Shown: positions 1 to 64,000 of the stretch, in pieces
Numbering within the stretch: the stretch's first letter is position 1
Layout of the letters: the number at the start of each line of letters is the position of its first letter
Virus record (IMG/VR): IMGVR_UViG_3300031998_000040
Coordinates: 34,345-98,344 of that record
Direction: 5' to 3' (one strand)
DNA from: a virus
Taxonomy: Duplodnaviria; Caudoviricetes
Length of the DNA: 64,000 nt
Translations under genes and position numbers: made by a program
The notes under the pieces: model-generated
What the model was told of the DNA's origin: nothing
The model's database searches: none
The model's input: the letters and a program-made list of their open reading frames with translations, nothing else

Positions 1-159
1 GACTTCATCAACAAGGAACTGATCCCCCACATGGAAGAAAAAGTCCGGCTGTATTCCACCGAGCGTATCAAGCTGGAAAGCGCGGACGGAAAATTCAAGG
101 CGCTGGCGGAGGACCGCAATTCCGGTGGCTACCTCTACGTCGGGGCCTGGGCTGTGTGA
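1..159 (+). CDS. Hypothetical protein, 5'-truncated by window
   Basis: Frame 1 open from base 1 to TGA at 157-159, followed by the AGGAGG of the next gene. Confidence 0.65.
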   Translation, partial: DFINKELIPHMEEKVRLYSTERIKLESADGKFKALAEDRNSGGYLYVGAWAV

Positions 160-171
160 AAGGAGGACACA

Positions 172-333
172 ATGAGTGCCTACACGAGCATGAGCGGCTA
201 TCTCAAAGTAAAAGTCTACCCTGAAACCGGACCGGCTTTCTATGTGCTGGTCCCGGACGAAGTGGAAGACATTGACGAATTTCTGGACGAACACCTGAAG
301 AACGTATCTAACTGGGACGAAGCATCGTACTGA
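172..333 (+). CDS. Small hypothetical protein (53 aa; not in ORF track)
   Basis: AAAGGAGG then ATG172; MSAYTSMSGYLKVKVYP...NWDEASY*. Confidence 0.75.
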   Translation: MSAYTSMSGYLKVKVYPETGPAFYVLVPDEVEDIDEFLDEHLKNVSNWDEASY

Positions 334-351
334 AACGGAAAGGAGGACACA

Positions 352-558
352 ATGGACGTATTCGACTTCTGTAATCTCTGCACCGACGATACGGTGGAAG
401 TCCGCATTTACGACATGAATCCCGCCGTCGAAAACGAGGTTTTCCGGGGAAGCATGTGGGACGCAGAGCAAAGCGCGTTCTCAAACTACGAAGTTCTCAG
501 CTTCGACCTGGACCCCCGCGAAGGGCTGATCCTGAACATCGACACATCCGGAAGCTGA
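352..558 (+). CDS. Hypothetical protein
   Basis: GAAAGGAGGACACAATG, the same RBS context as the preceding gene. Confidence 0.75.
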   Translation: MDVFDFCNLCTDDTVEVRIYDMNPAVENEVFRGSMWDAEQSAFSNYEVLSFDLDPREGLILNIDTSGS

Positions 559-572
559 AAGGAGGGCAGAAC

Positions 573-836
573 ATGGAAAAGAAACCGTTTATCGTTCACT
601 ACACCGTCACCTACCGAAACACCGCTCTGGTCTATGCGGACAGCAAAGAACAGGCAGAGCAGGACGCGATGGACCTCTATCAGGAGGACTATGTAGACCC
701 GGAGGACAACGGCTACGACGGATGCGACATTGACGCTTCCCTGGCTTCTCCGGCTGAGGAAGAATATTACAAATACGACGCCTACGACTGGGAGGCGATC
801 TGTCAGGAAACGCAAAGGGGGTATCACCGTGTCTAA
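573..836 (+). CDS. Acidic hypothetical protein, DpnD/PcfM-like motif
   Basis: AAAGGAGG then ATG573; YTVTYRNTALVYADSKEQAEQDA pattern. Confidence 0.65.
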   Translation: MEKKPFIVHYTVTYRNTALVYADSKEQAEQDAMDLYQEDYVDPEDNGYDGCDIDASLASPAEEEYYKYDAYDWEAICQETQRGYHRV

Positions 837-939
837 GGAACTCACCGCCATCTTCCGTAAGTACGGCCTGTACTACGAGCTGGGCAACGCCTGGAACCTC
901 ACCGCCTATCCCCTGTGAATTTCGGAAAGGAGAAATCAC

Positions 940-1182
940 ATGAAGTCCTGTGATAACTGCAAGCGCCGGTATTACCGGAACCCCTGGGACAAGCTCATTG
1001 AGACCTGCCTGCACTACGAAATGAGCGTGGAAGAAAACGGCAAGGACCCGGCCCGCGTAGCCGAGAGCTGTCCGCAGTACGCCGAAGGGACGCCGGATTG
1101 CTTTGACCGGGAAGAAGCGCGGGACTACTCCCCCTCCGCTCCCTGGAACGCACCCGGCATGAGCCCCCGCGATTTCTACTGA
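940..1182 (+). CDS. Cys-containing hypothetical protein
   Basis: AAAGGAG RBS; CxxC; C-terminal DYSPSAPWNAPGMS. Confidence 0.75.
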   Translation: MKSCDNCKRRYYRNPWDKLIETCLHYEMSVEENGKDPARVAESCPQYAEGTPDCFDREEARDYSPSAPWNAPGMSPRDFY

Positions 1183-1205
1183 TTTCGGAAAGGAGAAAAC
1201 GACGA

Positions 1206-1487
1206 ATGAAGCTCACCTACTACAACAGCGCAAAGTTTGAGAAGACCACCACGGTGGAGGTCTCCGCCATTCTCAGCACCCCTGAGCCGGACGAACTCAC
1301 CGACAATGACCGGGCGGCGCTTCGGTCTGGGGATATGATCCCAATGTGCAACTTCGCCGTCAAGGGGGATAACTACCCGGCCTCCGCGCATTGGATGGCT
1401 GTTCCCTGGAACTGGGTCATTGAGATCATCGAAGACTCCGGCTCTGGCTGGATAGCGTCCGGGAAAAGCCCCAGCGATTTTTATTAA
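1206..1487 (+). CDS. Hypothetical protein
   Basis: AAAGGAG RBS; operon context. Confidence 0.7.
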   Translation: MKLTYYNSAKFEKTTTVEVSAILSTPEPDELTDNDRAALRSGDMIPMCNFAVKGDNYPASAHWMAVPWNWVIEIIEDSGSGWIASGKSPSDFY

Positions 1488-1575
1488 AACTTTTCCCCAC
1501 GGGGTTGCATTTCCCGTTTCATCGCCGCCTCTTAAGGCGCACCACAAAAACACAAAATGAAAAGGAGAAAAGAAA

Positions 1576-2526
1576 ATGCCTGCTGAAGTCGAATCTATGA
1601 TGTACACCCGCGAGAAGCCCTGGCACGGGCTCGGAACGATGGTCGCCGAGGCTCCCACCTCTGCAGACGCTCTGCGCCTGGCCGGTCTGGACTGGACGGT
1701 GGAGCAGCGCCCTGTCTTCCTGGAAAACGCCGCCGTCCCCGTCCCCAACTATAAGGCGAATGTCCGGGACCGGGACAACAAGGTGCTGGGCATCGTCACC
1801 GACCGCTATCAGGTGGTCCAGAACGCGGACGCCTTTTCCTGGACGGATGAACTGATCGGCGGCGACGTGCGCTACGAGACCGCCGGTTCCCTGCGTGAAG
1901 GGAAAAAAATCTGGCTGCTGGCGAAGATGCCTGCAGCGAAAGTCGCCGGGGATGATGTGGAGCCATACCTCTGCTTCTCCAACACCCACGACGGCAGCGG
2001 CGCGGTGAAGGTCTGCATGACCCCTGTGCGCGTGGTGTGCAATAACACCCTCAATCTGGCGCTGAACTCCGCCAAGCGCTCCTGGGCCATGAAGCACGTC
2101 GGGGATATGACCGCCAAGCTGGACGAGGCCCGCCGCACCCTGGAGCTGGCCGACCGCTACATGATGCACCTGGACGGCGCGGCCCTCCAGCTCGCCAACG
2201 TCACGGTCACGGACGAAAAGCTGGAGAAGATCCTGAGCGAAATGTTCCCGCTGAAGGAGGACGCCACGGAGCGGCAGAAGAACACCGTCAAGGCGGTGAA
2301 GGACGAGTTCATGATCTGCTACTTCATGCCGGACCTGGCGAAGTTCCGGGGCACCGGCTGGGGCGTGGTGAACGCCATGGCGGATATGGTGGACCACTCC
2401 AAGCCCCGGCGAGATACCGGAAACTACCGGGAAAACAACTGGGCCCGGATCATGGACGGACACGAGCTGGTGGATCGCGTGACGGCGAAGGTCATGGATA
2501 TGGTGGGTGGCCTGGTCCTGGCCTGA
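1576..2526 (+). CDS. DUF932 family phage/plasmid protein
   Basis: PWHGLG, AGLDW, ETAGSL, NTHDGS, PVRVVCNNTL motifs. Confidence 0.9.
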   Translation: MPAEVESMMYTREKPWHGLGTMVAEAPTSADALRLAGLDWTVEQRPVFLENAAVPVPNYKANVRDRDNKVLGIVTDRYQVVQNADAFSWTDELIGGDVRYETAGSLREGKKIWLLAKMPAAKVAGDDVEPYLCFSNTHDGSGAVKVCMTPVRVVCNNTLNLALNSAKRSWAMKHVGDMTAKLDEARRTLELADRYMMHLDGAALQLANVTVTDEKLEKILSEMFPLKEDATERQKNTVKAVKDEFMICYFMPDLAKFRGTGWGVVNAMADMVDHSKPRRDTGNYRENNWARIMDGHELVDRVTAKVMDMVGGLVLA

Positions 2527-2536
2527 CAAAACACAA

Positions 2537-2562
2537 GGCGGGGAGGAAAAATCCTCCCCGCC
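2537..2562 (+). terminator. GC-rich hairpin after DUF932 gene
   Basis: GGCGGGGAGGA-AAAA-TCCTCCCCGCC; no U-tract, so possibly a stabilising or processing hairpin. Confidence 0.4.
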
Positions 2563-2581
2563 ACCTCGAAAGGAGAGCGAA

Positions 2582-2827
2582 ATGAAAAAGTGGTATATAT
2601 GCCAATATGGGCAGCATCATATTCAGGCCCCGCATGAGTGTCGCCCGATTGGTGTCGCCATTCAGAAAACAGCCGTCGATAACAAAACCGATCCCGGTTT
2701 TGAAGATATGTCAGCTTTCAGCGATTGGCTTTCCAAAAAGGGTCTTTGCGCCTTTGGCGAAGGTTATGCAAATACCCTGGGGGTTCGTCCCCAACAGTCT
2801 TTTCCGATCTTATATGAAGGGAGATAG
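2582..2827 (+). CDS. Hypothetical protein
   Basis: AAAGGAG RBS then ATG2582. Confidence 0.65.
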   Translation: MKKWYICQYGQHHIQAPHECRPIGVAIQKTAVDNKTDPGFEDMSAFSDWLSKKGLCAFGEGYANTLGVRPQQSFPILYEGR

Positions 2828-2832
2828 AGAAC

Positions 2833-3126
2833 ATGAGCAGATGGACGATCAAAGAGCTTTCCACCCTGAACAGCTTCGATTTCGCCGGGGCGATCCTTTT
2901 GGAGCGCCGGGGCCCGCTGAACCCCATGTCTCCCCTGTACCGGAAGCTCTCCGAATCCCGTGTGGAAATCCTTGCCGCCGCCGAGCGTGAGCGCATGATC
3001 TTCGACTGTGAATCCTCCGACTGTGCCTATAACCACGGCGGCGAGTGCCGCTTTGCCCGCGTCCACGAGCGCAGGCCGGAAATCTCGATGGAAAACGGCT
3101 GCGCGGAATACTTCTGCGCCGACTGA
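2833..3126 (+). CDS. Hypothetical protein, Cys-rich C-terminus
   Basis: AAGGAG RBS. Confidence 0.7.
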   Translation: MSRWTIKELSTLNSFDFAGAILLERRGPLNPMSPLYRKLSESRVEILAAAERERMIFDCESSDCAYNHGGECRFARVHERRPEISMENGCAEYFCAD

Positions 3127-3142
3127 AAGAAAGGAGAGCAAT

Positions 3143-3718
3143 ATGGGCCAGCGTTCACAAATCTATCTGCGCCATAACGGCGACCTGGTATTCGCCAACT
3201 ACTACCAGTGGAACTACGGGGAGCGCATGGTCTCCCGCGCCCGCTGGGGCATCGGCTATATCAAGCAGTTCTCGGAAAAGGGCTATGAATGGGTGTTCCG
3301 TGACCCGGCCTACGTCCTGAAAATGCGCCGCTTCTTCGACGTGAACTTCGATATGCACGACATTCAGATTTCTTCTGACATTCTCAAAGAGCGTGAAGAA
3401 CAGTTCCCTGACGAGGATTTCAACGACTTTGTATTCGACACGCAGGACAACAACGACGGTCAGCTTTTTGTGGATATTCGCGGGGAAAAAATCTTCTACG
3501 CCTTCACGGACGGATACCGCATCCGCAAGATCATGGACGCCGAAGCCTATATGGAATGGGATGCCGGTGACTGGCGCAACAGCGAGTATATCAAGCCGGA
3601 AATGAAAGCCGCCTGCGAAGCGAACATCAAGGCCATTCCCGAAATGGCAGAACTGATGACCCCCGAACAGCTTGAGGATTTCGTCCACGGCTACAGCGAC
3701 CCCGTAAAGCCGTTCTGA
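3143..3718 (+). CDS. Hypothetical protein
   Basis: AAAGGAG then ATG3143 (MGQRSQIY). Confidence 0.8.
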   Translation: MGQRSQIYLRHNGDLVFANYYQWNYGERMVSRARWGIGYIKQFSEKGYEWVFRDPAYVLKMRRFFDVNFDMHDIQISSDILKEREEQFPDEDFNDFVFDTQDNNDGQLFVDIRGEKIFYAFTDGYRIRKIMDAEAYMEWDAGDWRNSEYIKPEMKAACEANIKAIPEMAELMTPEQLEDFVHGYSDPVKPF

Positions 3719-3732
3719 GAAAGGAGCAACAT

Positions 3733-4251
3733 ATGAACTACGCCTACATTCTGTCTCAGCTTCCCATTTCCGACGACCGATGTTTCCGCGACTATGAAAG
3801 CATCATCACCCACTTCGGCTCCGTCGATCCCGCCGGATATGTCTACGCCGACGCCGGGATCGTCGAAGCGGACACGCCTGCCGAAGCCTGCGAAAAGCTC
3901 TTTGAAATTTACAACATCAACCATCCTGCCGACTACGAGGGGCGCAGCATGAGCGTCAGTGACATCGTAAAGCTGTCCTCCGACGAATCCCCCTTCTGCC
4001 GTGACCTCTGGTTCTGTGACAGCATCGGCTTCAAAAAGCTGAATGATACACAGGCTGCATCCCCTGAACCTGCGCGTCACAAATACAATGTCACCTTCAC
4101 CATCGACGGGCGCTATTCCGTTGATGTCGCGGCCGCAGACCGGGCGGAAGCAAAAGAAATCGCGGAGTGCAGTTTTGAAGCCGCAAACTTCGGCCCCCTG
4201 GAAATCGTAGATTCCAAAATCTCCATTGTGGCAGGCTATCCCGGAACATGA
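3733..4251 (+). CDS. YodL-domain protein with extra C-terminal module
   Basis: LFEIYNINHPADYEGRSMSVSDIV...FCDSIGFKKL matches the YodL motif. Confidence 0.85.
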   Translation: MNYAYILSQLPISDDRCFRDYESIITHFGSVDPAGYVYADAGIVEADTPAEACEKLFEIYNINHPADYEGRSMSVSDIVKLSSDESPFCRDLWFCDSIGFKKLNDTQAASPEPARHKYNVTFTIDGRYSVDVAAADRAEAKEIAECSFEAANFGPLEIVDSKISIVAGYPGT

Positions 4252-4268
4252 AAGGAGCAGCGCAGAGC

Positions 4269-4541
4269 ATGAAATCCATATCCGGTAAATTCTCCCGCGT
4301 TTCCGCCACGGACTACCATGACGGCGTTGTGCTTGTCGGTCTCTGCGGCAACGTGTGGCCCCACGACCTCACGACCGAGCACAAATACTACATCATGAAT
4401 TTCTATAACATGAACCCCTGCCGCATCACTCTATGCGCCGAGTGGCCGGAGGGCATAGAGCCCGCCTATCCTGCGGCCAAGAAAAATTTCGTCAACGGGT
4501 TTGTCCTGCTGGATAACCGTCCCCCTGTCGCGGAATCTTGA
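4269..4541 (+). CDS. Hypothetical protein
   Basis: AAAGGAG RBS upstream of ATG4269. Confidence 0.6.
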   Translation: MKSISGKFSRVSATDYHDGVVLVGLCGNVWPHDLTTEHKYYIMNFYNMNPCRITLCAEWPEGIEPAYPAAKKNFVNGFVLLDNRPPVAES

Positions 4542-4566
4542 CACGTCCGCCCGCTCATGGTAAAGT
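4538..4566 (+). promoter_or_regulatory. Sigma-A type promoter
   Basis: TTGACA-17 bp-TAAAGT with extended TG. Confidence 0.7.
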
Positions 4567-4587
4567 CAGCGCAAAGGAGGGCTTTTG

Positions 4588-4845
4588 ATGGCAGATAACA
4601 AAGCAAAGTATAAAGCGAACCGGACGTACCGGGCGAAACACTATGACCGCATCGAAGTCCAGATACCCGCAGGAGCCAAAGAAAAGCTGAAGGAGTTTGC
4701 GGAACAGGCCGGGGAAAAGAGCCTTTCTTCCTGGCTCATGGGTTTGATCGAGCGCGAGACGGGGATCTCACTTGTCCTGCGCGGTGAGCTTCCCTATTGG
4801 AAGCCTGACGAACAATCATCCAAAGACAGCAGCGGGGCCGATTGA
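4588..4845 (+). CDS. Ribbon-helix-helix (Arc-like) DNA-binding protein
   Basis: YDRIEVQIPAGAKEKLKEFAEQAGEKSLSSWL; AAAGGAGG RBS. Confidence 0.7.
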   Translation: MADNKAKYKANRTYRAKHYDRIEVQIPAGAKEKLKEFAEQAGEKSLSSWLMGLIERETGISLVLRGELPYWKPDEQSSKDSSGAD

Positions 4846-4923
4846 ATAATCGGTCCCGTTTCCGTGTCATAAATGACATGATATATCAAATCTAAAAAAA
4901 CGAAATGGAAGGAGGTATGACAT

Positions 4924-5268
4924 TTGGCAAAACACATCTGTACCGTAAAAATCCCCCGCTCCGTCTATGATCGTGTAAACCGCTTGCTGGCGTTTGGTAC
5001 TCCCTTTGAAGAAATGACGGACGAAGAAATGAGAGACGCCGGTGTGCGCGACCACTACTGCGAGGGAATTTTCACAGCGTTCTTCGACGATGGTTCCCAC
5101 CTGAACTTCGACCTCTGTTCCGGTTCTTCCAACTACTTTGACGACGCAGTATGGACGAGCGCGGACGGACGCACCGACGTGACGTTGGAATGTGCTTTCG
5201 AGCTGTCCGACATCGAAGTGGAAACTGATGGAGAAGTCTACGTCGTCAATCTGAATATCAGCGATTGA
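4924..5268 (+). CDS. Hypothetical protein (TTG start)
   Basis: AAGGAGG RBS. Confidence 0.7.
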   Translation: MAKHICTVKIPRSVYDRVNRLLAFGTPFEEMTDEEMRDAGVRDHYCEGIFTAFFDDGSHLNFDLCSGSSNYFDDAVWTSADGRTDVTLECAFELSDIEVETDGEVYVVNLNISD

Positions 5269-5352
5269 TCGGAGGCTGAAAATTTTGGCTTTCACTTCAC
5301 TTTCCCGTCTTAGAATGATATGATATTTCAAATCTAAAAAACGAAAGGAGCC

Positions 5353-5922
5353 ATGCTTATGACCCTTCTTGACCTTATTCGCAAGCTGCACGCGGAGGGC
5401 AAGCCCGCCGCTGCCTATGATCTGTTTATCTGCGACACCTCTCTGATGACGCCGGAGGAGGCGGTGAGCGCCAGCGCCGACGATACCACCGTCCGCATTG
5501 TTGATCCTTTCATTCCCCCTCAGTACCTAGAATTGGGGGATTATCCCTCCTATGTCTATGTAGAGGACGCCATGACCTACAAGAAGATGACGCGGCTGAA
5601 GGAGAAAATCCCCACCCGCTATCCCCGCCTGCTGGTGGCTCTCGCTTCCGACCGCAACGCCAGTTTCTATAAGCGATACAAAGGGAAGCACTGGAAGGAC
5701 ATTCCGCCGATAGAAGTTCAGTGGGCCACGGAAGATAATCTCGTGGAGCTCCTGCTGGATAAGGGCGGAAACTTCCGCGAGATGGCCTACGCAGGTTACG
5801 AGGGCATTGACGACGCCGTGACCTATTATCCAGTCCGCTCCCCCTACGGCTGCGTGTTCTCCTGGCAGGGCGACATCACCCGCGACCCGCTCCCCGAAGG
5901 GCTGACCCTGATCGAAAAATAA
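5353..5922 (+). CDS. Hypothetical protein
   Basis: AAAGGAG RBS; phage-like codon usage. Confidence 0.75.
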   Translation: MLMTLLDLIRKLHAEGKPAAAYDLFICDTSLMTPEEAVSASADDTTVRIVDPFIPPQYLELGDYPSYVYVEDAMTYKKMTRLKEKIPTRYPRLLVALASDRNASFYKRYKGKHWKDIPPIEVQWATEDNLVELLLDKGGNFREMAYAGYEGIDDAVTYYPVRSPYGCVFSWQGDITRDPLPEGLTLIEK

Positions 5923-5975
5923 AATTTTATCCCACGGTTGCATATCGCAATCCTGAGTTACCTATATAAGCGCAA

Positions 5976-6012
5976 CGCCTGCCCGGTTTTCCGGGCGGGC
6001 GATTTTCTTTTC
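5976..6012 (+). terminator. Rho-independent terminator-like hairpin
   Basis: CGCCTGCCCGG-TTTT-CCGGGCGGGCG followed by a T-rich run. Confidence 0.55.
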
Positions 6013-6029
6013 ATGAAAGGAGAAACGCC

Positions 6030-6212
6030 ATGCGCCTGAGAGACGCAAAGAAGCTGCACAGCGGTGATGAAGTTACCGTAAAGCGCACAAAAGAAATCCT
6101 GCGCGTGATCGAAACCGAATTCGTTTCCGCTCAGGACATTTCAAACGGGATTGCCGGTCTCTCCGTCTTTTTGGAAGACGGAAACTGGTATGGCTACAAA
6201 GAAATTTGCTGA
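6030..6212 (+). CDS. Hypothetical protein
   Basis: AAAGGAG RBS. Confidence 0.7.
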   Translation: MRLRDAKKLHSGDEVTVKRTKEILRVIETEFVSAQDISNGIAGLSVFLEDGNWYGYKEIC

Positions 6213-6227
6213 AAGGAGCGATCTCCA

Positions 6228-6824
6228 ATGACACTCACCTTCACAGCGTCCCCCATGTCCAAGCCCGACGATCTCAGCCTGAAAGCGTCCCTCGCCTGGG
6301 ACTACTTCTTCAATAACGGAAGCTGGTTCTGCACGGAAACCGTCGACGGCAGCATCATCATCACCGACGAGACGCGCAATCTGAGCGGCGCTTTCGTTCT
6401 CCCCGACTATACTTCCTTTCTTGAGTGGCTGGAATCTGACGCCACGGACAAGCTGGCGGAAGACCCCGCCGAGTATTTCCGTGCCTGCGGCGTCGTGCCG
6501 GACAACCTTCTCTCCGATTCCGTGGTGCAAGCCCTTCTCGCCACCATAAACGCGCCTGAGACCTTGGACGTTCCCCCTGTTTCGGCGGAAGAAAAACCGG
6601 AACCTCCCGCTCCAGCATCCCCGGAGCCGAAGATGCAGGATTACTATGTGACCTTCGCCATCGACGGGCGTTATACCGTCAAGGTCGAGGGTAACTGCCT
6701 TGACGCCGCAAAGGACAACGCCCAGACCTTCTTCGAGGCAGAAAACTTCGGTGAGCTGGAGTTTGTGGATTCCAAAATCATCATCGTCGAAGACGAGCAG
6801 GGCAACTTTGTCTACGAAAGCTGA
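6228..6824 (+). CDS. Hypothetical two-domain protein; C-terminal module shared with 3733-4251
   Basis: VTFAIDGRY...FEAENFGELEFVDSKI versus VTFTIDGRY...FEAANFGPLEIVDSKI. Confidence 0.8.
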   Translation: MTLTFTASPMSKPDDLSLKASLAWDYFFNNGSWFCTETVDGSIIITDETRNLSGAFVLPDYTSFLEWLESDATDKLAEDPAEYFRACGVVPDNLLSDSVVQALLATINAPETLDVPPVSAEEKPEPPAPASPEPKMQDYYVTFAIDGRYTVKVEGNCLDAAKDNAQTFFEAENFGELEFVDSKIIIVEDEQGNFVYES

Positions 6825-6838
6825 AAGGAGAATTCACC

Positions 6839-7057
6839 ATGCCCACCATCAAGGGAATCGTCGAATACATCATCCCCTATTTCGGAAACCGCCGCTCCCT
6901 CCCCTACGGAAAGTTGCTTGTTTCAAATGGCAGCCACGAAAAAATCTGCCCTATCATGGAGGACAGCGACGGGCAGTACGTTGTCTTCGACCGGAAGCGC
7001 CGCTACCTTCGGAACGCGGGGAGCCTTTATTCCCCCGTCTTTGAATTCGTCTGCTGA
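6839..7057 (+). CDS. Hypothetical protein
   Basis: AAAGGAG RBS. Confidence 0.7.
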   Translation: MPTIKGIVEYIIPYFGNRRSLPYGKLLVSNGSHEKICPIMEDSDGQYVVFDRKRRYLRNAGSLYSPVFEFVC

Positions 7058-7072
7058 AAGGATAACTTGCGA

Positions 7073-7282
7073 ATGAGAGAGAAATTTCACAAAATCCTGA
7101 TGGACGTTTACCGCGACGCGATTGCCGCCGCAAAAACCCGGCATGACGCGGACTGCATCGGTTGGCTGGCCCACGATGACCCGCGCATTGATTCCACCGA
7201 TTATGAGGAGCTGTATAAACTGATTGAGTTCCGCCACTACCCGGAAGGGCAAGCCGCCCGTTGGGAATGGAACAGCATCTAA
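7073..7282 (+). CDS. Hypothetical protein
   Basis: Operon context; AAAGGA RBS. Confidence 0.6.
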   Translation: MREKFHKILMDVYRDAIAAAKTRHDADCIGWLAHDDPRIDSTDYEELYKLIEFRHYPEGQAARWEWNSI

Positions 7283-7402
7283 ATTTACCCCGCCCTATTC
7301 CCCCGCCGTCCAAAACATGCTATGATATTTCAAAACATTTCGCCAGTCCGTTTTATCGTACACCGAATCTCGCAGAATGAAAAGCGAAAGGAGCGTGACC
7401 CT

Positions 7403-7636
7403 GTGAAACGTACCAAATACAAGGGCTATATCATCGACACGGACAACCTCGGCCGCCCGTATATTTACAACACATCCTCGCCGTATTCCGAAGACTCCGA
7501 CCATGTTTTGATTTACATTGACCCCACACGTCAGCTCGATCAGGCCAAGGCAATTATCAATGACCGCATTTCCACCGGCCAGGATACACGCCATGCCATG
7601 ATAAGCCCCGTGGACGGGAAAATCGTTTTGATGTAA
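7403..7636 (+). CDS. Hypothetical protein (GTG start)
   Basis: AAAGGAG upstream of GTG7403. Confidence 0.6.
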   Translation: MKRTKYKGYIIDTDNLGRPYIYNTSSPYSEDSDHVLIYIDPTRQLDQAKAIINDRISTGQDTRHAMISPVDGKIVLM

Positions 7637-7650
7637 AGGAGGACTCGCCC

Positions 7651-7863
7651 ATGACCTACCACTATTTCTGCGGCAACTGCGGCAAACATTTCGCGTCCGA
7701 AAAACCGGAGCGCGATTCCAAAGGCTACCTCAATGAAATCCCCTGCCCGGAGTGCGGCGCACACGACACCTACCCGGACACACCTTCCGGCGCAACAAAG
7801 AGCGTCCTGGACCAGCTCGATTACGAAGACCGCCTGATCGAACAGCGGGAAGACACCGACTGA
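7651..7863 (+). CDS. Zinc-ribbon protein
   Basis: CGNCG...CPECG; AAAGGAGG RBS. Confidence 0.75.
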   Translation: MTYHYFCGNCGKHFASEKPERDSKGYLNEIPCPECGAHDTYPDTPSGATKSVLDQLDYEDRLIEQREDTD

Positions 7864-7877
7864 GCCGCACGTCAATC

Positions 7878-7907
7878 TTGCGAAGTACATCCCCGCCATA
7901 GTATAAT
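7878..7907 (+). promoter_or_regulatory. Sigma-A type promoter upstream of PemK/MazF-like gene
   Basis: TTGCGA-18 bp-TATAAT. Confidence 0.6.
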
Positions 7908-7992
7908 GAAATCGAATCATTCATTTCGGATTTGAAAAAACGAGCCTTGCCCCACCGGGCGAGGCTCAAATTGTTTTAAGGTGGAATTGTTT

Positions 7993-8460
7993 ATGCCTGA
8001 TTACAAGCGCGGAGAAATCTACTATGTCGCCCCCAACTATTCCGAGACCGGCTCCGAAATCTGGAGCGGACGCCCCGCCGTCATCGTTTCCAATGACGAA
8101 CTGAACCGCTGCCGCAACTGCGTGGAGGTGGTCTACCTCACCACCCGCCCGAAGCAGGATTCTCCCTGCCATGTGATCCTTCATGCCACCGGGAAGCAGT
8201 CCACCGCCCTGTGCGAGCAGATTTCCACCGTGGACAAGGTGCGCATGACGTTCAGCGGCAACGTCCCCTGCGCCTGCACGAAGAAGGAACTTGCGGAAAT
8301 CGATGCCGCCCTTCTGTACTCCCTGTCGCTGGACGCCCCGGCCCCGGTGACGACCCTCGACCTCGACAAGACCCGTCTGCTGGCCGAGCGTGACATCTAC
8401 AAGCGGATGTATGAGGACCTGCTGGAACGCTTCACCGGCGTCGTCAGCGTAGGCGCGTGA
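7993..8460 (+). CDS. PemK/MazF-family toxin-like protein (orphan)
   Basis: KRGEIYY, GSE, RPAVIVSND, LTT, CEQISTVDK motifs. Confidence 0.85.
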   Translation: MPDYKRGEIYYVAPNYSETGSEIWSGRPAVIVSNDELNRCRNCVEVVYLTTRPKQDSPCHVILHATGKQSTALCEQISTVDKVRMTFSGNVPCACTKKELAEIDAALLYSLSLDAPAPVTTLDLDKTRLLAERDIYKRMYEDLLERFTGVVSVGA

Positions 8461-8474
8461 AATGGGGTAGTCGT

Positions 8475-8837
8475 ATGAGCAGATATATCTGTGATTCCTG
8501 CGGTGCTTCCTTCAACTTCTCCATATCCCCGTCTTTCTGCCCGATATGCGGGAAAGAGGGCACGGCGTCTCGTGACATGCGTCGGGCAAAGGAAACCGCC
8601 CAGCGCCTCATAGCGGAGCTGAACGGTGAGGACATCCCGGTGCTGGAATCCCTCCACGCCGGGTATATCGCCCAGCTCGCCAAGATCAACGCAAAGCTGG
8701 AAACCCTGCGGCAGTACAAGAAGCGGGGGATCGTCTCCCCGGAGGAAATTCCCGTTGTCGTTTTGAAATCGGCGCGTGACGCCCTGAAAGAATACCGTGA
8801 ACAGCGGAGGGAGGAAAAGAATGAGCATACTGATTAA
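8475..8837 (+). CDS. Zinc-ribbon/coiled-coil protein
   Basis: CDSCG...CPICG. Confidence 0.7.
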   Translation: MSRYICDSCGASFNFSISPSFCPICGKEGTASRDMRRAKETAQRLIAELNGEDIPVLESLHAGYIAQLAKINAKLETLRQYKKRGIVSPEEIPVVVLKSARDALKEYREQRREEKNEHTD

Positions 8838-9123
8838 GGAACTTCACCTTCCGTCAGAACACCTCTACCCGCTGCACTTGACAATCTATTCCGATGGCTC
8901 TGTCTTCTGCGGTCACGGGATCGGGAAGCGTAGCTATGAGGCTATCGAAGTCCCCGTTCCACATGGGAGGCTGGTAGACCTGGACGTGCTGGAGGCTCAC
9001 GGAGATTGCCTGTCCAAGCTCTGCGTTGATTATGATGCCCCTCCGGGTAACAGGGCTTGGCGTGAGTGCGTCCCGTTCGACGATATTCCAACAATAATTC
9101 CGGCAGAGGAGGAAACGACATGA
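8821..9123 (+). CDS. Hypothetical phage protein
   Basis: GGAGG RBS; PHGRLVD motif. Confidence 0.7.
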   Translation: MSILIKELHLPSEHLYPLHLTIYSDGSVFCGHGIGKRSYEAIEVPVPHGRLVDLDVLEAHGDCLSKLCVDYDAPPGNRAWRECVPFDDIPTIIPAEEETT

Positions 9124-9350
9124 CCCTTTACGAGAAGATCATAAACAAATCCCCGGAAGAACTGGCAGAGCTGTTCGCCGCCCGCGATATTGCCTTGACG
9201 GATATCATCTTCAAGCAGGTCGAAAGAACCCTGCTCGAAAAGCGCGGAATCAGAATCGACTTCACCAAGCACTTCAAACCCGATCTTCTTGCTACGAAAC
9301 AGGACGTGCTGAAAGGGCTGAACACGGAGGTGCCCGATGCCGAAGAATAA
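9120..9350 (+). CDS. Hypothetical protein
   Basis: ATGA overlap; GGAGG RBS. Confidence 0.65.
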   Translation: MTLYEKIINKSPEELAELFAARDIALTDIIFKQVERTLLEKRGIRIDFTKHFKPDLLATKQDVLKGLNTEVPDAEE

Positions 9351-9552
9351 ACCGTCTCTCCGCTCCGTCCGCCAGTCGAAGAAGCGAGACCCGGAGCAGC
9401 TCTACAACACCCTGTGCGGTATGTACCCGCAGTACATGGCGGAAGAATACTTCAAGAAGCTGATGGGCTATGCCCCGCCGCAGGAGTGGCGCAAACCCGA
9501 AACACCGCTGCACATCTTTTCGGAGGATGAAAAACATGGAACGACTGACTAA
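9337..9552 (+). CDS. Hypothetical protein
   Basis: GGAGGT RBS. Confidence 0.65.
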   Translation: MPKNKPSLRSVRQSKKRDPEQLYNTLCGMYPQYMAEEYFKKLMGYAPPQEWRKPETPLHIFSEDEKHGTTD

Positions 9553-9859
9553 TGCTTCCACGCACGAAGCGCGGAGTGATGTAACGATACGCGAAATTCT
9601 CTCCCGTCTCGCTGCCTATGAGGACGCAGTTGAGAAGGGCCATCTCGTCGTTTGCCCCTGCAAGGTTGGTGACATGGCATACTACATTCGCGGAACGACG
9701 ATTTACGGAGACACCGTTGAGCGCATCGTCATTGACGGCCTCGACAATCAGATCGTCCTGAACGCCAACCGTGCCTACCTGTTCTGCGACGTGGGTGGAA
9801 GTCTGTTCTTCTCCTACGCCGAAGCGGAGGCGGCCCTCAAAAAACGGAAGGAGGAATGA
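9536..9859 (+). CDS. Conserved phage protein (MERLT...RLAAYED...PCKVGD type)
   Basis: Motif pattern typical of Firmicute phage early genes. Confidence 0.75.
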   Translation: MERLTNASTHEARSDVTIREILSRLAAYEDAVEKGHLVVCPCKVGDMAYYIRGTTIYGDTVERIVIDGLDNQIVLNANRAYLFCDVGGSLFFSYAEAEAALKKRKEE

Positions 9860-9861
9860 TT

Positions 9862-10086
9862 ATGGGATGGGATAATGTCGCGTGGTCTCGTGAGGTCGGA
9901 AAGACCTTGGAAGAACGCGGTTTCTTCGGAATTGCCCAAAAGAATTACGAAATTGCGGGTGAGCTGGAAAGGCTCCGCTCCGACCTCCGCCTCTGCCGTA
10001 ACGAACTGTGCCTCCGCTGCGGCAACTACACGGAAGCCCACAAGGGAGCCTGCGACGGATGCCGATGGAAGGACATGGGGGATTGA
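9862..10086 (+). CDS. Hypothetical protein, Cys-rich C-terminus
   Basis: AAGGAGG RBS; ELCLRCG...CDGCRW. Confidence 0.7.
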   Translation: MGWDNVAWSREVGKTLEERGFFGIAQKNYEIAGELERLRSDLRLCRNELCLRCGNYTEAHKGACDGCRWKDMGD

Positions 10087-10089
10087 CCG

Positions 10090-10500
10090 ATGCCCAAATC
10101 CAAAAAAGCGAAGCACGGTTCCGGCAAGCTCCACAAGCCGAAGCCACTGACCTACGACCCGGTTTACACGGACGGCCTCACCGAAAACCTTCGCAACGCT
10201 CTGAAAGCGAAGCTGACCCTCAAGGAGCTGATTGACCTGGAACTCCAGCTCCGCAAGGCTGTGGAGCAGACCGCCCGCCGCGCCACCTTCGATACTCACA
10301 AAACCACATGGGCGGTGACGCTCCGCGTCCTCCATGACCGCTTCGGCTTCGAGGCGGAGGACAAGCGCAAGCTCTACGACGCCAGCTTGGAATACCTGAA
10401 AGACATCCGGGACAAGCGCATCACGCTCCAGGAAATGCTGGACACTCTCTACAATGAGGACCACATAAATTTGTCATGGGATGACGAGGAGGATTTGTAA
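10090..10500 (+). CDS. Hypothetical phage protein
   Basis: Operon context; LHDRFGF motif. Confidence 0.75.
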   Translation: MPKSKKAKHGSGKLHKPKPLTYDPVYTDGLTENLRNALKAKLTLKELIDLELQLRKAVEQTARRATFDTHKTTWAVTLRVLHDRFGFEAEDKRKLYDASLEYLKDIRDKRITLQEMLDTLYNEDHINLSWDDEEDL

Positions 10501-10850
10501 TGGGAGAAATCAAAAACGCAAAAATCGAAAGCGCGTCGATCACGATGGAAGACCACGGCTGCCTGACCTGGTGGCTGTATCTCGACGGCGGCGGCTGGGG
10601 AGTCCACATCGGCGGCTACTGCATCGGCCACGGCTACCTTGGCGCGGACCACTTCGACGGCAGCGCCAAGGGCATGGAAAGTATCGCCCGCGTCATGGAC
10701 ACCGTGGGCGTCTCCCGCTGGGAGGACCTGCCCGGAAAATATGTCCGCGTCGCAGACGTTGGCTGGGGAACTACCATCACGAAGTTCGGCAACATCCTGG
10801 AAGACAAGTGGTTCGACTGCCGGGAATTTTTCTCAAAGAAAGAGGTATGA
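10500..10850 (+). CDS. Hypothetical phage protein
   Basis: TAATG coupling; GAGGAGG RBS. Confidence 0.75.
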   Translation: MGEIKNAKIESASITMEDHGCLTWWLYLDGGGWGVHIGGYCIGHGYLGADHFDGSAKGMESIARVMDTVGVSRWEDLPGKYVRVADVGWGTTITKFGNILEDKWFDCREFFSKKEV

Positions 10851-10853
10851 CCA

Positions 10854-11060
10854 ATGATGATAAAGCTCACTGCTGCGGGCAACGCAATGATGGAACTTTG
10901 GCTGAACACGTCCGCGATTTCCAGCGTGTTTCAGCCGACTGAGAACGAGCGGGATATGGGGATTGGGGCGAAGGTCTACATCACCGGCGAGGACAATTCC
11001 CCCTGGCTCGTCGCCGAATCCGTCCGCGAGGTCGTCAATCTCATTGAGGGGGCGGAATAA
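10854..11060 (+). CDS. Small protein with weak FlbD-like pattern
   Basis: MIKLT...LWLN..AI...VAESVREVVNLI. Confidence 0.55.
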   Translation: MMIKLTAAGNAMMELWLNTSAISSVFQPTENERDMGIGAKVYITGEDNSPWLVAESVREVVNLIEGAE

Positions 11061-11257
11061 TGAAACTCTACGCTTACGGTATGCGCCTGCGCGGCTTCTC
11101 CCCCGGCTGCCAGCCGATGCAGGGTCTCGTCCGCCGTGTGGATTCGTCAGGCAAACACTTCTGCATTCTCATATACGACCGTCCCTTGACCGAGAAAGAA
11201 ATGCGGGACTACGAGCTGGACGCCATTAAAGCCTGTCCTATTGAAGACGCAAAGTGA
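11060..11257 (+). CDS. Stand-alone DarA C-terminal-like domain protein
   Basis: YGMRLRGFSPGCQP...LIYDRPLTEKEMRDYEL. Confidence 0.6.
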   Translation: MKLYAYGMRLRGFSPGCQPMQGLVRRVDSSGKHFCILIYDRPLTEKEMRDYELDAIKACPIEDAK

Positions 11258-11336
11258 AAAATAAATCCTCCGGGCCGCTTCCATTCCCCCGGAGGATTTG
11301 CTATCATCAAAACAAAAATCGAAAAGGAGAAATCAC

Positions 11337-11708
11337 ATGACAATTAACAACGGCTGGATATCCGTACTCGATACCGAACACCGCCCCGAATCCGGGGAAG
11401 AAATCCTCACCCTGTCCTATGTCGGCGACGAGCCGGATTCCCCCGACCCATTTGCCGATCCCGACGACCGGGCTTATTGCCTCTGCACCTACTTCTACCC
11501 CGGCGATCAGGCGGACCAGGAAGCCCCGCCCCACGTCGGCGCGACGCTGGACGACTGCATGGAAACCGTCACCTTCGATGCCGAGGGCTTCTATGTCTAT
11601 GAGATCGGCGCGAGGGGAATTCTGGAGTGGCGCTGCGTCAAGACCGCCGCGGAATCCAAATGGGGCATCGCCTGCTGGAAGCATCTGGACTACCCCACCG
11701 GCGAATGA
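11337..11708 (+). CDS. Hypothetical protein (DUF551-like WISV...W pattern)
   Basis: GWISV...RPE; terminal CWKHL; AAAGGAG RBS. Confidence 0.65.
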   Translation: MTINNGWISVLDTEHRPESGEEILTLSYVGDEPDSPDPFADPDDRAYCLCTYFYPGDQADQEAPPHVGATLDDCMETVTFDAEGFYVYEIGARGILEWRCVKTAAESKWGIACWKHLDYPTGE

Positions 11709-11771
11709 GAACATTCCAACCGTACTTCCAACAATTCAGTCGAAAATGAAAAAACGAAAGGAGAAATACCA

Positions 11772-12410
11772 ATGAAAAAACTGACCGTTACCGCCATCGT
11801 TCTTTTTCTCCTGCTTTCCCTCTGCGCCTGCGGACCCAAGGAAAAGCCCTGCGAGCATGACTGGGTTTTGCAGACCGACTTCCACCCCACCTGCACCGCC
11901 AGCGGCTATCAGGACTTCACCTGCTCCATCTGCGGAGAGACCTACCATCTGAAGACCGCTGACGCCCTGGGCCACACGCCGAAGAACACAAACTATACGA
12001 AGATTTCCAATCCTACCTGCACGAAGAACGGAAGCCGGTCCAACGTCTGTTCCGTCTGCGGTGCGGAATACACGGAGACCGTCCCCTCCCTCGGACACAA
12101 CTATGTGGACGGTAAATGCACCCGCTGCGGAGACAAAAAGGACAGCGGCGTTCGCCTTGACGACGCGGAAGCCTTTACCGTTGCGGAGGCGATGGTGAAG
12201 CAGAAGCTGAAAGCCCCCTCCACCGCCAAGTTTTGCCTTTACACGGAAGCCACCATCACCCACGACAAGGACGTTTACACCGTCTCCGGCTGGGTGGACG
12301 CGCAGAACAGCTTCGGCGCGATGCTCCGCAGCAACTGGACCGTCACCTTCACCGCAGTAAAATCCGGCGGCAAGATCGGCGGCGAACACGGAACCGTCGA
12401 AATCGACTGA
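11772..12410 (+). CDS. Lipoprotein with Cys/His zinc-ribbon-like repeats
   Basis: Signal peptide with lipobox LCAC; repeated PTCT..G...CS(I/V)CG; C-terminal KAPSTAKF...VDAQNSFGAMLR. Confidence 0.85.
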   Translation: MKKLTVTAIVLFLLLSLCACGPKEKPCEHDWVLQTDFHPTCTASGYQDFTCSICGETYHLKTADALGHTPKNTNYTKISNPTCTKNGSRSNVCSVCGAEYTETVPSLGHNYVDGKCTRCGDKKDSGVRLDDAEAFTVAEAMVKQKLKAPSTAKFCLYTEATITHDKDVYTVSGWVDAQNSFGAMLRSNWTVTFTAVKSGGKIGGEHGTVEID

Positions 12411-12418
12411 TGTTCCCC

Positions 12419-12447
12419 TTGCAAAACCGCTGCGCCTGTGTTATACT
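12419..12447 (+). promoter_or_regulatory. Sigma-A type promoter
   Basis: TTGCAA-17 bp-TATACT with extended TG. Confidence 0.75.
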
Positions 12448-12459
12448 ATGTGTAACAAC

Positions 12460-12660
12460 AGAGCGGCGGTCGGCAAACCGCCGTAGCAGGTAGCGGTGTG
12501 CAAGTACCGCGGCTTTTCTTTCGGCTATTATACCCTTGCCGGGGTATTATAGTGGGTTGAAATACCCTTGCCGCTTCTTGCTTGCACAGGAGGCGGCATA
12601 AAATTTTCTTGCGAAACGGTCCGTTCTCCGGCTTCCTGCGGAGGACGGACTTTTTTGCAA
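12460..12660 (+). ncRNA. Structured leader / C4-like antisense attenuator
   Basis: Five hairpins; loops CGGCAA/TTGCCG and TGCAAG/CTTGCA are mutually complementary; last hairpin has a U6 tail. Confidence 0.55.
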
Positions 12661-12673
12661 GGAGGGTTCGGAA

Positions 12674-13003
12674 ATGAAAAAAGAAAAAAGCAGCAAACCC
12701 GGCGTGATGATCTACTTCGATATCCGCCGACAGGTCGAACGGTTGTCCCTCGAACAGCGCGGAGAACTATTCACCGCAATTTTGGACTTTGCTGAGAACG
12801 GAACGGAACCTACGCTGGATGAAATGACCGGAATGTGTTTCGACGGTCTCCGCCCCCGAATCGAAATGGACGGGAAGCGGTACGAAAACAAAGTTCAGAA
12901 ATCCAAATACGCCGTTTATGTTCGTGAGACGGAAAGGCACGGGGAAATTCCGCTCGACTACGCAGATTGGGAGCGGAGCCAAGAGCCTGAGTTCTGGCTG
13001 TAA
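12674..13003 (+). CDS. DUF6291-like protein (replication-initiator N-terminal type)
   Basis: LSLEQRGELFTAILDFAENG.EP...CFDGLRPRIEMDGKRYE. Confidence 0.75.
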   Translation: MKKEKSSKPGVMIYFDIRRQVERLSLEQRGELFTAILDFAENGTEPTLDEMTGMCFDGLRPRIEMDGKRYENKVQKSKYAVYVRETERHGEIPLDYADWERSQEPEFWL

Positions 13004-13040
13004 CATCGTCCGATATCGTTTGATATCGCCCGATATCTAA
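13001..13040 (+). repeat. 10-bp periodic GATATC repeats
   Basis: GATATC at 13012, 13022 and 13032, then an A-rich tract. Confidence 0.7.
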
Positions 13041-13150
13041 ATAAACGTAACTCAACTCAGCGTAAAGAAAAAATAAAAAGAAAACCAACCACAACGCCAG
13101 CACATCGCAGATGGATGCGTTGCATCGGCCGATACGAAAGGAGCCCCCAC

Positions 13151-14083
13151 ATGATTTACACACGCGCCGCCGCCGCGTTCCTCAACTACTGCCGAGCGTC
13201 CGGCATGACCGCCGCCACCGTGGAGAACCACGAGCGCAACCTCCGCCTGTTCTCCGAGACCGTCGCCCTGCCGGACGCCGACGCCGAGATCACCGTCGCC
13301 CACATCGACGAATACAAATCCCTGCTCCACCTCCGGGGCCTGAAGCAGTCCACCGTCCGCGCCTACCTCGAATCCCTCTGCCTGTTCTTCGCGTGGGCCA
13401 CCGAGCGGAAATACTGCGCGGAGAATCCCTGCACCCCCTCCGCCGTGAAGACCAAAGTTCCGCCCCCCGCGCCGTACAACCATCTGCTCACCCGTGAGGA
13501 AATGGCTGCGCTTCTCTCCCCCGTCTGCCCCAAGGGATGCACGAAGAAACTCTTCAACCGCAACCATGCCATCGTCACCGTGCTTCTCACTTCGGGCCTC
13601 AGAAATTCGGAACTCCGGGAGCTGCGTCTCTGCGACCTGATTCCCTCCGAGAACCGCCTCATCGTCCGCTGCGGCAAGGGCGGCAAGACCCGCTCCGCCC
13701 CCTACCCCCCGGCGGCGCAGGATGCCGTCGCCGCTTGGCTCGCCGACCCGCTCAGGCCGTCTTCGTTGCCCTCTGACGCGATTCTTTTCGGGAAAGGTAC
13801 GAACACCGCCTCGTGGCAGATGTTCAGCAGGACGGAGCTGAGCACGATGGTGGAGCGGTTTACCAAGACGGTGCTGGGAAAGGACTCCGGCGTCCGCACC
13901 CACGCCCTCCGCCACGCCAACGCCAGCTATCTGTGGGACAGCGGCATGAGGATGGAGGACATCCGCGATCTACTCGGTCACAGCGATGTGAAAGTCAGCC
14001 AGATGTATATTTCCCGCCTGCGTCCTCAGACCGCAACCGAATCCGCCACCAATGCGTTCGCGGCTCTGAGCCAAGCGGTATGA
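13151..14083 (+). CDS. Tyrosine recombinase/integrase (XerC/D-like)
   Basis: GLRNSEL, GKGGK, HALRH, LLGH and catalytic Y in SQMY. Confidence 0.93.
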   Translation: MIYTRAAAAFLNYCRASGMTAATVENHERNLRLFSETVALPDADAEITVAHIDEYKSLLHLRGLKQSTVRAYLESLCLFFAWATERKYCAENPCTPSAVKTKVPPPAPYNHLLTREEMAALLSPVCPKGCTKKLFNRNHAIVTVLLTSGLRNSELRELRLCDLIPSENRLIVRCGKGGKTRSAPYPPAAQDAVAAWLADPLRPSSLPSDAILFGKGTNTASWQMFSRTELSTMVERFTKTVLGKDSGVRTHALRHANASYLWDSGMRMEDIRDLLGHSDVKVSQMYISRLRPQTATESATNAFAALSQAV

Positions 14084-14090
14084 ATCAGGA

Positions 14091-14918
14091 GTGATTTCCG
14101 TGAAAGAAAAACTAGACCTCACCGGCAAACAGTTCGGTGATTGGACGGTTCTCTATGAAGAACCGCAGGAAGGGTATGTCAGGAAGTGGCGTTGCCGTTG
14201 TGTCTGCGGTGCCGAGAAAACCGTATATCAAGGTAATCTTACCCAAGGGAAAAGCCACGGATGCGGGTGCGCTGCTCGAAAGCTCACCGGTGAACGAGCA
14301 AGAACGCACGGGAAAAGAAACACCAGGTTATACAATATTTGGGTGCTTATGAGGCGCAGATGCTACGATGAATCCAGCGTATCTTACAAGAATTATGGAG
14401 GTCGCGGAATATCCGTTTGCGACGAATGGCTTGGCCATGACGGATTTCAGCACTTTTGGGATTGGTCCCATGAAAACGGATATAGCGAATCTGCGTCTCC
14501 GAGAGACTGCTCTATTGACAGGATTGATGTAAACGGTAATTACTGCCCTGAAAACTGTCGCTGGATTGATATGCGATCACAGTCCAGAAATAAACAAGGC
14601 ACTCATTGGGTAGAGTTTGGTGGCGAGACAATTTCACTTGCTGAATTTTGCGAGAGATACAACGTCGCTCCTGCTCTAGCAAGTGCAAGATTTCAGCGTG
14701 GGTGGTCCCCTGCCGAAGTCATGTTCTTCCATCCGAAATATCTTCCGAAATTGATTGAGTACAAGGGGGAAACCAGAACACAGCGAGGGTGGGCCAAGCA
14801 CTTTGGAATAGACCACAGAAAGCTCCAGTACCGCTTAAATCATGGGTGGACATTTGAGCAGGCGATAGGCATTGCTCCTCCGCCAAATAGGTACTCCAAT
14901 TCTCAAAAAGGAGATTAA
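14091..14918 (+). CDS. HNH-type homing-endonuclease-like protein
   Basis: LTGKQFG, CRCVCG, YGGRGI.VC.EW, SIDRIDVNGNYCPENCRW; lower GC than flanks. Confidence 0.85.
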   Translation: MISVKEKLDLTGKQFGDWTVLYEEPQEGYVRKWRCRCVCGAEKTVYQGNLTQGKSHGCGCAARKLTGERARTHGKRNTRLYNIWVLMRRRCYDESSVSYKNYGGRGISVCDEWLGHDGFQHFWDWSHENGYSESASPRDCSIDRIDVNGNYCPENCRWIDMRSQSRNKQGTHWVEFGGETISLAEFCERYNVAPALASARFQRGWSPAEVMFFHPKYLPKLIEYKGETRTQRGWAKHFGIDHRKLQYRLNHGWTFEQAIGIAPPPNRYSNSQKGD

Positions 14919-14923
14919 ACACC

Positions 14924-15007
14924 ATGCGCTACCTCGACCGTCTCCGCCCCACCGCCCCGACGGACCACGCCGCCGACGCTTTCGCCGCCCTCCGCGCCGC
15001 CGTCTGA
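14924..15007 (+). pseudogene. Displaced original C-terminus of the recombinase (27 codons, possibly translated)
   Basis: MRYLDRLRPTAPTDHAADAFAALRAAV*; 14/25 identical to recombinase end YISRLRPQTATESATNAFAALSQAV*. Confidence 0.85.
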
Positions 15008-15048
15008 CCGCAACCGTTTGGCTTTTCCGAACAGTTGCCACCAACGCC

Positions 15049-15092
15049 AAAGGGACTGGACGCCTCACCGCGCCCGGTCCCTTTTATTTTTT
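15049..15092. terminator. Terminator between converging transcription units
   Basis: AAAGGGACTGG...CCGGTCCCTTTTATTTTTT. Confidence 0.7.
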
Positions 15093-15121
15093 GCCCTTTA
15101 TATATAGCTTGCTACCAATCC

Positions 15122-16948
15122 TCAAGTCGCCGGAACGACCGTGTTGCTGGTGTAATAGGTCGTGTTGATCGTCGGCGTCCCAGTGAATGTCCCACCGGTT
15201 CCGGTGAACATATCCGTCGCTACTTCCGATCCATAGCCAGGGTTTATAATGGTTCCTGTCCCATTGATCGGGATTCGGTATTGTGTTGCATACTCTGCTG
15301 ATTGCGTTTCTGATAATTTTATCTTTATACATCCACGATACATTTCGTTATAGCACATGGAATACAGTTCCGTTGGCCTCAACGCGCTTAATGATGTTAA
15401 TGCTGTGCATCCATAATACATACCTTCACATGAATAGACGCCAAGCATCGTAGCCATGATTTTTGGCGGGGTCACAAGGCTGGTACACCCATAAAACATA
15501 TTGCAGCATCCCCAATAGTCTATTTGACTTGCTGTAATATCAGGCACGTCCACAAGGCTGGTGCATCCGTAATACATATGTGAACATGCTTCTTGCCCAA
15601 TTATACGTGTCGATAACTTTGCTGCTTTTCTGAGTGAAGTACATCCATCGAACATATGATAACAGGACTCAGGTGTAAGATCGCTTGTTATATCTGGTGC
15701 TTCCAAAAGTCCGGTCCCGGAGAACATATAGCTATACACACTGGTATTCCATATATTGCCGCTTCCACGATATGTCTTGGCTGCAAGCGGAGACGGTGCC
15801 GAAACAAGGGCAGAACACCCATGAAACATATAGGCAAAACAGCTATCGCGTGTTTCTGGATGCCCACCTGCTGCTACTGTTTCCCAGTCCAAAAGGGTTT
15901 CAATATTTCCATCTGCTTCAACAGAAGAACCCGTAATTACCCAGTGAAACTCAATGCTATTTACTCCCGTAATCACCGTATTCCCCGTACCGCGCATGAA
16001 AATCTCGTTGGTGTCCCCAGAGGAAATCGTAGTAGTTCCGTCCCACTCAGTCCACGTCATTCCGTCTGCGGAATAGTACAGCGCCCCGTTCCAGTCTTTA
16101 CATGCTCTGTATTTTCCAATCGTAAAGCTCTGCGGAGAATGGAACCGTACATAGTTCTTGTTCACTCCCAGTTCCTCCACCGTGCACTGCGCCGTCATGT
16201 TCCCCGGAACGCCGCCCCACGCCATCGCCGTCAGCACCCCGCCGTTGTTGTAGACGTGGACCGCACGGACGCCACGGCTCATAAGGTCCTCCATCTGCGT
16301 GGGCGTGAACTGAAGCTCCACATGGCTTTTCTCCGTCACGGTCGGTCCCGTGACGGTGATGATCTTCGTATAGGGGCTGGCTGCGCCGCTCCATGTCCCC
16401 GCCATGGCGACGGTCCCCCGCCGCAGCGAAGGATTCGCCTCGCTGTATTGCAGCACGTTCTCCACGTTTCCGAGACCGGCTTCTTCTGCCGTGACCTCGT
16501 GCGGATTGTTCCGCCGTGCAAAGTGCGCCGCCGCCGCGTCCGCGATCCGCGTCTCCGTCCAGTGGGTCGAATCCCAGGCTTCCGGCGTGTCGATGTCGGT
16601 GTTGGCTCGGTAAAGGATTCCGCCGTAGATGCAGAAGTCCCCCTCTGCGTAGGTCGAGGAGCTGTCATAGGTGTCTGCCAGGTTCTTCTCGATATCCCGC
16701 TCCGTCACCCAGATGTAGGCTTCCCCGTCCTGCGCCGTCATCTGCCAGATCGCCGGGGGACTGACGCTCGTATCGGCGTAGAGCTGACCCACGCCACCCG
16801 CCGTTGCGGTCGTCGGCGCTCCGCTTCCGCTGAGTATCTGGCTGTTTTCGATGGTGCCGCTCATGGCCCGCAGCTCCGTCGGACCGATGGCAGGCGGTAC
16901 GCCGTTTACCCAAACCGGCGCGGCGTAGTTCCCGTTATACATCGGCAT
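15122..16948 (-). CDS. Tail fibre/receptor-binding protein with BspA-like leucine-rich repeats
   Basis: NPHEVT..GLGNVEN fibre motif; repeated C..MFxGCTSL; lower-GC C-terminal half. Confidence 0.8.
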   Translation of the reverse strand: MPMYNGNYAAPVWVNGVPPAIGPTELRAMSGTIENSQILSGSGAPTTATAGGVGQLYADTSVSPPAIWQMTAQDGEAYIWVTERDIEKNLADTYDSSSTYAEGDFCIYGGILYRANTDIDTPEAWDSTHWTETRIADAAAAHFARRNNPHEVTAEEAGLGNVENVLQYSEANPSLRRGTVAMAGTWSGAASPYTKIITVTGPTVTEKSHVELQFTPTQMEDLMSRGVRAVHVYNNGGVLTAMAWGGVPGNMTAQCTVEELGVNKNYVRFHSPQSFTIGKYRACKDWNGALYYSADGMTWTEWDGTTTISSGDTNEIFMRGTGNTVITGVNSIEFHWVITGSSVEADGNIETLLDWETVAAGGHPETRDSCFAYMFHGCSALVSAPSPLAAKTYRGSGNIWNTSVYSYMFSGTGLLEAPDITSDLTPESCYHMFDGCTSLRKAAKLSTRIIGQEACSHMYYGCTSLVDVPDITASQIDYWGCCNMFYGCTSLVTPPKIMATMLGVYSCEGMYYGCTALTSLSALRPTELYSMCYNEMYRGCIKIKLSETQSAEYATQYRIPINGTGTIINPGYGSEVATDMFTGTGGTFTGTPTINTTYYTSNTVVPAT

Positions 16949-16978
16949 GTTCCGTCACGTTCCTTTCCGTCTTTCCCG

Positions 16979-17680
16979 TCATTTTCCGTCATCATCCCCG
17001 CGTATGAGCCGCACGATCATCTTGAAGAACCGATAGAGGATGACGCAGATTTCGGCGCGGGTCGCCCCCTGATTCGGCTTGAAGCTCCCGTCCGGGAATC
17101 CCTTGATAATCCCGTTTTCCTGCGCCCATCGGATTTCAGTTTCGGCGTAATGCCCGGTTACATCGTCTACTACAACAGGTTCTGGCTGATAGTTCGGACG
17201 GCATACCCCGACCACGTTCTTGACGCTACGCAGCTTCTTCGCCACACAGCCGCCGTTATATTCTTCTTGCGGAGTTCCCTCCACGCCGGGGGTCGTATTC
17301 CCCTCGATGGTGTACCAAGTCCCGGCCAGCTTGCCTTTCTCGACAACAAGGCCGCAATGCTCCGTGTCGAGTTCGCCGTTCACCTTTTTTCCAGAGAAGT
17401 TCAGGATCAGGATGTCGCCGACCTGAATCTCGGAGTTCGGAACGGTTTGGCCTTGTTCTCGGTAGCAGCGGAGAAGCGTCCGGCACGAAGCGGTCTTACC
17501 GCCGTTGTAGAACGCCATCCGTTCACCGGCCTTGTTAAACCAATAGGCGGGTGCCATAACACACCACGGCTGCCCGTTCACGCCATACCATTCACCGAAC
17601 TTTGTCTGATTACTGTTCGGTGGGAATTCTGTATAGCCGAGGTCTTCCAGCGCCGCGTCAATAACCGCTTGCTTGCTCAT
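16979..17680 (-). CDS. Endolysin, CHAP domain plus SLH domain
   Basis: GQPWC, EHCGLV, TIEGNT; SLH motif GIIKGFPDGSFKPNQGATRAE; AAGGAG 7 nt before ATG17680. Confidence 0.9.
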   Translation of the reverse strand: MSKQAVIDAALEDLGYTEFPPNSNQTKFGEWYGVNGQPWCVMAPAYWFNKAGERMAFYNGGKTASCRTLLRCYREQGQTVPNSEIQVGDILILNFSGKKVNGELDTEHCGLVVEKGKLAGTWYTIEGNTTPGVEGTPQEEYNGGCVAKKLRSVKNVVGVCRPNYQPEPVVVDDVTGHYAETEIRWAQENGIIKGFPDGSFKPNQGATRAEICVILYRFFKMIVRLIRGDDDGK

Positions 17681-18344
17681 ACTCATTCTCCTTATGCCAC
17701 TCATAACCACGGTAGGATTTCAGGTGTCCATTAGCGGCCTGTTGCACACACCAACGGTCATAACCGTGTTTATCAGCTTCCACAGCGGATGCGAAGCGAA
17801 TGATTTCTCCTGTCTGGTTATGAATTCCAATAACCGGGATTGAACGAACCCGTCTGAGTTTTTCAATACCTTCCTCTGACCAGTTCTTTTTCTTCCCTGT
17901 CAGACCAGCAGAAACCCTGAGATTGTGAGTGCCGTAGTTGCAGTTATACTTTGCCGTACACCATTCCAGATTTTCAACACAGTTATTGTGCTTGTTCTCG
18001 TCCTTGTGGTTTATGAACGGTAGCTCTTCTGGATTAGGTATGAACGCTTCAGCGACAAGGCGATGAATCTTCACGTCCTTCCGCACTCCGTTCACGCAAA
18101 AGTTGAGGCACAAATACCCTCGCCGTTCTATCGGCCTGAGGATATGCCAATCACGGTTACGAACACGACCCATGTTGCTGACTTCGTATCTGGTTTCGTA
18201 ACCTTTGGCTGGTCTCCACTCCTCCTGCTCCCCTTGCAGTTCAGGCCACCATTCCGACCAGTATTCGACCCGATTCGACTCAGCCGGGTCTTCGTGTACG
18301 CCCAGCTCTCCCCGGGCGATTTCGATTACTTTTGATAGGCTCAT
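17658..18344 (-). CDS. NUMOD4-HNH endonuclease fused to an endolysin-like N-terminus
   Basis: EEWRPAKGYE..YEVSNMGRVR; IHRLVAEAFIPN; INHKDENKHNNCVENLEW; first ~40 aa resemble the lysin N-terminus. Confidence 0.9.
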   Translation of the reverse strand: MSLSKVIEIARGELGVHEDPAESNRVEYWSEWWPELQGEQEEWRPAKGYETRYEVSNMGRVRNRDWHILRPIERRGYLCLNFCVNGVRKDVKIHRLVAEAFIPNPEELPFINHKDENKHNNCVENLEWCTAKYNCNYGTHNLRVSAGLTGKKKNWSEEGIEKLRRVRSIPVIGIHNQTGEIIRFASAVEADKHGYDRWCVQQAANGHLKSYRGYEWHKENEYEQASGY

Positions 18345-18355
18345 GCTGTCCTCCT

Positions 18356-18745
18356 TTACGGCGGCGTTGTCGTGACCGTCGGGGCGTTCCCCTCAAACAT
18401 GATAACGCCGATGTGCATATTGCCGCTGGCATTTACTAACCGGATGACATTGTTCCCCTGCGGCGTTACGGTCGTACCCGATTGCGAGATCGCCAAAAGC
18501 GTGACCATTTGCAAATCCGAGGTGGACCCGCTGTTAAAAATGTAAAACCCGCTCTTTGCAACGGCGACAGTACCGACGCCGGTAAACGATATCAGCCCCG
18601 TTTTGATGCCTGTCGGAAATACCAGGTAGTATGTGGCATTCGCAGACAGGTTAAACATGGCGGATGCGGATATCCCGCCGATGCCAAGCAGCCCCTTTTC
18701 CTCCGGTACGCCTGGCAGCGGTCGTTCTCCCGTCCCGCTCGCCAT
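18356..18745 (-). CDS. Tail-fibre-associated hypothetical protein
   Basis: Coupled to neighbours; GGAGG RBS; beta-rich. Confidence 0.65.
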   Translation of the reverse strand: MASGTGERPLPGVPEEKGLLGIGGISASAMFNLSANATYYLVFPTGIKTGLISFTGVGTVAVAKSGFYIFNSGSTSDLQMVTLLAISQSGTTVTPQGNNVIRLVNASGNMHIGVIMFEGNAPTVTTTPP

Positions 18746-19003
18746 TTATTCTTCCTCCGTCTCAGCCGCAGAGGCCGCAGAGTGCTTATAGCATTGATGG
18801 TAGATGGGAAATCCCTCCGCTGTCATCAGGATCGCAGCATGGGACGGCAGCTCGCTCACAGCAGCCGCCGCAAGAACCTCATGATACTTGCTTTCTCCCT
18901 TGAGACGTGCCTTTTCGGGGTTTTCGTCATAGGCAAAATGGACAATATGCCCGTATTCTCCGTTATCGTATTGCTGGATCTCCACGATGTAATACTGTTT
19001 CAT
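18746..19003 (-). CDS. Small tail-associated protein (possible fibre chaperone)
   Basis: Directly follows fibre gene; YYIVEIQ...ESKYHEVLAAAA. Confidence 0.65.
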   Translation of the reverse strand: MKQYYIVEIQQYDNGEYGHIVHFAYDENPEKARLKGESKYHEVLAAAAVSELPSHAAILMTAEGFPIYHQCYKHSAASAAETEEE

Positions 19004-19004
19004 A

Positions 19005-20345
19005 TCAATTCCCCTTTCTGACAAGCAAAATGTTTGCCGTTGTCGCTGCCGTCGCGGTGCCGCTCAGGGTAAAGCTCCCTGCCCCCGTTGTCCAAGTAAA
19101 CCCCGCTGTGATATAGCTCGGATCAGCCCACTCTATCCGGGCAAGCACATAGCCTGCGGTGATTTTTGCGTCGGAAATGCTCAATATCTGCTGACTTGTC
19201 CCAGCAGAAACCGCAACGGAGGAAAACCAAAGTCTCCCGTCCGCGATGTTGTTTCCCGCCCCATCCCGGTCCGCTACTACGCCGTCTGCGCTGGTTGCGG
19301 TTGTTGGCTCTGAAACTTGAAGCGCCGTGAAATATGACGATATATTCTTGTAGGCACTACGGTCTGATGACAGTAGATTATAGAACAAGACATATGATGG
19401 TGCGAGTTTGTGGATATAAAGTGTTACCGTCTCCGTTGTCTGGTCTACGGTATATCGGATATCGTTCACAGAATATCCGTTTTTTGCCCACCAGCGAACA
19501 GTCGCACTGATGCTCCCTCCGTTTTCGTGATGGAATCGACAGTTCAGTAGCCCCTGGTATGCATTCTTACCATCCGTGAAAAATAGCAGAAATTTCGTAG
19601 TTTCATTATTTGGAAGCGTGAACTGCATAAACTGAAACCAAACTCCGTCAGACCCGCTAAGGCGATAGATATACCGCAGATTGCTTGCACCAACCGCAGT
19701 CCCGCCGGAAGCCAGCGCCCCCACATCCGCAGCCGTCAGGTCGAAATCTCCCGTCAGGGGATGCCCGTTGATCTCCAGTGCAGCCGCCGCCCTGGTCGTG
19801 TCCGTTGGATGGACGTGTCCGCCGTCTGCCCAGTTCCCCGTACTGCCGGGGCTGGCCGTGCCGTCCATCTGCGGGTTGGAAGAATAAGCAGGAGGAACGG
19901 TAGGGATGACTCCGTTTGCGAGATCGCTTGCCGGGATGCCGCCGGACGGCTTCTGATATGCCGTGTCCGCTTTATTCAGCGATGTCTGCACCGCAGAGGT
20001 CATATCCGTAGACGGAATACCCCCGCTGGGCTTGCTGTATGTGCCGTAATCCGTTCCGGGCGTTGCGGCAGATATGCCGCCAGCACCGTCACCCTTGAGG
20101 ATGCCATTAACAAGGATTTCGCTCTGCGCCCCCACGTCCGACGCATCCAAAACGATATCGTCATCCAGAGCTTCGCCGTTGATCGTCCGGCTGCTTGGCA
20201 CAAAGAATCCCGCGAACTGCTGACGAAGCCACGCCAGCACCGTTGCAAAGGTGAACCGGCTGTTTTCTCCGCTGTGCAGTCCGACAATGGCGTCCGACGC
20301 TTCGACGTTGTTCGCCTGCGGGAACTGGCTGTATTTCGTAGCCAT
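19005..20345 (-). CDS. Tail fibre protein
   Basis: RTING..L..DIVLDASDVGA, KPSGGIP repeats, DGGHVHPTDT. Confidence 0.8.
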   Translation of the reverse strand: MATKYSQFPQANNVEASDAIVGLHSGENSRFTFATVLAWLRQQFAGFFVPSSRTINGEALDDDIVLDASDVGAQSEILVNGILKGDGAGGISAATPGTDYGTYSKPSGGIPSTDMTSAVQTSLNKADTAYQKPSGGIPASDLANGVIPTVPPAYSSNPQMDGTASPGSTGNWADGGHVHPTDTTRAAAALEINGHPLTGDFDLTAADVGALASGGTAVGASNLRYIYRLSGSDGVWFQFMQFTLPNNETTKFLLFFTDGKNAYQGLLNCRFHHENGGSISATVRWWAKNGYSVNDIRYTVDQTTETVTLYIHKLAPSYVLFYNLLSSDRSAYKNISSYFTALQVSEPTTATSADGVVADRDGAGNNIADGRLWFSSVAVSAGTSQQILSISDAKITAGYVLARIEWADPSYITAGFTWTTGAGSFTLSGTATAATTANILLVRKGN

Positions 20346-20355
20346 AGCTGTACTC

Positions 20356-20523
20356 CTACTCCGTGATGATGTATTCTCCGGTCTCTGTCACGATATCGTC
20401 TTCATCCTCGGTGATGATGTAGCTGTTCGACGGCGGAGGGGGTATCCTTCCCTGCGGCGCACGGCCCAGCCGAAGACCCGCCTGCAAACCCGCGAAAAAA
20501 CTTTCAATGTCGAAGTTCGTCAT
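20356..20523 (-). CDS. Small virion-associated protein (55 aa; not in ORF track)
   Basis: MTNFDIESFFAGLQAGLRLG...YIITEDEDDIVTETGEYIITE*; ATGA overlap; exactly fills the gap. Confidence 0.75.
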   Translation of the reverse strand: MTNFDIESFFAGLQAGLRLGRAPQGRIPPPPSNSYIITEDEDDIVTETGEYIITE

Positions 20524-21056
20524 ATCGCCCTCACATTTGCCGCCTCCAGCATGGCGACGACGATTTCCGGCGGGGGCGGAGTGTCCCAGTTCGGATATCC
20601 CGCCGTTCTCCCCTGCGCGTCAAATACGGGGAGGTCCGTGTTCAGAGACGTGCCGCCGCCCCACTGGGAATTCTGGTTGAATCCGGAGTAGTACCACGTC
20701 TTCCCCAAATAGCTGCAGGTTCCCTTGACGCTGGTCCACCATCCGTCTTCCGTGTTGAGATACAGGGTCATATACTGCGGGTTGGTGGAAATAAGGAAGA
20801 TGCCGATCCAGTCGCTCCCGTATCCGGGAGTTGACCCGTTGATAAGGTAAACGCCGACGCATTGCCCGGAATTCACCTTGATATAAGGCGATCTGCTGCT
20901 GTGGTCCGCCGTCGCCAGGATTCCGGGCAGCGTCACCAGCCATTCTGAATCCGCCGTCCAGCCCATCGGGTTCCCCGGTGCCATCGGCATCGGCGGCGTC
21001 CAGAGCGTCCGTCCGACCGCGAATCCGGCGAGAAAGCTTTCCTTGTCGTAAGGCAT
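20520..21056 (-). CDS. Tail-associated hypothetical protein
   Basis: Coupled to neighbours; N-terminal YDKESFLAG. Confidence 0.7.
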   Translation of the reverse strand: MPYDKESFLAGFAVGRTLWTPPMPMAPGNPMGWTADSEWLVTLPGILATADHSSRSPYIKVNSGQCVGVYLINGSTPGYGSDWIGIFLISTNPQYMTLYLNTEDGWWTSVKGTCSYLGKTWYYSGFNQNSQWGGGTSLNTDLPVFDAQGRTAGYPNWDTPPPPEIVVAMLEAANVRAI

Positions 21057-22066
21057 CACCAGGTCACCGTCGTTTCGTGTCCGTCTCCGTCCGTGATCTT
21101 GACCGGCCTGCCGCCGCTGTCAAAGTCCACAAGGAAGGTGTGGCTCGCTCCACCGTCCACCGTCTCGGAAAAGTATCCGTTATCCCATGTCGAAAAATTC
21201 AGCGCCGTGGGCTTTCTCAGCCCGTACAGGTCCATATAGCCTGCGTCCAGCATTTTCAGCCCCGCATCTTTGCCGCTGCTGTCCGTGAAGCTCATGTCGA
21301 AGCCGTCGCTTGCTTTCTTTAGGATGCTTTTGGTCCGCCCGTTGGCGTCCCCTTCGCCGAAGGTCAGCGTGGGTATCCCTGCGCTGTCGTAGGCGAAGGA
21401 TGCTTTCACCGTGTCGGAATAGGTGTAGGTATAGACCGGCCAGTCCGTGACGACGAAGGAGGAATAGATGCGGTCTCCCGCCACGTCCACGGGGGACCCG
21501 TCCGGCAAATGACCGGCAGGCTGCGCCTCCCAATACAGATTGTTGCCGTATCGGTCCTGCGCCTGCACCGGCGTCTGCGACGTGACGGTCCCCGTGACGA
21601 ATTGAAAATAGCCGTCCTGAATCCTGAGATAAGTGTCATCGGAGGTATCCTGCAAAAAGTATTTGCGGACTCTGCTGCTGGTGCTGAGCCTGTCGGCGGT
21701 GATCTGTGCGATGCCCCCAAGGTCGTTCACGCTGCCTCCGCCGCCACCGCCGCCGTCCCCGAAGCCGCTCATGTCCGTGCCGCAGAGGATAAAGGCGTTG
21801 CTGGCGTCGCCGAGCTGGATGACCAGCACCTGCTTCCCCGGCTGTGCTTCCGATGCCAGGGCCGGTGGGCAGCGCAGCGTCATGCTCACGCTGTCAAAGG
21901 GTCTGCTGACCGTCAGCGTCCCGTCCCCGTTGTTGGCCTCTACCGTGGCCTTGTATCCGTTCAGGGAGTGGTTCAGAAGTTCGGCGGTGACTCTGGGGCC
22001 GATATAGCGTTCAAAGAGCTGCTTTGCCAGCTCCGCCATCGCCTCGATCTCGCTCCGTCCTTCCAT
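21056..22066 (-). CDS. Tail tip/baseplate-associated protein
   Basis: N-terminal spike-like beta domain, Gly linker; late operon position. Confidence 0.65.
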   Translation of the reverse strand: MEGRSEIEAMAELAKQLFERYIGPRVTAELLNHSLNGYKATVEANNGDGTLTVSRPFDSVSMTLRCPPALASEAQPGKQVLVIQLGDASNAFILCGTDMSGFGDGGGGGGGSVNDLGGIAQITADRLSTSSRVRKYFLQDTSDDTYLRIQDGYFQFVTGTVTSQTPVQAQDRYGNNLYWEAQPAGHLPDGSPVDVAGDRIYSSFVVTDWPVYTYTYSDTVKASFAYDSAGIPTLTFGEGDANGRTKSILKKASDGFDMSFTDSSGKDAGLKMLDAGYMDLYGLRKPTALNFSTWDNGYFSETVDGGASHTFLVDFDSGGRPVKITDGDGHETTVTW

Positions 22067-22131
22067 CTGTCACCACCCCCTTCCGATGTTTCGATTGCCC
22101 GTCTTGCGCGTCGTCCTCGCCCCAGCGGCCG

Positions 22132-23484
22132 TCACACGAACCAGAAAATGTAGGCGGATTTATAATTGCTGCCGGGATCATCTGTCGTTACGGTGCTGCC
22201 CGCCGTGTAATTCTCTGCGTTGATTGTTCCTCCGCTGGAACTGTTGAACGTACCGTAAAGAACCATCCCGGAATTTGTGTTGGTTCCTGTGCATACCGCG
22301 TCCGCCGTGGTAGCCGCCGCGTCGATGGTGTCGTATGCGGTATCCACCAGCGCATACAAAACGCTTGTGTAACCGGAATAAGAAGACAGGGAAACACCGA
22401 AGCTGTCGCCGGAAGTAACATCAACATCGAAGCGCATGATCCGGTAATTTCTCCGGTTCGTACCGCTGCTTTCATATGCGTGATATGCCAGAGATTCCCC
22501 AGTGATTGCAGTGCCGTTTTGTGTCGCGGAAATATTCAGGTCATAGGTGGAAGCTTCGCTGTTCAAGGCAATCACAAACAGCTTGTAGCTTCCGTTGGAA
22601 TTCGTAGTAAAGGAAACACTTGTCGCTCCGGAACCGCTTTTCACGATTGCCGCTCGGTTTTCTGTCGGCGCAATATACAAATATGCCGTTCCAAGGCTTA
22701 TGGTGTCCCAGGAAGGTATATCATTAAATTGATTTACGGCAGCAATACTGGTAAGTGCGCTTGGATTCTTCAGCGTTCCGTCGTCTGTATGTCCGGCGAC
22801 AGAACCTCGGACAAGGTACTGATTGTAACTTTCATTGTTATGCTTCAGAAGAAGGCAACTGCCCGTACTAAGATTGCTTCCACTCGTGCGTCGGATAAGC
22901 GTTTCTTGTTGCGGTGTGAAGAAATTGAGATATTGCCACACGGTAGGCAAATAGCTTGAATCAACGTAATCATACGATGTTGTGATAAAAAACATTCCCG
23001 GATAATTGGGAAATTTAACGCTCACCTTGAAAGCAAATGCGGTTTTCAGACGTTCTGTGTCGATTGCTGTCCCGCTGTTTGCGGGGATATAACCGCACAA
23101 ATCCTCGAAAACAAGCGGAGAGTATTTGTCAGAGATTACAACGGCAGAAACCATAATTGCCTGGGTGATGCTGATGGTTGTGGTCGACGTTAATGCACCA
23201 TAGTATATGTCAAGGCGTTCGGAGGTATAGATTCTAGTGAGATCTGATACCGGTATCGGAGTGATATCACTTGTTGATTTTGTAATTCCGATGATGACTT
23301 TTTTCCCAATGGCGCTTTCTCCCAATATACCCTCTTGAACAATATTTCTAGTCGTGCCCGTTGTTGAATCATAAAACCATCCACTTCCACTCGTTGATTC
23401 CAAAAACGGACCGTCAAAAAGTCCAACGGCAGGCGTTCCGCCGCCGCCGCCGCCCATCATGATCGGATTTCCCCAAATGCTCAT
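22132..23484 (-). CDS. Putative receptor-binding/tail appendage protein
   Basis: Poly-Gly N-terminus; S/T-rich; lower GC; ATGA coupling. Confidence 0.7.
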   Translation of the reverse strand: MSIWGNPIMMGGGGGGTPAVGLFDGPFLESTSGSGWFYDSTTGTTRNIVQEGILGESAIGKKVIIGITKSTSDITPIPVSDLTRIYTSERLDIYYGALTSTTTISITQAIMVSAVVISDKYSPLVFEDLCGYIPANSGTAIDTERLKTAFAFKVSVKFPNYPGMFFITTSYDYVDSSYLPTVWQYLNFFTPQQETLIRRTSGSNLSTGSCLLLKHNNESYNQYLVRGSVAGHTDDGTLKNPSALTSIAAVNQFNDIPSWDTISLGTAYLYIAPTENRAAIVKSGSGATSVSFTTNSNGSYKLFVIALNSEASTYDLNISATQNGTAITGESLAYHAYESSGTNRRNYRIMRFDVDVTSGDSFGVSLSSYSGYTSVLYALVDTAYDTIDAAATTADAVCTGTNTNSGMVLYGTFNSSSGGTINAENYTAGSTVTTDDPGSNYKSAYIFWFV

Positions 23485-24269
23485 ATCGTTTCCTCCACTG
23501 TGCATAGCACGGTCATTTCCGCTTGCGGCGCTTCCCCCAGGGCGTAGGCCGTCAGCGTTCCCGCGTTGTTTTCGATGACGAGGCCCGTCACCCCGCCGTC
23601 AATGAGACTTGTGATCTGCGCAGCCGTGGGCAGCAGGTCGATCTTGCTGTTTGCCGTAACCGAAGCGCCCAGCACCGTCACCGTCTGCGTATAGGGGCTT
23701 GCTTCCCCCGTCCACGTCGTACCGAGCGTGATGCTCCCGGTCTTCTTCGGCGGATTATCCTCGCTGTACTGCGTCACGTTGGCGACGTTTCCCAGTCCGA
23801 CCTGCGAAGCCGTAACGCCGTGGGGGTTGTCCCTGCTGCGCTCGTGTTCGCTCAGGTCGCTTGCGAGATAGGCTCTCGCCCAGTGCGCCGCGTCCCACGC
23901 CTCCGGCTCGGAAATGTCCACCGTCGCCCGGTACAGGATGCCGTTGTGTAGCCGGTATGACCCCCGCAGATACCCCGTCGAAGGGCTGTATTGAAGCGCC
24001 AGGTTGATGTTCGGGTCGTCATTCAGCGCCCACACGTTCGCTTCCGTCGCGCTGACCCGGCACTGCCATATCTGATTGGGAGATACCGAGATATCCACAT
24101 AGAGCTGGCCCACCTTGCCGTTTGTGTACTGCGTCGGCGCTCCGGCCCCGTAAAGTATCTGATTGTCCTCGATGGTTTGGGACATGGCCCCAAGCTCGTC
24201 GTCGTTGATGGCCGGAGGCTGCTGGTCCATCCATTCCGGCGCGATGTATTTCCCGTTTGTGACCGGCAA
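23481..24269 (-). CDS. Tail fibre adaptor, paralogue of the N-terminal part of 15122-16948
   Basis: Collinear similarity over ~260 aa; TTG start after AAAGGAGG. Confidence 0.8.
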   Translation of the reverse strand: MPVTNGKYIAPEWMDQQPPAINDDELGAMSQTIEDNQILYGAGAPTQYTNGKVGQLYVDISVSPNQIWQCRVSATEANVWALNDDPNINLALQYSPSTGYLRGSYRLHNGILYRATVDISEPEAWDAAHWARAYLASDLSEHERSRDNPHGVTASQVGLGNVANVTQYSEDNPPKKTGSITLGTTWTGEASPYTQTVTVLGASVTANSKIDLLPTAAQITSLIDGGVTGLVIENNAGTLTAYALGEAPQAEMTVLCTVEETI

Positions 24270-24312
24270 ATCCCCCGGCCTCCTTTCCCGTCTCCCGTCC
24301 CCCGCAGGACCG

Positions 24313-24762
24313 TCACAAAAACTTGTGCTCCCTCGCGCATTCGTCGTAGACCTTCCGTATGATCTCCGAACTCCGCAGCGTCAGTTCGTTCTTGAATTTC
24401 GGATGGTCTGCGCAGTATTGGTCGTAGACGGTGATATCCTGCAAGCACTGCTCGAAATTCCCCTGCGTGTGCAGGTGCTTCGGCTCGTTGATAAGCTCGT
24501 CGGCAAAGCGTAGTATCCTCGTCCGGCATTGGACGGCGTAACGCTCGTCATCAGCGGCGATGTGGTCTTTCAGTTCCTTCTTCACGTCGGAAAGACTGTC
24601 CAGTATCTGCTTCAGCTTTCCCTTCTTTTCGTCCCGCTTTGCCCATATCCGGTTGATGACAAGCGTGATAATGCCGAAGACTCCGCCGATGATCGCCGCC
24701 ATGACCCCCGCCGTTTGCAGCAAGGAAGCAAAGGTTATGGTCTCACTCGCCGCGTTCTCCAT
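24313..24762 (-). CDS. Holin-like membrane protein
   Basis: One N-terminal hydrophobic helix; RTRILRFADE...Y..YC..HP.FKN. Confidence 0.6.
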   Translation of the reverse strand: MENAASETITFASLLQTAGVMAAIIGGVFGIITLVINRIWAKRDEKKGKLKQILDSLSDVKKELKDHIAADDERYAVQCRTRILRFADELINEPKHLHTQGNFEQCLQDITVYDQYCADHPKFKNELTLRSSEIIRKVYDECAREHKFL

Positions 24763-24979
24763 CCTCCGGCTCCTCCGTCTTCTTCTTTTTCTTCGCCGCT
24801 TTCTTCTTCGGCGCGGGTTTTTCCTGCTCGGCTGCTTCCGTTTCGGGAACTTCAATCTCCCGGATTTCGGCGATCTGCCCGCTCAGCTTCCGCACCCGGT
24901 CTTCCCCCGTCAGCCAGTATTTCCCGGCTTCTCCCGTGATCTCCCGTGTGCTCCCGTCTTTGAAAACCAGAATCTTCAT
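24743..24979 (-). CDS. Small Lys-rich hypothetical protein
   Basis: AAAGGAG RBS. Confidence 0.7.
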   Translation of the reverse strand: MKILVFKDGSTREITGEAGKYWLTGEDRVRKLSGQIAEIREIEVPETEAAEQEKPAPKKKAAKKKKKTEEPEDGERGE

Positions 24980-25001
24980 AATATCCTATATCTCCTTTCA
25001 A

Positions 25002-25017
25002 CGGCGTTTTCGCGCCA
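25002..25017 (-). promoter_or_regulatory. Candidate late-gene regulatory motif, copy 3
   Basis: TGGCGCGAAAACGCCG; also at 41680-41695 and, with 2 mismatches, 54155-54170. Confidence 0.5.
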
Positions 25018-25049
25018 ATTTATAAAATGCGTTCTCAGAAACACCCGTC

Positions 25050-28000
25050 CTAGTCCTCATCATCCTCCGTCAACGGCCACTCCGTCACCGTCGCCGTCGG
25101 GAAGTCCTGCACGGATACAGCGCTGATCGTCATTGCCCCGCTGTGGGCCAGCGGCCTCGTGTATCCCTGGATCAGATGCCGTTCCACAGGATTCCCCGGC
25201 TTGTCCGTCCGAACGATCTCTACCAGGCTGTTCAGGTCAATGTGCATCATTTGGGTGCAGCTCACGCTCACCGCCTTTTGGAGTACGCTGGAGCGCTTCA
25301 GCTTCCATTCCGCAAGATCCCGGCATTGGGTCGATGTGGCGTATCCGCTGGCGCTTTCGTATTTCGTCTTCCGACCGATGATGCCCACGTTCGTGTCGCT
25401 CCGTGGGTCGTAGTTGGTGGCTCTGCCTCCCGGCTGGTGATAGTCGTCCAGCATTTCCCCGACTACGATATAGTCGTTGTAAACGTCCTCTTTCTTGACG
25501 GTATATGCCATGCCGAGAAGCTGCGTTTCCTCCGGCGTAAAGCGCCAGAGGACCGGCTTGTTCGTGTCCAGAATGTCATCCTGGCTGGGGTCGATCCTGA
25601 GCCGCCCCGTGTTGTCGTAGCCCACCCATGCGTTCACCATACCGGCCAGTCCGAGGATAACCTGCGCGACGGTCCCTCCCCCGTTGATCGTCAGGGTATA
25701 GGGGCTGTCGGTCATATAGGCGGTGGTCCCGTCGGTCAGCTCCTGTGTCTTGTCGTTGTAATATTCCGTATATACCGGGGCCATGTTGTCCAGAGGTCGT
25801 CCGTTTCCCCGGTCTTCCTCCAGCAGCGCTGTGATGGGTTCAAAAATATTCGTTCCAACAGCGACTTCGTAGGTCCCCTCCAGGTTCCCGGCCAGCGTCC
25901 CGTCCAGCGCCGCCCACTTGTCCAGCAGGCGGTAGGTCACGGTCTTCGTCTTCGGGTCGATCTTTTCCTGGGGGTTGTCGATCAGGAACACCCCCGTCTG
26001 CCGGTAGTATTCGTTTCCGTCTGAAAGCACCAGACCCTCGTCGATGGCGATTTCCTGCCCGAACCACACCTTTCCCAACGCCGTCTCGTATTCCAGATCG
26101 GCGTTGTCCAGCGTCACCGTGGCGCTGATGCGCTGCCCGTTCTGAAGGTTTGCCGTCACGCTGCCGCTTGCGATAAAGGTCCTGCTTCGCTTGTTCCGGG
26201 GATTGTTGTCCAGCGCAAATGCCGTCGTCCCGTTGGGGTTCAAAAACCGCAGGCGGCACAGCTTGACGAAAGGCGTCCGAAGCTGCCGCAGATAGTCCTG
26301 CTGCCGGTCGATGGTGGTGTAGTCCCGTCCGATCAGAACGTAGAGGACCGCCGGTTCGCTGTCGTAGTATCCGCTTCCCGGAATGGAAGCCGTCAGGGAG
26401 TAGACGTAGGTCTGCCCCGTGGTGAGTCCGGTGTCCGTATAGGTCTTGGCCGTCCCCTGATAGAGGAGGGTCCCATCCCGCCTGAGCGTATAGGTCACGG
26501 TCGCCCCGTAGCTCCGCAGGTCCCAGTTCAGCGTGGTGCTGGTCTGCGTCTGTCTGGCTTCCAGCAGCGTCGGTGTTTCGAGCTGCGGCATGGTGGATAC
26601 TGTGACGCTTTTCCCCGTGCTGTCGTAATAGCCGCTGGCCTTGGCAACGATCTTATAGGTATAGCTGCTCCCCGGCGTGGTCGTCCGGTCCGTGTAGCTC
26701 GTTCCCGTTACCGTTCCGATCTTCTTTCCGTCCCGGTAGATGTCGTAGCTTGTCGCCCCCGTCGCCGCTGTCCAGTTCAGCGTCACGCTGCTCACCGTCT
26801 GGCTGGCGCGAAGGTTCGTCACGTTGGGAAGCTGCGGCTTGTTGCTGGTGGTGATGCTTGCCCCGTCGCTGTCCCAGCGTCCGCTGGCCTTTGCCACGAC
26901 GGTATAGGTGTGGCTCGATCCGGCACCGCCCGCGTTGTCCGTGCATTTCGGTGTGCTGACGGTGGTGAATTCCGTCCCGTCCCTGCTCACCGTATAGCTG
27001 GTGGCTCCGGTAACGGCGTTCCATGTGATTGTCGTATTTTTCGCCGTGTAGGCTGCCTTCAGGTTCGTCGGTGCAGGCAGCTTTTCCTGCGAAGTGAAGG
27101 TGATGACCACCGGTTCGCTTTCCGCGTAGTCGGTGGAATATGCCGCGATCTCCCGCGTGTATTCCGTCCCGTCTCCAATCCCCGTCTCCGTATATGGGGA
27201 TTGCGTCACCGTTCCCAGCAGATGACCCTGCCCGTCGTAAATCCGATAGGCGCTGGCGTTGGGAACGGTGGTAAAGGCGATCTGCACCGTACCCTCGGTC
27301 GGGTAGCTGATGCCCGTCACCGTCGGCGTGGGGAGCTGCCCCTTGATGACCGTGATGCGGATATATCCGCCGTCCCTGTGCCCGCTGCTCGATGTGGTCC
27401 CGTCCGGCTCCGGGATGGGGTCTCCTTCGTCGTGTCCGCTTTTCGTCACGGCGTCCGTCAGCCAGTAAGCGCTTCCCAGCGCGTAGCCCGACGGCGTGTT
27501 CCCCGCCGTCTCCGCCGCGAGGACGAAGCCGCTTCCGCCAGCGCCGCCCATGTGCACCTCGGCGTATCTTTCGCCGCTACTCTCGTAGTATTGGAATCCT
27601 CCTGCGCCGCCGCCGTACCATCCGCCGCCGCCCTTTCCGATTTCCGTATGATAGTGACCGGACCAGTAGCCTCCGTTTCCGAAGCTTCCGTTCACGGAAT
27701 GATGGCCGCTTTGCGTGTATCCCGTGCCATTCGAGCCGCCGGTGGTCTGCGATCCGCCTTGTCCGTAATATGCTTCCGTTCCTGCCGACGAACCGTTTTC
27801 TCCGCCTCCGGCACATCCGTTTATGTCATATGGTATGGGGAACGGCTGGGGATATCCGTCCGGCCCGATTCTGTATTGTGCGCCGCCGTCTTCTCCTCCG
27901 CCACCCGCCACGAGAACGCGGTTGTTCAGCGCATCACGTTTGAGGCGGATATCGCTTGCCCCTCCGGCTCCGGCATAAAACCATGTGGAAGACGACACTT

Positions 28001-28307
28001 GGTGGTATTCCGCGTTTCCGCCGTTGTATCCAACCGTACCGGCGCGTAGATAGACTGCCGTGGATGCGCTCAGCGTCAGCGTTCCTCTGGCATAGCCGCC
28101 GCTGCCGCCCACAGGGATCATTTCCGCCGTGCCCCCGCTTACGCTTCCAGCAACGCTTCCCCACGCTTCCAGCCGGTATTCCCCTTTTGGAAGCGTCATA
28201 CTCAGCGTTTGTGCGCTTCTGCCGTCTTCGCTCCTGTAGGGATAGTTCAGGATATCCCCGGTCATGAACCGTTCCGGTATTCCGTCCCAAAGATTGTAGG
28301 TAGCCAT
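25050..28307 (-). CDS. Tail protein: glycine-rich domain, four FN3-like repeats, hub-like C-terminus
   Basis: VAGGGG/GGGGWYGG motifs; WNAVTGATSY.V.RDG repeats. Confidence 0.8.
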   Translation of the reverse strand: MATYNLWDGIPERFMTGDILNYPYRSEDGRSAQTLSMTLPKGEYRLEAWGSVAGSVSGGTAEMIPVGGSGGYARGTLTLSASTAVYLRAGTVGYNGGNAEYHQVSSSTWFYAGAGGASDIRLKRDALNNRVLVAGGGGEDGGAQYRIGPDGYPQPFPIPYDINGCAGGGENGSSAGTEAYYGQGGSQTTGGSNGTGYTQSGHHSVNGSFGNGGYWSGHYHTEIGKGGGGWYGGGAGGFQYYESSGERYAEVHMGGAGGSGFVLAAETAGNTPSGYALGSAYWLTDAVTKSGHDEGDPIPEPDGTTSSSGHRDGGYIRITVIKGQLPTPTVTGISYPTEGTVQIAFTTVPNASAYRIYDGQGHLLGTVTQSPYTETGIGDGTEYTREIAAYSTDYAESEPVVITFTSQEKLPAPTNLKAAYTAKNTTITWNAVTGATSYTVSRDGTEFTTVSTPKCTDNAGGAGSSHTYTVVAKASGRWDSDGASITTSNKPQLPNVTNLRASQTVSSVTLNWTAATGATSYDIYRDGKKIGTVTGTSYTDRTTTPGSSYTYKIVAKASGYYDSTGKSVTVSTMPQLETPTLLEARQTQTSTTLNWDLRSYGATVTYTLRRDGTLLYQGTAKTYTDTGLTTGQTYVYSLTASIPGSGYYDSEPAVLYVLIGRDYTTIDRQQDYLRQLRTPFVKLCRLRFLNPNGTTAFALDNNPRNKRSRTFIASGSVTANLQNGQRISATVTLDNADLEYETALGKVWFGQEIAIDEGLVLSDGNEYYRQTGVFLIDNPQEKIDPKTKTVTYRLLDKWAALDGTLAGNLEGTYEVAVGTNIFEPITALLEEDRGNGRPLDNMAPVYTEYYNDKTQELTDGTTAYMTDSPYTLTINGGGTVAQVILGLAGMVNAWVGYDNTGRLRIDPSQDDILDTNKPVLWRFTPEETQLLGMAYTVKKEDVYNDYIVVGEMLDDYHQPGGRATNYDPRSDTNVGIIGRKTKYESASGYATSTQCRDLAEWKLKRSSVLQKAVSVSCTQMMHIDLNSLVEIVRTDKPGNPVERHLIQGYTRPLAHSGAMTISAVSVQDFPTATVTEWPLTEDDED

Positions 28308-28381
28308 TCCATCCGTTCCTTTCTGCCAGCCGCCATCGGTCGGCAGTCAATTCCCGTCCGCCGCAGGTCGTAGCTCTCGCC

Positions 28382-29815
28382 TTACACGTCCACGGCCCAG
28401 ATTCCCTCCTGCGCCGCGTCCTCCAGCGCGATCCACGGAACGCTGACCGTCTGTGCCAGCGCTTCCGTCTTCTCGCTTGTCGCCGCCGTCACCGCACCGT
28501 TCAGGCGGATTCGCATAACGTCGCCCTTGCTGCTTTTGAGGAAAATGGGGTTCTCGCTGACGCTGAGGGCCATCAGCGCGTTTCTGAGCGCAAGGCTGTC
28601 CGTATATCTCCCGGAGGAAACCGTTCCGAGGAGGGCTTTCAGCGTCCCGCTGCGATAGTTCTGCGGCGCAGGCTGTACCGTGGGGTTCGGCGTGAAATTT
28701 TGAAGTACGCTGGGGGAGTTGTTGTTGCTGACGCTGCCGCTGTCCATGTTGTAGCGGAAGTGATACTGCGCGTTCACCGTAAAGGTTCCGTTGTCGTTTT
28801 TCACAGCCGTCAGCAGCGTCCAGCGGTAGAACAGCGGTCGTATCTGTTCGCTCCGCACGGGCGTCCCGATGATTTCGGAGGATGCGTTCGCCGCCGCCGC
28901 AATGTAGTCGTAAGGCCCTTGACTGCTGGCAGCGCCGTAGTCGATGATGCTGCGGATTCCGATGCCCACGTCCGCCACCTTGACGAGGACGCCGCTGTTT
29001 CCCTGTTCCCTGAAGATAAGCCAGCGGCTCTGGCCGGAAACCGTGCTCATGTTCTGCCATCCGACGGCGATGCCGTTAATGTCCTTCTTCACGCCCACGG
29101 TCACGGCCCCCGCCGTTTCTGCCACGCTGTACTGCACGTTGAAGGTAGCCCATCCGGTGTCCAGAAGGACGCCGCTGCTGGTCTGCGCCGTCGCCTTGAA
29201 GCTGTAGGTATAGCCGCTTCGGAAGCTCTTGTAGGTGCAGGAATACACCGCCGCCCCGTAGATGTTTCCGCTGTCGTAGACCGGGTGATCCGTGTCGCTC
29301 CCCTGCGCGATCTGATAGCGTATCCAGTCCAGCGTGTCCCCCTGCTGCTGCGCGTAATTGAGGTAAAAGGTGTAGCTACTGGCCGTGACCGTAGCGGGCA
29401 CGGTCGTCAGCGTGAAGGTGGGGTTCCGCCGGGTGATGAAAACGCTGGCGCTCGTCTGCGTCACGCTCTTTTCCGTCCCGTTGTCGTCGTAGTATTGGGT
29501 GATGACCAGCTTGTATTCCTGCCCGTTGACGATCCCCGCGCCGGAAAGCGCCGTTGCGGGGATCGTGTAGCTGAAGTATTGCAGATTTCCAAGCGCGTCC
29601 GCGCCGTAGAAGGGCGTGGGGAAGCTCACCTTCCCCGTGGTGTATTTCAGCGTGGAAGCCTCATTGTTGGCGTAAATGGTGATGCTCATGCCCGTCATGG
29701 CGGGGAAGTCCCCGTTCACCTGCCACGACACCTTGAGAGAGATCGTGGCGTCCACCACGCCGAGGCCGATGCCGGATTTGAGATCGGGGACGATGTTCGT
29801 CGCTTGAAACAGCAT
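28382..29815 (-). CDS. Distal tail-like protein
   Basis: Immediately downstream of tape measure; beta-rich. Confidence 0.65.
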   Translation of the reverse strand: MLFQATNIVPDLKSGIGLGVVDATISLKVSWQVNGDFPAMTGMSITIYANNEASTLKYTTGKVSFPTPFYGADALGNLQYFSYTIPATALSGAGIVNGQEYKLVITQYYDDNGTEKSVTQTSASVFITRRNPTFTLTTVPATVTASSYTFYLNYAQQQGDTLDWIRYQIAQGSDTDHPVYDSGNIYGAAVYSCTYKSFRSGYTYSFKATAQTSSGVLLDTGWATFNVQYSVAETAGAVTVGVKKDINGIAVGWQNMSTVSGQSRWLIFREQGNSGVLVKVADVGIGIRSIIDYGAASSQGPYDYIAAAANASSEIIGTPVRSEQIRPLFYRWTLLTAVKNDNGTFTVNAQYHFRYNMDSGSVSNNNSPSVLQNFTPNPTVQPAPQNYRSGTLKALLGTVSSGRYTDSLALRNALMALSVSENPIFLKSSKGDVMRIRLNGAVTAATSEKTEALAQTVSVPWIALEDAAQEGIWAVDV

Positions 29816-29817
29816 TC

Positions 29818-32800
29818 TCAGTTCTCTCCTTTGTATTGCCCAAGATTCCCGGCCATCCGTGCCAGCTCATAGACCGTTGTGGTTTTTGCCGCCTGCTCTC
29901 CGATGGTCACGCCGTTCATGGTGTAGGTGTCGCCGTTGTACTGTGCTCCGATGCTCTGGTCGATGGGCTGCGGTATTCCTTCCAGCATCCCGAACAGATT
30001 CCGCACCGTGTCCAAACCCATTCGGCTCAGGTCGTTGTTCAGCGGGTCCATCATCTTCGCCGTGATATCCGGCGGCAGGATGAATTCGTCCCGCGCCGTG
30101 GCCTTGATCCCGCCGACGCCCCGCAGGATACCGCCGCTGTCATAGGTGGTTTCCTCGTCGCTTTCCGGCGGTTCGGAAGTGATGCCGAACTGCGCCATAT
30201 GATCCGCTTCCAGCTTGTCCCAGTCGATATACACGCCCTCCGGTATGTTGGTCACGCGGCCTTTCATGTCCCGCATCTTTCCGTGTACGGCAAGTTCGTA
30301 ATCTGTGGCGGTATCCATGTTGTAAATATAACCGTTGGAACTTTTGAAGTAGTGGCCGTCGTTCAGGTCGTGATAAACTCCTTCTGCATCATAAACGTAT
30401 TGTCCTGAGATAATACCTATGGTGATTTGCCCGGATTTCCCACTGTTGGCAAGGAATCCCGTTCCTTTATACAAAGGTTTTCCGTCGGTACTGCCGCCGC
30501 CTCCCGCATTAGCCGCGTTCCCGGCTACTGCCTCGTCCAGAGTGTCATACTCGTTCCCATAGCTGTCGTAGTATTTCCCCGTACCGGCTGCGCCTCGAAT
30601 GCCGGAATTGCCTGCGCCGCCGGAGCTTCCGCTTCCCCCGCCGGAACTGCCGCCGCCGGTGCTCTCCCCGTATCCGCTCTTGCCGCTCACGTCCACGCCC
30701 TTTTGGCTGCCGTAAAGCTGGCTTCCGTTCAGATACCAGTAGCCGCTGGGGTCGTAGGTCGCGCCGATCAGGCTGCCGAGATATTCGTTCTGCGCGTGGA
30801 GATAGGCCCGTTCTTCCTCGTTGGCGTCGAACCAGCGGGCGGAGTTGACCTTCATGAGGTTGATGATGACGGATTTCCACAGCTCGTCGATGCTCATGTT
30901 GGTCTTGTCCATTCCGGCGATGGCTTCTTCCAGAGCGCCGGTCATGTCGATGCCGTATTTGTCGGCGATCTCCCTGGCCCTGTCCCGAAGGTAAGAATAG
31001 GCGTCCTCCATGCTCATTTCGCCGTTCTTTACCTTTTCGGAAGCCTGATCGAATGCGTTTTTGAATGCGCCGACCGCCTTTTCGTATTCCTTCAGCTTTT
31101 CGTTGAGGATGCCCACGCTGGCCCCCAGCGTGTCCGCCACCTCCTGCGTCAGCCCGTCGATGCCGTAGTTCAGGTCCTTGAAGCCGCCGATGGAATCCTC
31201 CAGCACGAAGCCCAGGTCCACCCCGTAGGTGTCCTGAATCTCCCGCATGGCGTTATACATGTAGTCGTAGGCTTCCTTGAAGGTCATTGCCCCGGCCTTG
31301 ATCTGGTCGCTAACGTACTCCCACGCGTCTTTGAAGGCTTTCCACGCCTGATCCTTCTGATATTTCGCCAGATCGTCCTGCGCCTTTTTCAGCGCGTCCT
31401 CCGCGCTCTTGACGGTCTTGGCGTTGGCCCGCCACTCCCACTGGCCCGTCGCCGCGTTGTAGTACCGTACCGTGCGTTCCTTCTGCGCGTTGGCGAGGTC
31501 CGCCTGCGCCTTTTGCACCGCGAGGATTTTTTCTTCCAGGCTGAGTTCTTCCTGCTTGTCGGTAAGGATTTTGGCGTAGTAGTCGTCAACGGTCTTCTTG
31601 ACCGTCTCGAACATCTCCTGCTGGAGCTTCTTCTGTTTCTCCAGCGAATCCTCGATTTCTTTCTGGATGTTCCACCACTCGGTGCTCAGTGCCAGAATCG
31701 ATGTCTCGTAAGCGCGGATTTCTTCTTCCGACGCGCCCTGCTCTTTCATGACGGCGAGGATGCGCCGCATTTCCTCCGCCTGATCGTGGAGGGAAGCTTG
31801 GATTTCCTTGCGCTTGGCGTTGATCTCGTCTTCGCTTTTTCCGCTCGCAATAAGGAAGCTGAGTTCCTGCTTGCGGTAGTCCACGATCCCCTTGAGCCGG
31901 TTCAGCTCCGTCTGGTCGATATCCTGAAGCTTCTGTTTGGTTGCCAGAATGTCCTTCTGGATTTCCCACCATTCGGTACTCAGCGCCAAAATTTCGGCGT
32001 CGATCTTCGCCAGCTCCGCTTCCGACGCGCCCTGCGCCTCCATCTCGGCGCGGATCTGTCTCTTGTATTCCGCTTCTTCGTGAAGCGCCGCCTGAATCTC
32101 TTTTCTCTTGGCGTTGATTTCGTCTTCGCTGGCACCGCTGGCTTCGAGGAATTGCAGTTCCGCCTTTCTGAGACTGACGATGCTCTCCAGCCGTTCCAGC
32201 TCGTCAACGGTTTTTTCTCCCGTCTCCGCCAGCGCGTCGTTGATGTTCTTCTGTACGTTCCACCATTCGGTGCCGGTTGCCAGTATCTGAGCGTCGATCT
32301 CCGCCAGTTCTTCCTCCGTCGCGCCCTGCGCTTCCATCTCGGCGCGGATGGCCCTGCGGCGTTCGTTCTCGTCGTGGAGGGCATTTTGGATTTCCTTGTA
32401 CTTGGCGACGATTTCTTCCGTGCTGGCTCCGCTGGCCTGCAAAAAGGCCAGCTCCGCCTTGCGAAGTTCCACGATGCTCTGCAGCCGCGCAAGCTCCTCG
32501 TCCGTGGTGTTGCCGCTTCCGTCATCCCTGTATCCGCTCCGCGCCCGCAGCGTGGCGATATAGGCGTCCCACTCCGCTTTCTGTGCTTTTACTCCGGCGA
32601 GCTGGGACTGCACGATGTCATAATGCGCCTGCGACGCACCGCCGCCGGTCATAGCCAGAACCCCGGCCATCTGCGCCTGCGCCTGCTGGTTCGTCATCGC
32701 GGCTACCGCCGCTCCGGCAATGTCCCAGTATGCCGCCGCCACAGATTCAAGTTCTGCTATGGCGCTGGAAAATTCAAGCTGCTTCTGCGTGTCGATGAAG

Positions 32801-35800
32801 TCCAGCAAATCCGCCTTGCTGGCGATCATGCTGGCGACGATCTTCCACGTCGCTGTGTTGAAATCGTAAAGCTTGTCCGTGCTGCCGGGGATTTCCGCCT
32901 CCAGTTTGACCATGGCGTTGTAGACTTCGATACTTCCAGCGCCGAAGTCCGTCATGGCGGTGATGACTTCTCCGATGGCGGTGTCGTACTTGGTCGCCGC
33001 TTCGCTTGCTTCCGCCATTCTTTCCGTCAGGGTCTTGACTTTCGGCGCGGCGTTGTCTTGCTCGTTGTTCAGGTCTTTCGTGCGCCCCGCTACTCTGCTT
33101 CCACTTTCTTCAACCTTTTGATAAGTTCCGTCCAGAATGGAAAGCGCAGTCTCGTAAGCTTCTACGGTGGTCGTCGCTTCTTCGTATTCTTTTTTCAGCC
33201 GCTTGTATTCATCCGTCAGAACGCCGAGAGCACGAGCCTGCGCATTGGTCATGTTCTCCGCTTTCATGGCGTTGTCGATGGCCTTTTCGTAGAACGCTAT
33301 GGCTTCTTCATAGGAAAACTGCTGATTGATGCCGCCATAGTCCATGTTCACTTTCCTGTCCCCGGACAAAATGTTCTGGGACATCCGGTAGGCGGCCTGA
33401 TTGTCTATGGTGTATTGTTTTGCTTTGGCTTTGGATTCTTCGTTGATTAGGCCGATAGCGATTTCACGAAGTTCGTTTACGTCGTTGATGCTCTCCCATT
33501 CTTCGTTATACTTTTCCGTAGACTTTTTCAGGAGAGTAATCAGCTCGTCCCGGCTCAGGTTTTCGCTTCCGAGTTTTTCGGTAAGGTCATCGTATTTATC
33601 AGTCAGGTTTTGAATGCTTGCCGCTTCCGTGGCCGCTTTTTCAAGGGACTCCCGCCTCGCCTGTTCTACCTGACGGTAAATCATAATAAAGGCGCTGACG
33701 GCAGTAATCATAAGACCGATGGAGGTGGTCGCCGCCGTCATATTGGAGGTTGTGCCTTTCAGCACATCTCCAAGGTTCTTAAAGGTATCGCGCACGTCTT
33801 TGAGTGCGCCTATGACCTCTTTGCCCTTGAATATGGTAAACAGACCTGCTGCTGCGGCAGCGGCAAGACCGGCGTTGTCCGCAAAGTCTACGACAGCCGT
33901 GGAAATGTCCAGAATACTCTTGATAAAGTTGGAGTTGATGGTGTTGGCGATAAACTCCGTCCAGGTGTTCTTGAGAATGTTGGTCTTGGCTTCCCAGGTA
34001 TCCAGCATGACGCCGATTTCCTTGTCGGCGCTTCCCGCGCTTTCCTTCGTCTTGTCCAGCATCTCCTGCATCATGTCGAAGTTCTGGACGAGGGCGGTCA
34101 ACTGGTTGGTGCGGAGCTTGCCGCCCAAGCTGGAAAGGACTTCAAAGAGTTCCGCCTGATTGACAAGTCCTTCCTCACTGGCCTTGGCAAGCGCGGCGAT
34201 GGCTTCCATCGGGTTGACGACGGTTCCTGCCGCATCCGCCGCAGCCAGCGCGTCTTTCGCGTAGACCTGGAGGATGCCGTCCAAAGATTTCACGGATTCC
34301 TCCGTGATCTCCAGACCGTCCTCATATTCTCCCACAGCGCCGATGATATTGAGGATCAACGCCCTCAACGCAGTAGCGGCCTTGGTGCCCGTCTCCTGCG
34401 TCACGCTGGTGATCGTGCCCAACGCGGCGATGGTTTCTTCAAATGTCATGCCCGCCTGCGCCGCGATGCTGGATACGATGGGCATACCGGCGGCCAGCTT
34501 CTCGATGCTGGTAGCGTAGTTGTTCTCGATGATGTTGGCGGCGTCCAGCGTTTTGTTCAAAGCTTCTACGTCACCGTTCATCTTCCACGCCGCGTTGGAT
34601 GCGATCAGGAACTTGTTTGCGATTGTGGAGGTAACGTCTCCGACGAGCTGCGTCTTAGTGGCGATTTCTGCAAGCTGTTCGGACTGGTCTCCGAAACCGG
34701 CCTTGGCGAATTCCGCCACGCTCTCCAGATAGTCCTGCGCGGCAACGCCGTAAGCGGACGCCACTTTGTATGCGGCCTCCGCTGTTCTCTGCATTTGCTG
34801 GTCGGTACGGTCTGTGACCTTCTGGATATTGGCAAGCTCCGTATCCACCGCTTTCATGGTGGCAAGGGCTTCCCGCAGGCTTCCTATGACCTTGGTGACG
34901 ATGTTCCCGCCGATATACCAGCGGGCAAACTTCTGAATGTTCATCCAGAAGGATTCCGTCACCTTGTCCAGCTTGTTGGTTTCTTCCCGGACTTCGGCAA
35001 ACTGCGCTTTTTCTTTTTTAAGCCCGGAACTCAGGCGGTCAACGTCACCTACCAAAGTCTTGCTGGTGCTGTCCAGATTCTGAAGTTCTCTCTGTGCCTC
35101 CCGTGCTTCTTTTTCGATTTCGTCGAAGGTTCCTTCCGGGTATTGCGCTTTGAGTACCTCAATCTGCCGAATGAAGTTTGCGTATTCCCGGCGAAGGGAA
35201 ACTACCTGATCTTCAGCTTTCTTCTGTGCCGCCGCCTGACGCTGGGCCTGCTTTTCTGCTTCGGCTGCGTCCTTCTCGTCCTGTTCCCGATTGAATCGGG
35301 ACATTTGCAGCTTGAGCTTGTTCTTTTCTTCGGTGGCTTTACGCTCGGCTTCCAGTTCTTTCTGCCGCTTTGCTTCGGCTTCTTTGGCGTCTTCCTCGTC
35401 CCACTTTCTGTATTGCTCGAAGACATAGCGTTTCAGCTTGACAAAATCATCCGCCTGTTTCTGCGCGATCTTGTCAAGCTCTTTATAGTTTTTGATTTCG
35501 GACTCGGTGACGTTCCCCTGCGCGTCTTCGACGGTCTTGAAAGCGGTGAGCGCAGTCTTTTGGTACTCTTTGGTTCTTTGGATTAGGTCTCCGGTCGCTT
35601 TGTCCACCGTCGTTGTGGACCGCATCAGCGTTCCGTATTCTTTGTCCAGCCGTCCCGCCTGCGTAGCAACGTCCCGAAGACCCGTAGCCATCTTCTGCAC
35701 CGACTGAGCGCCGCTACTGTCAATGGTAATCTTGACGTTCCCTATGCTTTTGGAAATGTCATTCTTTATCGCTGCGATAGCCTTGCTTACTTCGCTGTAA

Positions 35801-35832
35801 TCCGGCTTGAATACCAGTTTAATCTCTGCCAT
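29818..35832 (-). CDS. Tape measure protein
   Basis: 2004 aa; helical, Ala/Glu/Lys-rich; TP901-like core (VDTELANIQKVT...). Confidence 0.92.
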   Translation of the reverse strand: MAEIKLVFKPDYSEVSKAIAAIKNDISKSIGNVKITIDSSGAQSVQKMATGLRDVATQAGRLDKEYGTLMRSTTTVDKATGDLIQRTKEYQKTALTAFKTVEDAQGNVTESEIKNYKELDKIAQKQADDFVKLKRYVFEQYRKWDEEDAKEAEAKRQKELEAERKATEEKNKLKLQMSRFNREQDEKDAAEAEKQAQRQAAAQKKAEDQVVSLRREYANFIRQIEVLKAQYPEGTFDEIEKEAREAQRELQNLDSTSKTLVGDVDRLSSGLKKEKAQFAEVREETNKLDKVTESFWMNIQKFARWYIGGNIVTKVIGSLREALATMKAVDTELANIQKVTDRTDQQMQRTAEAAYKVASAYGVAAQDYLESVAEFAKAGFGDQSEQLAEIATKTQLVGDVTSTIANKFLIASNAAWKMNGDVEALNKTLDAANIIENNYATSIEKLAAGMPIVSSIAAQAGMTFEETIAALGTITSVTQETGTKAATALRALILNIIGAVGEYEDGLEITEESVKSLDGILQVYAKDALAAADAAGTVVNPMEAIAALAKASEEGLVNQAELFEVLSSLGGKLRTNQLTALVQNFDMMQEMLDKTKESAGSADKEIGVMLDTWEAKTNILKNTWTEFIANTINSNFIKSILDISTAVVDFADNAGLAAAAAAGLFTIFKGKEVIGALKDVRDTFKNLGDVLKGTTSNMTAATTSIGLMITAVSAFIMIYRQVEQARRESLEKAATEAASIQNLTDKYDDLTEKLGSENLSRDELITLLKKSTEKYNEEWESINDVNELREIAIGLINEESKAKAKQYTIDNQAAYRMSQNILSGDRKVNMDYGGINQQFSYEEAIAFYEKAIDNAMKAENMTNAQARALGVLTDEYKRLKKEYEEATTTVEAYETALSILDGTYQKVEESGSRVAGRTKDLNNEQDNAAPKVKTLTERMAEASEAATKYDTAIGEVITAMTDFGAGSIEVYNAMVKLEAEIPGSTDKLYDFNTATWKIVASMIASKADLLDFIDTQKQLEFSSAIAELESVAAAYWDIAGAAVAAMTNQQAQAQMAGVLAMTGGGASQAHYDIVQSQLAGVKAQKAEWDAYIATLRARSGYRDDGSGNTTDEELARLQSIVELRKAELAFLQASGASTEEIVAKYKEIQNALHDENERRRAIRAEMEAQGATEEELAEIDAQILATGTEWWNVQKNINDALAETGEKTVDELERLESIVSLRKAELQFLEASGASEDEINAKRKEIQAALHEEAEYKRQIRAEMEAQGASEAELAKIDAEILALSTEWWEIQKDILATKQKLQDIDQTELNRLKGIVDYRKQELSFLIASGKSEDEINAKRKEIQASLHDQAEEMRRILAVMKEQGASEEEIRAYETSILALSTEWWNIQKEIEDSLEKQKKLQQEMFETVKKTVDDYYAKILTDKQEELSLEEKILAVQKAQADLANAQKERTVRYYNAATGQWEWRANAKTVKSAEDALKKAQDDLAKYQKDQAWKAFKDAWEYVSDQIKAGAMTFKEAYDYMYNAMREIQDTYGVDLGFVLEDSIGGFKDLNYGIDGLTQEVADTLGASVGILNEKLKEYEKAVGAFKNAFDQASEKVKNGEMSMEDAYSYLRDRAREIADKYGIDMTGALEEAIAGMDKTNMSIDELWKSVIINLMKVNSARWFDANEEERAYLHAQNEYLGSLIGATYDPSGYWYLNGSQLYGSQKGVDVSGKSGYGESTGGGSSGGGSGSSGGAGNSGIRGAAGTGKYYDSYGNEYDTLDEAVAGNAANAGGGGSTDGKPLYKGTGFLANSGKSGQITIGIISGQYVYDAEGVYHDLNDGHYFKSSNGYIYNMDTATDYELAVHGKMRDMKGRVTNIPEGVYIDWDKLEADHMAQFGITSEPPESDEETTYDSGGILRGVGGIKATARDEFILPPDITAKMMDPLNNDLSRMGLDTVRNLFGMLEGIPQPIDQSIGAQYNGDTYTMNGVTIGEQAAKTTTVYELARMAGNLGQYKGEN
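31650..32505 (-). repeat. Three tandem 98-aa repeats in the tape measure
   Basis: EL.RL..IV..RK.EL.FL.ASG...TEWW..QK three times at 98-residue spacing. Confidence 0.9.
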
Positions 35833-35855
35833 TTCGTTCTACCGCCTCGTTTCCG

Positions 35856-36440
35856 TCAGTAGTTCCCGTCTCCGCTCTGCCGCGTGACGCCTGTTACGCG
35901 GTCTCCGGGTTCCATAATTCCGCGTTCCTTGAGTTCCCTCTCTATCACTTCGGCAAATCTGCCGCCCTCGATCATTTCCTTTACGAAGCGGTGCCAGAAA
36001 GGCCGTTTTGGAATCAGCGGTGGTTTTCTCGGTTCCCAGTTATACGGCGGCCTTTTGGTCTCGATTCTGCGTATGAGTTCGTCTCCGCTCAGATCGGACC
36101 ACAAAATATTCTCGTGTTGACCCGTCGGTTCGTAGGAAATCCCGGCTACCCACTCCATTGAAGAATAGTCAAAAGGCCCTATCTGATGCGTGTACTGTTC
36201 CTCCGAAACTGCCTGATAAAGCGATATCCCCATGCTTGGATTTTCACTTCTTCGGATATATTCTTTCGGGGAGTATTCTCTATACACGTCGTCTTTTATG
36301 TGTTGTTCCAGCGTATTTTTCAGTTCACTGTAGACCGCGTTTGAGATTTCCCGGCCGACTTTTGCATTGAGTATCAGCTTGACTTCTTTCTCTATTCCTT
36401 CAAATCCGAAAGCTTCTATTTTCACCCCTATATCCGCCAT
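35856..36440 (-). CDS. Tail-region hypothetical protein (completion-like)
   Basis: GGGGGTGA + 5 nt + ATG36440; DVY..YSP..Y.R and RPF motifs. Confidence 0.7.
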   Translation of the reverse strand: MADIGVKIEAFGFEGIEKEVKLILNAKVGREISNAVYSELKNTLEQHIKDDVYREYSPKEYIRRSENPSMGISLYQAVSEEQYTHQIGPFDYSSMEWVAGISYEPTGQHENILWSDLSGDELIRRIETKRPPYNWEPRKPPLIPKRPFWHRFVKEMIEGGRFAEVIERELKERGIMEPGDRVTGVTRQSGDGNY

Positions 36441-36521
36441 TCCGTTCACCCCCGTTTAAGGCACAAATCAAAACCCGCACCCTGTACAGCCTTTGATTTA
36501 TCCCCTGTTTTTATGTTCTTC

Positions 36522-36550
36522 TTGCTATAAACATCCTGTTGTGGTATAAT
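36522..36550 (+). promoter_or_regulatory. Sigma-A type promoter for antisense-oriented HNH gene
   Basis: TTGCTA-17 bp-TATAAT with extended TG. Confidence 0.75.
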
Positions 36551-36556
36551 GCTATT

Positions 36557-36660
36557 GGAAGGTTGCGGCTTCCTTATATGTGGTACATCGCGGGGCTTGT
36601 CCCCGCTTTGTTCAGTACGCCGATGGAGCGCCGCAACCGCTCGGTCGGCGTATTTTTATC
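36557..36660 (+). ncRNA. Structured leader with kissing-loop terminator
   Basis: Hairpin loop GTTGCGG (36562-68) is complementary to terminator loop CCGCAAC (36631-37). Confidence 0.55.
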
Positions 36661-36671
36661 GGAGGTGTGCT

Positions 36672-37637
36672 ATGAGAACCGAAGATTTGACGGGTAGAGA
36701 ATACGGTTACTTTACCGTCCTTGGATTTGACCGCTCCGTTGGGGGAAAGCGGTATTGGAACTGCCGTTGCATTTGCGGGAATACCCGAAGTGTAATGACT
36801 TCGTGCTTGATAAACGGCAGGATAAAGTCGTGCGGTTGTATGAATAAAACCAATCGAATTGATCTTACCGGGCAGCGATTCGGCAGGCTTATCGTTACCG
36901 GACTTCATGAAGACCCGAACGACGATAAGTTGAAATGGGATTGCGTCTGCGACTGCGGTAATCGAAAGGTCGTATATGGTGCGCATCTTCGTTACGGTAA
37001 AGTCAAAAGCTGTGGATGCCTAAAAGCCGAGAATGATGCTCCACATCCAGATTCCTTCTACAATCAACGCCTATACGGAGTATGGTGCGGTATGTTGCAG
37101 CGATGCTCTGATAAAGGGCATTCTTCTTTCCACAATTACGGTGGTCGCGGGATTGCCGTTTGCGACGAATGGAGGAACTACGAAGTATTCCGGTCTTGGG
37201 CTTACGCAAACGGTTACGACGAAAACCACGATTCAACGTCATGCACGCTTGACCGCATTGATGTGAATAGTGACTACTGCCCTGAGAATTGCCGCTGGGT
37301 TGACAGGAAAACTCAGAGCCGCAATACGAGGCGCAATTTCCTTGTTGAATACAAAGGAGAATTGTTGTCCGCCACAGATGTTGCCGAAAGGGAGGGAATC
37401 AAAGCCAACACATTACTTAAGCGATTAAAAAGTGGATATTCATTGGAAGAAGCATTGTGTCACGAGAGGGTAGGTCTTCCAACAACTCGCCCTGTAATAT
37501 GTGTAGAACTTAACCGAAGGTTTGATTCAATACTCGATGCTTCCGGGTTCATCAACGTAAAGCCAAGTGCTATCAGCAGGGCATTGCGTGATGGTGGGAG
37601 AAGCGGAGGCTATCATTGGCGCTATGCCATTAACTAA
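36672..37637 (+). CDS. HNH-type homing-endonuclease-like protein (same family as 14091-14918)
   Basis: Two DLTG..(Y/F)G/C.C.CG units; LDRIDVNSDYCPENCRW; NUMOD1-like end; GGAGGT RBS. Confidence 0.85.
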   Translation: MRTEDLTGREYGYFTVLGFDRSVGGKRYWNCRCICGNTRSVMTSCLINGRIKSCGCMNKTNRIDLTGQRFGRLIVTGLHEDPNDDKLKWDCVCDCGNRKVVYGAHLRYGKVKSCGCLKAENDAPHPDSFYNQRLYGVWCGMLQRCSDKGHSSFHNYGGRGIAVCDEWRNYEVFRSWAYANGYDENHDSTSCTLDRIDVNSDYCPENCRWVDRKTQSRNTRRNFLVEYKGELLSATDVAEREGIKANTLLKRLKSGYSLEEALCHERVGLPTTRPVICVELNRRFDSILDASGFINVKPSAISRALRDGGRSGGYHWRYAIN

Positions 37638-37648
37638 ACCGCTTTCAA

Positions 37649-37685
37649 AAATACCCCCGGCCCGAAAGCCGGGGGTATTTCTTTG
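37649..37685. terminator. Bidirectional terminator
   Basis: AAATACCCCCGGC-CCGAAA-GCCGGGGGTATTT. Confidence 0.8.
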
Positions 37686-37689
37686 TGTT

Positions 37690-38814
37690 TCAGACAGAGG
37701 TTACTTCCACATTGATGACGGCGTTGAATTCCGCTTCGCCGTCCGTGAACTCGATCTCCACCTCGCCGGAGCCCGCAGTCGAACCAGCGGAGATGACGCC
37801 GCCAGCGCTCACGCTGGTGCCGCTGGGCAGGCCGGAGCCGGTATAGGTGAATCCGGTGGAGTAGCTGGTGGGCTTGACAAGGCTGTTGTCGGGCATCACC
37901 AGATACACGGGAATCTGCCGCGTGCTGCTGATGGGCAGGCTCACGGTGCCGCCGATGACGGCGAGGCCCTGCACGATCTCCGCGTCGGAGCAGGGGCTGT
38001 AGACGTAGTACGCCAGCGGGTTGGACACGTCGCCGCACAGGTCCGTGGTGGAGGAAACCACCGCGTCATCCTCGCTCAGCGCCATGCCGCTGATAACGGT
38101 GGTGTCGGCGTTGGTCTGGTCGCCGCTGATGTTGGCGTTGGCCTGCAGCTTCAGCATGGGGACGGTGACGTACAGCCAGCCGACGCGGGTGCCGCTGTTG
38201 GCGCTGCCGCCCACGTTGGAGTACACAGCGAAGGACGCGCTGAAATGCACGATCTTCGGGTCCATCAGGCTGCCGATGACCGCCTTGCGGGCAGTGGCTT
38301 TCTGGATGAAGTACCACACCTTATACTGCTGGGCGTTGGTCGCCTCGAAGCCGGAGATCGTACCGTCCGAAGCAATGGGATAGGCGGTTCCGTCCCGGAT
38401 GATGGGGCTGGCCGCGCCAACGGGCTGCACATAGCACACGGCCTCGTCGAAACCGAGCTGCGCCACGGGAGCGCCGTCGCTCACGTCGATGCTGAGGGTG
38501 GTGCCGCTCGCCGTCACGACCTGAGCCACGGGCACGGGAGCGCCGTAGCTGAGAGCCGCGCCCACCTGCGCCGCTTTCTCCCACAGGGAGAAGTCTACGG
38601 CGGTGAATTCCACCGTCAGGTTGGCGTCGCTGGGCAGCGTAGCCACCACGGGATTGCCCAGACCGGCACGGATTTCGTTCAGGTTCACGCTGGTGCTGAC
38701 GCTGCCGGTGTTGAACTGCTTGCTCTGATAAAGGATATCTCCGCTGTCGGGGTCGGTCAAAATCACGTTGCCGACGCCCTTCAGGAACAGAGACTTGTCG
38801 GTAAACTGGATCAT
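37690..38814 (-). CDS. Major tail (tube) protein
   Basis: AAAGGAG RBS then ATG38814; biased codon usage; followed by terminator; position upstream of tape measure. Confidence 0.75.
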   Translation of the reverse strand: MIQFTDKSLFLKGVGNVILTDPDSGDILYQSKQFNTGSVSTSVNLNEIRAGLGNPVVATLPSDANLTVEFTAVDFSLWEKAAQVGAALSYGAPVPVAQVVTASGTTLSIDVSDGAPVAQLGFDEAVCYVQPVGAASPIIRDGTAYPIASDGTISGFEATNAQQYKVWYFIQKATARKAVIGSLMDPKIVHFSASFAVYSNVGGSANSGTRVGWLYVTVPMLKLQANANISGDQTNADTTVISGMALSEDDAVVSSTTDLCGDVSNPLAYYVYSPCSDAEIVQGLAVIGGTVSLPISSTRQIPVYLVMPDNSLVKPTSYSTGFTYTGSGLPSGTSVSAGGVISAGSTAGSGEVEIEFTDGEAEFNAVINVEVTSV

Positions 38815-39219
38815 AGGATTGTCACTCCTTTGTCTTGGTTGTGGATAAATGGTGATCTGCGCGGAGCCTGTGTTGGCGGAAGCTGTGTATCCGTTGTCTG
38901 CGGGGTAAAGGTCCTCGGCCGGATACAGGTCGTTTGCCGGGTAAAGCCCTCCCACGAGGTTCGTCGCCACCGCCCGGTAGTAGACGATCTGACGGATCAT
39001 TCCCGTATTCAGCTCTGTGGACGGCGTATAGCTGTCTCCGATTCCGCCGGGAATATCCAGCCAGTTCAGCCCGTCGGGGCTTTCCTGCCATTGGTAGTAG
39101 ATCGTCCCTCCGTCGGTAACGGTCGCTTCCACCGTCAGCGGTGCCGCCAAATCTCCCGCGTTATACGCCGCCGAGACCGGCTGCGTGACGATGGTCGGTG
39201 TCTGCGCCGAAGTAGGCGT
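38815..39219 (-). CDS. Ig-like domain in frame with the major tail protein N-terminus (no ATG; candidate ACG start)
   Basis: PTIVTQPVS...LTVEA...YQWQ...Y.AVATN Ig pattern; no stop before ATG38814. Confidence 0.65.
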
Positions 39220-39239
39220 CGTCCTCACCCCCTTTTTGC

Positions 39240-40076
39240 TTATTGCTGCTGTTGCGCCTCGATTCCCTCGCGCACGGCGTCGGTCGCCGCGCCGCTTGCG
39301 AAATCCGAAAGGGCGACTTTCGCCGCGCTTCCCGTCTTTTTCCGGTCAAAAAAGGGGTTCGGCACCGGATTGCCTTTCTTCCATTTGGTCCCCTGCGCTT
39401 CGCCTATGCCGCACACCAGATAATCCAGAGCGCGGTGAAGCGCTCTTTGTCTGCTCTGCAGCTTGGCGATGGGCCAGTCGTATATTTCCTTTTCGTCGGC
39501 CCCGCTGAGCGCCGCCACGGAAGAAATCAGGCTATCCAGATTCACTTCCAGCTCCGGCGCTTTCTGCCTTGCGATCTCCTGCTCCGCTTCCACAAGCTCC
39601 GGGTTGGCATCTTCTTCCGGTATCTCCAGGCCGTTCTGAGCGGCAAGGATCGGTCGCAGTCGTTGAAACATTGCCGGTGTGATCTCGCAGATTTCTTCGC
39701 CGTCCGGTGTAAAACAGAGGGATTTCAGCCGCCCATTTGGTGTGACTCTTGGGCGAAACAGCGCGACGCGCTTCTCCACAGGGAGGCCCTGCCCGATTCT
39801 CAGGCTGAGGGCTAGGAAAAGCACTGTCCGCACCATCAGGCCCGTCGGAAGCTTCTCGTCCGCTACGCTCTGGTTGTCCATAAGGTAGTAGGCTTGCATC
39901 AGCGGCATGTTGAGGAATACGCGGGGCAGGCTCTGATGCATAAACTCTACAGCCGCCTTGGCGATCCGGTATTCGTCGTATTCCTCCACCAGTATGGGGT
40001 GGAAGACCATCCCCTCCATTTCCACGGGTTCATAGCGCCGAATCTTTTTGAGATACTTCGTCGGGATATCGCTCAT
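39240..40076 (-). CDS. Tail assembly chaperone-like protein
   Basis: Tail-module position; helical. Confidence 0.55.
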   Translation of the reverse strand: MSDIPTKYLKKIRRYEPVEMEGMVFHPILVEEYDEYRIAKAAVEFMHQSLPRVFLNMPLMQAYYLMDNQSVADEKLPTGLMVRTVLFLALSLRIGQGLPVEKRVALFRPRVTPNGRLKSLCFTPDGEEICEITPAMFQRLRPILAAQNGLEIPEEDANPELVEAEQEIARQKAPELEVNLDSLISSVAALSGADEKEIYDWPIAKLQSRQRALHRALDYLVCGIGEAQGTKWKKGNPVPNPFFDRKKTGSAAKVALSDFASGAATDAVREGIEAQQQQ

Positions 40077-40151
40077 TCTTCTGCTTCCTCCCGAATCTAT
40101 GAATCAACGGTCCGCAGAGCGGTGTGAAACTCTCCGTCCCGCTGTTTCTGT

Positions 40152-40871
40152 TTATTTGAATCGGTTCACGCCCCAGCTCTCCACGGTTCCGTCGCCGCCC
40201 GCCATATAGGTCAGGCTCATGACGAGCCGACGCCCCACGTTCGTGCCGGATTCATCGTAAAAATTCTGGCTTCCCGCGTCGCCGTGGGTGTGCCGCGAGT
40301 AGTTCATCACGCCGATTCCCGCGAGGTTGACCCCGTGCAGGGCGTCGATGATGTCCTTCTCCATTGCGTAGGCTTTGCTGAGACCGCCCACGCCCATCGT
40401 CGTCTCAAGGTTTGCGTTGACGTAGATATCGAAGATAACGCCGATCTCCACGCGGAAATCGTCCAGCGGCGTCTCACGCCCCATGTAGACCTTCAGGCTC
40501 GTCTGCGCTTCGATCTGGCTGGGCATCCACCATTGCAGGGGGTACATCCTGTACCCCTGCGGGTGCTGCGCCTGCTCCTCGTCCGTATTCAGCGTTGGAT
40601 GATGCCCGTCAAAGAGCATCGACAGCTTCTGCTCCGGCGTGGGGTTCGGATAGGCAAGCGGGTCGTCCGCGTCGTACCACAGCCGCTTCATCAGACGGCA
40701 GCGCGGGTAGCCGTTATTGTCCGCCGGCGTGTATCCCGGCATCGGCAGGTCCATGAGATAACGGCAAATAAGCAGCGGGATTTCGGAAGCCATCTCCATT
40801 TTTGGAAAGTCCGCCACCCGTTCATACGGATAGGTAGGGCTGTCCACGCCGATCTCTCTTTCGTCGTCCAT
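40152..40871 (-). CDS. Putative tail terminator/neck protein
   Basis: Position; GGAGGTGA RBS. Confidence 0.55.
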   Translation of the reverse strand: MDDEREIGVDSPTYPYERVADFPKMEMASEIPLLICRYLMDLPMPGYTPADNNGYPRCRLMKRLWYDADDPLAYPNPTPEQKLSMLFDGHHPTLNTDEEQAQHPQGYRMYPLQWWMPSQIEAQTSLKVYMGRETPLDDFRVEIGVIFDIYVNANLETTMGVGGLSKAYAMEKDIIDALHGVNLAGIGVMNYSRHTHGDAGSQNFYDESGTNVGRRLVMSLTYMAGGDGTVESWGVNRFK

Positions 40872-41021
40872 GCCGTTGTCTCACCTCCCTCGTCCTTATT
40901 CGGCGGAATACGGCGCGGCTTCCGTTGGTCGCCGCTTGAAGATTCCGCCGAAACGTCCTCTCCAAATCGAATCCGCTTCGCTGGGTTTCGATTTGGTTTT
41001 GTGCCGGAATCCCGTGGGGCG

Positions 41022-41618
41022 TTATCCCCTTGCCGCCTTGTATTCCTCCAGGTCCCGCTTCGCTTCCTCCGTGGCTTTCAGCAGCGCCTCCATCGCCTCC
41101 GGCGTGGTCTGCGCCGACATCATCATCTGGAAGCGGCTAACGGTGTCGTTCATGGCGGGAAGCATCCCGTAGCACTCCGCGTTCAGGAGCTTTTCGAGAA
41201 GCTTGTAGTCCGCCAGCAGGTCGTAGATTTTGTCCTGCAATTCCTTGTCCGCCGTGCGCTTCTTGATGCGTTCGATCTGGCTGATAAGGAAGCTCCGGGA
41301 TGCCGCCTCGTATGTCTCGTCGGTGATGTCCCAGGGGCCTCCGTCCTCTGCAAGATCGACCGGCAGGTGGAGATACAGCTTCATCAGCGCCGCCGTCATG
41401 TACCGGTGCTTCCGAAGGGCGCTCTCCTTGTAGAAGGGCGGCAGCGGGTCTCCGTTCTCCGTTCCGATCTCCATTTTGTCGAAGCATCCGAGAGAAACGT
41501 CCTTGATGAATTCTTCCTTGTCCCTCATGGAAACATAGCTGACGGATTTTTCTCTCATATAGTCTTCCGTCAGGCAGATCATGACCTCCCACAGGGGCTT
41601 GTTCTTCTCGCTTTCCAT
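41022..41618 (-). CDS. Hypothetical morphogenesis protein
   Basis: AAAGGA RBS; late operon. Confidence 0.7.
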   Translation of the reverse strand: MESEKNKPLWEVMICLTEDYMREKSVSYVSMRDKEEFIKDVSLGCFDKMEIGTENGDPLPPFYKESALRKHRYMTAALMKLYLHLPVDLAEDGGPWDITDETYEAASRSFLISQIERIKKRTADKELQDKIYDLLADYKLLEKLLNAECYGMLPAMNDTVSRFQMMMSAQTTPEAMEALLKATEEAKRDLEEYKAARG

Positions 41619-41679
41619 GCAGTTTTTCCTTTCTTTTTCACGGATTCCGCGATTCTATCTTTACTATTTCCCATTCTTT

Positions 41680-41695
41680 CGGCGTTTTCGCGCCA
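41680..41695 (-). promoter_or_regulatory. Candidate late-gene regulatory motif, copy 2
   Basis: TGGCGCGAAAACGCCG followed by an A-rich stretch. Confidence 0.5.
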
Positions 41696-41697
41696 TT

Positions 41698-42042
41698 TTA
41701 TTTGCTTTCCATGACGATGCATTGCAGGGTCAGCGCAGAGGACGGCGTTCCGCCCAGCGCATAAAGCGTCAGCGTCCCCGCGTTGTTTTCCACCAGCATG
41801 GCGTCCACTCCGTCCGCCATGATGGACGCAAGCTGTGCCGCTGTCGGTTGGAGATCAACGATGCTCTTGGAATCGATGCTGACGCCGGTCACGGTGATGA
41901 CCTGGGAATAGGGGTCGCTTCCGCTCCATGTCGTTCCGACGGAAATAACGCCGACAGATACTTGTGCGCTTCCGCCTCCGCCGCCACCGCCGCCCGCTTG
42001 GGCGGACGCGGCCATGCCGCGGGCGATGTTGTCAACTGCCAT
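41698..42042 (-). CDS. Small virion protein sharing a domain with the tail fibre adaptors
   Basis: W.G..PY.Q.ITV.G...DLQPTAAQ...ENNAGTLT. Confidence 0.75.
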   Translation of the reverse strand: MAVDNIARGMAASAQAGGGGGGGGSAQVSVGVISVGTTWSGSDPYSQVITVTGVSIDSKSIVDLQPTAAQLASIMADGVDAMLVENNAGTLTLYALGGTPSSALTLQCIVMESK

Positions 42043-42049
42043 CTCTCAT

Positions 42050-42379
42050 TCACCCCCCGATTGCCGCGCCGAACACGGTCACGCTTCCGGCGGAGTTCCC
42101 GTTGACGACCTGCATCTCCCTGATGCCGCTGGCCGCTACGCTGTAAATCCCGGACGCGGTAATGGACTCGACTACGCTGTAATCCGTCTGGTTGATAGCC
42201 GCCAGCGCAATGAAGCTTCCGTTCTCGGTGTCCGCTTTGCCTTTTACAGTCACGTCCAAAGTGCTTGCCCCGGTCGCCTGCACCACTACCGTGTCCGCAC
42301 CGTAAGGGACATAGAAGGTGCTGCTGGTTGTGTCCGTGCTGTTCGTGTCCAGAAACACGAAATTTGCCAAAACCGCCAT
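42050..42379 (-). CDS. Small beta-rich virion protein
   Basis: AGGGAG RBS; late operon. Confidence 0.7.
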   Translation of the reverse strand: MAVLANFVFLDTNSTDTTSSTFYVPYGADTVVVQATGASTLDVTVKGKADTENGSFIALAAINQTDYSVVESITASGIYSVAASGIREMQVVNGNSAGSVTVFGAAIGG

Positions 42380-42411
42380 GACTTAAAACACTCCCTTGTC
42401 TAAAACTATAA

Positions 42412-43737
42412 TCAAATCCCCTTGAGGATGATCTCCGCTACCGCGCTGTATTCTCCGTAGCTCGCCATGACTTTCAGAGGCGTCACGCTTCCGCCCCAAC
42501 AGGTGATTGTCACGGAATTGCCGTTGATTTCCGCTGTATATGCCGCAGGATTCGCCCCGGATACGGTGTATTCCACCGGAACGCCGGTGATTTCCCCGTC
42601 TTCCATGTATTCCGCTTCCAGCGTAACGCTCTGATACATGCGGAGCTGAGCCGGAATGTCCTGCAAGAATACCACTTGTCCTCCGCTCTGAGCGCCCGCC
42701 ACGGTCACGTCATAGGTTGCCGTGATGTCCGGGTTCTGCGCCAGCGTACATGTGATTTGCGCCGTTCCCTCGGCGTTGGCGGTCACGTTTCCGCTCTCGT
42801 CCACGCCGACCACGCTCTCGTCGCTGCTTTCCCACAGGTAGGTGATGGGATATTCCTCCGAATTCTCGACGATCTGACCCATTCTGCGGCTTGTAGGGGC
42901 TATTGCCCCCGTGCCGCCAACGGTCATGGTCGGCGCGCCGGAGAGTTCGATTTCCCATGTGAAAGTGAGACCTTCGGCTACGCGGTTCACCATGTCGTCG
43001 ATCTCGCCATTGGGTTCTTCGTACCGCGCCGTGAAGCGAATCAGCCTTGTGGAGTCGAAATCCCCGGTGAATTCCTCGAAGAAGTCCGTAAAACCTGTGA
43101 TTCTGTAGGCCCCGGAGCCGAAAATCATGCGAGAATTGGTGCCGAGCTGCTTCGTCCAGCGGTTCGAGGCGCAGGCGATATTGAAGTAGCCTTTGGTGAT
43201 ATTGTCCCATTGCTGGCTGTCATCGCTGTTGGCACTGGCTCGATCCGTCTCCACGACGAACGGTTCCTGAAGCACGTTGCCGTACCAGTCGAGGTGGTTC
43301 CAAGTCACCCGGCAGCGCCGAACGATACCGCCGCCGTCCCCGTTGGAGATATCCAGCGGGTTAATCATGAGCCAAACGGCCCCCATCGCCCGGAATTTCG
43401 TGCCTTGGGGGATGTACGGAAGCGCCGGTTCCTCCAGCATCAGGTGTTTGTAATCGTCAAACTCCCGCTGGATTGCGGAGCTGGGGCGTACCACTTCCGC
43501 AAGGCGGAACTTGCACTTGACCCATTCATCCGCGTCCGGTCCGTAGAATCCGAGGGCTTCCCCGGCGAAGAAATCCGAGGCGTATTTCAGGTATTTCTTC
43601 TTGAATCTGTCCGTTTCGCTCATGTAATACTGGTATTCCCGGTCTTTATACTGCGCAGGCACGTTCCAAGCGGGGTCGGATACCGTACCTCCGAAGCTCA
43701 GAAGGGCGTTCTTTGTAGTCTTATCGAGGGTTCCCAT
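42412..43737 (-). CDS. Head-closure-like protein with C-terminal Ig-like (Big_2) domains
   Basis: WESSDESVVGVDESGNVTANAEGTAQIT. Confidence 0.7.
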   Translation of the reverse strand: MGTLDKTTKNALLSFGGTVSDPAWNVPAQYKDREYQYYMSETDRFKKKYLKYASDFFAGEALGFYGPDADEWVKCKFRLAEVVRPSSAIQREFDDYKHLMLEEPALPYIPQGTKFRAMGAVWLMINPLDISNGDGGGIVRRCRVTWNHLDWYGNVLQEPFVVETDRASANSDDSQQWDNITKGYFNIACASNRWTKQLGTNSRMIFGSGAYRITGFTDFFEEFTGDFDSTRLIRFTARYEEPNGEIDDMVNRVAEGLTFTWEIELSGAPTMTVGGTGAIAPTSRRMGQIVENSEEYPITYLWESSDESVVGVDESGNVTANAEGTAQITCTLAQNPDITATYDVTVAGAQSGGQVVFLQDIPAQLRMYQSVTLEAEYMEDGEITGVPVEYTVSGANPAAYTAEINGNSVTITCWGGSVTPLKVMASYGEYSAVAEIILKGI

Positions 43738-43751
43738 ATCGCTCCCCCCCC

Positions 43752-44447
43752 TCAGGCAAGCACGATGTTCATGCCGTTACTTCGCATCGTCTTGTAGGCG
43801 CAAAGCTGTTCGTACTTGTGCAGTTCGTCGTTGAAACTCTGGCGGTTTTCCCGCAGGCGGATGGTCACTTTGTCCATGTAGTTGGCTTCGTTGACCGTGG
43901 AGAAGCTGGAATCGTGGATTTTGGGCTGCAAATTCAAAAAATTGCGGCTAAAGTCCTCGTCCCATGCCACGCAGACCGCCAGACCGAACAGGCGCTTCTG
44001 GCTCAGCGTCAGGTCATTGAATGTGCCGTCCGTGTAGAAGTCCAGTTCGTAATGCACCCCCGCTGCTTCCTGCTGGGAGAAAGTCACGATGCCAGTTTCA
44101 GCATCATAGACTGCCCCGGCGTAGGGCGCGACGCTGGTGCCGTCCGCCCCGTAGACGATGACGGACATCATTTCATACCCCAAAAGCCCGGTATTCACCG
44201 CCGTTTCCCCGGTCAGGCTCTCCTCCGTGCTTTCCCACGAGTAGTCGCCGTACTCCGGCTGCACCATGTCCTTTTCCAGATAGTCCAGAAGTTCCGGCGG
44301 ACTGTTAAGAAGGGGGAGCGCAAACAGCACGCTGTCGCTCTTGGCCCTATAGAATTGCGCGGGACTGACGGTGATTTGCTCCCGCCACCGTTCGTCGTCC
44401 AGCGCCTGCATAGCCGCATTTATTACTTCGCTCCAGCCCGTAGCCAT
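43752..44447 (-). CDS. Putative head-tail adaptor
   Basis: Position after capsid genes. Confidence 0.55.
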   Translation of the reverse strand: MATGWSEVINAAMQALDDERWREQITVSPAQFYRAKSDSVLFALPLLNSPPELLDYLEKDMVQPEYGDYSWESTEESLTGETAVNTGLLGYEMMSVIVYGADGTSVAPYAGAVYDAETGIVTFSQQEAAGVHYELDFYTDGTFNDLTLSQKRLFGLAVCVAWDEDFSRNFLNLQPKIHDSSFSTVNEANYMDKVTIRLRENRQSFNDELHKYEQLCAYKTMRSNGMNIVLA

Positions 44448-44475
44448 CGCGCTCTCCCCTTCCTTTAAGGTCTTG

Positions 44476-45222
44476 TCAGACCTGCTCGGCGTTCATTTCC
44501 TCCAAGATGGTCCGGAATGCGTTCTTTTCCCTTCCGACGTTCTTCGCCAGCCGGTTCAGCTCCGCCACAGTGTCCCGGTTCACCAGAGGATTCTTGCTCC
44601 GCCATGCGTCGAAGTAGCGTTTCTCCACCACTTCTTTGTGCCCGTCGCACAGGCTGGGATAAATGCCCAGGATACCGTTGCCCAGCTCGATGATGCGGGA
44701 GAAGTCGCTTTCCTTCAGCACTTCGTCCAGGCGGTAATCCACGCCGTAGGCGGCGCGTTCCTCGTCGGTCATGCCGCTCACTACGACGATCCAGCGCTTC
44801 TTCATCAGCAGGCGGAACATGGTGTCCATGACCCGGCTCAGGTCGGATTTCGGCACATAGAAGGTCCCGGTCTTCCCCACGATGCGGCCATACATGCCGT
44901 TGGGGCCGACTTCATATACGTTCTCGTCGCAGACCTCCGCCATGTAGAGGAACATCACCTTTTCCACGTCGGCAGCCACCTGGATGAACTGTGGCTTCTG
45001 CGCCTCTGCCAGAGCTTCCTTGAAGGAAGCCATCTGCTTCGACATTTCTTCTTTCATGGCGGCGATCTGCGCCTCATACTGGGCTTTCAGTTCCGCCACC
45101 GGGTCCTTCTCCGCTTCCTTGTTTTCCGTGGTCGGAGCCTCGGTGATCCGTTCCGCTTCCTTCTTCTCCGCCTGCGCAGCGGCGCTCTTGCGCGTCCGCG
45201 TCTTTTTCGTTTCTTCTGCCAT
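44476..45222 (-). CDS. Hypothetical head-associated protein
   Basis: AAAGGA RBS then ATG45222. Confidence 0.7.
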   Translation of the reverse strand: MAEETKKTRTRKSAAAQAEKKEAERITEAPTTENKEAEKDPVAELKAQYEAQIAAMKEEMSKQMASFKEALAEAQKPQFIQVAADVEKVMFLYMAEVCDENVYEVGPNGMYGRIVGKTGTFYVPKSDLSRVMDTMFRLLMKKRWIVVVSGMTDEERAAYGVDYRLDEVLKESDFSRIIELGNGILGIYPSLCDGHKEVVEKRYFDAWRSKNPLVNRDTVAELNRLAKNVGREKNAFRTILEEMNAEQV

Positions 45223-45334
45223 CGTCTCAATTTCCTTTCTTTTTGATGGGTGCCGTCCGCCGGTGCCGCCCCGGCGCATGTCACTGGACACGGCATAGCG
45301 GGGCGGGGTATTCCCCGTCCCGCGTTGGAAAGGC

Positions 45335-46561
45335 TTAGATGGTCATGATGGCCGCTTTCTGAGAGAAGATGGACACCACATCCAGGGCGATGGTGAGGTT
45401 GATGCCCACCTCGAAAGCCGCGTTGCGGGTAGGCTCGATCTCCAGAGAGATCGGGGTCTCCGCCGTGTAGCCGATGGTCATGGGCTTCCGGGCGTTGGCA
45501 GCCATGATCCAGATCTGGTTCTGGTTCAGGACGGTCTGCACGGAAGTGAACTGGCTGTTGGGCACGATGGCGTCCATGAGGGGCAGAAGCCGCACGCCCA
45601 TGAACTCGCCCAGGTAGCCGCTGCGGGTATAGTCAGCGCCCAGCAGAGTGGCGATGGCAGCGTCCATGTTCACGTTGGTGGAGCCGGTGACCTGGGTGGG
45701 AAGCACCTTGCTCAGAGCCACGAGGCCGCCGGTGGCGAACAGGTTGCCGAACTGGGTGCTGTTGAGAGCGGCCACCTTGTTCGCCAGCGTGACAAAGTTC
45801 ACGTTGGAGAAGGTGCCGGTCAGGCCGGTGGGCACCAGGGTGGTGTCAGCGGCGGCGGTCGCCAGCGCGTCGTTCCACATCGCCAGGGTCTTGGCGTACA
45901 TCCCGGCGGTCAGGTTGGCGAAGAAGCGGCCGAAGTCCACGTTGTTGCCGACGAGCTGGTGCCACTTGGCAACGATCATGCAGGTCTTGGGCTGGGGATT
46001 GATGGTATAATCCCGGCTGTAGAAGCGGTTGGCGGGAACGCTCCAGGAGCTGCCCCATGCGCTGTCCTGGAACACGGGGATGTCCGTGCTGGAGATGGAC
46101 AGCTCGTAGGTCTCGCCGAAGCCGACCTCCACGGTGTCCGCGAACACGTCCACGGCCTCGCTGTAGACAGCAGGCAGGATGGGGTTGACGATCTCGGTAT
46201 AGATACCGGCCAGGGTGGCCCAGAAGCTCTTGTTGTTGAAGAACCGCTGGCCCTGCGCCTTGAAGCTGTCCCAGTCCTTCGGAGCGGGTTCATGAGTGGC
46301 CTCGCAGGCGACGCGGGCGGCGTACAGCAGGTGCTCCTTCTGGAAGGTCCGGTTCAGAGCGGTGTACTGGGCGGGGGTCAGCTCGGCGGCGGGGGCGGTC
46401 TCCGGGGAGCCGTTGGCCCGCAGCAGGGCTTCCTTGCCGCGACGGGCGTGCTCGAAGAACAGGGCGCGGCCCTCGGCCAGAATCTCGGCTCTGGCGTCCT
46501 GAGTTTCACCGTTGACGCGGAAGATGCTCCGGTCCACGGAATTGAGGCAAAGCTTGTTCAT
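45335..46561 (-). CDS. Major capsid protein
   Basis: ~408 aa; strongly biased codon usage; GAGGAGG RBS; follows scaffold and decoration genes. Confidence 0.75.
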   Translation of the reverse strand: MNKLCLNSVDRSIFRVNGETQDARAEILAEGRALFFEHARRGKEALLRANGSPETAPAAELTPAQYTALNRTFQKEHLLYAARVACEATHEPAPKDWDSFKAQGQRFFNNKSFWATLAGIYTEIVNPILPAVYSEAVDVFADTVEVGFGETYELSISSTDIPVFQDSAWGSSWSVPANRFYSRDYTINPQPKTCMIVAKWHQLVGNNVDFGRFFANLTAGMYAKTLAMWNDALATAAADTTLVPTGLTGTFSNVNFVTLANKVAALNSTQFGNLFATGGLVALSKVLPTQVTGSTNVNMDAAIATLLGADYTRSGYLGEFMGVRLLPLMDAIVPNSQFTSVQTVLNQNQIWIMAANARKPMTIGYTAETPISLEIEPTRNAAFEVGINLTIALDVVSIFSQKAAIMTI

Positions 46562-46580
46562 GTCTGATGTCCTCCTCTCG

Positions 46581-47180
46581 TTACGCGCTGACCTTGCAGG
46601 CCACAACGTCGTAGTAGGTGAAGCTGGCGGAAGCGCCCTCCACGAAGACGCCGGTTCCCCGCAGCTCAAAGTAGATGGCCCCGGCGGTGGCGGGGGCGGA
46701 AGCGGCAGGCACCAGCAGGCCGTCGTCGATGGTGAAGAAGGTGTTGGTGCTCACGGCAGAAGCCATGTTGCCCTCGCCGAAGCGATACACGCTCTGGCCG
46801 TCGAAGTCGATGCGGGTGAAGTTGCCGTAGCGTCCGGCGGGAACGCCCAGGCCCAGGGTCTCGCTGCCAACGTAGTAGGCGTTGCCGTGCTTACCGGGCA
46901 GGAGCTGGGTGTCGTAGGGGTCGCAGGCGTAGATCACGTCGTCCATGGTGGCGGTGTCGGCAGCCGCGTTGAAAATCCAGGTATTCTCGTTGTAGACCCT
47001 GGTGCCGCTGGGGTTGTCGAAGCCCACGTTGGGGGCCTGGGAAGCCCGGACGCACAGCAGACCGGCGGAGCAGTCGGCGGCGGCGGAGCTTTCCTGATAC
47101 AGACCGGCGACATGGCTCAGGTCGTCGCGGCGGTTGTTGGTGATTCTCGCCTCAAAGGCGGTCTTGTCGATGAAAGCCAT
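46581..47180 (-). CDS. Putative head decoration protein
   Basis: Between scaffold and capsid genes; biased codons. Confidence 0.6.
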   Translation of the reverse strand: MAFIDKTAFEARITNNRRDDLSHVAGLYQESSAAADCSAGLLCVRASQAPNVGFDNPSGTRVYNENTWIFNAAADTATMDDVIYACDPYDTQLLPGKHGNAYYVGSETLGLGVPAGRYGNFTRIDFDGQSVYRFGEGNMASAVSTNTFFTIDDGLLVPAASAPATAGAIYFELRGTGVFVEGASASFTYYDVVACKVSA

Positions 47181-47198
47181 GGTTGTCACTCTCCTTTA

Positions 47199-48584
47199 TT
47201 ACTGAATGCCCTTCCGGGCCAGGAGGCTCTGGATGCCGCCGTCGTCAACGGGGGCCTTGCCCTCCTTGTTCCAGATCACGGTGTTGTTCTGCTTCTCCTG
47301 CGCCTTTTCCCGGTACTCCATGTCCTTCTTGGCGCAGATGCTCATGACGCGCTCGCACACCTTCTCGTCGCCGCAGAAGTCTCCCTCTTTGTCGGCGCAT
47401 TCGGTGTAGTCGCCTCCGTCGATCTCGGCCATGACGCAGGAAATGTCTTCCTCGCAGACCTGCTCGGCGGCGTCACGGTTCTCGTTGAACTTCCGAAGGG
47501 CTTCCTTGGCGGCTTCCTTCATGGCTTTGACCCGGCGCTTGTTTTCCTTCTCGGTCATGGCCTTGATGGTCGCCTGCGCGTCGTCGCGTTCTTTCTCAGC
47601 CGCCGTCAGGTTGGCGGACAGGATTTCGATGCGGGAATTCAGAGCCGCGAAAAAGTCCTCCGCGTTCATCTGGAAGTCCTCGCCGAAGCTCACGATGGCA
47701 GTCAGAGGGGTGATCCTCTCCGGCGCGATGGTCTCGTCTGCGCTCGCCATGCGATAGTTGAAGGGTTCGTAGCTGTCGTTGCGCATGGTAACGAGGACGC
47801 TCTTGTCTTCCTCGTTTTCCTTAGCGGCCATCACGACATAGCCCTGGAACCGCTCGTTCAGCTTGGCGAGCTGCTTCTTGGTGAAAGTCACTGTCTTTTT
47901 CACTCCTTTGTCAGAGTTATTGTTTGGGGTCGTCGGTTCTTCCGCCTTGGGCGGCGTCCCCTCGCCCCCCTCGGTGTTGGGATGATACGAGGCGACTTTG
48001 AGCTTCAGACTGTTCCACTTTTCGCCGTCCATCGCCTTGAGTGCCTGGATATTCGCTCCGGGGATCGCGGGAGCCACCGTGTCGTGCAGGATCGTCACAC
48101 CAAGACCCCGCCACTCCGTAAACACGCTTCTTCCGTCTTCTTCGTGCTCTCCGGTGACTTCCGTTTCGGCGCTGACGCTCATGCGGCCCTGTTCCGCAAG
48201 AGTGTCGCAAAGCTGCCGGTTATAAAAACGCCAGAGTTTCCCCTTGGCGACTATCCACGTTCCGTCCTCGCCGGTCTCCGTCCATACATCGCTCTCCCCT
48301 TCGCCGATTGCGCCCACGATTCTCTCCGCGTTCGCTCCGGTGAAGTCGGCAATCAGTTCCCCGCGCCACATGGTCTCGTCCATGTTGTGCCCGTCCGCGA
48401 TACGTCTGCCGACGTAGGCGCAGAGGATGGGCGTTCCCCGGAAGGTCTCCGCAAACTGTTCCGCGTTCCGGTAGTCCCAGTTGTTGCGGTTGAGGCCGCT
48501 CCGCATGATGCGCAGCCGCACGTTGTAGTTGAGGTCGCTGTCCCTGTCCAGAACTTCCAGCAGACCCAAGACAGGTTCGCTCAT
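47199..48584 (-). CDS. Prohead protease/scaffold fusion
   Basis: NRN, TPILCAY, DGH, SVSAE, G.TIL...PAIPGA motifs; coiled-coil C-terminus. Confidence 0.7.
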   Translation of the reverse strand: MSEPVLGLLEVLDRDSDLNYNVRLRIMRSGLNRNNWDYRNAEQFAETFRGTPILCAYVGRRIADGHNMDETMWRGELIADFTGANAERIVGAIGEGESDVWTETGEDGTWIVAKGKLWRFYNRQLCDTLAEQGRMSVSAETEVTGEHEEDGRSVFTEWRGLGVTILHDTVAPAIPGANIQALKAMDGEKWNSLKLKVASYHPNTEGGEGTPPKAEEPTTPNNNSDKGVKKTVTFTKKQLAKLNERFQGYVVMAAKENEEDKSVLVTMRNDSYEPFNYRMASADETIAPERITPLTAIVSFGEDFQMNAEDFFAALNSRIEILSANLTAAEKERDDAQATIKAMTEKENKRRVKAMKEAAKEALRKFNENRDAAEQVCEEDISCVMAEIDGGDYTECADKEGDFCGDEKVCERVMSICAKKDMEYREKAQEKQNNTVIWNKEGKAPVDDGGIQSLLARKGIQ

Positions 48585-48655
48585 ACTGCATTCCTCCTTG
48601 TTGGTTTACCGTTATGTTGGAATATGTAAACCCTATAAAACGGGGTATTCCTCCG

Positions 48656-48859
48656 TTACACGAAATCGTCCGGCTCGATGCGTTCTACCCCGGTGATTTC
48701 GTAGGGTTTTTCTTCATTGAAGCGGAGCTTCATTGCCCGTTCCGCCTTGGTCTTTGCCGCCGTTTCGCTCTCCGCCTGCACCCGAAACTGATACTTCCCG
48801 TCTCCGATTTTGGCGTGAACGACGTAGAGGTGTTCAACTACGTTATGCTTGACGTTCAT
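48656..48859 (-). CDS. Hypothetical protein
   Basis: ATGA coupling with upstream gene. Confidence 0.6.
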   Translation of the reverse strand: MNVKHNVVEHLYVVHAKIGDGKYQFRVQAESETAAKTKAERAMKLRFNEEKPYEITGVERIEPDDFV

Positions 48860-49095
48860 TCCGCCTTACCTTCTTTCAGCCGTTCCAGCATGATATTCCA
48901 TGCAGCACAGATGGCGGCGGCAAGGGCTGCGGACACCACCGGGGAAAGCACCGCCCACAGGGCGCTCCAGCTTTCCGGCCAACCTCCGTTCAGGATGACC
49001 ACGATTTCCGGGACAAGAACGCCTCCGAATGCCTGCGCCGCCGTTTTCAAAGCCCTTATTACCCAGTCGGGCTGTTTCTTCAGCCACTCTTTCAT
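48856..49095 (-). CDS. Holin-like protein (two hydrophobic helices)
   Basis: W..RALKTAAQAF motif. Confidence 0.65.
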   Translation of the reverse strand: MKEWLKKQPDWVIRALKTAAQAFGGVLVPEIVVILNGGWPESWSALWAVLSPVVSAALAAAICAAWNIMLERLKEGKAE

Positions 49096-49113
49096 CGTTG
49101 TTTCCTCCGTTCC

Positions 49114-50838
49114 TTATCCGATAGAATCAAGATCATTTTCCTGACCGTCGCTGGTCACACCCTCTGCCTCCGGTCTGCCTCCCGGATTGAGGTCGTGCGC
49201 AGCCTGCGGGGGCAAACCGCTTTCGGATTGCTTCATGCTATACGAAGTCACAAGTGCGACCCTACGATCCAAAAGACCACTCTTTGCCACCATGTCGCTC
49301 CAGCAGATGTCGTCCAGCAGGCTGCGGTCATGGAGCGCGTTGTACTGGATGGCGGCGGGAAGGATGCCAAGCGTCATGTCGTTACGAAGCTGCTTTTCAA
49401 GCTGGTTGTCCATGTAAAGGTCGCCGAACATGTGGAACTCGAATTCATGTTTGAGATTGAGATCCGCAATGGCGCAGGCCATCAGGCGCTCCACCCCGCT
49501 ATAGATGGGGGCGAGATACTTGCCCTCGATCTGGAAGGATATCTGCGCCGCGCCCGCCCTTGCTTCGTCGGAAGCCGGGATAAGTCCGCTGAGACCGGCT
49601 TGTGTGATGATGTCGCTGTTTCCCTGGCTCACGATGTCAGAGGTGCTGGCTACCTCGTTGAAGGTCTCCAGCTTCATGTTCTCCACCGGGGCAAAGTAGA
49701 TTGGGAGGCCGCCGGTGTTGTATGCTCCCATGAGCTGATTCCAGATTTCCGTGAAAAGCAGTCGTCCCGCATTGCTCAGCTTGTACTGGTCTGCGGTGTT
49801 GGTATCTTTGCTCTCGAAGTACGGAATCTCTCCGTGAACGAATCCGACGAGCGGATTCTGGTAGAGCTGGAGTTGAAGCTGGGTCAAATCCGCGAATTGC
49901 ATAAGCCCGATAAACAGACCGGCCAAAGGCGGCGTCACTTCCGGAAGGGCTTCATCAACTTCGATGGTGAACGCCTTGTCCACGGGTAGCGTCACCCAGT
50001 AGTACCACCTCCCGTTTTCATTCAGCACTTCCGCGTTGGGCTTCACCTTGCTTACCGCGCCGATGTCGATGCGGCTCTTTTCAGCGTAGACCACCTTTGC
50101 CCCGTCTCGACGGGGTGCCGGGATAATCAGGCTGTTGAAGTCGTTCCAGTAGTTGTCAAAAAGTCCGGCAGGAAATTGCCGAACGTCCGTTCCCGGCTGG
50201 GCGAAGTACATCATGTCGAATGCCAGAGTGTACTTGCTGATATTGTTCCGCCCTACGATCTTGATCCACTCGGAGGGGAGCTGCTGGTAAAAGGCGTGGT
50301 TGATGCGGTTGCGGCTCTTGTCTGCGCTTACCCGATAGGTCCAGAAGGTCTTCCCTTCCAGCATTGCCTTTGCGCCCGCTTCCCTCGCCAGCTCGTGGGG
50401 CTTCATGGTCTTGCGGAGCTTGTCCGCCAGCCGGTATTCCCTCCAGAAGGAATCGTTCATGTCGCTTTGGTCTACCAAAGTCGGAACGATGTAGTTGTGA
50501 TAGGTCAGCAGGCTGGAATAGGTCCTGCGCATATGTCGGTAGGTATAGTTGGTGTAGTCCAGGCTGCGGGAAGCCTCCCGCAGCTTCCTTTCGTTGGTCT
50601 GCGGGCGCTTCAGCATTGCCGCGATTTCGTCTTTGTTGAAGTTGATGGGGCTGGTTCCGATTCCCTGGAACCGTTGGTTCATCACCTGCGGGCTTGCAAA
50701 CATGCCGCCCTGAAAGCCGAATGCGCTGATAAGGCTTTGGAACGGTACGTTGTAGTCCTCCGCCATGCTGCGGAACTTGCTGAATATTTCCGGGAAGGAG
50801 CCGTATTTCACTTTTTGAAGTTCCTTCGTGCTCGTCAT
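49114..50838 (-). CDS. Portal protein
   Basis: 574 aa after terminase; C-terminal GGRP. Confidence 0.75.
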   Translation of the reverse strand: MTSTKELQKVKYGSFPEIFSKFRSMAEDYNVPFQSLISAFGFQGGMFASPQVMNQRFQGIGTSPINFNKDEIAAMLKRPQTNERKLREASRSLDYTNYTYRHMRRTYSSLLTYHNYIVPTLVDQSDMNDSFWREYRLADKLRKTMKPHELAREAGAKAMLEGKTFWTYRVSADKSRNRINHAFYQQLPSEWIKIVGRNNISKYTLAFDMMYFAQPGTDVRQFPAGLFDNYWNDFNSLIIPAPRRDGAKVVYAEKSRIDIGAVSKVKPNAEVLNENGRWYYWVTLPVDKAFTIEVDEALPEVTPPLAGLFIGLMQFADLTQLQLQLYQNPLVGFVHGEIPYFESKDTNTADQYKLSNAGRLLFTEIWNQLMGAYNTGGLPIYFAPVENMKLETFNEVASTSDIVSQGNSDIITQAGLSGLIPASDEARAGAAQISFQIEGKYLAPIYSGVERLMACAIADLNLKHEFEFHMFGDLYMDNQLEKQLRNDMTLGILPAAIQYNALHDRSLLDDICWSDMVAKSGLLDRRVALVTSYSMKQSESGLPPQAAHDLNPGGRPEAEGVTSDGQENDLDSIG

Positions 50839-50859
50839 GGCCGCTTCCCCCTTCCTTCG

Positions 50860-51192
50860 TTATTTGTCTTTCCTGCCAGCGGATTCCTCCGCCAGTTCTT
50901 GCAGGATCGTTTCAAATTCCTCGATCTTTTCTCCGAGCCTGCGCAGCATCTCCGGCTTCTGCCGCTCGATTTCTTCCACCAGCAGGCGGGTGTTGCAGGC
51001 CAGCAGCCAGTTCCGGTCCCCTTCGGTCAGGCGTCCCGCGTCTTCGTCCGTCAGCTCCGCGCTTGGCTGCGGCGCTTCTCCGTCGGTATATACGAGGGTA
51101 TATTCCGCAGTAATGCGGCTGAACCGCTGATATCCCATCCCGTCGATGGTCTCCGGTTTTGTGGGCATCGCGTAGAGCTTGTATGCGTTCAA
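50860..51192 (-). CDS. Hypothetical protein (TTG start overlapping terminase stop)
   Basis: GGGAGG 9 nt before TTG51192. Confidence 0.6.
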   Translation of the reverse strand: MNAYKLYAMPTKPETIDGMGYQRFSRITAEYTLVYTDGEAPQPSAELTDEDAGRLTEGDRNWLLACNTRLLVEEIERQKPEMLRRLGEKIEEFETILQELAEESAGRKDK

Positions 51193-53033
51193 AACACCCG
51201 GCCTCCCTGCCGTGCCGTTATGAGCCTCCCGTGAGATGTACCGGCAACGCCCGCCGATGCGGGGCTTGCGGTCTGATACTGCCGCAGGAGGTCGTCGTAG
51301 TCGCTTTTTACCTGCCGTTTCACCAAGTTCTGCCATTCCAGCCTCTGCGCCACGCGAAGGGCGTATTTCAGGGCTGACCAGCTATCGCGCTGGATGTGCT
51401 GGCTGATCCGCTTTTCAGTCCCGTTGATGACCTTGAGGTTTTGAATCTGGCCGACCAGTTCTCCCGTCTTCCGGTATGCGTTGTAGATCGCGCTGTCGCT
51501 GCGGTCATCCTTGATGCGGTGGTATTTCTTATAGGCTTCCAGTCCGCTCTGCCAGTTGGAAGTCAGGAGCTGGACGTTGCGGTATTCAAATTGCGTCTGC
51601 GCGTAACGCACCATGTCGGCATCCGGGTCCGTCACTCCAAGCCCGCCTGCCTTGATGGGGTACAGCACCGGAAGCGCACCGGGTATTTCAAGCGAACTTT
51701 GGAACTCGTGGTTCCATGAGCACAGCGGCGGGAGTCCGTCTCCGATATCCTGCATGAGGCAGGTCGCCACGGCGCTTCCGAATTGCCATGCGTCGATAGC
51801 CAGGTAGGTGTCTGCGCCGTCAAAGCAGAAGCGATTCCAGATCGCCTTGACCTTCCGCGCCTGGTCCATATCTGGCGTCGGCCTCCAGTCATCCACATAC
51901 ACGACTTGCTTCAGGTACTTATCCCGCTTGATGTGGCTCCTCTGCCTTGTAAGCTTCAGCACGACGCAGGCGCATTTGGCGTTGATCGGGCCGTCCGCGT
52001 AGCTCACGTCGTAGCCGACGATATAGATAACGTCCTTCGGAAAATACTCGTTGGCGTTGTCTTTCAGGCAGGTGTGGTTCTCCATCATCAGGAGGCTCCG
52101 GCAGTCCGTGAGGGTACTGTCCGATACCATAGGGTTGCTGTCCGTCCCCGTGTAGAGGCTGCACAGTTCCCTTGCGAACTGATCTGGCGTCAGTTCCTGC
52201 TTTCGGCTTTCCGCCCATGATACCGGGCGCATCTGGTTCAGCAGGAGAACGTCGTAAGGAACGTCCATCACGTATGCGCTCTGCCCCTGTTTCATCATCG
52301 TCAGGTGTCGGCATCGGTTCTCGTAGGCGTAGCTTTGCCGTCTCCCGGCGGACGTGATGCTGTGCTGCTTGTAGGGTATATAGGCTCGGCTCTTTCTCCC
52401 CTGTACCACATAGGGAAGCCGAACGGCGGGGAGGACGACCTGAACGTAATCGTCTTCGTCGAACTTCACCCCGTCCTCCTGCGCTATCTCTTCCGCCACG
52501 CTCTTGTGGAGGTTGATGCCGCGCCGTCCGGTGATGGAGAGAGAACTGCCGTAGTCTGCGGTGGATATTGCGAAATTGTCCTTGCTGGAACTGTCCGTCT
52601 GGAAATGCGCCGTCAGGATTGGATAATCATGCTCCAATGCCCGGTGCGTTTCTATTCCGATGGAAGCCGTCTGTTTCAGGCTTGGTCCGATATACAGGGC
52701 TTTTGTTCCCGGCCATGTAAGCTGTTCCGTTTCCTCCTCCAGCAGGGAGGAATGGCTCTTGCCTGCGCCGCGCCCTTCCGTCAGATCGACGTACTGGAAG
52801 TTGGCTTTTGCCCGCATGTTGACGCGGTGCAGGATGGGAAGATCGTAGTTGGCTTCGTCGCTTCGGCAAAGGTCGGCCAGGAAGTCCGGGAACCACCGGC
52901 AGGCCGCCATGAAAAGCACCCATCCGTCTCCCAGGTTGTCATAGCTGTATGCAGCCGTGTACGATTTTTTTATCCAGCCCGTGCCGGGAGACCAAGTATA
53001 AGCTCGTCTGTATCCTCCGGGCATATCAATCAA
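51189..53033 (-). CDS. terL: Terminase large subunit
   Basis: Walker A GRGAGKS; AEEIAQ; nuclease motifs IVGYDVS and LAIDA; RDSWSA. Confidence 0.88.
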   Translation of the reverse strand: MIDMPGGYRRAYTWSPGTGWIKKSYTAAYSYDNLGDGWVLFMAACRWFPDFLADLCRSDEANYDLPILHRVNMRAKANFQYVDLTEGRGAGKSHSSLLEEETEQLTWPGTKALYIGPSLKQTASIGIETHRALEHDYPILTAHFQTDSSSKDNFAISTADYGSSLSITGRRGINLHKSVAEEIAQEDGVKFDEDDYVQVVLPAVRLPYVVQGRKSRAYIPYKQHSITSAGRRQSYAYENRCRHLTMMKQGQSAYVMDVPYDVLLLNQMRPVSWAESRKQELTPDQFARELCSLYTGTDSNPMVSDSTLTDCRSLLMMENHTCLKDNANEYFPKDVIYIVGYDVSYADGPINAKCACVVLKLTRQRSHIKRDKYLKQVVYVDDWRPTPDMDQARKVKAIWNRFCFDGADTYLAIDAWQFGSAVATCLMQDIGDGLPPLCSWNHEFQSSLEIPGALPVLYPIKAGGLGVTDPDADMVRYAQTQFEYRNVQLLTSNWQSGLEAYKKYHRIKDDRSDSAIYNAYRKTGELVGQIQNLKVINGTEKRISQHIQRDSWSALKYALRVAQRLEWQNLVKRQVKSDYDDLLRQYQTASPASAGVAGTSHGRLITARQGGRVF

Positions 53034-53973
53034 ATCCCTCTCGCCCGAAGTCGGAATAAACCTCGTCCCTCCGCACTTTCTGGGCCGGTTCTTCCGCCGC
53101 CACCGCCGCCGTCCGCCCGTCGTTTCGCGTCAGGTTCAGGTATTCGTAGACTTCCTGTTCCTGCTCGTTGGGTTCCAATGCAAACTCATGGGCGTAGTCA
53201 CCCATCTTTGCCTGCTCCGGAAGCGTCGGAAGGTCGGGAAGATCGTTGTTCTCCCGCATGGTGTTGATGATACTGAGCATCGCGTGCTCGGCGGCGTCCA
53301 CGGTCTCCGGGTAGTGCTTGCTGCGGCACCACTTCCAGAAAAGTTCCATGAACTGCTCTTTTGTCAGCTCCGCTCCGACTCCGTATTTCTTCTGCATGGC
53401 ATCGATTATTCCGTCTACCCTCGCGGTTTCGATGGGCTTCGCGTCCTTCTTCCGCAGGTTCTCCGCCGCCAGGTTATCCTGAATCATTCGGTTCATGGTA
53501 TTGGCAATCGCGGCGCTGTCCTTATCCCCTTTGGCGATACATTTGTCCCGCAGCAGCGCCATGCGGCTGCAATTCCGCAGGGTGTCCTCCTGCTGGGCGT
53601 CCATCCCTCCGGCGGCGTCCAAGCGCATGGAGTACATGCGGAATATCCCGTCCAGGCTCTTATAGTCCTGGACCGTGTAAGGGTTGTCCGGGTCTCCGTA
53701 TCCCCAGTCCCGCTCCCAGCGTTCCTGTTCACTGGCCCCGTCCGCAAGGACGGTCTCCACGTCGGTCTCTCCGTCGATAAATGTTTCCTGCCTGGGAAGA
53801 CCTTCCAGATATTCCAGATAGGCTCCCCACGTCGGAACCGCCTGTGACGTATCGACCGGCAGATTCAGCGTCGCGCAGATGCAGTAAAGCGCAACGTCCC
53901 CGCCTATGTTTTCGGCCAGTTCAAGAAAACGCTTGCTTATTTCTTCTGCTTTCGCGTTTTCCGGTATTTGCAT
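53026..53973 (-). CDS. Protein upstream of terL (terminase small subunit candidate)
   Basis: GAGGAGG RBS then ATG53973; first gene of late operon. Confidence 0.55.
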   Translation of the reverse strand: MQIPENAKAEEISKRFLELAENIGGDVALYCICATLNLPVDTSQAVPTWGAYLEYLEGLPRQETFIDGETDVETVLADGASEQERWERDWGYGDPDNPYTVQDYKSLDGIFRMYSMRLDAAGGMDAQQEDTLRNCSRMALLRDKCIAKGDKDSAAIANTMNRMIQDNLAAENLRKKDAKPIETARVDGIIDAMQKKYGVGAELTKEQFMELFWKWCRSKHYPETVDAAEHAMLSIINTMRENNDLPDLPTLPEQAKMGDYAHEFALEPNEQEQEVYEYLNLTRNDGRTAAVAAEEPAQKVRRDEVYSDFGREGFD

Positions 53974-54154
53974 AGCGCCCTCCTCTTTCCGCCCCTCCCC
54001 GTCCGGGGAAGACCCATTTCCCCGGACGGTAAAAAGGAGGTAATCGCGCCTCAATCGAAGCGCCAGGGCAGGAAGAAAAAAGAAAGAATAACAATGAAAA
54101 ATAGCGCTCAGCGGCAGATAGTCCGCTTCACGCTATTATCTTTCTCTATATTTT

Positions 54155-54170
54155 CGGCGTTTTAACGCCA
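54155..54170 (-). promoter_or_regulatory. Candidate late-gene regulatory motif, copy 1
   Basis: TGGCGTTAAAACGCCG, 14 nt upstream of GATAAT. Confidence 0.5.
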
Positions 54171-54205
54171 CTTTTGTGGTTTACTTGTCACACACCGACC
54201 TTTCT

Positions 54206-55360
54206 TCACTCATACCGAATGAAGCTCTTTCCGTAGACTTCGTTGCACATATCAAAGACTTTGCCCATTCCAAGTCCCTTTGTGCTCCGCGTCCATATCT
54301 GCTTCGGGTTCCAGTTTTCCCAGTCCCCGTCCATCTTCGGTGCCGTCGGGTCGTAGTGCGGGTTGTCGATCCACTGTCCTCCCATGATGCAGTATTCATA
54401 CTGCCTTGGGTGCGTCCTGGCAAGACGTTGGAATCTGGTCTCTCCCTTTTCCAGATGCAGGCCAAATGCGCAGAAGATACAGCCTGTACGGTCGCAGCCC
54501 GTGCAGCGCAGCCGCCTCGTGATTTCCCCGGTCTCGTTCTTGGGCGGCCAGTTCATGCCATGCCGATCTGCGCCAACCACCTTCCCGTAGACGCTTGCGA
54601 TTTCCAGGTCATTCAGGACGATGTATTGCAGAATGTCCTGTTCAGTCCAGATGGAAAGCGGCTTGGATTCTTTGTTACGCCCTTCATAGATGTTGCACCC
54701 GTCCTTGATCCAGGATTGTTTACGGAGACGGCTTTCCTCCGCCAGTGTACCGAGCATCGGAAAAACCTGATGCTCGGAGATATATGACTTGATGGGAGAT
54801 TTTTTCATCTTGTAGCAGCAGTATTCCGAAATGAGGATGGGGAGCTGCACCATCGGAAGCCAGTTTGCCTTTTGGTACTGAGACCGCTCTACGGTTCCGT
54901 CTTCCTTCGTCCAGTGTGCGCTGGAGAATTGCTTGCGATACCCCACCGTCGCCCTGTATCCTCTGGATTCATGCTCCCCTTCAGGGACGATTCTTCTGGC
55001 GTAATGGATAGCCGCAGCGATTTCCTTGCTGACTAGTGGGTATCCGTATTCGGTGATAACCTGGGCGAAGTTCATGGGCGGTGTGACGATATCCACGTTG
55101 TCAAAGGTTTTGACAAACGACTGTATTTCAGGGTATTCCAGCCCGGTGTTGGAGAATACGGCTCGGATGTTTGGAAAATGCTTTCGCGCCATGTGAAGCA
55201 GCACCGTGGAATCCTTTCCCCCGGAGAACGAAACAACGACGTTGCTTACCCCGAATGCTTCCACCCACTCAAATATCCGGTTCCTGGATATTGCCTCTTT
55301 CATGTCGAGCGGAAGTGCCTGCATTTGCTTCAGAACCTTCTCGCTTCTGATCTCGTCCAT
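54206..55360 (-). CDS. PAPS-reductase-family (PP-loop) protein
   Basis: SFSGGKDSTV, NTGLEYPE, CC..MKK, RTGCIFC. Confidence 0.9.
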   Translation of the reverse strand: MDEIRSEKVLKQMQALPLDMKEAISRNRIFEWVEAFGVSNVVVSFSGGKDSTVLLHMARKHFPNIRAVFSNTGLEYPEIQSFVKTFDNVDIVTPPMNFAQVITEYGYPLVSKEIAAAIHYARRIVPEGEHESRGYRATVGYRKQFSSAHWTKEDGTVERSQYQKANWLPMVQLPILISEYCCYKMKKSPIKSYISEHQVFPMLGTLAEESRLRKQSWIKDGCNIYEGRNKESKPLSIWTEQDILQYIVLNDLEIASVYGKVVGADRHGMNWPPKNETGEITRRLRCTGCDRTGCIFCAFGLHLEKGETRFQRLARTHPRQYEYCIMGGQWIDNPHYDPTAPKMDGDWENWNPKQIWTRSTKGLGMGKVFDMCNEVYGKSFIRYE

Positions 55361-55562
55361 TGTTTTTCTCCTTCTCCTTCTCCGCTTCTCTCGCCTCGTC
55401 CCGTGCTTTGCACCGCTGCATCCCGTGCCACATATAGCTCCGTTTGCATTTGCGGTGGCAGCAGTACATGCATATAAAATGCCCCGGCTTCAGCGGGCAC
55501 TCCCCGGCCACGCTGTCGTAGTAGGCGTTTTTGCAGACCTCGCACTTGATTCTTGCAGACAT
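55269..55562 (-). CDS. Cys-rich hypothetical protein
   Basis: Multiple CxxC motifs. Confidence 0.6.
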   Translation of the reverse strand: MSARIKCEVCKNAYYDSVAGECPLKPGHFICMYCCHRKCKRSYMWHGMQRCKARDEAREAEKEKEKNNGRDQKREGSEANAGTSARHERGNIQEPDI

Positions 55563-55576
55563 TTGATTTCCCGTTC

Positions 55577-55960
55577 TTACTCCGATAGTGGCTGTGGAAG
55601 CATCTGTTTTATTGCATCTTCATAGGCACCTGTGAAAGCTTTCCAGAAGATATGCGAGCTCCATGCTTTTCCCCAGCTATATCCCATGTCTCTCAAAACA
55701 TCCGCATGTAAGTTGGCGGCGTTTCTCCCAACACCTTCAGCCATAAGCAGCTTCACATACCGCTTTCTGCTGTGGCAACGTGGCAGTTTGACCGTCCCGA
55801 CGATTTCAACATCCGCAAAGCTTGTGATATATTCCAGCGTCCCCTTTTCTTCTGTACCGTCACACTGAAACGTAACGTCCTCCAACTTTCCGATGCGTTG
55901 AAACTCCCCATTGTCGCTGAGAAAGTACAGGATAGCCGGTCTTTCTTCTCCAGGTCCCAT
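55577..55960 (-). CDS. Hypothetical protein
   Basis: TGATG coupling with dUTPase gene. Confidence 0.65.
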   Translation of the reverse strand: MGPGEERPAILYFLSDNGEFQRIGKLEDVTFQCDGTEEKGTLEYITSFADVEIVGTVKLPRCHSRKRYVKLLMAEGVGRNAANLHADVLRDMGYSWGKAWSSHIFWKAFTGAYEDAIKQMLPQPLSE

Positions 55961-56379
55961 CAGCGCCCGGTACTCCCCATCCTGCCGTCTCCACGCTCGG
56001 TGTCGTCCAGTTCCGCAACGACTTCCAGCTCTACCTTCGGGATCGGCAGGATAACGATTTGGCTGATCTTGTCCCCGGCCTTGAACATGTAGTCCCGTCC
56101 GGTGTCCTCGCTGTAGAGCTTCACGATGATGGGGCCGTTATAGCCTGCGTCCACCAAGCCCGTGCTCGTCAGGCTGTGCTTCACGTTGAGGCCGCTCTTG
56201 CTCACCAGCAGGCCGCAGTACCCCTCCGGGACCGCCATGTGTACGCCGGTGTCGTGGACGGCATGGCCCCCGGCGGGAACGACGAAATCTTCCTTGGCGC
56301 ACAGGTCCCACCCCGCGTCTGCGTCATGGCCGTGCTTTGGGAGGAATGATCCCGGATCAAGTTTTACTTTCACGATCAT
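55960..56379 (-). CDS. dut: dUTPase (trimeric)
   Basis: DAGWDL, SKSGL, GLVDAGYNG, KISQ, RGDGRMGSTG. Confidence 0.93.
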   Translation of the reverse strand: MIVKVKLDPGSFLPKHGHDADAGWDLCAKEDFVVPAGGHAVHDTGVHMAVPEGYCGLLVSKSGLNVKHSLTSTGLVDAGYNGPIIVKLYSEDTGRDYMFKAGDKISQIVILPIPKVELEVVAELDDTERGDGRMGSTGR

Positions 56380-56746
56380 TGTTCTTTTCCCCTTTCTTCT
56401 TTCCGTAGTCTTCCCGCAGCGTCGCGTCCCCAAAGAACTCCGCCGCCACGCAGCGAATGAACTCCTGATGCCACCTCTGTGCTGTCCGTTCTGACAGATG
56501 GAGCTTTAGCGCCGCTCCGGTCAGCGTGTGGCTCTGCCGCCAGAAAACCAGTTCAACCATCTCAATCCTTGTTTTTCCGCTGCTTGAGCGCAGGGTTTCG
56601 TCAACGGCGCGACGGACAGCTTCCGTCTCCCTCCGTTCGAGGTCAGAGGCCGGTTCCCGCCCGCTTCCGTATTTTCGGACGATGTACTTCATGTAACCCC
56701 ACCAGCCCCGGTTTCGGGCGTGTCTGTTGTAGCCCAAGTCAATCAC
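56357..56746 (-). CDS. RinA/ArpU-like late transcriptional activator
   Basis: C-terminal HTH TLTGAALKLHLSERTAQRW; lies upstream of packaging genes. Confidence 0.65.
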   Translation of the reverse strand: MIDLGYNRHARNRGWWGYMKYIVRKYGSGREPASDLERRETEAVRRAVDETLRSSSGKTRIEMVELVFWRQSHTLTGAALKLHLSERTAQRWHQEFIRCVAAEFFGDATLREDYGKKKGEKNNDRESKT

Positions 56747-56770
56747 CCCCTCCGCGCTCCCGGCCGGTCT

Positions 56771-57640
56771 TCATGCAGTTTCTCCGTCCATCAGCTTTTG
56801 CATCAGTTCCTTGGCCCTCTGCCGCTTTTCGTCAGCCTGCGCTTCCCTCCGGTTTCTAGCCGGAAACGTCATCACGAGGCACATTTCCAAGACTCGGCTG
56901 TAGATTCGAGCGTAGTCCGTTCCGACGGGTTTCTCCAAATCGGTCTTGCTGAGGTTGGTTGTGATGATGATAGGCTTCCCGCTTTTGTACCGCTCGTCCA
57001 GGAAGTAATACACGGTTTCCAGCGCGTAGTCGCTCTGCCTTTCGGTTCCGAGGTCGTCAATGATAACGAGGTCGAATTCCTGCGCTTCCCGTACCAGATC
57101 GTTCTTCTCATACCCGGCATTGAGGATGCGTGGGAAAGAGGTCATCAGCACGGGGATTCCCTTGTCGATCAGTGCGTTTGCGATGCAGGCGGCGGCAAAG
57201 GTCTTTCCGCTTCCGACGGTCCCGCAGAAAATCATGCCGATGTTTTCCGACTTGAATTTCTCGAAGTTGTCAGCGTAGTATTTGCACCGCTCCATCTGCG
57301 GATTCATTTCAGCCTCATCGAATGTCTTTCCACGAAGACCTTCGTCCTGTATGCCGTTCACGCGGAGCTGGCGGACGCGCTCTCTCCGCTGCCGTTCCTT
57401 GAATTCCGCCTGTTTTCTCTCCCATTCGTCCATCGCGCAGGCGCAGGCGCACGGAACGGTTTTCAGCATACCGAACAGTTCGATTTTGGCTTCCTTCGGT
57501 TTCCTGCATACCCCGCAGCACAGCATACCTTCTTCGTCACGGAAGTCTCCGTGTTCTGCGTCCTCTACCGCCGGAACATCGGCCATTGCGTCCAGCGATT
57601 CTTTTGCGATGTCTCCGAAGCTCGTAAGCATTTTTCTCAC
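56771..57640 (-). CDS. DnaC/IstB-like AAA+ helicase loader
   Basis: GTVGSGKT, IIDDLG.ER, ITTN, RIYSR. Confidence 0.9.
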   Translation of the reverse strand: MRKMLTSFGDIAKESLDAMADVPAVEDAEHGDFRDEEGMLCCGVCRKPKEAKIELFGMLKTVPCACACAMDEWERKQAEFKERQRRERVRQLRVNGIQDEGLRGKTFDEAEMNPQMERCKYYADNFEKFKSENIGMIFCGTVGSGKTFAAACIANALIDKGIPVLMTSFPRILNAGYEKNDLVREAQEFDLVIIDDLGTERQSDYALETVYYFLDERYKSGKPIIITTNLSKTDLEKPVGTDYARIYSRVLEMCLVMTFPARNRREAQADEKRQRAKELMQKLMDGETA

Positions 57641-57645
57641 CCCAC

Positions 57646-58482
57646 CTAGAACGGCAGCGTTTCCGCATCGTCTTTGTAGTCATACTTCCACGGTTTGTTG
57701 GAGGCGCTTGCGTTCCTTCCCCCGCCGTTCTTCCCAATCCTGTCAAAGACGATTCCGGCATAGTTGCTGGACATGCTCTGCTGTATCGCAGAGATAACGG
57801 CGTCCTCTCCGTATTTTTCAGCGTTGGTCTTGATTTGCGTCACAAGGCTTTTGAGTCCCTGTGGCTTATATGCCTGCCGCTTCTGCCGCTTATAGGTCAG
57901 CCAATCCCGAAGCGCGTCCTGCATTTTCCCGGCGAACTGATTCAATGCTTCCTGCTCCGCCGCCTTGTTTTCCTCACGCGCGTGTGCGCGTGCGTTCTCT
58001 TCTTCAGATACAGATACAGATACAGTATCAGTAACAGTATTTTCTTTGCAGTTGATAGGGTATTGATACCCTATCAACAGGGTATCTGAGTCAACCCCGA
58101 ATTCTTTAAGTTTTTTTGCAATGAAAGCGCGGAATTCAGGGCATTTGATTGAGTGCGCCGCCGTCATTACGCCGGATAGCATCTTCTCCGAAGTAGTCCA
58201 GTTATACTTCGCCCAGTTGACGATCAGCACTTCCTTTGTCTCCCTGCTGTACTGAACTACGCCGTGCTGATGCTCCATGCGATCCAGCAGACGAGTGACG
58301 GAATCCTCGTTGTACCCGGTTTCCCGGCACATCTGCTTCATACTCACTTCGTAGCACCCGCTGATGGTCGTGTGCGGATTCGTCAGAAGGTAGAGATAGA
58401 AATACTTATCTTCCGGGGTAAAGTCATCGTCCACCTTACTGTCCGTCCAAAATGACAGGCTGATATTTCTATATACCGGCAT
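57646..58482 (-). CDS. Replication initiator (replisome organiser)
   Basis: FWTD...FTPEDKYFYLYLLTNPH; upstream of DnaC; internal repeats. Confidence 0.85.
   Translation of the reverse strand: MPVYRNISLSFWTDSKVDDDFTPEDKYFYLYLLTNPHTTISGCYEVSMKQMCRETGYNEDSVTRLLDRMEHQHGVVQYSRETKEVLIVNWAKYNWTTSEKMLSGVMTAAHSIKCPEFRAFIAKKLKEFGVDSDTLLIGYQYPINCKENTVTDTVSVSVSEEENARAHAREENKAAEQEALNQFAGKMQDALRDWLTYKRQKRQAYKPQGLKSLVTQIKTNAEKYGEDAVISAIQQSMSSNYAGIVFDRIGKNGGGRNASASNKPWKYDYKDDAETLPF
58004..58086. repeat. Probable replication origin inside initiator gene
   Basis: CAGATA x3 plus variants; perfect 13-bp inverted repeat GTTGATAGGGTAT-TG-ATACCCTATCAAC (58051-58078). Confidence 0.65.
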
Positions 58483-58488
58483 CGTTCG

Positions 58489-59061
58489 TTACCTCCGCTC
58501 AGAACATTCGCTTGGAACCACAAGATAGCGATTCCCACATTTATCTGTTGCATGAGACTGTCCGCGTTTTATGACAGTGGAGATATACTGTTCATTGCGT
58601 CCGAGATACCGTCCCGCTTGAGAGTAAGAGCGAAATCCCATTTCGTAATCGTTTTCGTCAACAAGCCAGACTTCCTTTTGGAAAGAATCAAACAACCCCA
58701 TCTCAAATCCAAGACGCACGTTTTCAGATAGGCTTACCCATTCGAGGTTTTCTGGTCTGTTGTCGTGGTAATCCCCGTTGATATGATTTACCGTTTCTTT
58801 TTCCATCGGTGGACGTATCCAAGCGGAAGCAATAAGCCTTGAAACCAAATAGGTGTATGGTTTCTTATTCTTCCAAAGCGTCACTCTTTCGTCAGTTCTT
58901 TTGGGTGGTGACTGATGCTTTGGCTTCAAGACACGGACACTCCAATGTCGAGTTCCGTGGCGTACTGACTCAGTAGTTTTCCCAGGTGCAGTACGAATCC
59001 GTCCAAGATTCGACGCTTCGTAGATTCCTTCATATCCAGGAATTGGTTTCCAATCTTCCAT
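58489..59061 (-). CDS. NUMOD4-HNH endonuclease
   Basis: EDWKPIPGYEGIYEASNLGRIR; VNHINGDYHDNRPENLEW; low GC. Confidence 0.9.
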   Translation of the reverse strand: MEDWKPIPGYEGIYEASNLGRIRTAPGKTTESVRHGTRHWSVRVLKPKHQSPPKRTDERVTLWKNKKPYTYLVSRLIASAWIRPPMEKETVNHINGDYHDNRPENLEWVSLSENVRLGFEMGLFDSFQKEVWLVDENDYEMGFRSYSQAGRYLGRNEQYISTVIKRGQSHATDKCGNRYLVVPSECSERR

Positions 59062-59074
59062 GTTTTTCTCCTAC

Positions 59075-59524
59075 TCAGAACGGGAGTTCATCTTCAAGGT
59101 CGTCGTCTTCCGCTTCGTAGAACTGCGGCCCGTCCGCCGTCGGTTCCCCGGCGGCCTTTGCGGTCTGCGCCAGCGCAGTAGCCGCCTCGCCCATGTCCGG
59201 CACGACGCTGGGGCTGATGCAGAATCCAAGGTTCAGGTCCCAGTAGGTCTTCCCGTCGTATTCACGGCTCTCCATGCGTCCAACGGCCAGGATCGGGTCT
59301 CCCCGTTGAAAGTCCTTGGCGTAGCCAACCACGCCTTTGAGAAAGGATTTGCAGTCGATGTATTTCTTTTCTCCGTTCTTGTCGGCCCCGGCGCAGATGC
59401 CAAACTTGACGAAGTAGCCGCCGCTTTTGGTAGAGACGATCTGCGCGTCGCGGCTGACTTCTCCCCACACAAGCCTGTCCGTCTCGCTCAGTTTTACGAC
59501 GCCGCCCAAAGGAATGTATGCCAT
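59075..59524 (-). CDS. ssb: Single-stranded DNA-binding protein
   Basis: OB-fold pattern; acidic tail EDELPF. Confidence 0.8.
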   Translation of the reverse strand: MAYIPLGGVVKLSETDRLVWGEVSRDAQIVSTKSGGYFVKFGICAGADKNGEKKYIDCKSFLKGVVGYAKDFQRGDPILAVGRMESREYDGKTYWDLNLGFCISPSVVPDMGEAATALAQTAKAAGEPTADGPQFYEAEDDDLEDELPF

Positions 59525-59540
59525 TTTGTTTTTCCTCCCG

Positions 59541-60200
59541 TTACCAGTGCTCAGGGTATCTGGTGAAGTAATGCCCGCCGACGTGCAGGAAGATTTCCCC
59601 ATACAGCGGCGTGGTGGCGAAGAATACCACGTCCGGTTCCAGAATCGGCGTCTCTGTGATCGCCAGCCGCACCGCTTCGTACTGTGCATCTGTCGGCGTG
59701 ATGTCGCTCAGTTCCAGTGCCCCGCCGCTGGGGGCAAACTGTCCCGGTTGGTACAGCACGTCGTAGATAGTGTTCGGGAACTGGTCGCTCAGGACGCGGT
59801 TAAACACCACCTCAATTACCAGCCGCATCCCAAGCAGCCCCTCTCCGCGTGCTTCTCGCCACGCCAGACGAGCCAGAAGCTCAATATCTTCTGGGGTAAT
59901 GTCGATACCTTTCCAGCGTTCTGCGCTGTCCTGCGCGATTATGGGGCGGTCTACGACGATTTGCTTTTCCACCGTGACCGGGACTTCCACCGTCACGAGC
60001 TGGGGGACGTTGACGTATTCCGTGACGGTTTCCGTTACGGTCTTATTCACATAAACGATCTCCGGCTCCGGCGTTTCCAACGGCTCCGCCGCTTTCGCTG
60101 TCATGGGTGCATTGAGCAATTCCAAAAGGGCGAAGCACACGACGGTCATGACCGCCAGCCCAAGCAGGAAGCAAATCTTTCTCACAGCGATCTTCACCAT
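59541..60200 (-). CDS. SleB/Hydrolase_2 cell wall hydrolase with N-terminal membrane anchor
   Basis: LARLAWREARGE, V.FNRV.S..FPNTI.DV.YQPGQF, GGHYF. Confidence 0.88.
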   Translation of the reverse strand: MVKIAVRKICFLLGLAVMTVVCFALLELLNAPMTAKAAEPLETPEPEIVYVNKTVTETVTEYVNVPQLVTVEVPVTVEKQIVVDRPIIAQDSAERWKGIDITPEDIELLARLAWREARGEGLLGMRLVIEVVFNRVLSDQFPNTIYDVLYQPGQFAPSGGALELSDITPTDAQYEAVRLAITETPILEPDVVFFATTPLYGEIFLHVGGHYFTRYPEHW

Positions 60201-60664
60201 TCCATATCCCCCGCATCGTTGTCGAAATCCGAAGCTTCCACTTCGTCGGGCGGCTCCAACTCGGCCAGCTTTTCCATGACGGCGGCGGGTGCCCGCTGCG
60301 GTGTGATGAAGTCGATCTTGGCATCCTGCCCCTGAAGCTGTTCCCCGGCGTGTTTTCCCTTTGTGGGGGTATAGGAGAATTCCCGCATCCTCCCGGCCAT
60401 CATGACCCACTCGCCGCCACGGAGCGCCGCCGCCGTAACGTATGCGTCGGGGGATTCCTTCTCAATCACCACGCAGTTGATGAATGTGTGCTTCTTCCAG
60501 CGGACAGAGAAGTTGCATCGACGTGTGTTTCCCTTCTCCCGGATGCTGAGTTTCGGCGGGCCGGACACCTGCCCCCACGTCAGCATGTCGTAGTATCTGG
60601 CGTATCTCTGATCTCCGGGGTTCCCCTCGGAGCTTTCCTTATCAAGAACTTTGAACTGTCCCAT
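60194..60664 (-). CDS. Second SSB-like OB-fold protein
   Basis: WGQV..P, FINCV, GEWVMMAGRM; acidic tail. Confidence 0.55.
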   Translation of the reverse strand: MGQFKVLDKESSEGNPGDQRYARYYDMLTWGQVSGPPKLSIREKGNTRRCNFSVRWKKHTFINCVVIEKESPDAYVTAAALRGGEWVMMAGRMREFSYTPTKGKHAGEQLQGQDAKIDFITPQRAPAAVMEKLAELEPPDEVEASDFDNDAGDMEW

Positions 60665-60726
60665 TCGTTCCTCCTTGCCGTGGGGGGCGGAGATTTTCCC
60701 CGTCCCCCAACAGGCTCCACGGCTTC

Positions 60727-61788
60727 TCAGGCAAAGAAGCTGCCCAACACTTCTTCCTCGTCTTCGGGCTTGATGGTGACGGCTTCCTTCACCGGCTCAA
60801 AGGCCACGTCCTGCACCGCAGGAGCGGCGTCTTCTTTCTTCGGCCTGCCGCGCACCTTCTTCGCGGGATTTTCTTCGGCAGTCTCAGCCTGGACCGCTTC
60901 CGGTGCTTCCGCGTCTTCCGGGTTTACCTGTACGCTCTGTTCATTGATCTCGCCGGTGCTGGGGTCCACGTTCAGCACATCGAAGGAGGCGAGGGCTTCC
61001 GCGTCCTTGGCCTCCTCGTCCTCCTGAGTCAGCACGTTGTCAATGCTGGTAATAGCGCGGAGCTGGACGTAGCCGCTGTTCAGCAGGCGGCGGATGACCG
61101 TCTTCTTCATCATGGTCTCGGTAGACGAGTACCACGGGCTTTTCTTCTTCAGCCGCTCCGCTTCCTCCGGGCTGAGATCGCCGCTGATAAGCTGGCGGTA
61201 TTTGGTGCGGTCGAAGGTCTTGCTGTACTGCTCGGCGTGGTCGAGGATCGCGCCGATGCTCATGTACTCTGAGCGGAAGAAGCCGTCCCGCTTCTCCACA
61301 TAGGCGTAGTAGCCGATGATCGGGTGCTGTTCCGCTTCCTCGTCCGTGGCGTAGATGGAGAAGTCAAATTCAGGGCGTTTCGTCCGGCGGTTGCGCCCGA
61401 CGTACTCGCCCTCGCGGATCTCCACGCAGTCCATATCGGCCACGTCGCCCCCGGCCATCGCCATTGCGATCATTCCTTTGTAGCCGAGCTGGAAGGATGC
61501 CGTGCCCGCATAAGGCACGACGTAGTAGCCCATGCCAAGCATGAGACCCATGCCCTCGCCCCGGAGCGCAGCCGCCACGATGGAAGCGGGGGAACAGTTC
61601 TGGAGTTCCGTGCTGGAAGCCACGAGGGAAATCAGGCTGCCGGTCAGCCGTGCCGCGCTCTGCGCGTCCGGCGTCGCTTTCTTTATCATGCCCTGAAGGG
61701 CATCACCCTGAATGGCGACGGAAAATTTCTGCCTGCTGTCGATAGCGCCGTTTCCGTTGGGGGCCAGCGCGTTGTTGGGTCTTGCCAA
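60727..61788 (-). CDS. recT: RecT-family single-strand annealing protein
   Basis: CSPASI, YYVVPY, FQLGYKG, MMKKTVIRRL. Confidence 0.9.
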   Translation of the reverse strand: MARPNNALAPNGNGAIDSRQKFSVAIQGDALQGMIKKATPDAQSAARLTGSLISLVASSTELQNCSPASIVAAALRGEGMGLMLGMGYYVVPYAGTASFQLGYKGMIAMAMAGGDVADMDCVEIREGEYVGRNRRTKRPEFDFSIYATDEEAEQHPIIGYYAYVEKRDGFFRSEYMSIGAILDHAEQYSKTFDRTKYRQLISGDLSPEEAERLKKKSPWYSSTETMMKKTVIRRLLNSGYVQLRAITSIDNVLTQEDEEAKDAEALASFDVLNVDPSTGEINEQSVQVNPEDAEAPEAVQAETAEENPAKKVRGRPKKEDAAPAVQDVAFEPVKEAVTIKPEDEEEVLGSFFA

Positions 61789-61794
61789 GGTAAA

Positions 61795-62370
61795 TCATCC
61801 TTTCACGTTAAAGTCTTTTCTCAGCTTTTTCTGTATCTGACCGATGTGGTAGTATGCCCACATATCCGTGTGGCTGAATGCTTTTCCGATGGCGGTCTTT
61901 GTCATTCCATGCTCCAGCATTCTCACTAAAGTCACTTCCGTTTCCGTCAGGGCCTGATGTAGATATACGTCAAGCTCCGCTTCGTTCATGGCGTTGGACG
62001 CCGTGCTGTCGCCAAGCATCTCCGATAGTTCGGTATTTTCTTCGTCTCCGAAACCTTTGAACGGAGACTGATCCAAGGATGTGTCTGCCGATACGCTGCG
62101 GTTCCGTCGCCTGTGTGCAGAACGGATGGCGTTGCGGATCACGGGGACGGCGAACGTGGCGAAAACCGCTCCGCGAGTATCGTCGAATGACAGCGCCGCT
62201 TTCCAAAGGCCCATATACCCGTCCTGTATGGTGTCTTCCGTTACGTTGATAGCCATAAGGTTTGTGACATACCGAACGAGATTCATGTTATCCAGGAATA
62301 GTTTCTCTGCTTCCTCACGGCTGCGCCGGTATCCATTGGGCTTTTTTACTGGCTCGCTTTGCCCTGTCAT
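61795..62370 (-). CDS. Sigma-70-family sigma factor-like protein
   Basis: NMNLV, EDTIQDGYMGLWKAA..FD..RG..FATFA...IR, SLD. Confidence 0.8.
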   Translation of the reverse strand: MTGQSEPVKKPNGYRRSREEAEKLFLDNMNLVRYVTNLMAINVTEDTIQDGYMGLWKAALSFDDTRGAVFATFAVPVIRNAIRSAHRRRNRSVSADTSLDQSPFKGFGDEENTELSEMLGDSTASNAMNEAELDVYLHQALTETEVTLVRMLEHGMTKTAIGKAFSHTDMWAYYHIGQIQKKLRKDFNVKG

Positions 62371-62701
62371 ATTCTCTCTGCCTCTCGTTGATGGCTTCCC
62401 TGTTTTTTGCCTGATAAGCACGGCTGTAGGCAAGTGTCTGCGCTCGGTGCGTCTTCCGATATTCCCGTTTCCGCTCCAGCTCGCGCTGTTTCCGTTCCGC
62501 TTTCTTCGCGGCTTCCTCGGCACAGCAAACCGGTGTTTTCGGTTCGGTCTTCTTCGGCTCTTTTCCGGTTCGATATGCCCGATCACGGTCATTGATCTCT
62601 TTCCGTTCCTCAGCCGTCAGAGGGATCGCTTCGCACAGGCAGTCCCACAGGAAGATGCTCTCCAGTTCCTCCGGGGAATATCTGTCGTTTACGCAGGACA
62701 T
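62315..62701 (-). CDS. Basic hypothetical protein
   Basis: AGGAG RBS; Arg/Lys-rich helical C-terminus. Confidence 0.6.
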   Translation of the reverse strand: MSCVNDRYSPEELESIFLWDCLCEAIPLTAEERKEINDRDRAYRTGKEPKKTEPKTPVCCAEEAAKKAERKQRELERKREYRKTHRAQTLAYSRAYQAKNREAINERQREYDRAKRASKKAQWIPAQP

Positions 62702-62713
62702 TACAATCAACTC

Positions 62714-63157
62714 CTAGAATTTCCGCTTGGCGTATAAGGCGAGAAGACACGCCTCTGCCATGTTGTCGTCGTCCTTCTTGCTGAGTTCCGTCCGTTTCAG
62801 GTTCACGCCCGGATAAAGTCTCCGGCACACTTCGATTGACTTTGCTTTGTCCGAGGTAAGCCCAAACTCCTTTTTCCACTTCTGCGGGGTGATAGGCTGA
62901 TAGGGGACTCCGATGGCGTCCAGCATCCCCAGTAGCCAGCCGTAGGACTGTCCGAGTTTGAATAACGCGATAATCCCATTTCCCCGGATGGGCTGTACCG
63001 CTTCGATGCAGCAGATGCAGTCCTTGTATTCCGTTTTTAGCGTCCGCAGCCGCGTCATATATTCCTGCGCGTCAAAGGGGATGATCTCCGGGCCGTCCGA
63101 GCCTCCGAGAATCGCCATCGCGCCCTTGGCACCTGGGTCAATGCCTATCCAGATCAT
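62714..63157 (-). CDS. RuvC-like Holliday junction resolvase
   Basis: IGIDPG, IE, PQKWKK, DDNMAEA. Confidence 0.8.
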   Translation of the reverse strand: MIWIGIDPGAKGAMAILGGSDGPEIIPFDAQEYMTRLRTLKTEYKDCICCIEAVQPIRGNGIIALFKLGQSYGWLLGMLDAIGVPYQPITPQKWKKEFGLTSDKAKSIEVCRRLYPGVNLKRTELSKKDDDNMAEACLLALYAKRKF

Positions 63158-63351
63158 TTCTTCTTTTCCTCCCGGAATACCTTCCCGCCGAGGTAGAGCT
63201 TGTACCCGGCTTTCCGCAGTTCGTCCCGCCGTGCCCGGTCGGGGTAGCAGGACGGGTAATCGGTCTGTGCCATTACCGCCCCCTGTGCGTTCCGGACCTC
63301 AAACCGCGCCCCCTTCTCCGGCAGGGGGATTTCCTTCTTCCTTGCCGCCAT
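63154..63351 (-). CDS. Hypothetical protein
   Basis: GAGG RBS; coupled to neighbours. Confidence 0.6.
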   Translation of the reverse strand: MAARKKEIPLPEKGARFEVRNAQGAVMAQTDYPSCYPDRARRDELRKAGYKLYLGGKVFREEKKK

Positions 63352-63354
63352 CAC

Positions 63355-64000
63355 TCAGACCTCGATTTTCTCGAACCAAACGCCGATTCGGTCAAACGCT
63401 GCCCGAAGCTCTACGAGCTGACTGCGGGTAGCCCGGACGCGGAAAGCCAACGTGTAGACGTTCTCCTTCGGCACGTCGCCGTGCTGGTAGACCGTCTGCT
63501 CCTGCGCCGGAGCGGGTTCATCGTCAAGCTTGTACTTCGCCGCCTGTGCCTGCGCCGCAGCCCTGGCCGCTTCCTGCCGTGCCCTTTCCAGTTCCTCGGC
63601 TTCTTTCCTTGCCGCTTCCGCTTCCCGCCTGCAGACTTCCTCTGCTTCCCTGCGGGCCGCTTCCCGCTTCTTTGTCTCCGCCAGTTCGCCGTTCATCTTC
63701 ATGACGGCGGCGAGGTCGTGGTTCTTTGCGTAGGTGGTCAGGAGCGTCGCTTCAAATTCGCTTCCGAGACCACGGATGGCATCCACCCCATCGGCGCACA
63801 TGTCCATCGCCTGAGCAATTTCCTGCTGGGCCTGCTCCACGGTATAGGTGACGTTCCCCCACTTGGGGTTCTGCACCTGCTCGAAGGACAGATAAGGGGC
63901 AAGCGATCCGATGTTTTCATCGAAGAAAGCCCGCAGACCGGACAGCTTCTCCGCCTTGCGCTGCTCGGCGTATTTGTTGATCTGCTCGCTGAGGTTGGTT
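63355..64000 (-). CDS. DUF1351-like coiled-coil protein, 5'-truncated by window
   Basis: Frame open to window end; NPKW.N motif; position before recombination genes. Confidence 0.65.
   Translation of the reverse strand, partial: TNLSEQINKYAEQRKAEKLSGLRAFFDENIGSLAPYLSFEQVQNPKWGNVTYTVEQAQQEIAQAMDMCADGVDAIRGLGSEFEATLLTTYAKNHDLAAVMKMNGELAETKKREAARREAEEVCRREAEAARKEAEELERARQEAARAAAQAQAAKYKLDDEPAPAQEQTVYQHGDVPKENVYTLAFRVRATRSQLVELRAAFDRIGVWFEKIEV

Follow-up and report, generated by a model that had tools for sequence, protein, structure and literature searches.

The closest described parallel to the arrangement considered here is found in the mORFs of fungal mitochondria, which affect atp6 in Allomyces and atp6, atp9, cox2 and nad3 in Glomus. 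In these genes an endonuclease ORF lies near the 3' end together with a foreign, in-frame C-terminus, no splicing is involved, and the native C-terminus is left downstream, where it is nearer in sequence to that of relatives than is the inserted copy (PMC3630166). The free-standing homing endonucleases of T4-like phages (Seg, Mob) are likewise intron-less, are variably present between conserved genes, and are thought to spread through break repair with co-conversion of the flanks, the HNH members nicking DNA (PMC2988022, PMC2790892). Unlike the insertions described below, they either occupy intergenic positions or divide a gene so that it yields two polypeptides (nrdA in Aeh1, genes 39/60, gene 43), and the T4 review makes no mention of duplicated or replaced gene termini. 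The T4 cassette of mobA and the gene 60 bypass also pairs an endonuclease with a device that preserves the invaded gene and alters the target without splicing, but this device is a 50-nt translational bypass element and not a replacement gene end (bioRxiv 10.1101/2022.08.31.505936). Similarly, restriction-modification insertions with long target duplication place a cassette between two copies of a target segment and keep the gene intact through a copy that the element supplies or generates, although their flanking repeats are near-identical target duplications (PMC2853133), whereas the copies here are only ~56-65% identical in DNA. I-HmuI of Bacillus phage SPO1, a nicking HNH enzyme, resides in a group I intron of the DNA polymerase gene, whereas its counterpart here, HNH2, is intron-free and fused to a lysin leader. 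Finally, integrase-borne replacement of gene 3' ends is known from prophages e14 and phage 21 in icd. Those elements use a site-specific recombinase and att sites, whereas the inserts here encode only a nuclease; the interrupted integrase is the target and lies outside the insert, to which no recombinase or att repeats belong.

How, then, do the loci of this phage compare? The window, that is the whole stretch of 64,000 nucleotides that was analysed, contains two insertions, one in an integrase gene and one in an endolysin gene. The explanation that best accounts for them, to which we assign a probability of roughly 75%, is that they are free-standing homing endonuclease cassettes carrying a replacement terminus, the phage counterpart of the mORFs. 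This is the splicing-free cassette, working at either gene end, that the sequence-only reading had put forward with fungal elements such as atp6 as its precedent; both the precedent (PMC3630166) and the two forms, C-terminal in the integrase and N-terminal in the lysin, are supported. The phage cassettes work like an mORF without belonging to that group by descent. The mORF nucleases are LAGLIDADG or GIY-YIG enzymes of an organelle with only C-terminal cases described (PMC3630166), whereas here they are HNH-type, reside in a 98-kb phage genome and include an N-terminal form. In that form the nuclease is translated from the start of the host gene, which itself begins again at a ribosome-binding site within the nuclease ORF. 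The newer aspect is this borrowing of a start codon from the invaded gene. The design is thus known from fungal mitochondria with no phage description found, the literature search, in which coverage was incomplete and absence is not proven, having returned no phage account of terminus duplication by homing endonucleases.

At the integrase the features are as follows.

13151..14083, plus strand: complete tyrosine recombinase (integrase), 310 aa, starting at the codon used by homologues
13940..14083, plus strand: replacement (attached) integrase C-terminus, interpreted as a foreign tract that arrived with HNH1; left edge approximate
14100..14918, plus strand: HNH1, free-standing HNH-type (possibly PacI-like) endonuclease gene, 272 aa, GTG start
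14919..15007, plus strand: orphan native integrase C-terminus, displaced by the cassette
15051..15095, no strand assigned: GC-rich hairpin with a T-run after it, located where the integrase and tail-fibre genes converge, as read from the sequence

The integrase is recognised by Pfam (Phage_integrase, 1.9e-18) and by XerC/XerD-like NCBIfam matches that extend to the catalytic tyrosine, whose codon lies at 14006-14008, and 56 homologues, 307-310 aa long, share 68-95% identity with it. The 27-codon ORF behind HNH1 (14924-15007, ATG at 14924) is a diverged copy of the end of this gene: attached and orphan ends align with a Smith-Waterman score of 67, whereas 5000 shuffles gave 23.9 +/- 3.8 and never more than 44, and the two ends match at 47 of 84 nt in DNA. 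The orphan copy begins 2-3 codons ahead of the tyrosine codon. In its GC3 (0.89-0.93) it resembles the integrase body (0.85), while the attached end (~0.6) and HNH1 (0.48) are lower, with a drop from ~0.95 to ~0.6 near 13945-13965, inside the integrase gene; overall GC is 0.48 in HNH1 against 0.64 in the integrase. The nuclease is the sole coding content of this 0.97-kb insert. Its GTG start has AGGAG 9 nt upstream, and its final codons contain an AAGGAG (14908-14913) that stands 10 nt before the ATG of the orphan.

The lysin carries its cassette at the opposite end of the gene.

16979..17686, minus strand: complete endolysin (CHAP-like amidase/peptidase plus SLH), likely start ATG 17680 (or 17686)
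17564..17686, minus strand: replacement lysin N-terminus, carried behind HNH2
17688..17693, minus strand: AAGGAG ribosome-binding site for the lysin, within the last HNH2 codons, picked out directly from the letters
18344-17658, minus strand: HNH2-containing ORF, the first 38 codons being lysin N-terminus and the remainder NUMOD4 plus HNH_3
17658..18230, minus strand: HNH2 proper, an I-HmuI-like NUMOD4 plus HNH_3 homing endonuclease without a start codon of its own
18231..18344, minus strand: native lysin N-terminus left as an orphan, 38 codons that run in frame into HNH2

The endolysin is matched by phrog_21357 (endolysin, 4.6e-28), by Pfam SLH (5e-12) and, under the gathering cut-off, by Pfam CHAP (8.9e-4), with its cysteine codon at 17561-17563. 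The two lysin N-termini, ~65% identical in DNA, align with a score of 56 against 25.5 +/- 4.3 (maximum 47) for shuffles, and the orphan copy stops exactly where intact alleles such as P0099 go on with Gln-Pro-Trp-Cys. The proposal that each nuclease gene is flanked by diverged copies of one terminus, with junctions close to the catalytic nucleophile, therefore holds at both genes, the junctions lying 2-3 codons from the tyrosine or the cysteine. The orphan provides HNH2 with its start codon and an AAGGAGG ribosome-binding site, and the first ~9 codons of the replacement N-terminus overlap the 3' end of the HNH2 ORF, where the AAGGAG at 17693-17688 precedes the lysin ATG at 17680 by 7 nt.

In phages, HNH genes within lysin and polymerase genes are frequently carried by introns, which speaks for the possibility that the two nuclease genes are housed in self-splicing group I or group II introns or in inteins. 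Such housing is very improbable here. In agreement with the absence of intron or intein hallmarks reported earlier, an Rfam scan of 12500-19500 at E<=1 returned no intron family and only one chance miRNA match, and the flanking host ORFs are complete: the integrase is full length with its own stop codon before HNH1, and the lysin is full length with its own ribosome-binding site and start. Moreover, HNH2 has a terminal stop codon and a frame that differs from that of the lysin, and duplicated ends would be superfluous in a gene restored by splicing.

Both nucleases are HNH-type by PHROGs, with Pfam recognising only HNH2, and the two cassettes are mutually unrelated; when the HNH1 and HNH2 profiles were compared, the motif regions aligned, but with an E-value of 0.11. 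HNH2 scores above cut-off for NUMOD4 (4.4e-10) and HNH_3 (3.5e-7) and matches I-HmuI (PDB 1u3e, 8.1e-15) over the whole length of that enzyme, I-HmuI residue 2 corresponding to ORF residue 42 and the His-Asn-Asn motif being aligned. HNH1 is matched by phrog_374 (HNH endonuclease, 2.1e-64). It has no Pfam match, its PDB sequence search was empty, and Foldseek of its AlphaFold model (pLDDT 89.5) against the PDB gave nothing below E 0.1, the best fold match being the HNH restriction enzyme PacI with a Z of only 6.3 over residues 64-168. Within the HNH1 family an invariant arginine (43 members) occupies the position that aligns with the catalytic histidine of HNH2. Because of this replacement and the modest PacI match, HNH1 could be inactive, or could be mobilised in trans.

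The arginine also fits a scenario of domestication, in which HNH1 has lost catalysis and now serves the integrase as a DNA-binding partner, for instance as a directionality or regulatory factor, and the orphan peptide or the lysin-leader fusion is functional. HNH1 always adjoins the integrase, and an AAGGAG plus ATG stands ahead of the orphan in the window and in the related loci L033 and L120. The sequence-only reading had noted an AAGGAG in the last codons of both nuclease genes. This motif is present in both window genes and that of HNH2 is kept unchanged in a second phage (L028), but that of HNH1 is confined to its closest clade (window, L033, L120), so that five of the eight HNH1 lineages lack these orphan start signals. 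Domestication is further at odds with the absence of HNH1 from most integrases of the family and with its middle and 3' parts, which are hypervariable and mosaic like those of selfish nuclease genes, and it leaves the duplicated ends unexplained. We regard it as distinctly unlikely.

If the cassettes are homing elements with a replacement terminus, relatives that lack the nuclease should have a gene body that continues directly into an orphan-type end, and such empty alleles were found for both genes. HNH1 is present at the same site in eight lineages and absent from the majority of the integrase family, including L023, L024, L029 and L030. The HNH-free L024 integrase, 90% identical to the window in its body, ends in a sequence that shares 79/84 nt with the window orphan and no more than 50/84 with the attached copy. 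From 13931 on, identity between the window and L024 falls from 86-98% to 58-66%, whereas L033 and L120, which bear the cassette, go up at this point from 80-90% to 96-100% identity with the window. With the lysin, the HNH-free genes that are nearest in body all start orphan-like, and the N-terminus of the intact P0099 lysin, 79% identical to the window orphan, runs directly into the cysteine motif.

Replacement-type ends in HNH-free relatives had been named beforehand as evidence against the proposal, and at the integrase they do occur (L023, P0012, P0029), whereas L024 and the closest lysins are orphan-type. From P0012 and P0029 it follows that the attached allele is also a natural allele. 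The L023 integrase, 95% identical and without HNH, equals the window up to 14047 joined to the window from 14972, an exact chimera of attached copy and orphan, with 924 bp deleted in frame at CCGCC, a microhomology that the two copies share. L023 thus corresponds exactly to the recombinant expected when a nuclease gene is lost between its two flanking copies, and replacement-type ends in HNH-free relatives are what a homing cycle predicts after such loss. Site exchange at the integrase end could partly represent ordinary recombination.

The same HNH-free ends are also compatible with the cassettes being passive scars, each left by one ancient illegitimate recombination per gene and then subject to vertical inheritance and mosaicism, with the nucleases not driving any spread. 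Phage genomes are indeed mosaic, with nuclease genes frequent at exchange boundaries (PMC10448857), and the canonical histidine is missing in HNH1. The way in which HNH1 recurs makes this explanation unlikely. The HNH1 family comprises eight lineages, recovered from over 40 metagenomic contigs, and in all of them it stands behind one and the same integrase family, with homologues of 58-79% identity (P0185, P0187, P0190, P0191, P0313, P0318 and P0320, the last with at least 24 contigs), and every homologue lies directly after the integrase and immediately before an orphan C-terminus. Orphans start between ~8 nt before and ~6 nt after the tyrosine codon, which places the junctions of eight lineages within a 17-nt interval at one codon, and all eight have kept an undisturbed reading frame similar to functional alleles found in relatives. 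The pairing of attached and orphan alleles varies between lineages, and L034 and L035, with a near-identical HNH 3' end, carry unrelated orphans from the first base past the stop codon.

Identity is also distributed in blocks. Among the window, L033 and L120 the integrase bodies are only 83-90% identical, yet the attached ends agree at 99-100% and the HNH 5' parts at 89-96%; for L034 and L035 the corresponding values are 92%, 66% and 64%, and for L116 and L121 they are 94%, 72% and 65%. It follows that the attached end and the 5' region of the nuclease travel together, independently of the gene body, which counts against passive scars. The shift of orphan junctions by a few codons between lineages means either that the cassette was founded several times or that small deletions followed. 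A simple allele code, with Arg-Tyr as the sensitive and Ile/Met-Tyr as the resistant form, was considered and rejected, since the attached copy of L116 has Arg-Tyr.

The second instance of HNH2 is in L028, a different phage, where the nuclease (84% amino acid identity) follows an unrelated upstream gene and is again joined in frame to the beginning of a lysin, in this case an orphan of 25 codons. The internal ribosome-binding site is the same as in the window, and so is the replacement N-terminus, the distinctive first 10 codons of which, among ~90 lysins compared, are found only in L028 and the window. The two HNH2 loci are ~83% identical in DNA, with ~17% divergence throughout, an evenness that favours the passive-scar account; at the lysin there may have been one old insertion, inherited vertically.

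The terminus-replacing homing cassette thus has directly observed elements in its anatomy, its empty alleles, its recurrence at one site in many backgrounds, its mosaic identity blocks and a loss recombinant. To these we add, by inference, nuclease activity, a cut site and resistance of the repaired allele; the clustering of junctions within ~8 nt of the tyrosine codon lends indirect support to site-specific cleavage. On this reading each cassette interrupts a coding sequence only a few codons away from the catalytic residue and close to one gene end. It consists of a nuclease gene together with a diverged version of the segment running from the insertion point to the nearest terminus. The integrase cassette is composed of new C-terminus, stop codon and HNH1, and the lysin cassette of HNH2, ribosome-binding site and new N-terminus. 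As the cassette brings a spare terminus, the host gene stays whole without RNA or protein splicing, and the native gene end remains as an orphan. During co-infection the nuclease would nick or cut the naive allele at the catalytic-codon site, and the cassette-bearing genome would act as template for break repair. With the gene body as homology arm on one side and the orphan end on the other, the cassette would be copied in, and, since the terminus that came with the cassette has a different target sequence, the repaired allele would not be cut again. At the lysin, HNH2 would be translated from the original start of the gene through the orphan codons.

What would such a mechanism mean more widely? 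If true, homing endonucleases of phages can invade a gene in its most conserved, catalytic portion without an intron or intein by carrying the piece that they cut off. This would account for the patchwork of alleles around the catalytic tyrosine in phage integrases that are otherwise 70-95% identical, would tie phage biology to the mitochondrial mORF phenomenon, and would provide natural nuclease/immune-target pairs for studies of specificity evolution, together with a signature for annotation, namely a nuclease ORF between diverged copies of its neighbour's terminus. It is quite possible, if a little short of probable, that terminus replacement is a general third route by which phage and bacterial homing endonucleases invade coding sequences, beside splicing and gene splitting. 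Such a route would have been overlooked because orphan ends are too short for annotation. Under it, the nuclease specificity region and the linked immune terminus may co-evolve as a pair and so drive allele diversity around the integrase catalytic codon, the orphan end may serve as homology arm for the next homing event, and the N-terminal form, in taking the host start codon, would represent a new architecture.

A flank-against-flank screen of 105 HNH loci recovered the duplication at the integrase and lysin cases only. It was found neither at the four other HNH genes of this genome (scores 37-51) nor at ~95 further HNH loci. Two candidates were rejected as their alignments cross stops or low-complexity sequence: L080, an HNH gene beside a cytosine-methyltransferase-like region (score 62 against a null maximum of 56), and L019 (flank score 53 against 56). 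In a blastn search the phage GenBank collection yielded no relatives, just short HNH-motif matches. IMG/VR scans returned no match to the integrase or to the exact junction pattern, and for HNH1 and HNH2 gave relatives at 36-52% only, in other contexts, while a metagenome scan with the HNH2 alignment found 80 loci, none above 57% identity.

The hairpin at 15051..15095 is missing from the output of a simple terminator scan. It is kept in relatives, the same element following the integrase region in L023, L024 and L033, and it forms the end of the shared right flank.

Directly behind the integrase of this phage lie a nuclease-like gene, HNH1, and a second, diverged version of the integrase C-terminus. 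The copy joined to the gene body is referred to here as the attached end, and that on the far side of the nuclease gene as the orphan.

13151-14083, + strand: tyrosine recombinase (integrase), catalytic Tyr codon at 14006-14008
14100-14918, + strand: HNH1, a 272-aa ORF starting 17 bases after the integrase stop, with AGGAG in front
14924-15007, + strand: orphan C-terminus, a 27-codon ORF beginning five bases after the HNH1 stop

The integrase is full length, as its 56 close homologues measure 307-310 aa. The orphan repeats its end from two codons before the Tyr through to the stop, which places the junction within a few codons of the catalytic residue, as the sequence-only reading had it. That reading also saw two diverged copies of one terminus flanking the nuclease gene, and this is borne out by an alignment score of 67 (shuffles 23.9 +/- 3.8, maximum 44, n=5000), with 47 of 84 bases alike at the DNA level. 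Which of the two copies is native? The GC3 of the integrase body is 0.85 and that of the orphan 0.89-0.93, against ~0.6 for the attached end and 0.48 for HNH1, with the drop starting near 13945-13965. In an HNH-free relative, L024, whose gene body is 90% identical to that of the window, 79 of the last 84 bases match the orphan and only 50 match the attached copy.

The lysin locus is arranged as the mirror image, with the start of the gene being duplicated.

18344-17658, - strand: HNH2 ORF, its first 38 codons a lysin N-terminus
17693-17688, - strand: AAGGAG within the last codons of HNH2, followed by ATGs at 17686 and 17680
From ATG 17686 or 17680 to 16979, - strand: complete CHAP/SLH endolysin

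From residue 42 the HNH2 ORF aligns with all of the homing endonuclease I-HmuI (8.1e-15), and Pfam identifies NUMOD4 and HNH_3. The nuclease part lacks an in-frame start codon close to its beginning, which means that translation of HNH2 has to begin at the lysin-type start, served by its AAGGAGG site. The expected ribosome-binding site for the downstream ORF is present in the last HNH2 codons, ahead of the lysin ATGs. The two lysin N-termini align with a score of 56 (shuffles 25.5 +/- 4.3, maximum 47), which upholds the claim of two diverged copies here too. The orphan stretch shares 79% identity with P0099, an intact lysin that then runs straight into a Gln-Pro-Trp-Cys motif; this puts the junction three codons ahead of the presumed nucleophile, close to the Cys as had been proposed. 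Those HNH-free lysins whose bodies are most similar (70-75% identity) all have an orphan-like start, so that at this locus, as in L024, empty alleles join the gene body to the orphan-type end in the way anticipated. The first ten codons of the attached lysin copy, which overlap the nuclease ORF, are found, among about 90 lysins compared, only in the two HNH2-bearing loci.

The second of these, L028, is a 1171-bp contig with a nuclease of 84% aa identity, fused in frame to 25 codons of an orphan lysin N-terminus and followed by an internal ribosome-binding site as in the window and a like replacement N-terminus. That the fusion stays in frame at both loci suggests that HNH2 depends on the lysin start for its translation. 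The gene upstream of the L028 cassette is unrelated to that in the window, and the two lysin loci are ~83% identical throughout, an evenness from which both may be descendants of one insertion. Beyond the window, at 21256-22023 (- strand) of the whole phage record, a NUMOD4-HNH gene carries a 45-residue Cys-rich extension N-terminal to NUMOD4 that recalls the HNH2 leader fusion; a downstream duplicated partner was not found (score 51, within the null range).

An intron or intein was considered at both loci and rejected: Rfam gave no family in the region except one chance miRNA match, and neither host gene is truncated, each having a stop or start signal of its own, in keeping with the absence of splicing hallmarks reported earlier. 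The pattern is also specific. When the translated flanks on both sides of 105 HNH genes were compared, credible alignments above the null maximum of 56 came from the integrase and lysin cases only, and the other four of the six HNH-type genes in the phage genome have no duplicated flanks. At L080 (~1580-3000) a relative of HNH2 (37% identity) adjoins cytosine-methyltransferase-like sequence, with a short motif on both sides scoring 62 versus the null maximum of 56 in frames interrupted by stop codons; this locus could be a degenerate case of the terminus-duplicating kind.

HNH1 matches HNH endonuclease families in PHROGs (2e-64) and had no match in Pfam and PDB sequence searches. Its confident structural model (pLDDT 89.5) has as best fold match the HNH restriction enzyme PacI, a weak one (Z 6.3 over 84 residues, model residues 64-168). 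Across 43 family members, the motif aligned to the His-Asn-Asn of HNH2 invariably has Arg where the first His would be; 70 residues further upstream is a His that is likewise invariant. Nuclease activity of HNH1 is plausible but unproven. A second family member (36531-37637, + strand; 70875-71981 of the whole record; phrog_374), a 368-aa ORF with tandem zinc-ribbon repeats, sits in the structural region with no flanking duplication and could supply nuclease activity in trans.

Does the integrase cassette recur? Homologues of HNH1 with 58-79% identity were examined in seven neighbourhoods (L032, L033, L034, L035, L116-L119, L120, L121), one homologue cluster comprising at least 24 contigs, and each of the seven follows immediately on an integrase that belongs to the family of the window's. 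The sequence right after the nuclease stop always encodes an orphan integrase C-terminus, open to its natural stop. The orphan starts ~8 nt before the Tyr codon in the window, L033, L034 and L035, 0-3 nt before it in L120, and 3-6 nt after it in L032, L116 and L121. Pairings of attached and orphan alleles vary among lineages, the orphan of L035 being of the type that is attached elsewhere.

DNA identity (%) between integrase cassettes, by segment
Compared loci; gene body; attached end; HNH 5' 200 nt; HNH middle; HNH 3' end; orphan
Window/L033/L120; 83-90; 99; 89-96; 68-78; 70-92; 89-97
L034/L035; 92; 66; 64; 66; 90; 61
L116/L121; 94; 72; 65; 67; 86; 71

These identities indicate co-inheritance of the attached end with the 5' part of the nuclease gene, independently of the gene body, and the right breakpoint between L034 and L035 coincides exactly with the end of the nuclease ORF. 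A single old scar at the integrase would not leave segment mosaicism and a breakpoint of this kind; judged from the alignments, the mosaic blocks are the marks of a unit moving between genomes at a fixed site.

HNH-free relatives with the replacement terminus, which the sequence-only reading had named as evidence against itself, do occur. The integrase of L023, 95% identical to that of the window, corresponds to the attached copy up to 14047 and to the orphan from 14972, with its last 33 bases including 32 matches to the orphan, against 22 to the attached copy. Its sequence equals the product that a 924-bp in-frame deletion between the copies at CCGCC microhomology would give; it could equally stem from repair in which some of the attached end was taken from a donor before annealing to the end already present in the recipient. 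Both routes yield a nuclease-free allele of replacement type. Two further HNH-free integrases with replacement-type ends, P0012 and P0029, can be read as similar loss-type products or as source alleles. A homing cycle would be expected to pass through such alleles, yet they weaken a simple one-way story. Phages that lack HNH1 and have an integrase end of replacement type, namely L029 (at 962-1570) and P0012 (ENA/Logan contigs), carry a different HNH gene (PF01844, 202 aa) immediately upstream of the integrase, overlapping its start by 4 nt.

The comparative evidence of empty alleles, recurrence and mosaic blocks supports the idea of a splicing-free cassette of nuclease plus host-gene fragment, strongly at the integrase and moderately at the lysin, as far as sequence can speak. 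In the proposed mechanism, the nuclease would cut or nick a naive allele at the catalytic-codon site, and a cassette-bearing genome would template repair, with the gene body pairing on one side and the orphan on the other. The replacement end and nuclease gene would thereby be copied into the break (in mirror image at the lysin), the recipient's own end becoming the new orphan, and a target difference in the carried end would shield the new allele. Homing of this sort would account for orphans that are intact and native-looking, for junctions clustered at one codon, for an attached end that travels with the nuclease, and for allele diversity around the Tyr of integrases with bodies 70-95% identical.

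The logic is that of mobile endonuclease ORFs in fungal mitochondria, where an inserted C-terminus with a LAGLIDADG or GIY-YIG ORF displaces the native C-terminus of atp6, atp9, cox2 or nad3 (PMC3630166). Phage homing endonucleases are described as free-standing between genes, with genes split in two, and as the mobA/bypass cassette (PMC2988022; PMC10448857; PMC12724721; bioRxiv 10.1101/2022.08.31.505936); no description of replaced termini was found within the searchable phage endonuclease literature. Where restriction-modification genes have inserted with long target duplications, the repeats are nearly identical (PMC2853133), unlike the diverged copies here. The most original feature is the N-terminal form, in which the nuclease takes the start of the host gene, whose own translation begins anew within the nuclease ORF.

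The 98,344-bp virus record, of which the window covers 34345-98344, is complete according to CheckV and has a GC content of ~58%; its relatives derive from metagenomes of rumen and gut, with a Clostridia label on one integrase homologue. A tail-fibre gene (608 aa, - strand; 15122-16100 is its 3' part) has a GC of 0.42-0.48 in its C-terminal third versus ~0.6 in its N-terminal part; its N-terminus matches fibre genes of L001, L023 and L024, where the C-terminal part has no match, and the latter looks like a swapped receptor-binding module. The gap from the integrase (or orphan) to a shared terminator hairpin holds cargo that varies among relatives (L024 4447-4914; L120 2724-3694; L023 4434-4748), namely a 155-aa ORF, a NADAR-domain gene plus 155-aa ORF, or ~300 bp of non-coding DNA, and is apparently a small-insertion hot spot. 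In L023, L024, L025 and L027 a reverse transcriptase gene (RVT_1, Pfam) lies beside tail-fibre-like genes, ~3 kb downstream of the integrase on the - strand, a hint that this group of phages has a diversity-generating retroelement. Finally, in the IMG/VR phage L017 (2139-5686) a family-B-like DNA polymerase is present as two ORFs (291 aa and 710 aa) with an overlapping NUMOD4-HNH ORF between them, an arrangement that is either an unrecognised intron or the splitting of the gene by a free-standing endonuclease.

Follow-up and report, generated by a model that had tools for sequence, protein, structure and literature searches.

Organization of the recombinase locus

The window analysed here, which covers the right-hand 64 kb of a virus record 98,344 bp long, carries a tyrosine recombinase gene followed closely by an open reading frame for an HNH-like protein, which opens 7 bases past the recombinase stop and whose own stop codon lies at 14916-14918. 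This stop codon is adjoined and overlapped by a short orphan stretch, 14917-15007, which reads like the final 28 codons of a recombinase gene from this family, stop included, and spans the region from three codons before the catalytic tyrosine to the native stop (Table 1). The recombinase itself (310 aa) ends in ...LLGHSDVKVSQMYISRLRPQTATESATNAFAALSQAV followed by its stop codon, and from position 14921 the orphan reads TMRYLDRLRPTAPTDHAADAFAALRAAV, with a stop at 15007.

Table 1. Features of the recombinase locus, with the proportion of G/C-ending codons (GC3) where counted
Feature	Position	Strand	Remarks
Tyrosine recombinase gene	13151-14083	+	310 aa; Pfam Phage_integrase match
Recombinase native body, codons 1-271	13151-13963	+	PF00589, E = 1.8e-18; ~90% DNA identity to HNH-free relatives; G/C-ending codons 235/271, GC3 0.87
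Substitute recombinase 3' end, codons 272-310 plus stop, cassette-borne	13964-14083	+	Identity drop; G/C-ending codons 24/39 (13964-14080), GC3 0.62
Shine-Dalgarno-like AGGAG	14087-14091	+	8 nt before GTG at 14100; read directly from the sequence
HNH-like (PVL ORF-50-like) putative homing endonuclease gene	14100-14918	+	272 aa; phrog_374, E = 2e-64; G/C-ending codons 130/272, GC3 0.48
Orphan, the displaced native recombinase 3' end	14917-15007	+	92.3% identity to L011 4843-4933; G/C-ending codons 26/28, GC3 0.93
Hairpin plus U-run	15049-15095	+	Fold -23 kcal/mol, z = -4.6; 97% conserved with L011 5429-5495

The recombinase was assigned by profile: the match to PF00589 covers residues 113-287 and reaches 67.3 bits, above the curated cut-off of 27.1, the N-terminal SAM-like domain is matched by PF02899, and NCBIfam places the protein among XerC/D-like enzymes. 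R151, K176/K179, H251, R254, H277 and Y286 are invariant columns in an alignment of 25 homologues (alignment A1). The native body holds R151, K176/K179 and H251-x-x-R254, and the segment at 13964-14083 encodes the LLGH histidine H277 and the catalytic Y286. A protein database search returned 56 recombinases of 68-95% identity, all 307-310 aa long, whose last ~45 residues fall into sharply distinct types, even where the bodies are 92-98% identical.

The HNH-like gene likely starts with the GTG at 14100, which lies 8 nt after the AGGAG motif and fits the 272-aa product of the gene caller (P0121); an alternative GTG at 14091 would give 275 aa. Downstream, the hairpin and U-run were reported by folding but not by a simple terminator scan, and they probably represent the intrinsic terminator native to the recombinase operon, which has come to lie behind the orphan. 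We also considered the orphan as a translated peptide of 27 aa, with AAGGAG 11 nt before an ATG at 14924. This motif is unconserved in other loci, and we treated it as a by-product of the C-terminal codons of the HNH-like gene.

The orphan is the native recombinase end

From the catalytic tyrosine to the stop, the two recombinase ends are of equal length and share 14 of 25 residues, reproducing the count given in the original prediction; at the DNA level they are 56% identical over 87 shared nucleotides. The same prediction had described the orphan as being coded like the recombinase body and the in-gene end, from about 13967, as richer in A/T-ending codons, and both descriptions hold. GC3 of the orphan does not differ from that of the body (0.93 versus 0.87, p = 0.55), while the in-gene end, at 0.62, differs from both the body (Fisher p = 3e-4) and the orphan (p = 0.004). 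A sliding GC3 profile falls from ~0.9 to 0.6 at about 13955-13970, near the position at which a break had been expected.

Comparison with HNH-free relatives located the insertion and indicated which of the ends is foreign. L011 aligns to the window at 13151-13964 with 89.8% identity, skips 952 bases and resumes at 14917-15007, such that, relative to HNH-free relatives, the insertion comprises bases 13965-14916. Its functional 3' end matches the orphan at 92.3% over 91 nt (E = 6e-33), and the resemblance of the orphan to a recombinase end is thus not due to chance. When the window was compared to five relatives with naive alleles in 48-nt windows, identity dropped from ~0.9 in the body to 0.38-0.50 across 13964-14035. 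In addition, P0005 and P0009, whose bodies are 92-95% identical to that of the window, end exactly in the last 22 residues of the orphan; over these residues, identity to relatives is 0.91-1.00 for the orphan and 0.55-0.64 for the in-gene end. The latter is 100% identical to ends found in L022, L010 and L028 (96-100% at the DNA level for L010 and L028). At the level of sequence comparison, the resumed L011 alignment, the drop in identity and the P0005 and P0009 tails show that the orphan is the native end, as had been proposed, and that the in-gene end is foreign and arrived with the HNH-like gene.

Nine codons of the native end (S-V-L-R-H-S-D-S-K in L011) are missing from the orphan. Naive alleles such as that of L011 therefore cannot be derived from the invaded form by deletion, and the direction of change is from naive to invaded. 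With regard to the limits of the element, which had been placed at 13967 and 14920, the right side agrees to within a few bases; the left side is fuzzy, lying within about 13940-13965, as expected for a homologous crossover.

The arrangement recurs in independent loci

For the closest relatives of the HNH-like protein (57-79% identity), inspection of the contigs placed every gene directly behind a recombinase of the same family. Together with the window, six further loci (L020, L021, L022, L023, L024 and L050), from independent assemblies of different samples and studies, carry the HNH-like gene. All seven share the order of body, low-GC3 substitute end, HNH-like gene and orphan abutting the HNH stop, and in all of them GC3 of the last 40 recombinase codons lies below that of the body, by 0.13 to 0.30. 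The gap between the recombinase and the HNH-like gene measures 7-18 nt, except in L023, where it is 100 nt. The orphan tail starts at the HNH stop codon in 7/7 loci and, in contigs long enough to show it, its frame continues to the native stop. Among about 16 distinct HNH-free loci, no orphan was found within 1.5 kb, and orphans are thus strictly associated with the HNH-like gene in the loci compared (7/7 versus 0/~16).

The substitute ends are of several types: S-Q-x-Y-I in the window, L020, L021 and L022, T-T-R-I-Y-L-S in L023, T-A-R-Y-A-E in L024 and T-T-N-I-Y-A-Q in L050. Orphans match the end type of the lineage of their own locus, and in-gene ends do not. The displaced orphan of L050 has an I-S-R-L-R-P-E-T-A-T tail, that is, the type that stands in-gene in the window; the cassette thus hands on ends without any of them being an inherent part of it. 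The suggestion that the element had brought a new LLGH...Y end with it is thus correct insofar as this end is foreign (0.38-0.50 identity to naive relatives), but the end type is not peculiar to the element.

Two classes of junction can be distinguished. The HNH stop touches the threonine codon three positions before the catalytic tyrosine in one class (window, L022, L021 and L050) and falls about two codons after the tyrosine in the other (L020, L023 and L024). The two positions are 18 nt apart, which means that there is more than one insertion point or that the point has been eroded. A second HNH paralogue in the window, at 36549-37637, was searched by tblastx for a duplicated end of a neighbouring gene, with nothing significant.

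HNH-free chimeric alleles

L010, which encodes P0001 (95% identical protein), and L028 are without the HNH-like gene, and at the DNA level the ends of their recombinase genes match the substitute end of the window with 96-100% identity up to ...GAATCCGCC. Past that point, the last 11 codons of both are an orphan-type tail. The GC3 dip is kept in these chimeras, from 0.83 to 0.68 in L010 and from 0.85 to 0.60 in L028. We read L010 and L028 as cassettes after loss of the HNH-like gene and not as the ancestral state; they would fit a recombination event joining both tails within an allele that carries the cassette, or incomplete conversion. These alleles bear on the expectation that the closest HNH-free homologues do not end in the YISRLRPQ version: taken literally it is half contradicted, with P0001/L010 (95%) and L028 (94%) both carrying YISRLRPQ, but the two are chimeras.

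Further HNH-free alleles with the S-Q-x-Y-I type also show the GC3 dip (0.77 to 0.55 in L018 and 0.84 to 0.70 in L015). L017, by comparison, is without a dip, with a GC3 of 0.65-0.68 over the whole gene, and may represent a lineage in which the S-Q-x-Y-I end type is at home.

The HNH-like protein

The product of 14100-14918 matches the phrog_374 family 'HNH endonuclease', and no Pfam-A or NCBIfam family was found for it at E <= 0.01. An AlphaFold2 model built from 41 homologues has a pLDDT of 91, and its structural matches in BFVD, down to E = 5e-24, are phage proteins named HNH, PVL ORF-50-like or homing endonuclease, these names being annotations. A Foldseek search of the model against the PDB gave no match at E <= 0.001, and a sequence search against solved structures returned nothing related to the protein. 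Residues 67-171 of the model superpose on the HNH restriction enzyme PacI (3m7k_A) with Z = 6.0 over 85 residues and an rmsd of 4.0, a weak likeness to the beta-beta-alpha-metal (HNH) nucleases that falls within the range of chance arrangements.

C37, C39, C58, C110 and C156 are invariant in the HNH-like protein, and the clustering of cysteines is suggestive of zinc sites. The homologues also share a conserved stretch, D-R-I-D-x-N-G-N-Y...N-C-R-W...Q..N, and D143, D146, N155 and N167 are among the conserved residues. The cysteines and the D-R-I-D-x-N-G-N-Y...N-C-R-W...Q..N stretch would be compatible with a beta-beta-alpha-metal site that binds zinc. In the DRIDVNGNY...NCRW stretch, however, no canonical first HNH histidine, the general base, can be recognised, a difference from PacI and its kin. 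We therefore regard the protein as a putative nuclease, an assignment that is probable and not proven.

A proposed mechanism and its alternatives

We consider it likely that 13964-14918 is a free-standing homing-endonuclease cassette that works like the mORFs of fungal mitochondria. The cassette comprises the foreign, differently coded last ~39 codons of the recombinase with their stop, followed by a free-standing HNH-like gene with a ribosome-binding site of its own. Ribosomes that have read the native body would continue into the substitute end, which keeps the recombinase whole, and the native end, no longer reached by translation, lies as an orphan after the endonuclease stop and before the native terminator. 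The HNH-like protein would cut cassette-free alleles in the T-x-R-Y-coding segment around the catalytic tyrosine, and at co-infection the break would be repaired from a cassette-bearing phage, with the recombinase body as the left homology arm and the orphan and downstream DNA, including the conserved terminator region, as the right arm. Co-conversion of flanks would shift end types between lineages, and recombination between the two tails could remove the endonuclease, with a chimeric end that resists cutting as the result.

The cassette-bearing allele itself would be immune, since the insertion divides the native site and the DNA of the substitute end is different; as an example of such recoding, the substitute end has CAG-ATG-TAT where naive alleles have ACN-NNN-CGY-TAY. 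The latter, which encodes T-x-R-Y, is common to nine naive alleles in our allele comparison. ATN (or TCA in L018) precedes TAY, giving I/M/S-Y, in 6/7 substitute ends and in 6/6 HNH-free footprint alleles. The exception is L024, whose substitute end retains naive-like T-A-R-Y coding; this weakens the simple idea of immunity by recoding for the L024 lineage, so that ACN-NNN-CGY-TAY is only a lead for the recognition site.

We also lean, with less assurance, towards a wider reading, in which the HNH-like cassette family targets the segment coding for the catalytic tyrosine and thereby makes the last ~45 codons of the recombinase freely exchanged across Oscillospiraceae phages of rumen and gut, with naive, invaded and endonuclease-free resistant stages existing side by side. 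This reading would be testable, since naive and immune target sequences are both in hand.

Among the alternatives, passive modular exchange survives best, although we judge it unlikely. Related phages would share an ordinary hot spot of recombination at the end of the recombinase gene and in the space behind it, crossing over at homologous sequence on the left and joining illegitimately on the right with no target being cut, and the HNH-like gene would be a passenger or serve the phage in some other way. Indeed, the region behind the recombinase is variable in any case, L011-type phages having there a 155-aa gene that the window is without, and strong mosaicism of end types is seen in HNH-free alleles too; the absence of a Pfam HNH match, which leaves the nuclease activity putative, points in the same direction. 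Illegitimate joining, however, would not repeat an abutment of HNH stop and orphan at most 6 codons from the catalytic tyrosine in 7/7 loci with at least four orphan types, nor does it agree with orphans occurring only where the HNH-like gene is present (7/7 versus 0/~16).

Much less probable is a single ancient insertion, inherited vertically and lost many times since, with the differences between cassettes reflecting fast divergence in place. The most similar HNH pairs do occur in the most similar recombinase backgrounds (L021-L050 and L023-L024, 67% and 68% amino-acid identity, respectively), as this history would predict. Between L021 and L050, however, third-position differences rise from 17% in the body to 54% in the HNH-like gene and to 67% at the in-gene end, and the corresponding values for L023 and L024 are 17%, 52% and 62%. 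Divergence in the HNH-like gene and in-gene end (52-67%) is thus 3-4 times that of the body, which indicates that the cassette moves independently of the gene and rules out simple vertical co-divergence from one old insertion. As judged from these nucleotide differences, the contrast implies separate cassette acquisitions or replacements in near-identical backgrounds. Moreover, orphans are undecayed: that of the window is 92% identical to its functional relative, as compared with 90% for the body, with a frame open to the native stop, and truncated orphans cannot regenerate naive ends. If the 3' end had been duplicated locally in tandem and had then diverged, or if the assembly were chimeric, two homologous ends in the same orientation would result, as observed; this is nevertheless the most improbable explanation of all, given that other assemblies contain ends 100% identical to the in-gene end, which matches the adjacent orphan at only 56%, and that the arrangement is found in seven assemblies from different samples and studies.

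The flanks of L022 are 92-100% identical to the window, and the middle of its HNH-like gene (14330-14700) is only 48-70% identical, from which it follows that recombination also takes place within the endonuclease genes.

Relation to known systems

Gene hybrids produced by mORFs were first described for atp6 of Allomyces macrogynus, and then for atp6, atp9, cox2 and nad3 of Glomus sp., atp9 of Rhizopus and cox2 of Mortierella (PMC3630166; its ref. 48, Paquin et al. 1994). They are read as endonuclease-driven insertions with horizontal transfer of coding sequence, and the mORF endonuclease is stated to have been shown biochemically to drive mobility (PMC3630166). The window and the six further loci share with them an in-frame foreign C-terminal segment, an endonuclease ORF and a native C-terminal segment downstream. 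In both cases the native copy is nearer to relatives than the inserted one, with identities of 91-98% versus 64-81% in Glomus (PMC3630166) and 92% versus 38-50% here.

Unlike in fungi, however, the host is a phage and not a mitochondrion, the target is a tyrosine recombinase, and the enzyme is HNH-like (PVL ORF-50-like) and not of the LAGLIDADG or GIY-YIG type. The endonuclease ORF of the cassette is also separate, with its own stop, Shine-Dalgarno sequence and start, in place of a fusion in frame, and several cassette lineages are sampled within one phage group together with naive and footprint alleles. The cassette thus resembles an mORF in its way of working without belonging to the mORF group. 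If the wider reading given above is true, the cassette family would be the first phage counterpart of the mORFs of fungal mitochondria; the principle being already documented there, the gain lies in breadth and in a good test system, and not in a new concept.

Free-standing homing endonuclease genes of phages, with SegF/SegG and MobE of T4 as examples, lie between genes or split a gene, as in nrdA of Aeh1. To our knowledge, no free-standing phage endonuclease has been described that brings along a substitute gene end and leaves behind a duplicated orphan. The loci described here resemble these systems in that close relatives differ at one locus by having or lacking the gene (HNH-free bodies are 92-95% identical), boundaries at the endonuclease gene are mosaic, and flanking donor sequence travels along. 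Free-standing phage homing endonucleases, with intronless homing and co-conversion of flanks, are well known and have been reviewed (PMC2988022, PMC2790892). In the open-access literature, we found no phage endonuclease cassette with a duplicated gene end, and only mitochondrial and plastid cases were encountered.

An arrangement of this kind would allow a selfish endonuclease gene to live in an intact, needed gene by means of a spare end, with neither an intron nor an intein, and could render one gene segment, here one that holds two catalytic recombinase residues, far more mosaic than the rest. For annotation, it would account for short orphan gene tails behind HNH genes and for abrupt breaks in codon usage within a gene, and the natural series of cut-prone and immune target alleles would allow quick mapping of the recognition site.

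An 88%-identical recombinase (L025) was found in an Oscillospiraceae MAG from yak cecum, and the phage is probably a phage of Oscillospiraceae; all other loci are from metagenome assemblies. A single-protein scan of IMG/VR for close relatives returned none, and an alignment scan of the same resource identified one phage with two HNH-free copies.

Relatives of the HNH gene

A more distant relative of the window HNH gene (44-46% identical) was found in the contig L051 (1020-1838). On one side it is flanked by a 240-aa gene, which may be ThyX-like as judged by eye, and on the other it has a 4-nt overlap with the 5' end of another, different tyrosine recombinase gene. The tie of this HNH family to recombinase genes may therefore be wider. 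The window itself harbors a second HNH-like paralogue, in which the N-terminal Cys-rich module is present in repeat. This paralogue sits amid tail genes, on the opposite strand, right after a tape-measure-like ORF, and tblastx revealed no significant duplicated neighbour-gene end around it.

When comparing the HNH gene of the window to that of L022, an HNH-bearing locus from another assembly, the flanks are 92-100% identical, while the central ~370 nt (14330-14700) are just 48-70% identical. The gene is mosaic, which suggests domain-level recombination among endonuclease lineages.

Variation at and behind the recombinase gene

In the naive, HNH-free relatives L011 and L006, the recombinase stop is followed by an extra gene, which lies ahead of the conserved terminator and is missing from the window, indicating that this slot is variable. 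In the 1.9-kb contig L036, a recombinase homologue (398-1000) is 94% identical, diverges past residue 183 and reaches an early stop, which may correspond to a further insertion or to an assembly break.

In principle, translation of the orphan recombinase end displaced behind the HNH gene could yield a 27-aa peptide, as read from the sequence: within 14907-15007, AAGGAG is located 11 nt upstream of an ATG at 14924. This AAGGAG derives from HNH C-terminal codons, and is missing in the HNH-bearing loci L020, L021, L023 and L024.

Other neighboring genes

In L010, an HNH-free chimeric allele, and in L011, a reverse transcriptase gene is found few genes downstream of the recombinase, and may be part of a diversity-generating retroelement beside the tail-fibre region. 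In the window, the 608-aa ORF has leucine-rich-repeat-like motifs and is probably a receptor-binding protein, and the adjoining 243-aa ORF resembles a cell-wall hydrolase that bears an SLH-type tail.

Table. Coordinates of the additional genes
Feature	Location	Strand	Remarks
Second HNH-like paralogue	window 36549-37637	+	42% identical
Tape-measure-like ORF, 2004 aa	window 29818-35832	-	
Reverse transcriptase gene, RVT_1, 360 aa	L010 7743-8825; L011 7983-8933	opposite to recombinase	
608-aa ORF	window 15122-16948	-	repeated C-x-x-M-F/Y-x-G-C-T-S-L motifs; read by eye
243-aa ORF	window 16979-17710	-	read by eye
Extra 155-aa gene	L011 4947-5414; L006 about 4438-4900

Follow-up and report, generated by a model that had tools for sequence, protein, structure and literature searches.

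A NUMOD4-HNH endonuclease gene between two diverged copies of an endolysin 5' end: a candidate gene-end-replacing homing cassette in a phage

The 64,000-nt stretch analysed here (the window, taken from a complete-rated IMG/VR virus record of 98,344 nt, bases 34345-98344) contains an HNH endonuclease ORF that opens like an endolysin, and an endolysin that begins within the 3' end of this same ORF. The arrangement raises the question of how a nuclease gene comes to lie in a lysin gene, and of what has become of the lysin. Our answer, which we consider likely, is that a mobile homing cassette brings a new 5' end to the gene it enters, in place of the old one, and does so without an intron or an intein.

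The fusion ORF and the rebuilt endolysin

The HNH fusion ORF (18344..17658, stop codon 17658-17660) lies on the minus strand, like the other features of this locus; it encodes 228 amino acids and starts 11 bases after the upstream 129-aa gene, which ends at 18356. A ribosome-binding site, AAAGGAGG (18350..18357, read directly from the sequence), lies 5 nt 5' of the ATG at 18344; it had been assigned to the nuclease in the initial annotation of this DNA as the RBS of the operon, and we regard it as the original RBS of the SLH/CHAP-type lysin, now serving the fusion ORF. Codons 1-40 (18225..18344) correspond to the displaced original 5' end of the lysin, recognised by its identity to lysin N-termini, and are in frame with an I-HmuI-like NUMOD4-HNH endonuclease core that comprises codons 41-228 and the stop (17658..18224) and was defined by Pfam, PHROG and an alignment with I-HmuI.

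Pfam assigned residues 41-82 to NUMOD4 (PF07463; E 4.4e-10, above the cut-off) and residues 92-134 to HNH_3 (PF13392; E 3.5e-7), and made no assignment for residues 1-40; the 228-aa protein falls in PHROG 59, “HNH endonuclease” (E 1.2e-45). Residues 2-167 of I-HmuI (PDB 1U3E) align with residues 42-215 of the ORF (E 8e-15), residue 2 of I-HmuI being paired with residue 42, so that a complete I-HmuI-like enzyme appears to begin at residue 41. The HKD.NK.NN..NL.W block, which does not vary among 20 relatives (alignment A2), also lines up with I-HmuI. Inspection of the sequence and its ORFs revealed no in-frame start codon from after codon 1 to the NUMOD4 domain; having no start codon of its own, the nuclease must therefore be translated from the original RBS and ATG of the lysin. 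The HNH core is compositionally foreign, with a GC content of 47.8% as compared to about 56% in the flanks, and the leader has the composition of the resident genes (56.7% over its 40 codons). From the position of the gene, late, lysis-timed expression of the nuclease can reasonably be expected; a scan for promoters and terminators returned sites no more numerous than in shuffled sequence.

The initial annotation had described the ORF as opening with a lysin-like N-terminus before it switches to NUMOD4, and had aligned this N-terminus with that of the downstream lysin. Both observations held up. The two N-termini share 13 of 33 positions (E 1e-4, as a single comparison), and in a search of 5.8 billion proteins residues 1-42 of the HNH ORF matched 65 protein clusters (E 7.6e-12 to 1e-2, up to 79% identity), which are the lysins with a leader-type start continuing into PWC that the annotation had proposed looking for. 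The matching proteins are 217-265 aa long (mostly 217-239) and nearly all have the CHAP+SLH architecture. Since the search picked these 65 intact lysins through exact-word matches to that N-terminus, their first 15 residues are identical by selection, and conserved columns were for this reason discarded as uninformative evidence for relaxed constraint in the leaders. The switch itself had been placed where the catalytic PWC should follow. For the leader this is exact, as its similarity to intact lysins spans Met1 to QG(E/Q)Q and ends directly before PWC; the replaced segment of the downstream lysin, however, reaches to about residue 47, seven past the Cys.

An ordinary NUMOD4 N-terminus had been named as a finding that would speak against this origin of the first 40 residues. 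Among 120 more distant NUMOD4-HNH proteins (<=50% identity), none has a lysin-like leader; their leaders are mostly short and unrelated, with fewer than 10 aa in 74 of the 120, and the distant HNH loci of IMG/VR (L009-L021) are ordinary free-standing genes in non-lysin contexts. Judged by these comparisons, the first 40 residues of the HNH ORF are lysin sequence and not an ordinary NUMOD4 leader.

The lysin restarts at ATG 17680, as had been proposed, in a frame different from that of the HNH ORF. The C-terminus of the nuclease (..ASGY, stop) and the start of the lysin (MS.QAVI) overlap by 23 nt (17658..17680) in the two frames. The lysin has its own RBS, AAGGAG (17688..17693, read from the sequence), which lies 7 nt upstream of the ATG within the last HNH codons (a conserved K-E) and is kept in all six HNH-linked loci; an HNH-free relative, L001, is conserved with the window from the AAGGAG region on (alignment A3). 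The 233-aa lysin ORF is composed of a replacement 5' end of 47 codons (17540..17680), delimited by allele-discriminating columns and nearest neighbours, in which the codons for the catalytic Cys motif PWC are at 17561-17569, and of a resident part (16979..17539) that holds the rest of the NlpC/P60-CHAP domain, a linker and the SLH domain according to Pfam, PHROG and AlphaFold.

The downstream protein is a CHAP/NlpC-P60 cysteine-peptidase endolysin with SLH wall binding. Its SLH domain (17051-17167) was detected by Pfam with E 4.8e-12, and the Pfam CHAP match scored 20.3 bits, below the cut-off of 26. It falls in PHROG endolysin families, its AlphaFold model (pLDDT 87) has NlpC/P60-CHAP matches in the PDB, including Foldseek matches to Ly7917, CwlO and LysK CHAP, and C40 and H108 are invariant in 42 lysins. 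In the model, residues 1-30 form helices packed against the catalytic domain (pLDDT about 91), and the imported N-terminus is thus predicted to be a well-packed part of this domain. It is also under purifying selection, with pN of 0.06-0.3 as compared to pS of 0.5-1.0 between loci at codons 9-37, which lie outside the overlap. The imported 5' end runs into the resident remainder, which begins at codon 48, and a full-length lysin is therefore still made.

What travels with the nuclease

The HNH and lysin pair with its 23-nt overlap is present in five other loci (L008, L023-25, L026-28, L029-31 and L032-33), among which the upstream genes differ or are unrelated. We compared the six HNH-linked lysins, those of the window and of these five loci. 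In all six, lysin residues 1-47 (1-37 in the segment comparison) are closest to other HNH-linked lysins (70-89%), while for the catalytic and C-terminal parts the best matches are HNH-free lysins with an old-type N-terminus; the exception is the window lysin, whose body has a close relative in P0067. The columns that discriminate between the alleles are lysin residues 3-47, and from residue 48 the residue distributions overlap. Triplet tests, with parents picked on whole-protein identity and the 47/48 breakpoint picked post hoc from the same alignment, gave a switch of affinity at 47/48 in five of the six loci (Fisher p 3e-5 to 3e-4). No significant switch was obtained for L026, where both lysin copies share a TKYGAAYG stretch that may come from gene conversion. 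In the lysin-body tree the HNH-linked state requires 5 changes. Constraining the six HNH-linked bodies to a single clade lowered the log-likelihood by 69 and was not rejected by the AU test (p 0.085), so that a single origin of these bodies is not formally rejected. The lysin is a mosaic of an imported 5' end and a resident body, and the results support a new N-terminus that travels with the HNH gene.

A comparison with empty loci, as had been recommended at the outset, was made between L029, which carries the HNH gene, and L034, which is HNH-free. The two are colinear from the upstream gene, where their DNA is 78% identical, across the bases between the genes and up to lysin codon 25; they cease to match precisely at the junction, and the similarity returns in the lysin body. 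Together with the intact site in the 65 HNH-free lysins, this pair shows a presence/absence polymorphism at one fixed site. For the lineage of the window phage itself no empty site was found, the 129-aa gene having no relatives in IMG/VR or JGI metagenome contigs, and P0044, which among lysins with an old-type N-terminus has the closest body, is found in other surroundings. P0067 in L001 is an HNH-free lysin with an imported-type N-terminus from a relative of the window phage; L001 and the window are 96% identical at the DNA level downstream and 97% in the catalytic domain, and the similarity starts 13 nt before the ATG. A second HNH-free lysin, P0069, has seven old-type residues at its start followed by the imported type, as would be expected from recombination between the two N-terminal copies. 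Given these two HNH-free lysins with an imported-type N-terminus, we infer the direction of change, gain or loss, instead of reading it from the loci.

An unlikely alternative is that the locus is a passive relic. One ancient illegitimate recombination would have put a free-standing HNH gene and a foreign lysin 5' end into the lysin, and the product would since have spread by descent or module exchange, with no homing into the site today. The AU test leaves the single origin that this account needs, the filled loci are old (65-78% identical to one another at the DNA level), and a recent, near-identical pair of filled and empty sites was not found among the loci compared. On the other hand, the HNH ORFs are intact in 17 clusters and their catalytic motifs are conserved, and in five of the six backgrounds the N-terminus and the body of the lysin disagree in their affinities. 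Moreover, leaders of different lysin subtypes, including a GWDGVP(WC) type, are all joined at one point, as they should be if the 5' end of the recipient is retained at every invasion.

Leader lengths and the absence of detectable splicing elements

The close relatives of the nuclease core form 17 clusters (57-84% identity). All of them carry a lysin-type leader except P0080, whose leader of 5 aa is not recognisably lysin-derived, and such a leader is also present in P0090 (52% identity). The leaders join the nuclease in frame, immediately ahead of the E-E-W with which NUMOD4 opens, and some of them retain PWC. They measure about 40 aa in seven proteins, including that of the window, and 25 aa in another seven, and lengths of 23, 17, 7 and 2-3 aa occur in one protein each. 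In the HNH-core tree the lengths are interleaved and those of about 40 aa occupy the deepest branches; the long leader therefore looks ancestral and its shortening recurrent. At the other end of the protein, the C-terminus ..YExASGY is found in 18 of the 20 HNH proteins in alignment A2, being absent from the two most distant rows; it is what the RBS, ATG and initial codons of the downstream lysin encode when read in the HNH frame.

The leader might have been kept for a function of its own, either tuning the level or timing of the nuclease or acting on the lysin, and would then be something other than a by-product of insertion. The window's leader retains all N-terminal residues that are conserved in intact lysins (lysins chosen by their N-terminus), and leaders of about 40 aa persist on deep as well as shallow branches. 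However, leaders of 25, 17, 7 and 2 aa are found on equally intact nucleases, and in the model of the fusion protein the leader is poorly ordered, with a pLDDT of 43-62, against a value of about 91 where the corresponding stretch is modelled as part of the lysin. The leader of L029 and the intact lysin N-terminus of L034 differ with a pN/pS of about 0.8 (23 codons only), consistent with relaxed constraint. We therefore judge a functional leader very unlikely.

Introns are known from the lysin genes of several Gram-positive phages, and in the class with 40-aa leaders the two halves would join in frame to a plausible lysin; nevertheless, a group I or other intron that carries the HNH ORF in frame with exon 1, joins codon 40 to PWC on splicing and makes the second N-terminus redundant is hardly credible, since Rfam covariance models had no intron match in the window region (E<=1) or in five related loci (E<=0.1), the roughly 110 nt between the HNH stop and PWC encode a conserved N-terminus under selection with its own RBS, and the relatives with leaders of 25, 17, 7 and 2 aa have lost exon continuity and cannot give a lysin by splicing. 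Group I splicing, which the initial annotation had set against its own reading, was accordingly rejected. An intein was rejected as well, because of the stop codon at 17658-17660 and the continuation of the lysin from its own ATG in another frame.

A candidate cassette and its relation to known elements

We return to the homing cassette, the reading we favour, which would operate as follows. The cassette would consist of the NUMOD4-HNH gene together with a portable lysin RBS, start codon and first ~47 codons, and it sits where a CHAP/NlpC-P60 endolysin gene encodes its catalytic PWC motif. The nuclease, presumably made from the late lysis-operon message via the lysin's own start, would nick or cut uninvaded lysin alleles around codons 40-47; the cut is predicted there because no other stretch is both missing from the old copy and different in the new one. 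We infer that the break would be repaired from the invaded genome, by which the cassette would be copied in, and that the element may be mobile at present. Homology on the left would be provided by the displaced 5' piece, that is the leader, and on the right by the lysin body, starting at codon 48. The invaded allele would be immune, its old copy being truncated at the site and its imported copy being different (VMALAYW-type versus VAFLWW-type). The leader would later erode by in-frame deletions, tolerated while the start and the frame persist, and if the nuclease was subsequently lost, a lysin that still has the imported N-terminus would remain, for which P0067 in L001 is a candidate.

A related arrangement is found about 3 kb from the lysin, at the integrase (13115-14083). 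The integrase is followed by a gene for a 275-aa PHROG-374 HNH endonuclease (14091-14918), after which a 27-codon orphan matches the integrase C-terminus (14 of 25 identities, E 2e-7). This order of integrase, HNH gene and orphan is the 3'-end form of the lysin-HNH layout. The same record has three further places that match the HNH protein of the lysin locus. A second NUMOD4-HNH gene in the window (58489-59061) was considered as a parallel case and rejected, as it has an ordinary N-terminus.

Gene ends are known to be replaced in fungal mitochondria, where mORFs create “gene hybrids” in atp6 of Allomyces macrogynus and in atp6, atp9, cox2 and nad3 of Glomus (PMC3630166). As in the phage, an endonuclease ORF is located in a coding gene without intron or intein, and one end of that gene is present on both sides of it, in two diverged versions; the version within the gene is foreign and arrives with the ORF, the native one is displaced, and in some cases ORF and host gene share a reading frame (PMC3630166). 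The mORFs replace the 3' end, encode LAGLIDADG or GIY-YIG enzymes and reside in organelle genomes (PMC3630166), whereas in the phage it is the 5' end, comprising the RBS, the start and 47 codons, that is replaced, and the native start is captured for an HNH nuclease. The lysin locus thus has the ORF in a coding gene without intron or intein and the two diverged end copies on its flanks, and a foreign copy that travels with the ORF is indicated by the segment neighbours, the triplet tests and the colinearity of L029 and L034, set beside the AU result of p 0.085. The end that is replaced makes it a mirror-image variant.

The WHO elements of Torulaspora and Lachancea yeasts replace the 3' end of FBA1 at each homing (PMC7282813). 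They resemble the process proposed here in that a gene end is swapped for a cleavage-resistant version without splicing and displaced fragments remain as relics (PMC7282813). They differ in being eukaryotic nuclear elements that act on a 3' end with intein-like endonucleases, whose allele-specific cleavage was demonstrated experimentally (PMC7282813), whereas the phage case is known from sequence.

The nuclease itself is homologous over the whole enzyme to I-HmuI, the NUMOD/HNH nicking enzyme of Bacillus phage SPO1, with the same domain order. The I-HmuI gene, however, sits in a self-splicing group I intron of a DNA polymerase gene, and the gene in the window has no detectable intron and would depend on the replacement of a gene end instead. 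The settings catalogued for phage homing endonucleases in a survey from 2023 are introns, inteins, free-standing genes and a single split gene (PMC10448857). Free-standing phage homing endonucleases and mobE in nrdA of Aeromonas phage Aeh1 share with our proposal the intron-less homing and the co-conversion of flanks, but they are intergenic or split a gene into two working polypeptides (PMC10448857, PMC2988022), whereas here one gene end is duplicated and replaced. A phage example of gene-end replacement was not found in full-text searches of a literature collection that takes in few subscription journals. As far as we found, the phage host, the HNH/I-HmuI family, the replacement of a 5' end and the capture of the target's start codon are new.

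The reading has several practical consequences. It accounts for chimeric endolysin N-termini and for the odd gene calls of an “HNH with lysin-like N-terminus” in gut-phage metagenomes, and implies that lysin phylogenies should omit the first ~47 codons. It predicts a concrete cleavage site, at the codons directly after the catalytic Cys, and it may offer a model from nature for placing cargo in an essential phage gene without a marker.

We are somewhat more inclined than not to extend the reading to phage HNH homing endonucleases in general, which would then have a third way into important genes, besides introns and inteins, through insertion at a catalytic site together with a portable, cleavage-immune gene end. 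This 98-kb phage would show two cases with unrelated HNH genes, one at the endolysin 5' end and one at the integrase 3' end (13115-15007), and the lysin clade would record a full life cycle, in which the element invades, captures the start codon, has its leader worn down step by step and finally loses the nuclease, so that the imported N-terminus stays behind. If true, phage homing endonucleases would have a way to occupy coding genes that is independent of splicing.

Possible exchange between the two lysin N-terminal copies

Two lysins carry sequence patterns that bear on possible exchange between the resident (old-type) N-terminus and the imported one, residues 1-47, which is carried by the HNH cassette. 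In L003-L006 (gene start L003:4001), a lysin without an associated HNH gene, P0069, begins with seven old-type residues and then follows the imported type up to residue 47. P0069 may be a recombinant that remained after the nuclease was lost by recombination between both N-terminal copies. At the HNH-linked locus L026 (3001-3782), the displaced lysin N-terminus and the imported one contain an identical TKYGAAYG stretch, which is absent from other imported N-termini; this pattern is suggestive of gene conversion between both copies in a single genome.

The cassette junction and the lysin N-terminus

A 92-aa ORF in L038 (1059-1337) fuses a 39-aa old-type lysin N-terminus (to QGQ) with a C-terminal portion of a GNAT acetyltransferase at the same point as the HNH cassette position, and host-like, low-GC DNA lies downstream. 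This fusion may have arisen by rearrangement where the DNA is prone to break, or it may be an artefact of chimeric assembly in a contig of 1.5 kb. P0194 (50 aa) likewise departs from lysin sequence at the junction point. Among the intact lysins, nearly all of them CHAP+SLH proteins, the first 15 residues are identical across 65 clusters (P0001-P0065, each <90% identical overall), and the bodies diverge to 50-60%. The identity is partly a search bias, arising from exact-word seeding, yet even so the N-termini are strikingly conserved.

Other HNH genes, reverse transcriptases and the integrase region

The lysin-associated HNH protein has three further matching places in the whole virus record, besides 17658-18344. 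A second NUMOD4-HNH gene in the window (58489-59061, minus strand; 190 aa, 32% identity to the lysin-associated HNH) has an N-terminus of the ordinary type and is free-standing, flanked by ORFs of 204 aa (59075-59689) and 278 aa (57646-58482).

Upstream of the lysin in related phages, at a distance of a few genes, are genes for reverse transcriptases of 281-348 aa (Pfam RVT_1; L001:2941-3786, L024 and L025:1-581); these adjoin tail-fibre-like genes and probably belong to diversity-generating retroelements. In L001, an HNH-free relative, the reverse transcriptase gene occupies the position held by the HNH cassette in the window.

On the plus strand, two ORFs come after a tyrosine integrase gene (13115-14083). 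The first, of 275 aa (14091-14918), strongly matches PHROG 374/3377 'HNH endonuclease' (E 2e-64) and has no Pfam match; the second, of 27 codons (14924-15007), repeats the integrase C-terminus (14/25 identities, E 2e-7). The same arrangement is present in L001 at 96% DNA identity. The region 13115-15007 looks like the 3'-end form of gene-end replacement, in which a homing nuclease ORF brings a foreign copy of one end of its target gene and displaces the native copy.
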